Source: a virus. From it: a DNA stretch of 36,193 nt. The DNA is taken from UHGV virus genome UHGV-0199352; one strand, given 5' to 3'. The position numbers were made by a program, and so were the translations under genes. A model generated the notes under the pieces. It had not been told where the DNA came from, ran no database searches, and saw only the letters and a list, made by a program, of their open reading frames with translations. Shown here one piece after another: positions 1 to 36,193 of the stretch; position 1 is the first letter of the stretch, and the number at the start of each line of letters is the position of its first letter.

Positions 1-1185
1 ATGGCAAAGAAAAAGAAGCAGAAGAGTATCAGATCAGAACCACAGAATAAAGTATTTGTGTATCAGGGAGCTACGTTCTCTGATTTTTTATTGCCTTCCG
101 GGTACACAACGCTGGCGCAGAACCCGGAAATTCGGGCGGCGTGTCAGAAAATTGCGGATCTGGTTTCCGGTATGACAATTCACCTGATGGAGAATGGCCC
201 GCATGGAGACATCCGGATTAAGAATGAGCTATCACGGAAGATTGACATTAATCCGTATTCGCTGATGACGAGAAAAGCGTGGGTTTACAACATTGTTTAC
301 TCAATGCTCTTGCCGGGTGACGGGAACGCAGTTGTCCTTCCTGTAATGAGAGATGGATATATCGATGAGCTAATCCCTCTGAAGCCGTCCATGACGAGTT
401 TTGAAGAAACGCCGACAGGATACAAGATAATCTACGGAAGTGAAGAATACGATCCGAGCGAAGCACTACACTTTGCGATCAATCCGAATCCGGAGTATCC
501 GTGGAAGGGAACGGGATACAGGCTTGCTTTAAAGGATATCGCATCGAATTTAAAACAGGCGAATGCAACCAAAAAATCTTTTATGAGCGGACAGTATATG
601 CCGAACATCATTGTAAAGGTAGACGCAGCCACGGAAGAACTTGCAAACGAAGCAGGAAGAAAACAGATAAGAGAGAAATATTTGAAAGAATCGAAACCGG
701 GTGAGCCTTGGGTAATACCAGCAGAACTCTTGGAAGTATCCGAGGTAAAGCCGTTATCCTTAAAAGATATCGCAATTAACGAATCAGTTGAGATTGACAA
801 GAGGACGGTCGCATCCCTGTTGGATGTGCCGCCTTTTTTCCTTGGAGTTGGAAGCTTTAATAAGGACGAATACAACAACTTTGTCCGGACACGGGTGAAG
901 TCGATTGCGGACGTATTCCAACAGACACTTACAAAAGGTTTGATTCAGAGCCCACATTGGTACTTTAAATGCAATTCAAAGAGCTTGATGGCTTACGACA
1001 CCAAAGAACTTGCGGAGATCGGAATGAACCTATATATCCGAGGAATCTACACAGGAAATGATGTGCTAAACCTGATCGGTGACTCTCCGAAAGACGAATT
1101 GAACGATCTAATTATCCTTGAAAACTTTATACCGCAAGGCATGATCGGGGAACAGAAGAAATTAAACGGGGGAGGTGATGAATAG
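1..1185 (+). CDS. Phage portal protein. It starts at the window edge, and an RBS for this ATG sits at the very end of the window.
   Basis: 394-aa ORF placed first, ahead of protease and capsid genes. Size and position fit an HK97-like portal. Stop TAG overlaps the GTG of the next gene. Confidence 0.8.
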
Positions 1186-1766
1186 TGGAGCGAAAAAAAG
1201 AAAACTTAACCAGATCGTGGAAAGCGGAGTTTGAAACACGAGAAGCGGAAGACGGAAAGAAAACAATTTCCGGTTATTTTGCTGTGTTTAATTCCGAAAC
1301 AGAGTTGTGGCCGGGAGCTTATGAAGGGATTGCACCAGAAGCATTTGCGAACACCATGAGCAACGACATCCGTGCTCTGACAAACCATGATGACACACTT
1401 GTACTTGGACGAACAAAAGTCGGAACTTTACATCTGAGAACCGATACAAGAGGTCTATGGGGCGAGATCGATATTAACGAAAACGACACAGACGCCATGA
1501 ACCTATATGAGAGGGTAAAACGTGGAGATGTGGATCAGTGCTCGTTCGGTTTTAACATCGTGCGTGAGGAAACGGACTGGAGAGATGATGGCACTGTGAA
1601 ATGGACAATACGAGAAGTTGATCTGTACGAAGTGTCTGTATGCACATTCCCGGCTTATGAAGATACGGGCGTACAGGCGAGACATGCACAGGTGCAGCAG
1701 CACAGAGAGAAACAAGTAGAGCAGTGGAGAAACAATGCTATTAAAAGGCTGAAAGGAGAAAAGTAA
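1185..1766 (+). CDS. Prohead maturation protease, HK97 family.
   Basis: 193 aa. Motifs ISGYFAVFN and EVSVCTFPAY resemble HK97 prohead protease (S78). Translationally coupled by TAGTG at the 5' end and TAATG at the 3' end. Confidence 0.8.
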   Translation: MERKKENLTRSWKAEFETREAEDGKKTISGYFAVFNSETELWPGAYEGIAPEAFANTMSNDIRALTNHDDTLVLGRTKVGTLHLRTDTRGLWGEIDINENDTDAMNLYERVKRGDVDQCSFGFNIVREETDWRDDGTVKWTIREVDLYEVSVCTFPAYEDTGVQARHAQVQQHREKQVEQWRNNAIKRLKGEK

Positions 1767-2944
1767 TGGCTTTAAGACAGTTGATGCTTGCGAAACAGAT
1801 CGCAGACAAAGAAAAGGAACTGGAAGAAATGCGTGGAAAAGACGCAGATTTTGAAACAAGAGAAAAGGAACTGGAAACATCGATCAGTGAAGCGAACACC
1901 GAAGAGGAAAGAGGTGTTGTTGATGGAGAGATCGAGAAGTTCGAGCAGGAGAGAGATGCTCACAACGAAAGAAAAAGTGAATTAGAGACGAAATTATCTG
2001 AACTTCGCGAGCAGATGAAGGAGTATGAAAAAACACCGGAAAGAAGGGAGAAGAAAAAAGACATGGGTAGAAGAAATAAAGAAGAAATTGAAGAAATGAG
2101 AAGTGCGATTAACTCATTTGTAAAATCAAAAGGGCAGGTGAGAGAAGGGGGCTTTAAAGAAGTAGATGCAGGAATCCTGATCCCGGTAGAAATGCTGGCT
2201 GTTCAGAAAAAGCCGGAAGATGTAGTGGATCTGGGAAATTACGTGAAGAATGTAAGCGTAAACAGTTCATCTGGAAAATATCCAGTAATTGCGAAATCTG
2301 GAAGTAAAATGTCTACTGTTAAAGAACTGGAACAGAACCCAGAGCTTTCCAAACCAAAAATCTCAAATATCGACTATAGCATCGCAACAAGAAGAGGATA
2401 TATTCCGATTTCTCAGGAGGCTATTGATGACGCTGACTATGATGTAACAGGTCTGATCCGGGATGAAATCAATGACCAGTCCAGAAATACAAGAAATACA
2501 GATATCGCAACTGTATTAAAGAGTGCAACAGAGAAAAGTGTTACAGGTCTTGACGGACTGAAAGATTTGGTAAACAAAGAAATCAAAAAAGTATATCCTG
2601 TAAAATTCATCATTTCCTCTTCTCTTTACGCAGAGCTGGACAAGCTGAAAGACAAAAACGGAAGATATCTACTGCAAGATTCCATCACTTCCGCAAGTGG
2701 GAAAATGCTGTTTGGCAAAGAGGTAGTTGTTCTGGACGATGATATGATCGCAGGAGCTGGAGAACTGAAAGGCTTTGTTGGTGACGCAAAATCATTCTGT
2801 ACATTTTTTGACCGCAAGCAGGCAAGCGTTGAATGGGTAGATAACCAGATTTACGGCAAACTGCTTGCCGGAGTTGTAAGATACGATGTGAAGAAAACGG
2901 ATACAGACGCCGGATTCTATATTACATACACACAGGGGGAATAG
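1766..2944 (+). CDS. Major capsid protein (HK97 fold) with an N-terminal coiled-coil delta/scaffold-like domain.
   Basis: 392 aa. The first ~110 aa are E/K-rich coiled coil and the C-terminal part resembles HK97-family MCPs. It follows the protease. Confidence 0.85.
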   Translation: MALRQLMLAKQIADKEKELEEMRGKDADFETREKELETSISEANTEEERGVVDGEIEKFEQERDAHNERKSELETKLSELREQMKEYEKTPERREKKKDMGRRNKEEIEEMRSAINSFVKSKGQVREGGFKEVDAGILIPVEMLAVQKKPEDVVDLGNYVKNVSVNSSSGKYPVIAKSGSKMSTVKELEQNPELSKPKISNIDYSIATRRGYIPISQEAIDDADYDVTGLIRDEINDQSRNTRNTDIATVLKSATEKSVTGLDGLKDLVNKEIKKVYPVKFIISSSLYAELDKLKDKNGRYLLQDSITSASGKMLFGKEVVVLDDDMIAGAGELKGFVGDAKSFCTFFDRKQASVEWVDNQIYGKLLAGVVRYDVKKTDTDAGFYITYTQGE

Positions 2945-3015
2945 TTCCCTCTGACGATGTAGCCTTAGTTGGCAGAGGGAAAGTAGGCAAGGCAAAAGTA
3001 GGTAAAGCAAAATAG
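2935..3015 (+). other. Candidate programmed -1 ribosomal frameshift cassette at the 3' end of the capsid gene. It would give a 25-aa C-terminal extension GGIVPSDDVALVGRGKVGKAKVGKAK.
   Basis: Motif G_GGG_GAA_TAG at 2935-2944. The -1 frame is open from upstream through to TAG 3013-3015 and has no own start codon. A hairpin TTCCCTCTG/CAGAGGGAA (2945-2953 / 2973-2981) sits 3-5 nt after the motif with a 19-nt loop. A paralogous cassette lies after the major tail gene. Confidence 0.5.
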
Positions 3016-3034
3016 TATAATGGAGGTATTCAAA

Positions 3035-3340
3035 ATGGCATACGAACCAACTACATGGAATAATGATGACGTTATTACAGCGGAGAAACTGAATAAGTTA
3101 GAGCAGGGCGTGAAGAATGAGCAGGTTGGACCAGCAGGGCCAGCAGGCCCAAAAGGCGATCCGGGTGCGCAGGGACCTGCGGGACCAAGTTACACTCTTC
3201 CAGCAGCAAGCAAAACAACACTGGGCGGTGTGAAACAGGCTGCGCTTGTAGCAGAAGCGGCAGGAGAGAATGTGACAAAGGCAGAATTCAAAGCACTTCT
3301 TGACGCATTAAAGGCAGCTGGACAGATGGCAAGTAAATAG
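3035..3340 (+). CDS. Small collagen-like (Gly-X-Y repeat) protein. It may be a head decoration or fibre protein.
   Basis: GGAGG RBS at 3023-3027, 8 nt before ATG 3035. Protein contains GPAGPAGPKGDPGAQGPAGP. The upstream ATG at 3020 lacks an RBS. Confidence 0.45.
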   Translation: MAYEPTTWNNDDVITAEKLNKLEQGVKNEQVGPAGPAGPKGDPGAQGPAGPSYTLPAASKTTLGGVKQAALVAEAAGENVTKAEFKALLDALKAAGQMASK

Positions 3341-3351
3341 AGGGAAACGCT

Positions 3352-3633
3352 ATGAGAGCGATTGTGTTTCAATTGTTAAAAGACAGGGTTGGGATCTCTA
3401 CAAATAGTAGGGATCCTGTTCTTTATGCGATTATAGATGGAATCCTTGATGAATGTGAAAACGTATATGGTATTCACATAACGGAAGAGAGGCATGACCA
3501 CATCTTACTTATATTGGATTGGGCTACGTGGAAGTACAGCCATCCAGAAGACGGCGTGATTCCGAGAAGTATCCGGTTTAGGATAAATAATCTGATGATT
3601 AAGGCGGTGCAAAATGAATCGAACATGGGATGA
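3352..3633 (+). CDS. Head-tail connector protein (gp6-like).
   Basis: 93 aa, positioned after the capsid genes. Sequence MRAIVFQLLKDRVGI... is typical of gp6-like connector proteins (recalled, not searched). Confidence 0.55.
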   Translation: MRAIVFQLLKDRVGISTNSRDPVLYAIIDGILDECENVYGIHITEERHDHILLILDWATWKYSHPEDGVIPRSIRFRINNLMIKAVQNESNMG

Positions 3634-3925
3634 GAAAGTGATATTGATATCTTCCAGCGGGTATGAAGAGGACGAGATCGGTCAGCAAGCGCCGATTGAA
3701 GTGGAGCAGGAGATTTGGTGTTGCAAAGAGAAAGTATCCCGAAATGAATTCTATCTTGCCGGACAGAACAATATGGAAGTTTCGGAGATTTTAATCGTGC
3801 ATCCTTATGAATATGAAGGGCAGAGGTATATCCGATTTCGCGGAAAGAAGTTGAAAGTGATTAAGACATATCCAATCAGCACGGAAGAGTTGGAACTGAC
3901 CTGTACGGAGAGGATTGAAAAATGA
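3614..3925 (+). CDS. Head closure / head-tail adaptor protein.
   Basis: 103 aa, overlapping ORF in the conserved order connector-adaptor-gp10-major tail. Confidence 0.5.
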   Translation: MNRTWDEKVILISSSGYEEDEIGQQAPIEVEQEIWCCKEKVSRNEFYLAGQNNMEVSEILIVHPYEYEGQRYIRFRGKKLKVIKTYPISTEELELTCTERIEK

Positions 3926-4302
3926 GTGAGAGTATAAGTGCTGACAGGCTGGCAAGAGAAATCATGCGGCAGATGGAAGAATACACAGAAGAAGTTAAGG
4001 AAACAACACAGGAAGTCGCAATGAACGTGTCTGGAAAAGCCGCAAAAAAACTAAGAGAAAATAGCCCAAAGAGCAAAAACGGAGGCGATTACGCAAAAAA
4101 CTGGACTAGGACGACCGATAAATACGGAATAACAGTATACAACAAATCCCCAACATACCGCCTGACCCATCTGTTGGAAAAAGGACACCAGCTGAGGCGT
4201 GGTGGAAGAAAAATAGGTGAAGTACAGGCATACCCACACATTGAAGAAGTGGAACAGGAGTACATAAAGGAATATGTTGAAGAGCTGGAAAGGAGACTGT
4301 GA
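3922..4302 (+). CDS. HK97 gp10-family tail component (tail terminator-like).
   Basis: 126 aa. ATGA overlap with the upstream gene. Position and the motif YAKNWTRTTDKYG are reminiscent of the HK97 gp10 family. Confidence 0.55.
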   Translation: MSESISADRLAREIMRQMEEYTEEVKETTQEVAMNVSGKAAKKLRENSPKSKNGGDYAKNWTRTTDKYGITVYNKSPTYRLTHLLEKGHQLRRGGRKIGEVQAYPHIEEVEQEYIKEYVEELERRL

Positions 4303-4304
4303 AA

Positions 4305-4622
4305 ATGACATTGCCAGAATTAAAAGACAAGTTAAAAACGCTAGATCTTCCGATTGCGTATCGTTGTTTTGTAGTCGGTCAAGTACCAGAACTTCCGTAC
4401 ATTGTATACTATGTGGACGAAGATATCGGATTTTATGCGGATGACACCGTGTATTACGAGGGATGCGCCGTCACGATTGAGGTGTACACGGATCAGAAAG
4501 ACTTGCAGTTAGAGAAAAAAGTAAAGCAACTATTAAACGATAATCAACTCCCGTATGAATCATACGAGAGTTTTTTAGATTCCGAAAATATGTATTTGAA
4601 AGCATACGAAATTGATATATAG
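4305..4622 (+). CDS. Hypothetical structural protein, in the tail-completion (gp11-like) position.
   Basis: ATG 4305 sits 8 nt after GGAGA. The GTG at 4299 has too short a spacer. It lies between the gp10-like gene and the major tail gene. Confidence 0.4.
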   Translation: MTLPELKDKLKTLDLPIAYRCFVVGQVPELPYIVYYVDEDIGFYADDTVYYEGCAVTIEVYTDQKDLQLEKKVKQLLNDNQLPYESYESFLDSENMYLKAYEIDI

Positions 4623-4632
4623 GAGGTAACAT

Positions 4633-5223
4633 ATGACAGGAGCAACAAAAGCTGTACAGGCAAAAGAAAACAAAGTGGAATTTGGCTTAAGAAACTGTTA
4701 TTACGCTGTTGTTACAGTGGATGAGAGTGGAAAAATCACGTACGGTGCACCGAAGAAATTGCCGGGTGCGGTAAGCATCACATTCGACAAGAGTGGTGAT
4801 CTGATCCGATTTAAAGCTGATGACATTGATTATTACACAAACGCAAACAATCAGGGATACGAAGGTACTCTGACGCTTGCGAGAGTTCCGGAAGAATTCC
4901 GGACAGAAGTGTTAAAAGAGGAGAAAACAGAAAAAGGAGTGATTCTCGAAAACTCTGACGCACAGGTAGCGAATATCGCACTGATGTTTGAATTTCAGGG
5001 AGATGCCAAGGCAACTAGACACCTCTTTTATTACTGCTCTGTAAACAGACCATCTATCGGAAGTACAACAAAAGACAGTGGAGAACCGAACACAACAGAA
5101 CTTTCGCTTGTGGCAAGTCCGAGACCGACAGACAACTTAGTTAAAGCATCCACAGCAGCAGGAGTTGATGAAGCAACATATAACTCTTGGTATACAACAG
5201 TATATGAAAAATCGGGGGAATAG
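4633..5223 (+). CDS. Major tail (tube) protein.
   Basis: AGGAGGT RBS. 196 aa. It sits before the chaperone/tape-measure pair, and its N-terminus is typical of TP901-1/phi13-type major tail proteins. Confidence 0.75.
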   Translation: MTGATKAVQAKENKVEFGLRNCYYAVVTVDESGKITYGAPKKLPGAVSITFDKSGDLIRFKADDIDYYTNANNQGYEGTLTLARVPEEFRTEVLKEEKTEKGVILENSDAQVANIALMFEFQGDAKATRHLFYYCSVNRPSIGSTTKDSGEPNTTELSLVASPRPTDNLVKASTAAGVDEATYNSWYTTVYEKSGE

Positions 5224-5294
5224 CACCCCCTGAAGACCTCGCCTTGGTAGGCAGGGGGAAGATTGGAAAGGCAAAAGTAGGTAAAGCGAAATAA
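5214..5294 (+). other. Second candidate -1 frameshift cassette, at the 3' end of the major tail gene. The extension would be GGIAPPEDLALVGRGKIGKAKVGKAK.
   Basis: The same G_GGG_GAA_TAG motif (5214-5223). The -1 frame is open to TAA 5292-5294. Hairpin CCCCCTG/CAGGGGG (5226-5232 / 5252-5258) has the same 19-nt loop and a compensatory T>C / A>G change relative to the capsid copy. Confidence 0.5.
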
Positions 5295-5336
5295 AGGGCG
5301 GAGCGATCTGCCCAAATAGAAAAAGTGGAGGATGTT

Positions 5337-5699
5337 ATGGAAAAAACAATTTACATTGACGAAAAACAAGTGAAATTAAAATCAACGGCAGCATTGCCGA
5401 AACGATATAAAGCGCAGTTTGGAAGAGATTATTTTGCAGACCTGATGAAAGTAGCGAAAGTGTTTGGAAAAGGAACGAAAAGGAATTTTGGAATACAGGA
5501 TATTTCTTTTGCTTCTCTTGACCACATGGACATGGAAGTATTTTATGACATCATCTGGACAATGGCTAAAACAGCAGACAGGACGATTCCTGATCCATTG
5601 GAGTGGCTGGATGGATTCGAAGTATTCCCGCTCAATGAAATCATGGGAGAAGTAAAGGATCTGCTTACAGACACCATGCCAACAAGTAAAAAAAAATAA
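5337..5699 (+). CDS. Tail assembly chaperone (gpG-like).
   Basis: GGAGG sits 5 nt before ATG 5337. ~120 aa between the major tail and tape-measure genes. It ends in AAA AAA AAA TAA. Confidence 0.65.
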   Translation: MEKTIYIDEKQVKLKSTAALPKRYKAQFGRDYFADLMKVAKVFGKGTKRNFGIQDISFASLDHMDMEVFYDIIWTMAKTADRTIPDPLEWLDGFEVFPLNEIMGEVKDLLTDTMPTSKKK

Positions 5700-5905
5700 A
5701 TGATAAAGATTCATCAAGTGGAGAGCCGTTCACAAATGAGTCTTTTTTTTATGTTTGCCGACAGGTTGGATTAACCAGCGAAGACATGGAAGAAATGACG
5801 ATCGGAGACTGTCTGGACTATGTGCAGGAGTATATCGACAATCAGAAAAAGGATGAAAAGCCCACTGCAAGAAAAGCAACACAGGAAGATTTTGATAACT
5901 TTTAA
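5337..5905 (+). CDS. Tail assembly chaperone -1 frameshift fusion product (gpGT-like).
   Basis: Slippery A_AAA_AAA at 5690-5696. The -1 frame (mod 2) opens after TAA 5687-5689 and runs to TAA 5903-5905, adding ~69 aa (...NDKDSSSGEPF...QEDFDNF). It ends 12 nt before the tape-measure start. Confidence 0.6.
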
Positions 5906-5917
5906 AGGAGTGAGAAA

Positions 5918-8900
5918 GTGGCAAAGAAGATAAAAGGAATCACAATAAAATTCGGTGCGGATACAATGGCGCTCAGCAAAGCTTTGAAATCCGCGGAAGA
6001 TACATCAAAAAGTCTTGGTGGAGAACTTAAGTCCGTAAATAGATTATTGAAATTTGACCCGAAAAATACGCAACTTCTCACGCAAAAGCAACAGTTGCTG
6101 AATGAGCAGATTGGAAACACGAACAAAAAACTGGATGCATTAAAACAAGCACGGAGTGAAGTTGAACAGAAGTTCAAATCTGGCGATCTCGGATTAGATG
6201 AATATCGAGAATTCCAGAGGACGCTCGCAAAGACTGAACAAGATTTAAAATCTTACACATCACAATTGGAAAAATTAAATGATGTATCCGGAAAAGTGGC
6301 AAGCAAGATTGATGATGCCGGAGAATCTGTTAAGAAAATTGGCGGTAAAGTTAGCGATGCAGGAAAGGCACTTGCTCCGTTAAGTGGAGCTTTTGCCGGT
6401 GCTGGGATCGCTTCTTCCAAGATGAGCATGGACTTTGAAGAAGCAATTGCGAAAGTAAGCACGATTGCGGACGAAACAGAAGTACCGATTTCCGAATTGG
6501 AAAATGGAATAAAGAATCTGTCAAATCAGACTGGTATAAGTGCAACAGAGATTGCAGATAACGTGTACGATGCAATTTCAGCAGGACAGAAAACAGGCGA
6601 TGCTCTTGCGTTTGTAGAAAAGTCTACGAAACTTGCAAAAGCCGGATTTGCAGATGCTGGAAACGCGCTGGATGTTTTGACCACGATCATGAATGCCTAT
6701 GGATTGGAAGCTGGTGAAGTTGGAAAAGTTTCCGATATGCTTATTCAAACGCAGAATGCAGGTAAAACTACAGTTGGGGAGCTTGCGTCAACAATGGGAA
6801 GGATTATCCCAACTGCAAAAGCAAACAATGTAGCACTAGATCAGGTAACAACTGGTTACGTAAAATTGACTTCTAATGGTGTAGCAGCAGCGGAATCCAC
6901 CACATACATGAACGCAATGCTAAATGAGCTTGGAAAGTCCGGTACAAAAGTATCCGATTTGTTAAAAGAAAAAACAGGGCAATCATTTTCAGATTTGATG
7001 CAATCAGGAATGAGCCTTGCAGATGTTTTAGAAATCGTCTCTAATGGGGCGAAAGAACAAGGTCTGGCATTTGGGGATATGTGGGGAAGTTCAGAAGCGG
7101 CAAAGGCTGGACTCGTGCTTCTCGGAGATGGAGCGCAGGAGTTCAATGCAGCGCTTGACGAAATGCAAAATTCAACGGGTGCAACAGAAGAAGCTCTTGG
7201 AAAACTAGAAACGAAGTCTGATACATTCAGAAAAACATTTAATGAGCTAAAAAATGTGATGATTGAACTCGGTGACGCATTGATGGAAGTGCTTGCACCA
7301 GTGATAGATACTGTCGTAGAAAAAGTGAAAGAGTTTTCAAAGTGGTTTTCTGGGCTGAGTGATGAATCAAAGAAAATTATAGCAATAGGGACAATAATTG
7401 TGGCTACATTATCGCCTATATTAATAATAATAGGGAAGCTAATAATAGGAATTGGCACAATTATTAAAGTAGTAGGATCTATTGTTGGTTTGATCAATCC
7501 TGTCACGCTAACAATAGCGGCGGTTATCGCTGCAATAACTGGAATCATCCTTGTGATAAAAAACTGGGGAGATATCACAGACTGGCTGTCCAAAAAATGG
7601 AATGCATTTAAAGATTGGATGTCTGGATTATGGGACTCTATATCGGAAAAAATCCAGGGAGTGTGGAACGGCATTAAGGATTTCTTTGCTGATATCTGGG
7701 AGCAGATTTATAACGTAATAGAAGGACCTCTGAAATTTATCGAGGGAACGATCGGTGCGGTTATGTACGCGATTCAAGCTGTTATTTATACAGTATGGGA
7801 AGTAATAAAATTTGCATTAAAAAGCGCATGGAATTGGATAAAAGACACGGCAAGTGCTATTTTTATCCCTGTTGCGAATTTTTTTACTGATACATGGAAT
7901 GGTATAAAAAACACGGCAACTGGAGTATGGAATGACATTAAGAATACACTTGGCGGAATTTGGGATTCAATCAAAGAAAAAGCTATGGATGCATTCTCGT
8001 CTGTATGGAAATTTATCAAAGACGGTTTTAACAGACTAAAGGACACGCTTGGTGGAATTGTAAAAGGAATTGCACAGGCAATCGTAAATCCGATTGGCGG
8101 AGCGGTAAACGGCGTGATTAACGGTGTGAACTGGGTGCTTGATAAAGTAGGATCAGACAAACAATTTGCATTGTGGGAAGTTCCGAAGTTCGCAAGAGGA
8201 ACAGGTGGCATCCAGAAAGACACGCTTGGTATCGTGAATGACCAGAAAGGATCTACATATAAAGAAATGATTATACCTCCGGACGGAAAACCGTTTATTC
8301 CAGAGGGACGTGACGTAGTTCTGCCACTGGAAAAAGGGACGAAAATCATGCCAGCAAACCAGACGAAGAGTTTTCTGGAAGAACTCCCGCATTTTGCGAG
8401 CGGAATCGGTGACTTTTTTGGAGGGATCTGGGATACAGTTAAAGACTTTACCGGAAGCGTGTGGGACTATATTACTCACCCGAGTAAAATTGTGCAGATT
8501 GCAATCGATAAATTTACGGATTTGTCTGGAGCATTCGAACCTTGGATTTCCGTGGCGAAAGGAGCAGTGAATACGGTGTTAGACAGCGTGGTCGGATTTG
8601 TAAAAGGAATTTTTGATACGCAATCGAACGTTAATTACAATCCGAGTGCTGGTGTGGAGCAGTGGAGAACGCTTGCAACAAGAGCACTGCAGATGACAGG
8701 GCAGTATTCAGAAGCAAATTTACAGAGATTGTTGTACCAGATGCAGACAGAATCCGGTGGAAACCCGAATGCAATCAACAACTGGGATATCAACGCAGTT
8801 AATGGTACTCCATCTAAAGGTTTGATGCAGGTTATTGATCCGACTTTTAGAGCTTATGCAATGCCGGGATACGATAAAAATATCTACGATCCATTATCTA

Positions 8901-9343
8901 ACATGCTTGCGTCCATCCGATATGCGGTTTCAAGATACGGAAGTCTTGCGGCTGCTTATCGTGGAGTGGGATATGAGAATGGTATCGGAGACATCAATCT
9001 GTCCGATTTATTACCAAGTCTGCCGATGTTGGATGTGAAATGGTTTAAAGACGGTGGAATCCTTACCAAACCAGCATTATTCCAGATGCCGTCCGGAGGA
9101 ATCGGAGGGGCTGCGGAAAGAGAAGCAGAAGCGATCACACCACTGCGATCGCTAAAAGGTTATATTAAGGAATCAATCTTGGAGATTATGGGCGAAAAGG
9201 ATATTAATCTAAATATCAATCTGACAACGACGCTGGACGGAAGAGTTGTCGCACAGCAGACGGTAGGATATGCGAGGCCGATGATTAAAAAGATGGACAA
9301 TTTTGAAAAACTATTAGGAGGGGAAAGGATTGGGACTACTTAA
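5918..9343 (+). CDS. Tail tape measure protein with a C-terminal lytic transglycosylase (SLT) domain.
   Basis: GTG start after AAGGAG. 1141 aa with a coiled-coil N-terminus, a hydrophobic TM block (~aa 490-545), W-rich repeats, and the SLT-like motif QMQTESGGNPNAINNW...GLMQVIDPTF. Confidence 0.9.
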   Translation: MAKKIKGITIKFGADTMALSKALKSAEDTSKSLGGELKSVNRLLKFDPKNTQLLTQKQQLLNEQIGNTNKKLDALKQARSEVEQKFKSGDLGLDEYREFQRTLAKTEQDLKSYTSQLEKLNDVSGKVASKIDDAGESVKKIGGKVSDAGKALAPLSGAFAGAGIASSKMSMDFEEAIAKVSTIADETEVPISELENGIKNLSNQTGISATEIADNVYDAISAGQKTGDALAFVEKSTKLAKAGFADAGNALDVLTTIMNAYGLEAGEVGKVSDMLIQTQNAGKTTVGELASTMGRIIPTAKANNVALDQVTTGYVKLTSNGVAAAESTTYMNAMLNELGKSGTKVSDLLKEKTGQSFSDLMQSGMSLADVLEIVSNGAKEQGLAFGDMWGSSEAAKAGLVLLGDGAQEFNAALDEMQNSTGATEEALGKLETKSDTFRKTFNELKNVMIELGDALMEVLAPVIDTVVEKVKEFSKWFSGLSDESKKIIAIGTIIVATLSPILIIIGKLIIGIGTIIKVVGSIVGLINPVTLTIAAVIAAITGIILVIKNWGDITDWLSKKWNAFKDWMSGLWDSISEKIQGVWNGIKDFFADIWEQIYNVIEGPLKFIEGTIGAVMYAIQAVIYTVWEVIKFALKSAWNWIKDTASAIFIPVANFFTDTWNGIKNTATGVWNDIKNTLGGIWDSIKEKAMDAFSSVWKFIKDGFNRLKDTLGGIVKGIAQAIVNPIGGAVNGVINGVNWVLDKVGSDKQFALWEVPKFARGTGGIQKDTLGIVNDQKGSTYKEMIIPPDGKPFIPEGRDVVLPLEKGTKIMPANQTKSFLEELPHFASGIGDFFGGIWDTVKDFTGSVWDYITHPSKIVQIAIDKFTDLSGAFEPWISVAKGAVNTVLDSVVGFVKGIFDTQSNVNYNPSAGVEQWRTLATRALQMTGQYSEANLQRLLYQMQTESGGNPNAINNWDINAVNGTPSKGLMQVIDPTFRAYAMPGYDKNIYDPLSNMLASIRYAVSRYGSLAAAYRGVGYENGIGDINLSDLLPSLPMLDVKWFKDGGILTKPALFQMPSGGIGGAAEREAEAITPLRSLKGYIKESILEIMGEKDINLNINLTTTLDGRVVAQQTVGYARPMIKKMDNFEKLLGGERIGTT

Positions 9344-10805
9344 AGCAACCTACGGTGGCGTGGAGATTCCGGTTAAGATTACAAGGCTTGACCGGAATTT
9401 AACGCCGTCTATAACAAACAACACGAGAAGTATCGAAAACATAAATGCTGGAGAATTTCTGTATTCCACATACTCTCCAAAGCAGATCGTGATGGAGTTT
9501 CAGATTGCGAACTCTACAGCAAGGGAATTAAGCGAGTTCCGCCGGAGGATGGCAGAGATTCTGTATAGTAAAGAACCAAAGAGACTGATTTTTTCCGACG
9601 AACCAAGCATTTACTATGAAGCAATCGTGGATGGGGAACCGGTGCTGGGAGAGGATGATATGTACAGTAGCGGATCAATCACATGGCTCATTCCAGACGG
9701 AGTAGCGTACTCAACCGCAGAATTCACCTTTGACGGAGTACAGGAAAATGGATACCAGACCATAACCATTAAAAACAACGGAACCGAATGGGCAGACGTG
9801 GACTACGAGATCGCACATCAGCACGAAAACGGCTTTATCGGACTAGTAAGCCAGTATGGAGTGATCCAGCTCGGAAAACAGGAAGAGGCGGACGGAGAGA
9901 ACTACGAAGCGTCTGAAAACTTATTTGATGGATACAGCCTGTTTCAAGATGATCATGGCACCTCTTATCAGAATCCGGAAAACACAACACAGGGAACGAT
10001 CGAAGTCAAGGACGTTGCCGGATATAACGTCATGGCATTAAAAGGTGGACAGGCAACATCCGGGTACTGGAACGGTGGAATGAGAACGCTTACTATCCCG
10101 GTGGATAGCGAGGGCAGACGTGGAGCGAAAAACTTTTACTGTTACACGCAGCACTGGTTCGAGACTGGATTGATGGGACAGACGGGAGCGCAGACCATTG
10201 CGTTTCTTACAGGAAAAAATGAAGTGATCTGCTCTATGTCCATAAATAAAAGCGATTCTGTTGGTAATACGGCACATGTGGACTGGTTCGCACCACAAAA
10301 CAAGAAGATCAAGACACTGGATTTCCAGCCGACAGCTTATGAGGGAAACCCATTTAATTTAAAGATGGGTGGCGGGCATAATGATTTCTTAAAAGAGGGT
10401 GACCGGCTACGGATTTTTTGGTACGGTCAGTATTATTACTTCACTATCCCGGAAATTAAGGACATGGCGTGTGAGAAGATACAGGTCTGGATCGGGCAGT
10501 GGGGAGACCGAAATCTATCAAACCAGTACGTTACACACAACTATTTAAAAAGCATCCGATTCCGGAAAGACAATGTCGATAAGTATAAGGATGTGCCGAA
10601 CCGGTATCGTGCCGGAGATGTGGTGTCTATAGACGGAGAGAGTACAAAGGTCTATGTAAACGGGATGCCGGCAAAAGGAGATGAGATTAATGGATCCAAT
10701 TATCCAAAAGTTCCACCGGGGACAACGGAAGTCCAGTTCTGCTATTCTTCCTTTTCATCTCCACCGCCGCATATTAAAGCAAAAATACGGGAGGTATATT
10801 TGTAA
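9330..10805 (+). CDS. Distal tail protein (Dit) with an inserted extra domain.
   Basis: TTG start after GGAGGGGAAAGG, overlapping the tape-measure 3' end. 491 aa directly after the tape measure, with the N-terminus MGLLKATYGGVEIPVKI. Confidence 0.6.
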   Translation: MGLLKATYGGVEIPVKITRLDRNLTPSITNNTRSIENINAGEFLYSTYSPKQIVMEFQIANSTARELSEFRRRMAEILYSKEPKRLIFSDEPSIYYEAIVDGEPVLGEDDMYSSGSITWLIPDGVAYSTAEFTFDGVQENGYQTITIKNNGTEWADVDYEIAHQHENGFIGLVSQYGVIQLGKQEEADGENYEASENLFDGYSLFQDDHGTSYQNPENTTQGTIEVKDVAGYNVMALKGGQATSGYWNGGMRTLTIPVDSEGRRGAKNFYCYTQHWFETGLMGQTGAQTIAFLTGKNEVICSMSINKSDSVGNTAHVDWFAPQNKKIKTLDFQPTAYEGNPFNLKMGGGHNDFLKEGDRLRIFWYGQYYYFTIPEIKDMACEKIQVWIGQWGDRNLSNQYVTHNYLKSIRFRKDNVDKYKDVPNRYRAGDVVSIDGESTKVYVNGMPAKGDEINGSNYPKVPPGTTEVQFCYSSFSSPPPHIKAKIREVYL

Positions 10806-13800
10806 TGGATAACATCAGAATTGCGATTCTAAGCACAAATAACACGCCAGTAGCGTACATGGACAACGGGCATAAAAAGTCCATGCACTACTGGAATGAT
10901 GATCTACACGAATACTTACAGGGTACGGCGAATGCTTACACTTTTACGGTAAATGCAAAGCATCCAGACGCACAGCATATCAAAGCTGGGAATAAGGTGG
11001 CATTTACTTACAAGGGGAAATCATACTACTTAAACATTGTAAATACCGATAAAACGGAACAGACGATTACTGCTACGGCATGGTCACTGTCGTTTGAGCT
11101 TATTAACGAGGATGCTGGAGAATACAAAGCTGGAAAAGCAATGAGCTTTGAAGAGTACCTTACCGTATTTGACGCCGAGAGAACACTAAAATTAGGACTT
11201 AACGAGGTATCAGATAAGCGGATCACCAACGAATGGACAGGTACAACGTCCGTATTAAAGAGATTATTCTCCCTGGCTAATGTCTTTTCTGCGGAGATCG
11301 AATTTGAGACAGTACTGAACAGAGACTACTCTTTAAAAGAGATTGTCCTAAATGTATATCGGAAACACTCCGATACAGACAGCGGAGTCGGAGAATACCG
11401 GAATGACATTGTACTGCGGTACGGGAAAGGAATTACCGGAATTCGAAAAACCACAGATGCCGAGAAGCTTTACACCTGCATCCAGCCGACCGGAAAGGAC
11501 GGTCTGACAATCAATGGTCTTGACAAGAAAGAATACGATGAGAACGGGAATATCGAGTACTTTACAGACGGCGCAATCATCCGGGCACCACAGGCAAGGG
11601 ACCGGTTCCCATCCAACATCGTAAATAAGGCTGATGCTTATATCCTGATGCGTAAAGAGTACGATACAGACAGCAAGGACAAGCTCTATAGCATGGCTCT
11701 GTCTGATCTTAAAACAGCATCTGAACCGGTGGTGACTTACGAGGTGGACGGATATTTTGACACCAACATCGGGGATACGGTAAGGATGCAGGATCAGGAG
11801 TGGACACCAGTCCTTTATCTACAGGCAAGAGTATCAGAACAGATCAGGAGTCTTACCAATCCCAAAACTGCAAAGACGGTATTTACAAACTACAAAGAGC
11901 TGACATCGGAAATTTCGGACAGCTTATTACAGAGGATGCAAGACCTTATTAATAAAAATAAGGTTTATACTTGCTCTATCTCAACAAACAATGGCATTAT
12001 CTTTAAAAATGGCATCGGTAGCACTACTCTGACCGCTTGCGCTTACGATAACGGCGTGGATGTGGCAGACAAGCTACAATTCCGATGGAGCAAGGATGGA
12101 CATGAGTTTTATGTTGGTAAGAGCGTTACGGTAAATGCTACGGACGTGGATACAAAGGCGGTGTACTCGTTTGAGGCTCTGGAAAATGGGATAAAACGTG
12201 GATATTACGAGGTTACGATTACAGATGTAATGGATGGAGAGGATGGAAAAGACGGAAAAACACAGTACACCCACATTGCTTATGCAAACAGCGCAGATGG
12301 GTCTAAAGATTTTTCTGTATCCGACAGTAATCGGGAATATATCGGAATGTATGTTGATTTTACGCAAAATGACAGCGCAGACCCGACAAAATATGCATGG
12401 AGTAAGATCAAAGGCGCAGACGGGGCGATCGGAACACCAGGAAAGCCGGGAGCCGATGGAAAGACCCCATATCTACATATTGCCTATGCAAACAGTGCAG
12501 ATGGCAAGACGGGATTTTCCACCACGGATGGTACAAATAAGCTCTATATCGGGCAGTATACAGATTATACACAGGCAGATAGTACAGATGCTACGAAATA
12601 TACATGGACAAAGATCAAAGGCGAAAATGGAAAAGACGGAACAAACTCAAGAAGCTACATCCTGGAAGCGTCCGATACCGCTATTAAAAAAGGTGCAGAC
12701 GGAGCTTTAACACCATCTAAAATAACATTCCGGTCGTTTTATCGAGATGGAGACAGTGCGACAAGGATACCATATAATGGTAGATTTAAAATCGAAGAGT
12801 CAACCAACGGAACATCATACTCCGTGAAATACACCTCATCTGCGAACGAAAGTGCAAAGGAGTATACACCGACTGCAACTGCGAAAATACTCCGTTGCAC
12901 GCTTTACAGCGCAGACGGGACTATAAATGCTTTGGATACGCAGAGTGTTGTTGTGCTTACGGATGTGGATAATTTGGAGATTGGCGGTAGGAATCTATTA
13001 TTAGATACAAGAGATTTCGGCTCAAAATCAGTGTGGGTAGGCAACAGACCAAATCCTGTGAAAGATACGGACGGTATGTCATATGTTGGAGTTGTTAATA
13101 CATGGTCTAAATACTTAAAGCAGAGAATTGATCTACTAGAAGATATTTATACTCTGAGCTTCTACGCAAAGGCAAGCTCAGAAACTACACTGGAAGTCCG
13201 AAACGATAACGCTCCAATTAAAATCTTCCATACTGTTAATGTTAATTCGGTTGATTGGAAACGATATTTAGTGTCTGTTGAAGTTGATTACGAACACAAT
13301 ACGGAGCTCATTTTCTTTACAAGGGCTGCGGAGACTATTTATATAAAAGGTATCAAACTCGAAAAAGGGAACAAAGCTACAGACTGGACGCCTGCTCCTG
13401 AGGACATAGAAACTTTAGTAGTAACATTGTCCAACGATTCCCAAACAGTAGCAACAGACACAAACGGAAACGGTGGAAACTTTATAGATTGCTCTACAAA
13501 AGTGCAGGTTTACAACGGCGCACAGGACGTTTCAAAAGTCGCTACTTACACCGTAACAAAATCTTCCGGAATTGCTGGTACATGGGATTTAAGTACACGT
13601 ACTTACAAGGTATCCGCTCTATCTACGGATAACGGATGGGTTGACATTAAAGTAACATACAACGGAAATTCTATCACAAGACGGTTTACGGTTTCGAAAT
13701 CGAAACAGGGCGCGCAGGGAGCAACGGGACCTCAAGGTGATAATGGACCACAAGGGCCTGCGGGGTCATCTGGAAGAGGGATAAAAACTATTACAGAATA

Positions 13801-15112
13801 TTATTTGATTTCTTCCGCAAAAACAGGAATTACAACAGCGTCAAGCGGTTGGAGTACATCAGTTCCGACGATGACAGCAACAAATAAATACTTGTGGAAC
13901 TATGAAAAATTTACGTTTACAGATAATACGACAGCGACCACTACACCAAAAATAATCGGGATATACGGAGACAAAGGGGCAACTGGTGCAACGGGAACGC
14001 AAGGGGCAACTGGAAACGGAATAAAGTCTATCACGAATTATTATCTTGCAACGGCAAGCGGAAGCGGTGTGTCGGCGTCCACATCAGGATGGACTACAAC
14101 TGTACAAGCAATAACGGCGTCAAAAAAATATCTGTGGAATTATGAAGTTGTTACCTATACAAATGGTAGCACGTATCAATCAGCACCATGTATCATCGGA
14201 GTATATGGTGATAAGGGAGCGACAGGTGCTACAGGAGCAACAGGACCAAGTGGCATAATTGTATCTTCTACGGCTCCGTCAAATCCTAAAGTTGGCCAGT
14301 TATGGCAGACAGCATCCGGTCAGCCGATCAAGCGGTGGGATGGAAGTAGGTGGGTGATCCATTATATCGCAGTCGAGAATCTGGACGTGCAAACGCTCAG
14401 TGCGATCGTTGCCAACCTTGGAACTGTAACAGCCGGACTTATTAAGAGTAAGGGTGGACACTTTTACATAAATGTAGACACCGGAGAGATCGTGTCTAAA
14501 AGCAGTGACGGTACAATTTCCGTTTTTGTAAAAAAAGAGAATATTGACATGGTAAGATCGTTTACAGCGTCTAGGTACTGGGGGAGTCGATTAAACTACT
14601 CTGGATTAGAATTTTATTCCGGCGGCAGTAGCATGGCAGATGATATCGCGAATGGATCTATGGTATGCTCTATTCGCGGAGATGAGGAGATGCGTGACTT
14701 TTCGGTGACAAACATAAATGGAGATAGCATATGGCTTATTAGGACAATTAAGCAGCTTACAAAATCTATCTCTTACGATTCCGGTACCGTGAAAGGTCCA
14801 TATACAAGTACAAACTCCGCTAATAACATTCGCGTGGAGCTGAAAAGAAGAGGATGTATGGTAACATGCAAGATCACAATGATTGCACAATTTCCGGGAA
14901 GTGGCGAATACGGGCCATTCAACGAAGTGAAAATTCCAGTAGGATATCGACCGGTTATGGATTTCTTTGCTCCCTATAGTGAAGTTTCAGGACCTAACAT
15001 ATTTGGAACGGGAAGATACGGCATAAGAAAAGATGGGGGGATCAAGATTTATGTGGAGAATGCCGCATTGACAGAACGTCACGCAACGTTCACGTGGATT
15101 ACAGATGATTGA
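10805..15112 (+). CDS. Tail-associated / receptor-binding fibre protein (Tal-like N-terminus) with collagen-like triplets and internal tandem repeats.
   Basis: 1435 aa with TAATG coupling. Gly-X-Y runs GAQGATGPQGDNGPQGPAGSSG and GDKGATGATG (x2). There are two ~57-aa repeats (HIAYANSADG...KIKG) and two ~75-aa repeats (GIK[TS]IT.YYL...YLWNYE...YGDKGATGATG). Confidence 0.7.
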   Translation: MDNIRIAILSTNNTPVAYMDNGHKKSMHYWNDDLHEYLQGTANAYTFTVNAKHPDAQHIKAGNKVAFTYKGKSYYLNIVNTDKTEQTITATAWSLSFELINEDAGEYKAGKAMSFEEYLTVFDAERTLKLGLNEVSDKRITNEWTGTTSVLKRLFSLANVFSAEIEFETVLNRDYSLKEIVLNVYRKHSDTDSGVGEYRNDIVLRYGKGITGIRKTTDAEKLYTCIQPTGKDGLTINGLDKKEYDENGNIEYFTDGAIIRAPQARDRFPSNIVNKADAYILMRKEYDTDSKDKLYSMALSDLKTASEPVVTYEVDGYFDTNIGDTVRMQDQEWTPVLYLQARVSEQIRSLTNPKTAKTVFTNYKELTSEISDSLLQRMQDLINKNKVYTCSISTNNGIIFKNGIGSTTLTACAYDNGVDVADKLQFRWSKDGHEFYVGKSVTVNATDVDTKAVYSFEALENGIKRGYYEVTITDVMDGEDGKDGKTQYTHIAYANSADGSKDFSVSDSNREYIGMYVDFTQNDSADPTKYAWSKIKGADGAIGTPGKPGADGKTPYLHIAYANSADGKTGFSTTDGTNKLYIGQYTDYTQADSTDATKYTWTKIKGENGKDGTNSRSYILEASDTAIKKGADGALTPSKITFRSFYRDGDSATRIPYNGRFKIEESTNGTSYSVKYTSSANESAKEYTPTATAKILRCTLYSADGTINALDTQSVVVLTDVDNLEIGGRNLLLDTRDFGSKSVWVGNRPNPVKDTDGMSYVGVVNTWSKYLKQRIDLLEDIYTLSFYAKASSETTLEVRNDNAPIKIFHTVNVNSVDWKRYLVSVEVDYEHNTELIFFTRAAETIYIKGIKLEKGNKATDWTPAPEDIETLVVTLSNDSQTVATDTNGNGGNFIDCSTKVQVYNGAQDVSKVATYTVTKSSGIAGTWDLSTRTYKVSALSTDNGWVDIKVTYNGNSITRRFTVSKSKQGAQGATGPQGDNGPQGPAGSSGRGIKTITEYYLISSAKTGITTASSGWSTSVPTMTATNKYLWNYEKFTFTDNTTATTTPKIIGIYGDKGATGATGTQGATGNGIKSITNYYLATASGSGVSASTSGWTTTVQAITASKKYLWNYEVVTYTNGSTYQSAPCIIGVYGDKGATGATGATGPSGIIVSSTAPSNPKVGQLWQTASGQPIKRWDGSRWVIHYIAVENLDVQTLSAIVANLGTVTAGLIKSKGGHFYINVDTGEIVSKSSDGTISVFVKKENIDMVRSFTASRYWGSRLNYSGLEFYSGGSSMADDIANGSMVCSIRGDEEMRDFSVTNINGDSIWLIRTIKQLTKSISYDSGTVKGPYTSTNSANNIRVELKRRGCMVTCKITMIAQFPGSGEYGPFNEVKIPVGYRPVMDFFAPYSEVSGPNIFGTGRYGIRKDGGIKIYVENAALTERHATFTWITDD

Positions 15113-15140
15113 TTAAAGGAGCGAATATGGAGATTAGAGC

Positions 15141-15164
15141 AAGACCCTCACGGTCTTATTTTTA
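15141..15164 (+). terminator. Weak intrinsic terminator after the tail-fibre gene.
   Basis: AAGACC-ctcac-GGTCTT followed by ATTTTTAT. Confidence 0.3.
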
Positions 15165-15194
15165 TGCATAAATTAAATGGAAGGCAGTGAGAAA

Positions 15195-15407
15195 ATGACA
15201 GATACAGTTATAGTAGCAATTATATCTCTGCTTGGCACTTTGCTTGGAAGTTTCGGGGGAACGCAGCTTGTAAAGTACCGGATAGAGCAGTTAGAAAAGA
15301 AGGTAGAGAAGCACAACTCTATTGTAGAAAGAACATATATTTTAGAGGAAAAAGTGAAAGTAGCAAATCATAGAATTGAGGATTTGGAAAGGAAAGGTGA
15401 GGAATGA
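15195..15407 (+). CDS. Small membrane coiled-coil protein, XhlA-like lysis-associated.
   Basis: 70 aa. N-terminal TM segment (VIVAIISLLGTLLGSFGG) then coiled coil. Immediately precedes the holin with ATGATG/TGA overlap. Confidence 0.45.
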   Translation: MTDTVIVAIISLLGTLLGSFGGTQLVKYRIEQLEKKVEKHNSIVERTYILEEKVKVANHRIEDLERKGEE

Positions 15408-15700
15408 TGGAACAGATTATGAATTATGTAAAACCGGAACTGATTGTTGTAGCAGTGGTACTGTATTTTATTGGAATTGGACTGAAACAGTCTCAGACAG
15501 TAAAGGATAAGTGCATCCCGCTTATTCTGGGCGGAATCGGGATTGTGTTATGTGCAGTGTGGGTGATTGCATCTTGCCCGATCAGTACCGGACAGGAGAT
15601 TGCGATGGCGGTATTTACAGCAATCGTACAGGGGATTTTAGTGGCTGGTCTGAGTACATATGTGAATCAGACAATTAAACAGATTGGGAAAAATGAATAG
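15404..15700 (+). CDS. Holin.
   Basis: 98 aa with three predicted TM segments, located between the XhlA-like protein and the amidase. Confidence 0.65.
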   Translation: MMEQIMNYVKPELIVVAVVLYFIGIGLKQSQTVKDKCIPLILGGIGIVLCAVWVIASCPISTGQEIAMAVFTAIVQGILVAGLSTYVNQTIKQIGKNE

Positions 15701-15764
15701 GATTTAGAATAGTGGGAGAGCTTGGAAACAGGCTCTCTTTCATTGTATGACAGGAGGTGAGAAC

Positions 15765-15851
15765 ATGAGTGAACAGAACGAATTTGGCAGAGTATCCGCA
15801 GAGGAACTGGAAAAAGTATTTGAGACAGAAGAGCAGGAGGAACAGGAGTAA
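15765..15851 (+). CDS. Micro-ORF encoding 28 aa, highly acidic (MSEQNEFGRVSAEELEKVFETEEQEEQE).
   Basis: AGGAGGTGA RBS at 15752-15760. Its stop TAA overlaps the amidase ATG (TAATG). Not in the six-frame track because it is under 60 aa. Confidence 0.25.
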   Translation: MSEQNEFGRVSAEELEKVFETEEQEEQE

Positions 15852-16654
15852 TGAAAATTGGCTTAAGGGGAGGACACTCCCCGAATTGTAAAGGTGCAAT
15901 CGGTCTGATCGATGAGCAGGCAGAAGTGCGGAAAATCTACAATGAGCTTGCACCAATGTTGCAGGCTGTCGGTCATACTGTGGTTGATTGTAATTCCAAC
16001 GCATCCAATGTGTCTGGTGAGCTGTCTGACGGCACAAATAAGGCGAATAGTGCGGGGTGCGATATCTATGTCACCTTGCACATGAATGCGGCAGGAGCGG
16101 AATCAGCTGGCGGTACAGAGGTGTGGTTATACGATGCATCTAACCAGACAATGAACACGATCGCAAGCAATATCTGCCAGAATTTCGCAAATAAAGGATT
16201 TGCTAACCGTGGTGTAAAGTACAGTTCGGGATACCATGATCTGAATGCATCTAATATGCCAGCTATGATCGTAGAGACATTATTTTGCACCGGAACAGAT
16301 GATGTGGCCAGGTACCGGAGCTTAGGAGTTAAAGGAGTTGCAGAACTGATCGCAAAGGCGATCGACAGCAAAGCATCCGCAGGAAGTGGGCAGGGAAATA
16401 ATCAAAATACAGGAGATCAGAAAGGAGAAGAGACTATGCAGTGTATGTTTACAGTAGAGGGAAAAGGATGTGTATATTGGTATCATGACGATAAGATTAC
16501 GGCTTTGGGACATCCGGACGAGATGAAGATCCTGATGGATATTTACAAAGCGAACAATGGAAGAGATATGCCGTCTTACCATTGGACAAAAAAAGCGCCG
16601 TGGCACGCAAGATTGCTTGCGGTTCTGAACAGAAAACCATCTACATCTATCTAA
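15851..16654 (+). CDS. Endolysin: N-acetylmuramoyl-L-alanine amidase (Amidase_3 type) with a C-terminal domain of unknown type.
   Basis: 267 aa. The N-terminal ~180 aa carries Amidase_3 features (GHSPN...DIYVTLHMNAAG...TEVW). The C-terminal ~80 aa is W/H-rich (CVYWYHDD...YHWTKKAPWHARL). Confidence 0.85.
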   Translation: MKIGLRGGHSPNCKGAIGLIDEQAEVRKIYNELAPMLQAVGHTVVDCNSNASNVSGELSDGTNKANSAGCDIYVTLHMNAAGAESAGGTEVWLYDASNQTMNTIASNICQNFANKGFANRGVKYSSGYHDLNASNMPAMIVETLFCTGTDDVARYRSLGVKGVAELIAKAIDSKASAGSGQGNNQNTGDQKGEETMQCMFTVEGKGCVYWYHDDKITALGHPDEMKILMDIYKANNGRDMPSYHWTKKAPWHARLLAVLNRKPSTSI

Positions 16655-16660
16655 TAAAAT

Positions 16661-16687
16661 CCCCTCGGAGATCAGCTCTCTGAGGGG
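16661..16687. terminator. Stem-loop directly after the endolysin stop.
   Basis: CCCCTCGGAGA-tcagc-TCTCTGAGGGG, a 10-11 bp stem. There is no clean T-run on the + side; an A/T-rich run flanks it on the 5' side. Confidence 0.35.
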
Positions 16688-16725
16688 TGAATATTGTATC
16701 AATCTTATTGAATAAAAACATTCTA

Positions 16726-16746
16726 TTTACAACACACTTACAACAA
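16726..16746 (+). repeat. 21-bp direct repeat copy 1, TTTACAACACACTTACAACAA. Candidate integrase arm-type site within attP.
   Basis: An exact 21-mer is repeated 197 bp downstream, in the intergenic region between the lysis cassette and int. Confidence 0.5.
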
Positions 16747-16818
16747 AAATGCCGACAAAGCCCGTAAAACCGTTCAGAAACTTTAAGTATTTTTAAGATT
16801 TATTGATTTTCAAAGATT

Positions 16819-16870
16819 CCCGTGGTTGACGCAAAAACTTCAAAAAACGTGTCAACCACGGGCTTTTTGT
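16819..16870 (+). terminator. Rho-independent terminator.
   Basis: CCCGTGGTTGAC-N20-GTCAACCACGGG, a 12-bp perfect stem, followed by CTTTTTG. Confidence 0.5.
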
Positions 16871-16922
16871 CGAATAAAATGCAATCAAAAAAGAATTGAT
16901 TTCAGGTAGAATAATCGAACCG

Positions 16923-16943
16923 TTTACAACACACTTACAACAA
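16923..16943 (+). repeat. 21-bp direct repeat copy 2, overlapping the int stop codon.
   Basis: Identical 21-mer to 16726-16746. Confidence 0.5.
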
Positions 16944-18089
16944 ATTGATTTCTATTTTTTCAATCTCATTTCTTAAGTCTTCCAATGTCCGGTGACCATA
17001 TGTGTCATTTGTAATATCACCTATCTTATGTCCAAGCATTCTTTTTCGATCATTCTCCGCGACTTTATATTTTTCGCACAATTTTGAAAATGTGTGCCGG
17101 CAATCATGCGGAGTATGCTTTTCAATTCCAAGTGTGGCCAGTTGAGTATACATCTTATCCCGGAATATATCGATTCTATCAGGCAGGAGCGCTCCATGTG
17201 TTTTCATCCGGCGTTTTACGAGATCTAAAATACCGGAATAAATAGGAACGATTCTGTTTTTCCCAGCATCCGTTTTGATACCGCCGAAAAAATAACGTTC
17301 TTTCAAATTTACATCTAAAGTCTTATATTCCGATATCCGAAAGCCGGAGTAGCACATGATCAAGATCATCTCAGACACTTCATTTTCTTTTGTTTCCCAC
17401 AATTTCTTCAAATCTTCATCAGTAAATGGAATTCCATGTTCATCATCGTCATCCTGTGTAATTTCGACATAAGATGAATAATCTTTTGTACACAAATTAT
17501 TTGACATAGCATATTTGTACATGTGGCAGTATAGATTTTGGATGTGTTCTATACTGGCGTGTCTGAGTGGACAAGCGTCCATTACTTCCTGCAGATCGTC
17601 TGTAACAAGCTCTGCGAAAATTCTGTTGTGTAGGGCAGCAGAGTTCTTGAATCCTGCGCGTAGCGTATATTCCAAGCTGGTACGTTTTACTTTTTTTGCA
17701 TCGTATTCATGCCCGAATTTCTTAACATTGAATTTACGAAATACTTCCGCAAATGTTAATTGCGGCTCTTCCTTTGCTTTAATTCCTTGCACCTGATTAT
17801 AATTTGCAAGCAGAGACTGGATAAAATCCTCCGCATTCTTTTTGTCATCCACCTGGATATCATTTTCCATGCCGGGAGTATAGGTGCCGGCTTTGTATGC
17901 TGTAAGAACTGCAAAGCCGATCATCCAGTCAGAAACATAGCATATTGCTTTCTGTGGCTTCATTTGCCCGTTTTCGTATTCTTCTTTAGCTGGCGGGTAA
18001 ACGCCGTAAGGATTGCGGCGATTCTTACCCAGGAAGCGTATCTGGCCGTAACCATTGGGCAAACGAGGATGCTTTTTTCTTTTGGCCAT
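16935..18089 (-). CDS. int: Tyrosine recombinase / phage integrase.
   Basis: RBS AAGGAGA sits 7 nt before the ATG (MAKRKKHPRLPNGYG...). The C-terminus has a tyrosine-recombinase catalytic region (...HDCRHTF...LGH...Y). The track's longer ORF starts at 18134. Confidence 0.9.
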   Translation of the reverse strand: MAKRKKHPRLPNGYGQIRFLGKNRRNPYGVYPPAKEEYENGQMKPQKAICYVSDWMIGFAVLTAYKAGTYTPGMENDIQVDDKKNAEDFIQSLLANYNQVQGIKAKEEPQLTFAEVFRKFNVKKFGHEYDAKKVKRTSLEYTLRAGFKNSAALHNRIFAELVTDDLQEVMDACPLRHASIEHIQNLYCHMYKYAMSNNLCTKDYSSYVEITQDDDDEHGIPFTDEDLKKLWETKENEVSEMILIMCYSGFRISEYKTLDVNLKERYFFGGIKTDAGKNRIVPIYSGILDLVKRRMKTHGALLPDRIDIFRDKMYTQLATLGIEKHTPHDCRHTFSKLCEKYKVAENDRKRMLGHKIGDITNDTYGHRTLEDLRNEIEKIEINLL

Positions 18090-18286
18090 ATCATCATCTC
18101 CTTTAAATTTAGGTATAAAAATAGCAGCCAGCACATGAACGAATGTTCTGGATTGTGTAGCTGCTCCGAAGATGATACAATATTCTTGGCTTCAGATTGC
18201 ATATCTTCGGATATGTAGACCGTCTCAGTGTTGGTAGCACTGGGGCGGTTTTAAATTTGATTTTAATATGTAAATGTGTAAATATG

Positions 18287-18315
18287 TTGACATTTTTTTG
18301 CGTATGATGTAATAT
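18287..18315 (+). promoter_or_regulatory. Sigma-70-like promoter facing right.
   Basis: TTGACA (18287-18292), a 17-nt spacer, then TAATAT, in an extremely AT-rich intergenic region. No + strand CDS lies downstream. Confidence 0.4.
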
Positions 18316-18410
18316 AATAAAGTACTAATCATAAAGAATTAGTAATAAAATTCTAGATTAGAAAATAATATTAAAAAGAACACACAATATTAAGTGTTCG
18401 AATATTTAAG

Positions 18411-18470
18411 GAAAAAGTCAGTAATGTTTTTGGTGTGTACCAAAAAAGGTTTGCTGACTTTTTCTTTTTT
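18411..18470. terminator. Strong bidirectional intrinsic terminator.
   Basis: GAAAAAGTCAG ... CTGACTTTTTC outer stem with inner TTTTTGGT-gtgt-ACCAAAAA, followed by TTTTTT on + and T-rich sequence on -. It abuts the SIR2 gene stop (18469-18471). Confidence 0.6.
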
Positions 18471-20058
18471 AATGATTTTCTTTCAAATCAAGATACATAA
18501 CGCAACGTTTAAAATGAGTAGATTTCATAGCCTCATCCCGATTATATTCGAATATTTCTTTACAAGAACTCCTAATCTGCTCATTAGTTAAATTGTATAA
18601 GTTCTTTAAAAGTAATCCTGATTTCTTCTGTACATTAGGATTAGAATTTATTTCTGTCATCAATTTTGTATAATCGGTATATATAGGAAGGGCATTGATT
18701 GTCTTTTCAATATTTTTACTTATTATTTTTTCGATAGAGTCGTGTTTACTAATATAAATATCCAATTTACTACCTGGAATAATAGGTGTGGAGGAATTTT
18801 TTACGTATTTAAAAACAGGTAATAATCTAGTGTAGGCCAAAGATTTAAACCGGTCTATACACATTGAATCTGGATTAAAATTTTTATTATTGTATAAAAT
18901 ATCTTCAAATATCAAATCGTCTTCAAAAAGACCATACCCAAATTTGCTTAGTATATTTTCTTTATAACCAATTGCGATAGCCAAGGGTTTTGAAGAAAGG
19001 TCGATTTTAGTAAGATCATCAAGACCGATAATTACAGATTCTGCTTGTGCAGAGGCTATGTTCGCATCAACAATAGTTTTAATCACTCTTTTGGTTTCTC
19101 TAATTTTAATAGGAGAGACTCCAGGGGTTATTTGATTGAGAATATCGTATACTAGACCGAAATTATCAGTGGAAATTTCGGTAATAGGTATATCTTCCCC
19201 AGATTGCGTAGTAATAGTTCTGTGTATTTCAACTAATTTACGTTCTCCCTTTTTGTAACTAATAAAGATGAAGTGTTCTCGGATATTTTCAAGTTGAGTC
19301 AAAGATAAACAACTTAAAAAATCTACGATGATATTTTGAATATTTTCATCTGTAAAGGAATAACCAAGAAATACTATTGGAGATTCCGAAAAGAGAGTAA
19401 GCATTTTCGCAATAAGCAATTTTCGAGACTCGTTAAATTTCATATAGTCATCTTCAGTTATAACGATAGAGGATGCATCGGTTGCAGATCCATGAATTTT
19501 GTATATTTCTGCAATATTATAGCTGTCAGAACCAAACAAGTCACTTTGATTCACAAAAATACTGTAATCGTTAGGAAATATCTCGTTTTCTAGGAACAAA
19601 TCATAATTAGTGGTTATAATAGCGGATATTTTGGATTTTAGTAATTTGAATTTATCCAGTTCCAGATTAAGGTCATTTCGTCTATATAACTTCATTTTCT
19701 TAAAATAAGAAGAAAGATACATTTTAAAGGGAGAGATACCTTTTCTAACCCAGTTAGGATTTTTGTTATTACCGATATTGAGCTTGATTTTTCTGTCGAA
19801 GAATGCAGCATTAAAATCATTTTCTATTATCGTTGCTAATTTCGTATTTATTTCAAAGGTAGAATAACCTTGTCTAAGAAAAGATTCTTTATATTTTTGT
19901 AATTGAAAAATATCAGAATTATACTTTTTGAATGCTATTTCTAGTAGTTCATTCCAATCAGGATAATTATAAAGATATCTCTTAGATATTCCAGAACCAA
20001 TAAATAATACTGGAAGTTTATTACTTTCGACTAAGCGTTCTAATGCATTGCTCGCCAT
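18469..20058 (-). CDS. SIR2-family (SIR2_2 / ThsA-like) NADase-domain protein. Candidate anti-phage defence moron.
   Basis: 529 aa. Motifs GSGIS (Gly loop), TTNYD (catalytic Asn), KIHGS (catalytic His) and FLGYSFTDENI. The C-terminal ~250 aa is unassigned. The gene is markedly AT-rich and sits between int and cI. RBS GAGGGGG. Confidence 0.7.
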   Translation of the reverse strand: MASNALERLVESNKLPVLFIGSGISKRYLYNYPDWNELLEIAFKKYNSDIFQLQKYKESFLRQGYSTFEINTKLATIIENDFNAAFFDRKIKLNIGNNKNPNWVRKGISPFKMYLSSYFKKMKLYRRNDLNLELDKFKLLKSKISAIITTNYDLFLENEIFPNDYSIFVNQSDLFGSDSYNIAEIYKIHGSATDASSIVITEDDYMKFNESRKLLIAKMLTLFSESPIVFLGYSFTDENIQNIIVDFLSCLSLTQLENIREHFIFISYKKGERKLVEIHRTITTQSGEDIPITEISTDNFGLVYDILNQITPGVSPIKIRETKRVIKTIVDANIASAQAESVIIGLDDLTKIDLSSKPLAIAIGYKENILSKFGYGLFEDDLIFEDILYNNKNFNPDSMCIDRFKSLAYTRLLPVFKYVKNSSTPIIPGSKLDIYISKHDSIEKIISKNIEKTINALPIYTDYTKLMTEINSNPNVQKKSGLLLKNLYNLTNEQIRSSCKEIFEYNRDEAMKSTHFKRCVMYLDLKENH

Positions 20059-20266
20059 GTTTTCCCCCTCTTTCTTTTCTGTATTTTGTCATCATACCAT
20101 TATATAAACGCCGAAGCGGTTATACCATATTAAATTAAAATCTGCCATCAAGTCCTATAAAATATTAGAACAAATGTTCGAATAAATATTGATTTTTGTT
20201 CTCCCTGATAGTATTATATTACTAGGGATTTCGAACAAGTGTTTTTGCAGTTAGGGGGATGGCAAA

Positions 20267-20368
20267 ATGGATTACAAAAGCAAAATTATCGAACTTATCA
20301 ACGGTATAAGTAATACTGCAAAATTAGAGTATCTTTATTATGTGATAAGATCGTTTCTTAAAGGGTAG
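20267..20368 (+). CDS. Micro-ORF encoding 33 aa (MDYKSKIIELINGISNTAKLEYLYYVIRSFLKG).
   Basis: GGGGGA RBS 7 nt upstream. Putative promoter TTGATT-N17-TATTAT at 20189-20217 overlaps TTCGAA operator-like sites. A hairpin follows the stop. Confidence 0.25.
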   Translation: MDYKSKIIELINGISNTAKLEYLYYVIRSFLKG

Positions 20369-20369
20369 G

Positions 20370-20714
20370 CTATTGCTTACCCTTTTTAGAAAGCGATTCG
20401 ATAAGATGCTTTATGGCTTTCTTGTCGGATTCGTCTAAAGAATAGTAACAAGATATCATATTAATAATCTCTTGATCTTTCATTATCCGTCCAACTAATG
20501 TTCCACTTTCCTCTCTGGAATAATTTCCAAAAAAGTCGTTTGGTATCATTTCAAGCACTTCACATAATCTTTCTATAGTATCAGCGTCTGGTTTATTCTT
20601 GTTGTTTTCCCAATCGCTTATTGAATTATGTTTTGCACCTATTAAATTCGCAAGTTCTTTTTGAGTCATGTTTTTCTTTTTTCTGTATTCTTTTATTTTC
20701 TCTCCTAAACTCAT
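20370..20714 (-). CDS. cI-like repressor (XRE-family HTH, no S24 peptidase domain).
   Basis: AAGGAGGAA RBS before ATG 20714 (MSLGEKIKEYRKKKNMTQKELANLIG...). Divergent from the cro-like gene. Confidence 0.75.
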   Translation of the reverse strand: MSLGEKIKEYRKKKNMTQKELANLIGAKHNSISDWENNKNKPDADTIERLCEVLEMIPNDFFGNYSREESGTLVGRIMKDQEIINMISCYYSLDESDKKAIKHLIESLSKKGKQ

Positions 20715-20774
20715 TATGTTTCCTCCTTGCATCTTCTATATTAACACATGGAAATTATATTTTCAATAAAAAAA

Positions 20775-20852
20775 GTTCGAAAAAATTGAAATTTTAGTGT
20801 TGACATTCGAATATTTTGAAGTTATAATGAAATTAGTTCGAACGAATTGAAA
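20775..20852. promoter_or_regulatory. Operator array and early rightward promoter in the cI/cro intergenic region.
   Basis: Three 17-bp sites: GTTCGAAAAAATTGAAA (20775-20791), ATTCGAATATTTTGAAG (20805-20821) and GTTCGAACGAATTGAAA (20836-20852), ~30 bp apart. Consensus promoter TTGACA (20800-20805)-N17-TATAAT (20823-20828). Confidence 0.55.
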
Positions 20853-20873
20853 AATGAAAGAGGTGATTACAGA

Positions 20874-21077
20874 ATGTGTGTAGGTGAAAGAATTAAGGCT
20901 TACATGGATGAAAAAGGAATTAAGCAGGTTTTTGTTTCACAAAAAACAGGGATATCGAAAGAAAAGCTTTGTTCATCATTAAACGGAAATAGAAAATTGC
21001 AATTTGAAGAATACGAGTTGATCTGCGGAGCACTGGAAGTGAATACGGACAAGTTTATTAAACCGAAGAAATTGTAA
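20874..21077 (+). CDS. Cro-like XRE-family HTH protein.
   Basis: AAAGAGGTGA RBS 7 nt before ATG 20874 (MCVGERIKAYMDEKGIKQVFVSQKTGISKEKL...). The track's TTG start at 20847 lacks an RBS. Confidence 0.7.
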   Translation: MCVGERIKAYMDEKGIKQVFVSQKTGISKEKLCSSLNGNRKLQFEEYELICGALEVNTDKFIKPKKL

Positions 21078-21088
21078 AGGAGAATCAA

Positions 21089-21403
21089 ATGAACAATTTA
21101 ACAGTATTTGAACAAAACGGTCAGCTACTCACCGACAGTAGAGAAGTAGCAATGACACAAGAAGAACGCAACGAATACTTATTAAAACACGAAAATTTTA
21201 TTCGCTGCGCTCGGTGCAAAAATTTAATACACAGTTCAAACAAATATTGTCAATATTGTGGATGTCCTAATGAAAAAGAACTCCAAGCTATTAAAAAAAG
21301 CAAGGAGCTCAGTTCCGATATTGTGCTTAATGGAAAGATTATTTCTCAAGCTGTTCGGAAAGCCATTTGTGATACAACTCAAGAAGACGGACGTTCATTT
21401 TAA
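21089..21403 (+). CDS. Rha-like N-terminal region plus a zinc-ribbon protein. Possibly an antirepressor-like regulator.
   Basis: AAAGGAGA RBS. MNNLTVFEQNGQLLTDSREVAM resembles the Rha/antirepressor N-terminus. CARCKN...CQYCGC is a 4-Cys ribbon. Its 3' end overlaps a convergent ORF by 65 nt. Confidence 0.4.
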   Translation: MNNLTVFEQNGQLLTDSREVAMTQEERNEYLLKHENFIRCARCKNLIHSSNKYCQYCGCPNEKELQAIKKSKELSSDIVLNGKIISQAVRKAICDTTQEDGRSF

Positions 21404-21563
21404 AACTGAATCCAGCTATAAATCCGGCTATTTCGTTAAAAGCATTAGGGTCTCCAAGAGATGTTTCAAGCGTTGGATAATCCTCATCATTAACGCCGTT
21501 GATATAGTCGATATCTTCTTGTGTTAACGATTTTTTAAATTCGTCAAAAGATTTAAGTACCAT
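21339..21563 (-). CDS. Hypothetical 74-aa protein driven from copy 1 of the repeated bidirectional module.
   Basis: AAAGGAGA RBS. A TTGTCA-N17-TATAAT promoter lies inside the repeat on the - strand. Confidence 0.35.
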   Translation of the reverse strand: MVLKSFDEFKKSLTQEDIDYINGVNDEDYPTLETSLGDPNAFNEIAGFIAGFSFKMNVRLLELYHKWLSEQLEK

Positions 21564-21570
21564 AGTCGAT

Positions 21571-21673
21571 CTCCTTTCTTAAATACTCGGCATTGGCAGA
21601 TGCCTGTAAGCAAATTATAGGAGATATGGAAACAAATGACAATAAATATTCAAAAAAGAAAGAGGTGAGAAAG
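21571..21673. repeat. Copy 1 of a ~104-bp duplicated bidirectional promoter/operator module.
   Basis: Near-identical to 21975-22078. It contains the palindrome GGCATTGGCAGATGCC, a - strand TTGTCA-N17-TATAAT promoter, a + strand TTGGCA-N17-TATAGG, and conserved RBSs at both ends. Confidence 0.7.
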
Positions 21674-21835
21674 ATGTTAAAAAAGATTTACAGTGAACTG
21701 CTCCTTATAAGGAGAGAAATAAAGCAGCTCAACAAGACTTTGGAAAGAAATGTTGAACTGCAAAATAAAATGCGTGATGAGCCAATGTTTATACCGAGCT
21801 ACTCACGTTCGTCCAAAGAACATACTGCTGAATAA
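21674..21835 (+). CDS. Hypothetical 53-aa protein (MLKKIYSELLLIRREIKQLNKTLERN...).
   Basis: AAAGAGGTGAGAAAG RBS from the repeat. The longer track ORF starting at 21593 runs through the repeat and is not conserved in copy 2. Confidence 0.35.
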   Translation: MLKKIYSELLLIRREIKQLNKTLERNVELQNKMRDEPMFIPSYSRSSKEHTAE

Positions 21836-21966
21836 CATGATTTGAGTATGTTCTCTACATCATCACCAGACAATGGTTTGTGCATATTATTTTGGCTCAT
21901 TTGAGCCATGGCCATCAATGCGGATTTCGCCAAATCTACAGCGAGTTCCTTGTTTGATTTATCCAT
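21799..21966 (-). CDS. Hypothetical 55-aa protein (MDKSNKELAVDLAKSALMAMAQMSQNNMHKPLSGDDVENILKSCYSAVCSLDERE).
   Basis: Not in the track because it is under 60 aa. AAAGGAGA RBS from copy 2 of the repeat. Convergent 37-nt overlap with 21674-21835. Confidence 0.35.
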   Translation of the reverse strand: MDKSNKELAVDLAKSALMAMAQMSQNNMHKPLSGDDVENILKSCYSAVCSLDERE

Positions 21967-21974
21967 AACTACAT

Positions 21975-22078
21975 CTCCTTTCCTAAATACTCGGCATTGG
22001 CAGATGCCTGTAAGTAAATTATAGGAGAGTTGGAAACAAATGACAATAAAGATTCAAAAAAGAAAGAGGTGAGAAAAA
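21975..22078. repeat. Copy 2 of the duplicated bidirectional promoter/operator module.
   Basis: See copy 1. Only a few substitutions between the two copies. Confidence 0.7.
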
Positions 22079-22441
22079 ATGTGTTGGAGCGGAAGTGAAG
22101 GAATACCGGGAATGGATTCCACCCAAGAAGAGCAGGAACGGACAGGAAAGAAGTTATATGCTCAATCGTACAGAATCGATCAAATGGAATTTAATTCATT
22201 AAAATCAAGATTAAAAGACCTTGAAGCAGAGGTGGAAAGTCTTAAGATCAAGGCACTCTTATTACTGGTGATCTGTGTAGTAATTTCAATTTTTGCATCA
22301 TTTTCAGTCATGAATATCGCAAGACAGTATTCAACTATTCATGACTATTACATGGATTCTCGGAGTACTGATCAGGAGATAAGTCAATCTCTGGAAGAAC
22401 TGATTCCGAAGATAGAAGTACTTCAGTCAGAATTTAAATAA
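22079..22441 (+). CDS. Membrane protein with a coiled-coil N-terminus and a central TM helix.
   Basis: 120 aa. RBS from repeat copy 2. Hydrophobic segment LLLLVICVVISIFASFSVM. Confidence 0.45.
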   Translation: MCWSGSEGIPGMDSTQEEQERTGKKLYAQSYRIDQMEFNSLKSRLKDLEAEVESLKIKALLLLVICVVISIFASFSVMNIARQYSTIHDYYMDSRSTDQEISQSLEELIPKIEVLQSEFK

Positions 22442-22455
22442 GGAGGGAAAACACA

Positions 22456-22851
22456 ATGTTTAGCACTGTAAAAATAGAAAACGGGGTAATTTTGGACGGC
22501 AAGAAACTTAAATGCGTGAAATCATACAAATTAGAACAGAAAGAGAGAGATGATATCGCAGAACTTACAGTAAATATGGATGTTCGGGTTTTTTGTAAGG
22601 ACGATAAGCCGTCCGATATCAAAGTTGGAACTATTAAGGCGGACAAGCCATCTGGATTGAGGTTGGCGGACTTGGCAAATGTAATTGGAGAAGATGCACA
22701 CGTGAGAGTTGTATACCAAACTGGAATGGGGACGGCAGTAAATGTATATGAACCTGGAGGCATTTCGATGGAAGACCCTAAATTTTTGGAAAAACCTGTG
22801 AAAACAATACGAACCATTATTGGTGTGCTGGTTGTAGAATTGGAGGACTAA
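22456..22851 (+). CDS. Hypothetical protein.
   Basis: 131 aa. GGAGGGAAAAC RBS. Coding-like composition. Confidence 0.45.
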   Translation: MFSTVKIENGVILDGKKLKCVKSYKLEQKERDDIAELTVNMDVRVFCKDDKPSDIKVGTIKADKPSGLRLADLANVIGEDAHVRVVYQTGMGTAVNVYEPGGISMEDPKFLEKPVKTIRTIIGVLVVELED

Positions 22852-22852
22852 C

Positions 22853-23038
22853 ATGGAAATTGTAATAGCAAGCGTTATCTGCTCGATCATGGTTTCTGCT
22901 GTTACAAGCATTATTATTACAAGGGAATACATGAGCGTTACTCAAAACGAGGTAGATAGGATGTTCAACATGAGTATTAAGCTTGTCGAGGATGTTGCAA
23001 AAATGATGGCTGATAGATTTGGAACAGACCAGAAATAA
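22853..23038 (+). CDS. Small membrane protein.
   Basis: 61 aa. The N-terminal 25 aa are hydrophobic. It directly abuts the upstream ORF. Confidence 0.35.
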   Translation: MEIVIASVICSIMVSAVTSIIITREYMSVTQNEVDRMFNMSIKLVEDVAKMMADRFGTDQK

Positions 23039-23079
23039 ATTACGACAATCCAACCTGCATACATAAGTGAGGTGAGAAC

Positions 23080-23313
23080 ATGAACACTGCAATTACGTTA
23101 AAAGAAACATTAAAAACTGCAGAGATTGCAAAGATTACCGGTTGTTCCGTGAACGAAGTACGATACCGTATGAGACACAACATCTGGACATTTGGAGTCG
23201 TGCGGAAGACCGGGGCAGTAAAGAAACACTATGAAGCTACTATTTCCGAAGTGGCTGAGTTCTTCAGACTGAGCCGGGAGGAAGTTATCAGGAGGTTAAA
23301 CGATGGGAAATAA
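23080..23313 (+). CDS. HTH DNA-binding protein (excisionase / regulator-like).
   Basis: 77 aa. RBS GAGGTGAG. The segment AEIAKITGCSVNEVRYRM has HTH character. Confidence 0.5.
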   Translation: MNTAITLKETLKTAEIAKITGCSVNEVRYRMRHNIWTFGVVRKTGAVKKHYEATISEVAEFFRLSREEVIRRLNDGK

Positions 23314-23557
23314 GAGATTAACCATACAAAGAGTTGATCAATTCATCAGGCTCCTGGGAGCAACTGAAAAAGTGAACGGGTATGCAGAACAGCAGAAGCA
23401 GCATGCGATTGCCTGTTTAAATAATTATTGCAGGGAGTTGGAGTATCAAAATAGAAAATCAGTAAAAATCAAAGGAGAAACAGATGGACCAAAGGATCTT
23501 GAACATGACAGCAGGGCAAGTTCTGGAATACGGAGCACTTGTCAGCAGGAGGGATGA
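23303..23557 (+). CDS. Hypothetical protein.
   Basis: 84 aa with ATGGGAAATAA overlap. A 45-aa alternative ORF (23505-23642) overlaps its 3' end in another frame. Confidence 0.3.
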   Translation: MGNKRLTIQRVDQFIRLLGATEKVNGYAEQQKQHAIACLNNYCRELEYQNRKSVKIKGETDGPKDLEHDSRASSGIRSTCQQEG

Positions 23558-23978
23558 ACTGAGGCAGCTTCAGGAAAATGAAGAAGTAACTGCAGAATTA
23601 AATCTGATAGAGGAGAGGATCAAAGAACTTGGATTTGAATGAAGAGAAGGAGAGGAAACAGATATGGATCATTCGTTGGCAGTCCGGCAGAATACGGAGC
23701 GAATATGGAACATACGAAGAGGCGAAACAGGTAGCAGAAGAAATCGGAGGAGAGTACATCATTGTATGAGCTTCAGGGAGAGAAGAAAGATTCGGTACAC
23801 TTTGGAACTGTTGCGGATTCTGGAAGCGGCTGCAGCAGTATGCACAGTGATGATGATAGAAGCGGGAACATTGTGGATAGGAATGATACTCGTTATTTTG
23901 GTGATTGAGTTCTGTTGCCGATACATAGAAAAAAGTATAAAAAAGTAGTGCACCTGCCGCAAACAGATGCACCGGATA

Positions 23979-24081
23979 TTTTGCCAATACAAACAAAATA
24001 AAAACTCATTTATATTGTACACCTGTATTGGCAAAATGTCAAAGAAAATGAGAGCAAAAAGCTCCCGTTTTTCACTTGATA
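23979..24081 (+). promoter_or_regulatory. Candidate double-strand origin / Rep operator. A 13-bp inverted repeat plus a CTTGATA nick-like motif upstream of rep.
   Basis: TTTTGCCAATACA (23979-23991) and TGTATTGGCAAAA (24024-24036), then CTTGATA at 24075-24081, about 30 bp before the Rep ATG. Confidence 0.4.
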
Positions 24082-24109
24082 AGAATATTAAACTTAGGAG
24101 CAAAACAGG

Positions 24110-24832
24110 ATGTATAAACGAAAGAGTTATGACCTGGGAGACATCAGAGAAGTGATGGAGTATCACAATGGGAGATATGGTGCTCCGGGAATGCCGAGAA
24201 TGAAAAAGAAGAAAGCCACACCAGAGCAGATCAGGAAAGTGAATCAGTGGAATAAAGAACGGCAGTGCTGGAGAAAGATGAAGCTGAACTTTCAGGAGAA
24301 TGACTACTGGGTGACATTGACTTATAAGCCGGAGAACAGGCCAGAAGATATGGAGAACGCAGCAAAAGACATCAGGAAGTGGCTCAATAAAGTACGGACA
24401 CAATACAAGAAACGGGGAGCAGAACTGAAATGGATGCTGCATACCGAGATTGGAAGCCGGGGTGGTGTTCATCATCATCTGGTCATCAACCGGATTCCGG
24501 ATGCAGATTTGATTATGCGAAAGGTATGGGACAAGGGTGGAGTCCACATGGATTTAATGTATGACGAGGGTGGGTTTCGAAAACTGGCCGAGTATTTAAG
24601 TAAAACGCCGGATGAAGAAAACAAACTGAGAGAGAGCCGGTACTCCTGCAGCAGAAATCTGAAGATTCCGGTTGCGGAAGTAAAGACATATAAAAGAAAA
24701 ACATGGAGTGACGAGCCGAAACCGCCAAAAGGCTATTATCTTGACAAAGAAACATACCATGAAGGAATCAATCCGGTAACAGGACACAAATACCGAAGAT
24801 ACATCCTGATCCGTTTGAACAGGAGAATTTGA
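24110..24832 (+). CDS. Rolling-circle replication initiator, HUH endonuclease of Rep_1 (pC194/pUB110) type.
   Basis: 240 aa. Motif I-like YWVTLTY, HUH motif GGVHHHLVIN, and an active-site-Tyr motif KLAEYLSKTPDE resembling pC194 ELSKYPVKDTD (recalled). Confidence 0.6.
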   Translation: MYKRKSYDLGDIREVMEYHNGRYGAPGMPRMKKKKATPEQIRKVNQWNKERQCWRKMKLNFQENDYWVTLTYKPENRPEDMENAAKDIRKWLNKVRTQYKKRGAELKWMLHTEIGSRGGVHHHLVINRIPDADLIMRKVWDKGGVHMDLMYDEGGFRKLAEYLSKTPDEENKLRESRYSCSRNLKIPVAEVKTYKRKTWSDEPKPPKGYYLDKETYHEGINPVTGHKYRRYILIRLNRRI

Positions 24833-24833
24833 T

Positions 24834-25271
24834 ATGAAAGCATTGAATATTTACATACGGACAAGTCTGACGGGGCCATGTATCAAAGATGGGTGCTGGG
24901 CGGCTGCAATCGAATATCAGACAAGGAAAGGTCCGGCAGTCAAAGGAATATGTGGGGCGGAGAAAGAGACAACGTATTATCGCCTGGTACTGCTTGGAAT
25001 CGTAGAATCCTTAAAAACACTAAATACGGCATGCCATGTGACCTTATATACAGACTGTATTTTTATCAAGAATATGATTGAAAACGGAAAACCGGAGCAG
25101 TGGAAACGGTCAGAGTGGAGAAAGCCATCTGGAAAGGGGATCAAGAATCCAGAATTATGGCAGCAGTATCAGGAACTGGCAGAGCGGAATGAAATAGCCG
25201 TCAGATTTAGTAAACATCACGATTACGTGGAAAAATTAGAGAAATTACTGGAGGAAAAACAGCATGTTTGA
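24834..25271 (+). CDS. RNase H-like fold protein, apparently missing two of the four catalytic carboxylates.
   Basis: 145 aa. By eye it aligns to E. coli RNase HI. IYIRTSL aligns to IFTDGSC, YYRLVLLG to NNRMELMA, and YTDC to STDS (Asp kept). ...WKRSEWRKPSGKGIKNPELWQQYQEL aligns to ...[26 protein letters not shown]. Confidence 0.45.
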   Translation: MKALNIYIRTSLTGPCIKDGCWAAAIEYQTRKGPAVKGICGAEKETTYYRLVLLGIVESLKTLNTACHVTLYTDCIFIKNMIENGKPEQWKRSEWRKPSGKGIKNPELWQQYQELAERNEIAVRFSKHHDYVEKLEKLLEEKQHV

Positions 25272-25719
25272 TGTATTTGGAAATTTTGATTCCGTAGAAG
25301 AATTGAATGCATGTGCAAAAGGACTTTTGGAGGAGCAGGATCTGGAGCATTTAAAAGTGCTGGCAGAGGAAAACGGGATTCCGGATGGAATCCGGGAAGT
25401 ATATGAGCAGCATCTGTCGGAAGAACTGGTAGATTTAGTAAATGCGGCACTTGGAAAGCTTCAGATCGAGTTAAAGGAGGAAACGGACGGGATGCCGGCA
25501 GGAGAGATCGTGTCGTATCTGTCCATGAGGTGCTTCGAAAAAGAAACTCTGGCAAAAGCAGTAAGAAGAAAGAACCGGACACTCAAAGAATGTCTGAAGC
25601 ATATCCGGAAAGAAGCAGAAAAAAGAGTCAAAGAAAGAAGCGGGTCACAAATGGTGGCAATGCCGGATCTGGAAGTATTTGCCATGGCAGAAGAATACTA
25701 TCTGGAGGCGGAGAAATGA
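25264..25719 (+). CDS. Hypothetical acidic protein.
   Basis: 151 aa, with ATG overlapping the upstream stop. Confidence 0.4.
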   Translation: MFDVFGNFDSVEELNACAKGLLEEQDLEHLKVLAEENGIPDGIREVYEQHLSEELVDLVNAALGKLQIELKEETDGMPAGEIVSYLSMRCFEKETLAKAVRRKNRTLKECLKHIRKEAEKRVKERSGSQMVAMPDLEVFAMAEEYYLEAEK

Positions 25720-27683
25720 GACGAGGAGAGTTATTAAAGCTTCCAGAGTTAAAAGTAACGGAAACTATGCGAAAGACAGTCAGGGAAGATCAAGGACATC
25801 AGGTACTAAGATGTGGAAGACCACCTGTCTGGAGTGCAACATATTATTGGTTCTATCGTGCCAAGAAGACAGGAACGGTTTTAGAGATCGATGTATTTAC
25901 AAGGGATATGATCTTGGCTGGCACAGCACATCCGGAATACCGGCTATTCCTTTTGGAAGAAAACAAGTACTACACCTATGACAATTTGTGTGAGAAGTGG
26001 AGAACTGCAAAAATAGATAACTTAAGCTACATGGAAGGATGTGAAGAGATACAACAAGGGTACTGGTACAGTAGCAGAAAAGTGTGGATACGAGAAGAGG
26101 ATCAAAAACGGATCTCAGAATTTTGTCACAACGGAAAGAAAGAGCCACGTGCAGCAATCGCAAGATGGCAAAATTACAGTAAGGGCAGAAAAGAAATTGA
26201 CGAAATTGATTCTGAGATGGCACTGGTGCCGGAACTGCCAAAAGATTTTGATGATTTTGTAGATCGGGAAGTCCTTCCACAGTATTTGTTTTATGATGCC
26301 GGAAGAAAGGTAACAAAAGGGTATTGCACACATTGTGGAAGAGAAGTAAAAATCAGGAATCCACACTATGGAGACGAGGGCGAATGTCCATCCTGCAGAC
26401 ATCCCATTACCTACCGAAGTCGAAAGAAAGGCGGAAATGTTCACGCAAGAGGATATGCAGGACTCCTGCAGAAAACAAAAGAGGGGTATGTATACCGATA
26501 TTTTGAGTGTTATCGGAAATTCAGGAATGGACAAAAGGGAGATGGCGGGTACTGGGAGCTGATACGGATCACGTATGACCGGAATTTAAAAAAGATTCAT
26601 GAATTTGAATATGAACAGTATAAGCAGACAGACTGGGTTCGGTGGTGTTGCAGAGACGGATGGAGATATTATGCAAAAGTGGTAGAGCATGAAGCAATCC
26701 TCTATAACCGGAATCTCAAGCAGATCTTAAAAGGAACACCGTTTCAGTATTCTGCAATGGAACGTTTTGTGAAACATGGGAAATATCGGGAAAAAATGTA
26801 TTTGGATCAATATCTGGAGGGATACCGGTATATGCCTGGAATCGAACAGCTGGTAAAGTGTGGGTTTTACAGAATTGTCAAAGAAAAAATGCAGGGGTAC
26901 AACACAGGAAACTTAAAGAAGAAAGAGAGGTCTTGTAAAAAGATACTGGGGCTAAACGGGGAATGCTACCAGCTGTTGGCTGGAAAGAATCCAAGCACAA
27001 GGGAATACAACACCACTTATAAAATGCAGGAAAAGGGATTGCATCCAACATGGCAGCAGGTTCAGTTTTTTGCAAGGTTTCCGAGGAATTTCACCAGGTA
27101 TATCCGGTATACCACCATTCACAAGATGGAACGGTACATCAAAGAAGTGTTAGGAGAAGATGAGAGACGAGCCGTGGATTATCACGATTATCTGAAGATG
27201 GCAGAGGAACTGGGGTATAACATGCGAGAGCCGTGGATCTTATTCCCGAAGAATTTAGAACAGCGTCATGAAGAGTTGATTGAAGAGAGCAGAGAACGAG
27301 AAATAAAAGCCAAAGAGGATTTGGACAATAAAAAAGACAAAAGATACGAGCAATATAGAAAACGGGACAGTTATCTGGAAATGGAAACAGAACAATTTTT
27401 ATTGAGGCTTCCGAAACGAATCCATGAAATCCGACAGGAAGGAAATGCCATGCATCACTGCGTCGCCACGTATATTGACCGGGTGGCAAAAGGAGAGACA
27501 ACGATTCTATTCCTGCGAAAGAAGCAGGATCCGGAGACACCGTTTTATACCATGGAGGTAAACAATGGGGTGATGATCCAGTGTCGGGCAAAATATAACG
27601 GAGACATGACAGAGGAAGTCAAAGAATTTGTTGAGCTATTCAAAAGAAAGAAGTTGAAACGTACAGAAAGGAAAGCTGGATAG
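25716..27683 (+). CDS. PcfJ-like protein with a central zinc ribbon.
   Basis: ATGA overlap with the upstream gene and GGAGG RBS. The C-terminal motif NAMHHCVATYIDRVAKGETTILFLRKK is reminiscent of the PcfJ family. CTHCGREVKIRNPHYGDEGECPSC is a zinc ribbon. The track start at 25530 adds an implausible K/R-rich N-terminus. Confidence 0.5.
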   Translation: MRRGELLKLPELKVTETMRKTVREDQGHQVLRCGRPPVWSATYYWFYRAKKTGTVLEIDVFTRDMILAGTAHPEYRLFLLEENKYYTYDNLCEKWRTAKIDNLSYMEGCEEIQQGYWYSSRKVWIREEDQKRISEFCHNGKKEPRAAIARWQNYSKGRKEIDEIDSEMALVPELPKDFDDFVDREVLPQYLFYDAGRKVTKGYCTHCGREVKIRNPHYGDEGECPSCRHPITYRSRKKGGNVHARGYAGLLQKTKEGYVYRYFECYRKFRNGQKGDGGYWELIRITYDRNLKKIHEFEYEQYKQTDWVRWCCRDGWRYYAKVVEHEAILYNRNLKQILKGTPFQYSAMERFVKHGKYREKMYLDQYLEGYRYMPGIEQLVKCGFYRIVKEKMQGYNTGNLKKKERSCKKILGLNGECYQLLAGKNPSTREYNTTYKMQEKGLHPTWQQVQFFARFPRNFTRYIRYTTIHKMERYIKEVLGEDERRAVDYHDYLKMAEELGYNMREPWILFPKNLEQRHEELIEESREREIKAKEDLDNKKDKRYEQYRKRDSYLEMETEQFLLRLPKRIHEIRQEGNAMHHCVATYIDRVAKGETTILFLRKKQDPETPFYTMEVNNGVMIQCRAKYNGDMTEEVKEFVELFKRKKLKRTERKAG

Positions 27684-28832
27684 ATGGAAGAATTACAGAC
27701 AATCAGTACACTGCAGGGAGTAGAAATTGCATTACGAAAAGAACTGGAACATATAGCAGAGGGATACATTAAAGTCGGGTATCTCTTAAAAAAGACCAGA
27801 GATGCAGAGTTTTATAAAGAGAAGGGGTATGCAGATGTTTTTGAGTTTGCAAAGGAAACCTTCAATATCAGCAGGACGTGGGCAATTCGGTTCATGCAGA
27901 TCAATGATACATACAGTATTGATGGGAACAGCCCGGAAATTCAGGAGAAATACCGGGGATATGGCAGCAGTAAGCTGTCTGAAATGTTGGCATTGCCGGA
28001 AGAAGTGCGGGAAGTGGTACCAAGAGATGCCACGGTACGGGAAATCCGGGAAGTAAAAGAAGTTATCCGGGAAACAGAAGATCGTTATTCGCCGCAGATG
28101 AGCCTGTGCGACATCGCACCAGAAGAACACCATGGAAGCTGGACGGAAACGTTAGTGTATGAATTTTTCAAAGGAGAGGGAAAAGGCTGCTTTGAAAAAA
28201 TGGCTAAATGGATATGGGCTGACGAGCCAAAAGAAGCAAGTACGATCAACTGGGAGATCATGGGAATTGTGGCTCCAACAAAATTCCGGATGTTTCGGAT
28301 GCAATTTGCAAATGCACTATTCAGTGAATTTCAGATTCGGATCATGCCATACAACGGCAGGGGAGAACCAGAAGAGATGAGCTATCTGGAGTTGGCCAAA
28401 ACATTTGAACAGACCTTTTATCCGGAAGGCAGGAAGACTTCTGATTCAGAAGCCTATGAAAGAGTTTATCAGGTGCCGCTGAGAGAAAAGAAAGAGAGGG
28501 AAGTCTTAAAGACGGAACCATTAAAGAAAAAGGCAGAACCTGCAAAAGCACAGGAAACTTTGGAAGAGCCAAAAGAAACAGAAGAACAGATTCAAGGACA
28601 GATGGAAGTGGAAGATTATCCGGAACTGATGCCGGATGCTCCGGTTATGAATCTTCCGGAAGAAGAAAAACAGGTACATGAGATCACAGAAGAGGTGGTT
28701 CAGGAAGGGGAAGTCATAGAAGACATCTTAAAATCCGGGGATCCGGATAAAATCATCCAGCTTCTGAAGAAAGAATTTGCCTGGCCAAAAGGCGGATGGG
28801 ACAACTGGAAAAAGAAAGTGATTACTTTATGA
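27684..28832 (+). CDS. Hypothetical protein. Tentatively the PcfK-like partner of the PcfJ-like gene, with a highly acidic C-terminal half.
   Basis: 382 aa, immediately downstream of the PcfJ-like ORF. E/K-rich repeats in the C-terminal half. Confidence 0.35.
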   Translation: MEELQTISTLQGVEIALRKELEHIAEGYIKVGYLLKKTRDAEFYKEKGYADVFEFAKETFNISRTWAIRFMQINDTYSIDGNSPEIQEKYRGYGSSKLSEMLALPEEVREVVPRDATVREIREVKEVIRETEDRYSPQMSLCDIAPEEHHGSWTETLVYEFFKGEGKGCFEKMAKWIWADEPKEASTINWEIMGIVAPTKFRMFRMQFANALFSEFQIRIMPYNGRGEPEEMSYLELAKTFEQTFYPEGRKTSDSEAYERVYQVPLREKKEREVLKTEPLKKKAEPAKAQETLEEPKETEEQIQGQMEVEDYPELMPDAPVMNLPEEEKQVHEITEEVVQEGEVIEDILKSGDPDKIIQLLKKEFAWPKGGWDNWKKKVITL

Positions 28833-29266
28833 GTATTGATTATAGTGATATGGCGTTTCCTAAGCCGAAAAAGAAGAAAAAGAGAATCAGCCATCCGAAA
28901 AGTATTTTGAACACAGAAAAGGGCGTGTGCTATCTCTGTGCCAATCTGTATGGAGACTATCGGCAGCAGTATACGGAGGAACACCATGTATTGTTTGGAT
29001 CCGGGATGAGAATTCTATCGGAAGCCGAGGGATTGAAAGTGTATTTGTGTGAACCGCACCATAAAAGCGGGAAAGAAGCTGTACATAATTGCAGAAAGAC
29101 AAGAGAACTGCTTTGCGAGATCGCACAGAGGGAATATGAAAAGTCACACACACGGAAAGACTGGATGAAGATCAGCAAGAAAAATTATCTGGATCAGCAA
29201 GAGTTGATGAAAGAACCGCAAAATGAAAAGCAGAAAGAAGGACATCCAGGATTCCAATTTTTATAG
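28829..29266 (+). CDS. Cys/His-rich protein with an HNH-like metal-binding motif.
   Basis: ATGA overlap. CYLC...EEHHVLFG...CEPHH...HNC. Confidence 0.3.
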   Translation: MSIDYSDMAFPKPKKKKKRISHPKSILNTEKGVCYLCANLYGDYRQQYTEEHHVLFGSGMRILSEAEGLKVYLCEPHHKSGKEAVHNCRKTRELLCEIAQREYEKSHTRKDWMKISKKNYLDQQELMKEPQNEKQKEGHPGFQFL

Positions 29267-29372
29267 CATCTCCGGCCAAGTGCCGTGAAGATACAACAGC
29301 AGGTACGTCACAAAACCTGTCGTAAGCCATTACATTATCTCCCAGATAACTCTGGGAGAGGAAAGGAGCATC

Positions 29373-29936
29373 ATGTTTATTAAGACGAGCATATTTAAGA
29401 GAATATTGAAGGATGCATGGAAAGGTGCAGGACTCACTGTAGGAAAGAAAGAGGAAATGTACTTCATACAGGGAGCCTATTGGATATTATTTGTATATGA
29501 GAAGGACTTTACAAGCAAGAATAAGGCAGCAGTCATTGAACTTGTGGGGGATCTTCCGGAAGAGGGCGAAGTATACAGAGCCTATGAAAAAGGAGAAAAG
29601 CAGTATGAACTAAAAGTAAGGGATGAGTGGGAATACAAGAAATGGTTATCAGCCAGAGACCGGTATGAGGATACAGAAATCAAATACAGGGGAATGGCAG
29701 TGTTACAGAATGTAGAGACAAAAGAGATGAGTTACATACCAGATCAAATTCTGGAATTGGTAAGCCTATCCGAAACAGGTGAGTATGAAGACTTTCCGAC
29801 AGGACCTATGGGAATGGGATATTTCGTCCTGTGGGTAAATGAGACTGGAATGTTATTGACTGTAAAAACACCGGCAAATGAAGATAACATGGATGGAAGA
29901 ATCTTGAAAGCGCTGAGCGGGCTGGAAATGGAGTAA
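29373..29936 (+). CDS. Hypothetical protein.
   Basis: 187 aa. GGAAAGGAG RBS. Confidence 0.4.
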   Translation: MFIKTSIFKRILKDAWKGAGLTVGKKEEMYFIQGAYWILFVYEKDFTSKNKAAVIELVGDLPEEGEVYRAYEKGEKQYELKVRDEWEYKKWLSARDRYEDTEIKYRGMAVLQNVETKEMSYIPDQILELVSLSETGEYEDFPTGPMGMGYFVLWVNETGMLLTVKTPANEDNMDGRILKALSGLEME

Positions 29937-29980
29937 TACCATGACGGGTATCAGCGGAATATGCAATATAGGAGAAAAAG

Positions 29981-30568
29981 ATGGAAAACAACACAGTAAA
30001 GATCACAGGAAAAATTATGGAAACACCAGAGTATTTATTGACTTCACAAGACAGAAGAAAGATCTATAAATCAACTATAGAAGTCATGCGGACAAGTGGA
30101 AACATGGATGTCATACCGATTCAGGTGCCGGAACAGATAGTGCAGGAGATTCGGGATAATGTAGGAGGGAGAATTACAATCTTTGGAGAATACAGATCTT
30201 ACAATGAAAAGGATGGAGAAAGAAATCATTTGAAATTGTATGTATTTGTAAAAGGAATCAGCGAAGCTGGTGAAGCGGATCAAAACAGAATTGATCTGAT
30301 TGGATATATCTGTAAACAGCCGCTCTATCGAGAGACACCACTCGGAAAAGAAATCACGGATATTTTAATTGCAGTAAACAGGAAACACAGAAAAAGTGAT
30401 TATCTCCCGGCAATTTGCTGGTATTCGAACGCAAGGCTGGCAGCAGGGCTTCCAGTCGGAACAAAAGTGAGAGCCATGGGAATGATACAGAGCAGGATTT
30501 ATGTAAAAGGCGACAGCGAGAGAACAGCTTATGAAGTCTCAATAAGAGAAATGGAAGTGATCGAGTAG
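29981..30568 (+). CDS. SSB-like single-stranded DNA-binding protein with tandem OB folds.
   Basis: 195 aa. Two segments resemble the SSB OB-fold: NTVKITGKIMETPE...IFGEYRSY and NRIDLIGYICKQPLYRETPLGKEITDILIAVNRK...ICWYSNARLA...GTKVRAMGMIQSRIY. Confidence 0.45.
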   Translation: MENNTVKITGKIMETPEYLLTSQDRRKIYKSTIEVMRTSGNMDVIPIQVPEQIVQEIRDNVGGRITIFGEYRSYNEKDGERNHLKLYVFVKGISEAGEADQNRIDLIGYICKQPLYRETPLGKEITDILIAVNRKHRKSDYLPAICWYSNARLAAGLPVGTKVRAMGMIQSRIYVKGDSERTAYEVSIREMEVIE

Positions 30569-30930
30569 TGGAAGGTTACGAGAAATACGCATCCAGGATA
30601 CAGGAACTTTTATTTGACGGGATGGATGTACATGAGGTGTGGGTGTACATGAAAGTTATGTTCCAGATTGAGAAAAATGAGATTTGTTTTCGGGCATATC
30701 TGGAGAGATCGGGACTGATCTGGTTTGCGGAAGCGGGCAGCAGAAGACAGGTCAAGGTACCGGATCTGCTGGAGACAAAGAGAAAACTGGAAATGAATCG
30801 AACGAAAATTTCAAAGCCGCTCTGTAAATATCCGGATTGTTTCCGATGTGTATATCCGGATTGCACATGTAATGAAGGCCTTACGAAAAAAGGGAATGAT
30901 GAACTGGTTCGGGAGTTGGCGAAGAGATAG
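30568..30930 (+). CDS. Hypothetical protein with a Cys-rich C-terminus.
   Basis: 120 aa. CKYPDCFRCVYPDCTC. Confidence 0.35.
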   Translation: MEGYEKYASRIQELLFDGMDVHEVWVYMKVMFQIEKNEICFRAYLERSGLIWFAEAGSRRQVKVPDLLETKRKLEMNRTKISKPLCKYPDCFRCVYPDCTCNEGLTKKGNDELVRELAKR

Positions 30931-30947
30931 GGAAAAAAGATTAATGG

Positions 30948-31163
30948 ATGAGGAAAACACGGAGGAATAGCATGGACATGTTAATTACAATCGCATTCTT
31001 GACCCTTTACTACATATTGGGGCTGGGAACTGTAATTACTTTAAAAACAGGAATCGAAGAGGAAGCAGAACTTGAAGGAGAAGATTATCTTCTGGCTGGA
31101 GGGTTTCCGATACTGTTATTTGTGGTGTTTTTGGATTGGATTGTGCGGAAGATAGCGAGGTAA
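30948..31163 (+). CDS. Small membrane protein with two TM segments.
   Basis: 71 aa, hydrophobic. Confidence 0.3.
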   Translation: MRKTRRNSMDMLITIAFLTLYYILGLGTVITLKTGIEEEAELEGEDYLLAGGFPILLFVVFLDWIVRKIAR

Positions 31164-31220
31164 GAGAAATGAAAAAAATTTAACTGGGATGAATTTAAGA
31201 ATAAAGACAATAAGATTGCG

Positions 31221-31769
31221 GTGCATTGTAAGACCGAGGAAGAAGCGATAGACTTTTGTAAACAGATGTATAAGCATGGCATGGTATGGGCATCTGGGAG
31301 TAGTTATTTGAGTTATACACGCTATGGGGTATACAGGGATAAAACGTGTTACGGTGGAGATGGTAGGTATCGAAGTTATGATTACTTCAAGAAGTATAAA
31401 TACAAAATTTTAGAATGGAGTGATTATATGAACAAAGAATTTACCAAGGCAGATTTGAGGGACGGGATGGTAGTGGAACAGAGAGATGGGAATATGTATC
31501 TTGTATTGGCTGGGATGGCAGTGAGAAAAAGCAAACGCAATAGTATAGTCGGTTATACTGATGACTTGAAATGGAAAGGTTATACAGGAGGAGACATCGT
31601 TAAAGTCTATAGAATTACTCCGAAATCACTCGGATGCATAGAAGATGTGTTTATTAAAAACAACCTCGAACTCATCTGGGAACGCACCGAGCCGAAGAAA
31701 ATGACAGTGGAAGAGATACGCGAAAAGTTAGAAGAACTGACTGGAGAAGAAATTGAGGTGATGGCATGA
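31221..31769 (+). CDS. Hypothetical protein.
   Basis: 182 aa. Coding-like composition. Confidence 0.4.
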   Translation: MHCKTEEEAIDFCKQMYKHGMVWASGSSYLSYTRYGVYRDKTCYGGDGRYRSYDYFKKYKYKILEWSDYMNKEFTKADLRDGMVVEQRDGNMYLVLAGMAVRKSKRNSIVGYTDDLKWKGYTGGDIVKVYRITPKSLGCIEDVFIKNNLELIWERTEPKKMTVEEIREKLEELTGEEIEVMA

Positions 31770-31975
31770 GAGGAACAACCTTAAAGCATAGACGTGGCAA
31801 GAAAGCAATGAAGCAGGATCAGAAAGATCACTATGCAGGAATGGCAGAACATGAACCAACAGAGAATGCCAAGAAGTGGATGCAAAGAGGTGCGTACTCT
31901 GTGGAGGACTGCTTAAGAAAATGGGGAGTAAATACGAAAAGGAGTGTTGCCAGTGGACAAGAAGATACTGATTGA
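31766..31975 (+). CDS. Hypothetical small basic protein.
   Basis: 69 aa with ATGA overlap. Confidence 0.25.
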   Translation: MRGTTLKHRRGKKAMKQDQKDHYAGMAEHEPTENAKKWMQRGAYSVEDCLRKWGVNTKRSVASGQEDTD

Positions 31976-31985
31976 GTATGCAGAC

Positions 31986-32417
31986 ATGAAAGAAGAGATA
32001 AAAGATCTGAGACGTAGGATTGCAGAGGATAAAAAGAAAATAGAGCAACTGAACAAGATTACTGTGCAAGATTCTGTTGCATGTGGAAAGAAAGGCAACA
32101 AACCATTGCGAACAGTGAAAATAACAGGCTTCCCACAAAGAGAATATGAAAAACGTGAGTTTTTACTTGAAAAGCGCATTGCAAAGCTGCAGATGTTGGA
32201 GACGGATCTTCTGGAGAAACAGATACAGGTAGAGGAATATATAGAGAAGATAGAAAAGAGCCGTTTAAGAACTATGTTCAGATTATATTACATAGATAAT
32301 CTAACCTGGGAAATGGTAGCAATGCAAATGAACTATATGTTCCCAAAGAAAAAAATCCCGTTTACAAAAGACAGTTGCAGGATGATGCATGATAGATATC
32401 TTGAAAAAGTTTCATAA
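31986..32417 (+). CDS. Late-gene transcriptional activator, sigma-70 region-4-like (ArpU/RinA-type position).
   Basis: Located just upstream of the tRNA/HNH/terminase block. The C-terminal segment RLRTMFRLYYIDNLTWEMVAMQMNY resembles sigma region 4. ATG 31986 is chosen over the overlapping track start 31944. Confidence 0.45.
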   Translation: MKEEIKDLRRRIAEDKKKIEQLNKITVQDSVACGKKGNKPLRTVKITGFPQREYEKREFLLEKRIAKLQMLETDLLEKQIQVEEYIEKIEKSRLRTMFRLYYIDNLTWEMVAMQMNYMFPKKKIPFTKDSCRMMHDRYLEKVS

Positions 32418-32586
32418 ATGTTCGCCACTGTTCGCTTCAAAGATGCTAATATGGTATAAAGCCGAAAGGAACAAGCTGGACGGCTGAGGCGTTTTTAGTT
32501 TTCCTCCTAAAGACCCAGTAAAACAATACACAAATTACAAAAGGCGTCTTGCATGAAAGCGCAGGGCGTTTTTGTATAAATGTTGA

Positions 32587-32660
32587 TCGGACATAGCTCA
32601 GTCGGTTAGAGCAGCAGCCTTATAAGCTGTGTGTCACGGGTTCGATTCCCGTTGTCCGGA
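32587..32660 (+). tRNA. tRNA with anticodon UAU (reads AUA; Ile by anticodon).
   Basis: Manual cloverleaf. Acceptor UCGGACA/UGUCCGG, D-stem GCTC/GAGC, anticodon stem GCAGC/GCTGT with loop CTTATAA (U33, A37), T-arm ACGGG-TTCGATT-CCCGT, discriminator A. No CCA is encoded. Confidence 0.7.
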
Positions 32661-33044
32661 TTGTGGACTACTGCAAACCCCTTTTCTTATAGATTTTGAT
32701 TGTGTATTTTGGTTTCAGTTGGCATTGTAATTCTCTCATGGCAGTAGTCCTAAATTCTTGGCATCCAGAGATGGGTGCTTTTATTATGCTTAAAAGGAGT
32801 AAAAGCATGGGAGTTATTAAAAAATATTGTGCAAGCATAGTAAGACAGAATATGTCAGTACAGATCTTGTAAGGCAGAATGATGGCAGCTTTATCACAGA
32901 GCACACATGGAGATGCAAAGACTGTGGAAAACTGATCGAAGGGAGGAAGCATGGTGTTGATCAGCACATTATAATATGCCATTTTCAGAAAAATAAATAG
33001 TGCAGAAATAATACGGGGATCTTCCATCCCCGAACCCCTGGAAT

Positions 33045-33090
33045 CCTTGTTATAACAGTAATAGAAAAAATTATTACCGTTATAACAAGG
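33045..33090. repeat. Long near-perfect hairpin CCTTGTTATAACAGTAATAG-AAAAAA-TTATTACCGTTATAACAAGG.
   Basis: ~19-bp stem with a 6-nt loop, inside the 500-bp non-coding gap between the tRNA and the HNH gene. Confidence 0.4.
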
Positions 33091-33161
33091 ATAAAAATGG
33101 GATATTTTAATTTTCCGAATTCTGCAAATTATGGCATCAAATAAAATGCGTTGTAACAAGC

Positions 33162-33473
33162 ATGGGAAAGTTTTACGAAAGCCGAAAGTGGAAAAAGAAA
33201 AGAGAACACATCCTAAGACGTGACAGCTATCAGTGCCAAGAGTCGAAGAGGTACGGCAAGTATGCGGAAGCTACGACAGTACACCATATCTATCCCCTGG
33301 AAGAGTATCCAGAGCTTGCACTTGTGGACTGGAATCTTATCAGCATGTCCACTGCACAACATGACAGGATGCACGACAGGAAGACAGGTAAGGTCACAGC
33401 TGCTGGATTGTACTGGCAGAGAAAAAGAAGAAGGGAGTTTGAAGCATGGAAAAAATCAAGATGTATGCAGTGA
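33162..33473 (+). CDS. HNH endonuclease (terminase-associated type).
   Basis: 103 aa. Motifs CQESKRYG...VHHIYP...N...H. Position immediately upstream of the terminase genes. Confidence 0.8.
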   Translation: MGKFYESRKWKKKREHILRRDSYQCQESKRYGKYAEATTVHHIYPLEEYPELALVDWNLISMSTAQHDRMHDRKTGKVTAAGLYWQRKRRREFEAWKKSRCMQ

Positions 33474-33745
33474 AGTGGAGAGGTAAAGCAAGCGAGTGTG
33501 AATATGAAGTTATGAATACGTTAGATAAGATAGGGCAAGTGTGCGTAGACGTACATGATGATGACATATTTACAAGCTACAGCATAGATGTAGATAAAGC
33601 ATTCCAAACCGAAGAAATAGAAATGAAAATAATCACGATGAATAAAGAAACAGCAAAGAGCATGGTAGAATGGTTCAAAGATAAAGTTGGAATGGAAATG
33701 AAAATGGAAGAGATTGAGGTATCCCCCCTCCCTTTTGAGGATTAA
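33446..33745 (+). CDS. Hypothetical acidic protein.
   Basis: 99 aa, between the HNH and small terminase genes. Confidence 0.35.
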   Translation: MEKIKMYAVKWRGKASECEYEVMNTLDKIGQVCVDVHDDDIFTSYSIDVDKAFQTEEIEMKIITMNKETAKSMVEWFKDKVGMEMKMEEIEVSPLPFED

Positions 33746-33836
33746 AAATGTCGCCGGAGAATCGGGAGAGAGGACTCTTTCCAATAGCGCGGGATTCTGA
33801 AAATAAATTTTCCGGCAGATAGGGAGGTGAGAATAG

Positions 33837-34199
33837 GTGGCAAGATACATACCGCAAAGGCAAACAATTATTGACAGAACAGTTAAATACATGAAAGAGC
33901 TCGGAACCTACAAAGTGCAGTACAAACAGGTCATTGAGATCTATGCAGATATGATTTACCAGTACAATGTGCTGAGCAAACAGTTCGAAGAATCTGGATA
34001 CGAAGTGATTCTGGATACAGAGAAAAGTGGGGGTAAAAAAAGCCCTATTCTCGTGAGTCTTGAAAACCTCCGAAAAGATATCGGGACATATTCTGACAGA
34101 CTGATGCTAAATGCAAAAACGTACAATGCGGAGATTGAACAGCCGAAAAAAGAGAAATCTGCATTTGCATTATTACTGGAAAAACAGAAGGGGAAGTAA
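33837..34199 (+). CDS. terS: Terminase small subunit (P27-family-like).
   Basis: GTG start after GGGAGGTGA. 120 aa directly before the large terminase. SGGKKSPILVSLENLRKDIGTYSDRLMLN resembles P27-family small terminase subunits. Confidence 0.55.
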   Translation: MARYIPQRQTIIDRTVKYMKELGTYKVQYKQVIEIYADMIYQYNVLSKQFEESGYEVILDTEKSGGKKSPILVSLENLRKDIGTYSDRLMLNAKTYNAEIEQPKKEKSAFALLLEKQKGK

Positions 34200-35984
34200 A
34201 TGGACTTATCCCACATTAACAGTCCGCATTTCGATACGGCTGTTCGCTATGCGGAGGATATTGCAAATAAAAGGATGCTTGCAAATGAGGATCGAGTTCT
34301 TGCGTGCAGAAGATTTCTGTCAGATCTCGAAAGAGATGATCTGGATTTCCGCAGCGATCAATTTGATTTTGTGATCGATTTGATTGAGGGGACTATCCAC
34401 CATGTACAGGGCGAGGATAAGAACGGAGTGAGTTTTAAAGGAACTCCGATGTTATTGACTGACTGGCAGAAATTTGTATGTGTGAACCTGTTTGGATTCT
34501 TTCGGAAAGGAACAGATATTAGGCGTTTCAACGAAGCGCTTATTTTTTTACCAAGAAAACAGGGAAAAACATCCTTCAGTGCTGCGCTTGCTGAAGCAAA
34601 GAGTATTCTGGACAGAGGTTCTGGTGCGAAGACATACATTGTGGCGAACTCGGTGAAGCAAACTATGGAAAGTTTTGGATTCCTGGTTGATAATGCGGAA
34701 GAATTAAAAGGCGATGTGAGGAAATTGCGGATCCGTGATAATAATCAGGAGCATTCCATTAGCATTGATTTTGGCGATGGAACAGCAGAAATGTATGCAA
34801 TCGCAAACCAAGAAGATAAATTGGATTCTTTAAACTGTAACTGTCTGATTCTTGATGAGTTGCATTCTTGGAAAAGAGCCGGCGCAAAAAAATACATCTT
34901 GATGAAAAATGCCATGAAAGCATATAGAAACAAACTGTTGATCGGTATTTCTACGGCGGGTGATATTCCGGACGGATTCCTTGCGAACAGAATCAAAACA
35001 TTACATGAAGTTTTAAACGGGACAATTACAGATAAGGCGTATGACTCCTATTTTATTTTTATTTGCAAAGCAGATCAGGATAAAGAGGGAAATGTTCTGA
35101 ATAGCAAAGGAGAAATCACGACACTGGATGATCCGGAAGTACTACAGATGTGTACGCCGTCCATTGGAGTTACTGTTACAGTAGATGAGCTGATGGATGA
35201 TGCAGCGCAGGCAATGAATGAACCACAGCTAAGAGCAGAATATTTGAATAAAACTCTGAATATCTTTACGAACGCTTTAAATGCATACTTTGACATTAAC
35301 GAGTTTAGATCATCCGATGATGAATATAGCTGGACATTGGAAGAGCTGGCGAAGCTCCCAATCACATGGTACGGAGGTGCTGACTTGTCAAAGCTTCACG
35401 ATCTAACAGCCGGAGCAATTTATGGAACATATAAAGACGTGGATATCTGCATTACACACGCTTTTTTCCCAAGGGCAGCAGCAATTAAAAAAGCGGATGA
35501 AGATGGTATCCCGCTGTTTGGTTGGGAAGAGGATGGATGGCTGACGATGAGTAATACAGCAACGGTGCTTCCCGATGACATTGTAAACTGGTTTATCTCC
35601 ATGAAAAAGATGGGATTCAAAATCAAAATTGTTGGATTCGACAAGAAGTTTGGACGTGAATTTTTCTTAAAAATGAAAAAATCTGGATTTAAGATTCAAG
35701 ATCAGCCACAGTATTTTTACGTGAAGTCTGAGGGATTCCGGCACATTGAAGTGAAAGTGAAGAATAAGAAATTTTACTATCTGCATTCGGATGCCTTTGA
35801 ATATTGCGTACAGAATGTAAGGGCAATTGAGAAAGTGGATGACATGATCCAGTACGAAAAGGTAGACGGAGACGGCGGTGTAAGACGAATTGACTTATTC
35901 GATGCCGGCGTCTTTTCGTGTTGCCAGATGTTGGCGGACATGGCGCTTGGAAATGTAGCGAATAAATGGTTAAAGAGAGAGTAG
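34200..35984 (+). CDS. terL: Terminase large subunit.
   Basis: 594 aa. ATPase-like N-terminus and nuclease-like C-terminus. Canonical position before the portal. Confidence 0.9.
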   Translation: MDLSHINSPHFDTAVRYAEDIANKRMLANEDRVLACRRFLSDLERDDLDFRSDQFDFVIDLIEGTIHHVQGEDKNGVSFKGTPMLLTDWQKFVCVNLFGFFRKGTDIRRFNEALIFLPRKQGKTSFSAALAEAKSILDRGSGAKTYIVANSVKQTMESFGFLVDNAEELKGDVRKLRIRDNNQEHSISIDFGDGTAEMYAIANQEDKLDSLNCNCLILDELHSWKRAGAKKYILMKNAMKAYRNKLLIGISTAGDIPDGFLANRIKTLHEVLNGTITDKAYDSYFIFICKADQDKEGNVLNSKGEITTLDDPEVLQMCTPSIGVTVTVDELMDDAAQAMNEPQLRAEYLNKTLNIFTNALNAYFDINEFRSSDDEYSWTLEELAKLPITWYGGADLSKLHDLTAGAIYGTYKDVDICITHAFFPRAAAIKKADEDGIPLFGWEEDGWLTMSNTATVLPDDIVNWFISMKKMGFKIKIVGFDKKFGREFFLKMKKSGFKIQDQPQYFYVKSEGFRHIEVKVKNKKFYYLHSDAFEYCVQNVRAIEKVDDMIQYEKVDGDGGVRRIDLFDAGVFSCCQMLADMALGNVANKWLKRE

Positions 35985-35998
35985 GGGGAAGAATGGGC

Positions 35999-36184
35999 AT
36001 GAAAACAGAATGCGAAATCCTTTATTTATGCGATGGGAAAAGATGCGAGAAATGTAGTGGAGATTGCAAACATACGACTGATATATCTCATGCTAAAAAT
36101 AAGGATGATTTTATTGACAGAAAATATACTTGCCTTGGAAGAGCTGAAAACGGGAGACTGATTTTTGCAGAAGACGAAGAATAG
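35999..36184 (+). CDS. Small Cys-rich protein (~61 aa) between the terminase and portal genes.
   Basis: GGGGGAAG sits 7 nt before ATG 35999. Cys residues at C..C....C..C...C. It is followed by AGGAGG, the apparent RBS for the portal at position 1. Confidence 0.3.
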   Translation: MKTECEILYLCDGKRCEKCSGDCKHTTDISHAKNKDDFIDRKYTCLGRAENGRLIFAEDEE

Positions 36185-36193
36185 GAGGCTAAA

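What the first reader, a model, noticed from the sequence alone, without database searches (positions are those of the whole stretch)
21571..22078. Duplicated ~104-bp bidirectional promoter/operator module, each copy flanked by different small genes
The 103- and 104-nt copies at 21571-21673 and 21975-22078 differ by only a few substitutions. Each contains, on the - strand, a strong TTGTCA-N17-TATAAT promoter whose +1 region is the palindrome GGCATTGGCAGATGCC, and a conserved AAAGGAGA RBS. On the + strand each has a weaker TTGGCA-N17-TATAGG element embedded in the same palindrome and a conserved AAAGAGGTGAGAAA RBS. The four genes they drive are unrelated: 74 aa and 55 aa leftward, 53 aa and a 120-aa membrane protein rightward. 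A conserved regulatory chassis has therefore been duplicated and the cargo swapped. The palindrome is the obvious binding site for a single regulator toggling both copies. This looks like a modular early-gene switch, plausibly for host-takeover or anti-defence genes, rather than a random repeat.
Basis: seen in the sequence. Interest (0 to 1): 0.55.

Follow-up and report, generated by a model that had tools for sequence, protein, structure and literature searches.

The report
Repeated leftward promoter-leader cassette in prophages
The duplicated 104-base segment is one of hundreds of copies of a conserved cassette (promoter, small hairpin, ribosome site) found in temperate phages of gut Clostridia, where it drives ever-changing small backward-facing accessory genes and marks where those genes are swapped by recombination.

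Summary
The repeat is real: 21569-21672 and 21973-22076 are 95% identical, and their flanks are unrelated. It is not a private duplication. The same module occurs 392 times in 351 fetched loci, mostly Lachnospiraceae phages and prophages, in same-orientation arrays of up to four copies.

Three features are conserved:
- A minus-strand sigma-A-type promoter (-35 TTG, 17-nt spacer, -10 TATNNT).
- A hairpin beginning at the predicted transcription start. Its stem covaries (28 Watson-Crick variants) and its loop is conserved.
- A strong ribosome-binding site.

A different small leftward gene follows each copy: 125 protein clusters, median 74 aa, mostly of unknown function. These genes converge on, and usually overlap, the rightward early genes, with almost no terminators. 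Sequence homology between phages starts and stops at the module edges, and one relative carries a hybrid module of the kind a module-by-module deletion would leave.

Two claims are not supported. The proposed rightward promoter is not conserved. The "palindrome" behaves as a structure-selected hairpin, most likely in the 5' end of the leftward mRNA, not as an operator for one regulator.

The closest analogue is the PeSL cassette of T4-like phages. This is a new variant of a known kind. Expression timing and hairpin function are inferred, not shown.

The parts
21569..21672 (.). Module copy 1 (104 nt), lying between the 74-aa leftward gene and the 53-aa rightward gene
   Evidence: Repeat family D1; alignment A1; nhmmer family hit
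21973..22076 (.). Module copy 2 (95% identical to copy 1), lying between the 55-aa leftward gene and the 120-aa rightward gene
21614..21642 (-). Copy 1 leftward sigma-A-type promoter: -35 TTGTCA (21642-21637), 17-nt spacer, -10 TATAAT (21619-21614), with a T-rich tract upstream
   Evidence: Consensus scan, 11 of 12. Position-specific conservation across the family in an unbiased set.
22018..22046 (-). Copy 2 leftward promoter TTGTCA-17-TATAAT
21584..21608 (-). Copy 1 leader hairpin. The minus-strand RNA reads UAC-A-GGCAU-CUGCCA-AUGCC-GA-GUA. The predicted transcription start is the A at 21607, 7 nt after the -10, so the hairpin sits at the extreme 5' end.
   Evidence: Sequence. Covariation of three stem pairs, with 4 pair types each and 96-99% paired. 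Fixed 5-nt distance from the -10. The start site is inferred, not mapped.
21988..22012 (-). Copy 2 leader hairpin (identical inner hairpin at 21993-22008); predicted start near 22011
21571..21578 (-). Copy 1 Shine-Dalgarno AAAGGAGA, 6 nt before the ATG of the 74-aa gene
   Evidence: Sequence. 377 of 392 family instances have an ORF at this spacing.
21975..21982 (-). Copy 2 Shine-Dalgarno AAAGGAGA for the 55-aa gene
21659..21672 (+). Rightward ribosome-binding site AAAGAGGTGAGAAA for the 53-aa gene. It overlaps the T-rich region upstream of the leftward -35.
   Evidence: The A-run just before it varies in length between relatives, so this stretch is not coding.
22063..22076 (+). Rightward ribosome-binding site for the 120-aa gene
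21339..21563 (-). Leftward cargo 1: 74 aa, function unknown. Its 3' end overlaps the convergent 104-aa gene by 65 nt.
   Evidence: phrog_7728, unknown function. Ten unannotated homologues. AlphaFold2 pLDDT 88.7, three helices, no PDB match.
21799..21966 (-). Leftward cargo 2: 55 aa, function unknown. It overlaps the convergent 53-aa gene by 37 nt.
   Evidence: phrog_13376, unknown function. Five homologues. Two-helix model, pLDDT 80.
21674..21835 (+). Rightward cargo 1: 53 aa. Together with the 55-aa gene and one module it forms the 404-bp unit, which five other loci also carry next to different left neighbours.
22079..22441 (+). Rightward cargo 2: 120-aa coiled-coil protein with one hydrophobic segment. 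Its homologue is annotated gp30 in Ruminococcus gnavus phages.
20800..20828 (+). Context: the early rightward promoter (TTGACA-17-TATAAT, 12 of 12) upstream of the cro-like gene. It is the presumed source of the plus-strand transcripts that must run head-on through both modules.
   Evidence: cI-like gene at 20370-20732 (-) and cro-like gene at 20847-21077 (+).

Best explanation
Each copy is a self-contained leftward expression cassette embedded backwards in the early rightward operon of a temperate phage.

From -35 to start codon it consists of:
- a host sigma-A-type promoter with a T-rich upstream tract;
- a transcription start 7 nt after the -10 (inferred);
- a small stem-loop that begins at the first transcribed nucleotides;
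- an A/U-rich linker;
- a strong Shine-Dalgarno sequence.

The right-hand end of the module is the ribosome-binding site of the next rightward gene. That gene is probably transcribed by read-through from the cro promoter, not from the module.

The cassette drives one small, highly variable accessory gene. This gene converges on the preceding rightward gene, usually overlaps it, and has no terminator. Leftward and rightward transcription must therefore collide.

Inferred model: when the repressor shuts the early promoter in a lysogen, the cassettes express their cargo, as morons do. On induction, head-on early transcription damps them. In the other direction, they may damp leaky early transcription.

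The hairpin is selected for structure. It most likely acts in the leftward mRNA as a 5'-terminal stem-loop that, together with the strong ribosome-binding site, protects the message from 5'-end-dependent decay. Its conserved loop suggests that a shared, probably host-encoded, factor also reads it.

The roughly 100-nt cassette is far better conserved than anything around it, so it also serves as the homology patch for recombination. Recombination between copies inserts, deletes and swaps gene units, and that is how this window came to carry two copies with different cargo.
For: Shown here:
- Family size. Strict and loose pattern scans found 43 loci, then 106 loci among one-genome-per-species representatives (Blautia, Dorea, Faecalicatena, Sellimonas, Roseburia and others). 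Six Ruminococcus gnavus phages and an Acetoanaerobium phage also carry the module at the same genomic position.
- Promoter. In 71 unique sequences collected with a pattern covering only the ribosome-binding site, leader and hairpin, the minus-strand -10 lies exactly 5 nt before the hairpin. It has T1 in 93%, A2 in 92% and T6 in 99%, and TTG lies 17 nt upstream in 79%.
- Leftward ORF. 377 of 392 instances have an ORF at Shine-Dalgarno distance.
- Hairpin. The three stem pairs left free by all search patterns each show four Watson-Crick types and are 96-99% paired. The covariation score is 0.377 against 0.134 in shuffles (0 of 500 reach it), and it collapses when the partners are slid. There are 28 distinct Watson-Crick stems, and the loop is conserved (TGGCAG, TGGCGG, TGCCAG).
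- Strand. Among non-Watson-Crick stem pairs, 29 would be G-U in the minus-strand RNA, 11 would be G-U in the plus-strand RNA, and 8 are true mismatches.
- Arrays. Loci carry 2 to 4 copies, always in one orientation, with a period of 400-800 nt.
- Convergent layout. 265 of 268 left cargos face a plus-strand ORF and 211 overlap it. Only 27 have a terminator-like site downstream.
- Mosaic junctions. BLAST match end-points pile up at 21550-21575, 21650-21699, 21950-21999 and 22050-22099.
- Recombination product. L037 carries one hybrid module made of the left half of L030 copy 1 and the right half of L030 copy 2.
- Cargo swap in a relative. phiRg519T2 has two other genes where the window has the 53-aa gene, the 55-aa gene and module 2.
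- No trans factor nearby. No window gene is conserved together with the module; the best is the replication initiator, in 84 of 350 loci.

From established knowledge: 5'-terminal stem-loops and strong ribosome-binding sites stabilise mRNAs in Firmicutes, as in the aprE and ermC leaders. Convergent promoters interfere with each other, as pR and pL do in coliphage 186.
Against: - No transcript data exist. The promoter, the start site and the timing of expression are all predictions.
- The hairpin is thermodynamically weak. Folding z-scores run from -0.08 to -0.99 for the window copies and reach only -2.3 for the Acetoanaerobium copy, and the minimum-energy fold of the window leaders is not always the hairpin.
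- A pure stabiliser would not need a conserved loop.
- G-U-type intermediates occur on both strands (29 against 11, not corrected for relatedness or mutation bias), so the strand assignment is suggestive only.
- The outer TAC/GTA pairing and the flanks TACTNGG and CCTGTA were fixed by my search patterns, so their conservation proves nothing.
- Most cargo has no known function, so 'accessory genes expressed in the lysogen' rests on orientation and analogy.
- The ORF overlap counts use mechanical ORFs.
Confidence: 0.68

Rival explanations
1. Operator model. The inverted repeat at about +4 to +19 is the DNA binding site of a dimeric repressor that switches all copies of the leftward promoter together.
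For: The site overlaps the start of the transcribed region, a classic roadblock position. Copies within one genome share an identical hairpin more often than random pairs do, 26% against 3.9%. Non-Watson-Crick intermediates occur in both strand senses, which a DNA site would tolerate.
Against: - The half-sites are the variable part (28 complementary versions), whereas the asymmetric centre is conserved. This is the opposite of a typical dimer operator.
- 57% of within-genome pairs have different arms.
- Same-hairpin pairs are also more alike elsewhere in the module (80% against 64% promoter identity), as recent duplication would produce.
- The motif is absent from the rest of the window, and the immunity region uses GTTCGAA-like sites.
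- No candidate regulator gene travels with the module, and the 72 representatives of the most frequent cargo clusters (of 125) include no Pfam HTH family.
- The flanks are asymmetric: 1 nt against 2 nt between the inner and outer pairs.
Confidence: 0.12
2. Regulatory RNA hairpin read by a protein. The conserved loop on a structure-only stem is the recognition element for an RNA-binding factor that controls translation, processing or elongation of the leftward mRNA. This would tie accessory-gene expression to host state.
For: The loop sequence is held (minus strand CUGCCA, CCGCCA, CUGGCA) across many different stems. The hairpin keeps a fixed position between the start site and the ribosome-binding site. 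The module spans many host genera with no phage gene conserved alongside it, which fits a host factor.
Against: No known RNA family matches, either in the window at E up to 5 or in six other loci at E up to 1. No candidate factor was identified. Loop conservation could partly reflect shared ancestry.
Confidence: 0.15
3. Plus-strand function. The module is a true bidirectional promoter (TTGGCA-17-TATAGG rightward), or its hairpin acts in the rightward early transcript as a nut-like antitermination or processing site.
For: The hairpin can also form in the plus-strand RNA. It lies a few genes downstream of cro, as nutR does in lambda. Eleven stem variants are G-U only in the plus sense. A few relatives carry extra promoter-like sequence to the right of the module.
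Against: - The plus-strand hexamer ends in T in only 7% of unbiased sequences, and GGAG is not general.
- Up to four copies in series are not expected of a nut site.
- The hairpin keeps a fixed distance to the minus-strand -10 and ribosome-binding site, and 96% of copies have a minus-strand ORF.
- No run of U follows the hairpin on either strand.
Confidence: 0.05

Closest known systems
PeSL (promoter-early stem-loop) cassettes of T4-like phages (Arbiol et al. 2010, PMC2839356; Comeau et al. 2014, PMC4122927)
   Same: - A conserved composite of about 100 nt: strong host-type promoter, AT-rich upstream tract and a stem-loop.
- Repeated many times in a hyperplastic region.
- Placed immediately upstream of small genes of unknown function.
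- Recombination between copies deletes, inserts or replaces the flanked genes. The relation of L030 to L037 here mirrors their ORF192 example.
   Different: - The PeSL stem-loop is an experimentally shown terminator placed around or upstream of the promoter. Here the hairpin lies downstream of the start site, has no U-tract, and terminators are largely absent.
- PeSL genes run with the surrounding genes. Here the cassette is antisense to the operon it sits in.
- PeSLs belong to lytic myoviruses of Gram-negative hosts. These cassettes belong to temperate siphovirus-like phages of Clostridia.
- There is no sequence similarity.
- Mini-circles were not tested here.
Morons of lambdoid and other temperate phages (own knowledge: Juhala et al. 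2000; Hendrix et al. 2000; lysogen expression reviewed in PMC7067206)
   Same: An extra gene with its own promoter, inserted between genes of a phage operon, absent from close relatives at the same place, and expected to be expressed from the prophage.
   Different: Classical morons carry their own terminator and are thought to arrive by illegitimate recombination without conserved linkers. Here a conserved linker is the defining feature, and only about 10% of copies have a terminator-like site.
Anti-CRISPR (acr-aca) operon promoters (own knowledge)
   Same: A strong promoter with an inverted repeat near the start site, driving very diverse small proteins in phage genomes.
   Different: No conserved aca-type HTH gene follows the cargo. 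The transcription unit is a single small ORF. The repeat arms covary freely and differ between copies within one genome.
5'-terminal stabiliser stem-loops of Firmicutes mRNAs (own knowledge: aprE leader, ermC, phage SP82 stabiliser; cryIIIA STAB-SD)
   Same: A hairpin within the first few transcribed nucleotides, combined with a strong Shine-Dalgarno sequence.
   Different: Those are single-gene cases with measured half-life effects. Here nothing has been measured, the stem has only 5 pairs (8 with the outer pairs), and the loop is conserved.
Convergent-promoter interference in phage switches (own knowledge: coliphage 186 pR/pL; lambda PRE and oop reading antisense to cro and cII)
   Same: A leftward promoter placed downstream of cro that fires against the early rightward transcript.
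   Different: In those phages the leftward transcript makes, or helps make, the repressor. Here it encodes variable accessory proteins, comes in arrays, and no interference has been measured.

Membership tests
PeSL cassettes (T4-like phages) | Strong sigma-70-type promoter with an AT-rich upstream region, directly upstream of a small ORF | tested here: met
   Minus-strand promoter scores 11 of 12. Conserved by position in an unbiased set. ORF at ribosome-binding-site distance in 377 of 392 instances. Promoter activity itself was not measured.
PeSL cassettes (T4-like phages) | Stem-loop that works as a transcription terminator or attenuator for upstream transcription | tested here: not met
   The hairpin lies downstream of the predicted start. 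No U-run follows it on either strand, and the terminator scan does not list it.
PeSL cassettes (T4-like phages) | Copies act as homology patches, so that flanked ORFs are inserted, deleted or replaced between relatives | tested here: met
   Match end-points cluster at the module edges. L037 carries a hybrid module where L030 has two copies. 232 cargo combinations.
PeSL cassettes (T4-like phages) | Located in hyperplastic regions of T4-like myovirus genomes, with genes co-oriented with their neighbours | tested here: not met
   Temperate phage with integrase and a cI/cro pair. The cassette is antisense to the surrounding genes.
Moron (autonomous prophage transcription unit) | Own promoter | tested here: met
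   (prediction plus conservation)
Moron (autonomous prophage transcription unit) | Own terminator | tested here: not met
   Terminator-like site within 200 nt downstream in 27 of 268 cargos. The 3' ends overlap the convergent gene in 211. There is none between the window's gene pairs.
Moron (autonomous prophage transcription unit) | Gene present or absent between otherwise similar phages at the same locus | tested here: met
Moron (autonomous prophage transcription unit) | Expressed from the repressed prophage | not testable with these tools
   Needs lysogen transcriptomics. Only the orientation (same as the repressor and integrase) is known.
acr-aca anti-CRISPR operon | Conserved HTH (aca) gene in the same operon, which binds the promoter inverted repeat | tested here: not met
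   The leftward unit is a single ORF followed by a convergent gene. No Pfam HTH family appears among the 72 representatives of the most frequent cargo clusters.
Intrinsic terminator | G+C-rich stem followed by a U-tract | tested here: not met
   Sequence; scan
Any Rfam RNA family | Covariance-model match | tested here: not met
   No match over the modules, in the window at E up to 5 or in six other loci at E up to 1
Lambda-type nut site (boxA + boxB) | Single hairpin plus boxA in the early sense transcript, paired with an N-like antiterminator | tested here: inconclusive
   The hairpin can form in the plus-strand RNA. However, it occurs in arrays of up to 4 copies, is locked to minus-strand promoter and ribosome-binding-site spacing, and no conserved partner gene was found. 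No boxA test is available.
Integron attC cassette array | Structured recombination sites recognised by an IntI integrase; promoterless cassettes in one orientation | tested here: not met
   Each unit carries its own promoter. The only integrase is a phage-type tyrosine integrase, phrog_1. The module sequence, not just its structure, is conserved.

The most novel reading that the evidence does not exclude
The module would be a previously undescribed class of cis-regulatory element of Clostridia prophages. Its parts would be a start-site-proximal hairpin with a conserved CUGCCA-type loop, read by a conserved host factor, set in arrays of head-on promoters inside the early operon. Together these would form a transcription-interference device. 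It would express a rotating set of accessory or defence genes only in the lysogen, insulate the replication and late genes from leaky early transcription, and provide the portable linker through which gut phages trade such genes.
Probability: 0.2. Interest if true: 0.7.

Novelty: new variant of a known kind. Interest (0 to 1): 0.55.

Why it matters
- **A hotspot marker.** The module gives a simple sequence handle of about 100 nt for finding the accessory-gene hotspot of a very large group of human-gut temperate phages. That hotspot holds more than a hundred families of small proteins of unknown function, among them an Abi_alpha protein and a PADLOC candidate.
- **A testable gene-shuffling mechanism.** It extends linker-mediated gene shuffling, so far documented for lytic T4-like phages, to temperate phages of Gram-positive anaerobes, and it makes the mechanism testable, for example by inverse PCR for excised circles.
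- **A new candidate RNA element.** The covarying 5' hairpin with a conserved loop is a candidate new RNA element that is absent from Rfam.
- **A practical tool.** If the promoter behaves as predicted, the cassette would also be a compact, portable expression signal for Lachnospiraceae, which have few genetic tools.

Tried and rejected
1. **Segmental duplication that includes the ORFs.** Rejected, because identity stops at the module edges and the cargo proteins are unrelated.
2. **A ten-codon leader peptide (MTIKIQKRKR) inside the module.** Rejected, because the A-run varies in length between relatives and breaks the frame.
3. **A sigma-54 promoter around TGGCAG.** Rejected, because the GG-N10-GC spacing is not met (sequence inspection).
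4. **A known RNA family.** None matched.
5. **An operator of the phage's cI or Cro.** Rejected, because the immunity region carries GTTCGAA-type repeats and the palindrome is absent there.
6. **A phage regulator conserved together with the module.** tblastn with 19 window proteins found none. The flank length of the loci limits this test.
7. **Thermodynamic support for the hairpin.** Folding z-scores are not significant for the window copies, so the case rests on covariation.
8. **An anti-SD/SD clamp.** The idea was that CUCC upstream of the -10 pairs with the leftward Shine-Dalgarno sequence in read-through RNA. The fold predicts this pairing, but GGAG next to TATA is not general in the unbiased set. 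Left as speculation.
9. **Function of the two window cargo proteins.**
   - Pfam, PHROGs and homologue searches gave nothing informative.
   - AlphaFold2 predicts helical proteins, and the 74-aa model has no PDB fold match.
10. **Type I toxin.** Rejected, because the cargo proteins are not hydrophobic.
11. **Other repeat classes considered.**
    - CRISPR-like or Racr repeat: rejected because the repeat and spacer architecture differs.
    - MITE or insertion sequence: rejected because there are no terminal inverted repeats.
    - Integron attC site: rejected because each unit has its own promoter and there is no IntI integrase.
12. **Literature.** Four searches found no description of this element. 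The R. gnavus phage paper does not discuss promoters.
13. **First scan of species-representative genomes with the strict 27-mer.** It found nothing; the looser pattern was needed.
Full report
**1. The observation**

The window is a temperate phage genome. It carries the following genes:
- structural genes;
- a tyrosine integrase at 16935-18134 (-);
- a cI-like HTH gene at 20370-20732 (-);
- a cro-like gene at 20847-21077 (+), behind a perfect TTGACA-17-TATAAT promoter at 20800-20828;
- small early genes;
- a replication initiator from 24110.

The repeat finder gives one 104-nt family at 21569-21672 and 21973-22076, 95% identical and 404 nt apart. It is by far the best repeat in the window. Alignment shows that identity ends abruptly on both sides.

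The minus-strand promoters TTGTCA-17-TATAAT score 11 of 12. GGCATTGGCAGATGCC occurs exactly twice. Both ribosome-binding sites and all four ORFs are there. The two leftward proteins are unrelated to each other, and so are the two rightward proteins.

Two details need correcting. The 'palindrome' is 5+5 complementary bases around a non-palindromic TGGCAG. The proposed rightward -10 (TATAGG) lacks the final T.

**2. The module belongs to a large family**

BLAST against phage records found the same region in six Ruminococcus gnavus phages and an Acetoanaerobium phage. In each, the annotation shows the same layout: rightward early genes, then one small leftward gene, then an intergenic module of about 105 nt, then more rightward genes. 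The leftward gene differs between phages: 74, 118, 51 or 68 aa.

Pattern scans widened the family:

| Scan | Pattern | Result |
|---|---|---|
| Viral contigs | strict 27-mer | 43 loci, several with 2-3 copies |
| Species-representative genomes | strict 27-mer | none |
| Species-representative genomes | looser leader pattern | 106 loci |

The genome hits include Blautia, Dorea, Faecalicatena, Sellimonas, Extibacter, Roseburia, Robinsoniella, Hominibacterium and Anaerovoracaceae.

In all I collected 392 instances in 351 loci. In the first 265 loci, 194 had one copy, 43 had two, 6 had three and 2 had four. No locus had copies in both orientations. The array period is 400-800 nt: one module, one small rightward ORF and one small leftward ORF.

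The window's own 404-bp unit (module, 53-aa gene, 55-aa gene) recurs in L011, L030, L034 and L042 next to different left neighbours.

**3. What is conserved**

My first patterns forced part of the promoter. I therefore used the scan built only from the leftward ribosome-binding site, leader and hairpin to judge the rest. In its 71 unique sequences:
- The minus-strand -10 lies exactly 5 nt before the hairpin's outer base pairs. It has T1 in 93%, A2 in 92% and T6 in 99% (TATACT, TATTCT, TATCCT or TATAAT).
- TTG lies 17 nt further upstream in 79%.

So a leftward sigma-A-type promoter is conserved and a rightward one is not.

With the -10 fixed, the expected start is the A of TAC (21607 and 22011 in the window). 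The RNA would begin ACAGG..., with the hairpin at its very 5' end. This start site is inferred.

Of the 392 instances, 377 have a minus-strand ORF at Shine-Dalgarno distance. The run of A's between the -35 and the rightward ribosome-binding site varies in length. This rules out a conserved leader peptide there.

**4. The hairpin**

None of my patterns constrained stem positions 3 to 5.
- On a gapless alignment of 150 distinct sequences (A4), each of these three pairs shows four Watson-Crick types and is 96-99% paired.
- For the whole tested structure (14 pairs, including an exploratory outer helix), the covariation score is 0.377 against 0.134 in shuffles (0 of 500 reach it). The score collapses to 0.04-0.11 when the partners are slid.
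- There are 126 distinct hairpins and 28 distinct Watson-Crick stems.
- The 6-nt centre is conserved as TGGCAG, TGGCGG or TGCCAG; on the minus strand these read CUGCCA and so on.

Structure is therefore selected in the arms, and sequence is selected in the loop. This is the opposite of a typical dimer operator.

Among non-Watson-Crick stem pairs, 29 would be G-U in the minus-strand RNA, 11 would be G-U in the plus-strand RNA, and 8 are true mismatches. This favours the leftward transcript. It is not decisive, because it is not corrected for relatedness or mutation bias.

The hairpin is thermodynamically weak, and its folding z-scores are unremarkable. No Rfam family matches.

Within one genome, 26% of copy pairs share an identical hairpin, against 3.9% of random pairs. 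Those pairs are also more alike across the promoter (80% against 64%), as recent duplication or gene conversion would produce. In 57% of within-genome pairs the arms differ.

The palindrome is absent from the rest of the window. The immunity region instead carries clustered GTTCGAA-type sites. None of the 19 neighbouring window proteins is conserved together with the module; the best, the replication initiator, occurs in 84 of 350 loci.

Taken together, this argues against one phage regulator reading the palindrome. It argues for a cis-acting element that relies on host machinery.

**5. Cargo and layout**

The leftward proteins number 280 unique sequences in 125 clusters, with a median length of 74 aa. 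Pfam recognises few of them:
- DUF2513 (the largest cluster);
- one Abi_alpha;
- DUF2321, KTSC, DUF1883, YjzC and YozE-like families;
- zinc ribbons.

PADLOC finds one candidate system protein (PDC-S47) and a weak Cas2-like hit. The PHROG matches are almost all 'unknown function'.

The window's own 74-aa and 55-aa proteins have only a handful of unannotated homologues. They fold as small helical proteins, and the 74-aa model has no PDB fold match.

The rightward neighbours are just as varied: 277 unique proteins in 168 clusters, giving 232 left-by-right combinations.

Of 268 leftward genes with enough context, 265 face a convergent rightward ORF and 211 overlap it at the 3' end (median 15 nt). 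Only 27 have a terminator-like site within 200 nt downstream. In the window the overlaps are 65 nt and 37 nt.

The cassettes are therefore embedded antisense in the early operon without insulation. Rightward transcripts from the cro promoter must traverse them head-on.

**6. Recombination**

I compared window 19000-26000 with all fetched loci by BLAST. Match starts pile up at 21550-21575 (36) and 21950-21999 (39). Match ends pile up at 21650-21699 (44) and 22050-22099 (38).

Relative to the window, phiRg519T2 keeps everything up to the right edge of module 1. It then carries two other genes (gp28 and an antirepressor) and rejoins at the ribosome-binding site of the 120-aa gene.

L030 has two modules, as the window does. 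L037 has a single hybrid module: the left half of L030 copy 1 joined to the right half of L030 copy 2. The crossover lies inside the shared stretch TACTCGGCATTGGCAGATGCCTGTAAG, and the 53-aa/55-aa unit is missing. This is what homologous exchange between two copies would produce.

**7. Mechanism (best reading)**

Shown:
- a conserved leftward promoter, hairpin and ribosome-binding-site cassette;
- a structure-selected hairpin;
- hypervariable cargo;
- an antisense layout without terminators;
- homology breakpoints at the module edges.

Inferred:
- The cassette is constitutively active with host sigma-A. It expresses its cargo when the early promoter is repressed, and head-on early transcription damps it on induction. 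It may in turn damp leaky early transcription.
- The 5'-terminal hairpin, with the strong ribosome-binding site, stabilises the short leftward mRNA.
- The conserved loop is unexplained. It may be read by a host factor.

**8. Comparison with known systems**

The closest described system is the PeSL cassette of T4-like phages. A PeSL is a conserved promoter-plus-stem-loop unit of about 100 bp, placed upstream of orphan genes in hyperplastic regions. PeSLs recombine with each other to delete or insert genes (PMC2839356, PMC4122927).

The present module works like a PeSL as a portable linker with a promoter. It fails two defining features: a terminator stem-loop and co-orientation with the surrounding genes in a T4-like genome.

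It resembles a moron but lacks the terminator and has a conserved linker. It resembles an acr promoter but has no aca gene. I found no prior description.

It is a new variant of a known kind.

Noticed in passing
window 21089-21403 (+): The 104-aa 'zinc-ribbon' ORF is a fusion. Its first 22 or so codons match the start of the antirepressor gp25 of phiRg519T2, and the rest matches gp26 from about codon 14. Relative to that phage the window lacks 775 bp, with a 4-nt overlap of the two matches at 21152-21155. The 80-bp island at 21076-21155 is itself a recurrent homology breakpoint.
   Followed up: partly
window 23940-24045 (-): A near-consensus leftward promoter (TTGACA-17-TACAAT, 24042-24014) is followed about 35 nt after the expected start by a strong terminator (12-pair stem at 23973-23947, then a run of T). 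This predicts an antisense RNA of about 65 nt between two small rightward ORFs, just upstream of the replication initiator gene. It is reminiscent of lambda oop.
   Followed up: partly
window 20160-20370 (+): A 33-aa ORF (20267-20368) with its own ribosome-binding site and a promoter-like site (20189-20217) lies between the 529-aa gene and the cI-like gene. It is bracketed by two GTTCGAA sites (20176, 20230) of the same type as those in the cI-cro intergenic region.
   Followed up: no
L008, L012, L013, L015, L032, L033, L041, L048 (right edge of the module): One common rightward cargo follows ...AAAGAGGTGTGGTAAAAATTAACTGGAA... (or ...ATCAACTGG...). No ATG lies at normal spacing. The ORF would have to start at ATT or ATC, or at a GTG only 1 nt after the ribosome-binding site.
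   Followed up: no
L011 about 2785, L023, L024, L034 about 6334: In one module subtype the ATG inside the leftward -35 region (AAATGACAA) opens directly into MTIKKLKILADYFGVSVDYF..., which looks like the C-terminal half of an XRE-type HTH domain. An in-frame TAG lies just upstream, so the ORF cannot start earlier.
   Followed up: no
P0005, P0011, P0013 (public gene calls for the leftward cargo): Public gene predictions extend these ORFs by about 10 codons (MPSIMK...), starting at the ATG inside the hairpin's 3' arm. In the window that reading hits a stop after 4 codons, so these extensions look like annotation artefacts.
   Followed up: partly
L097 (MAG labelled Bacteroides fragilis): One module hit lies on an 853-kb scaffold of a Bacteroides fragilis MAG, while all other hosts are Clostridia. 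This could be a binning or assembly chimera, or it could be a chance match.
   Followed up: no
L269, L272, L280, L284, L291, L323 (right of the module): In these relatives the sequence immediately right of the leftward -35 carries GCGTTCGACAAAG...TATAAAC. That is a GTTCGA-type site plus a possible rightward promoter, so some family members may be truly bidirectional or repressor-controlled.
   Followed up: partly
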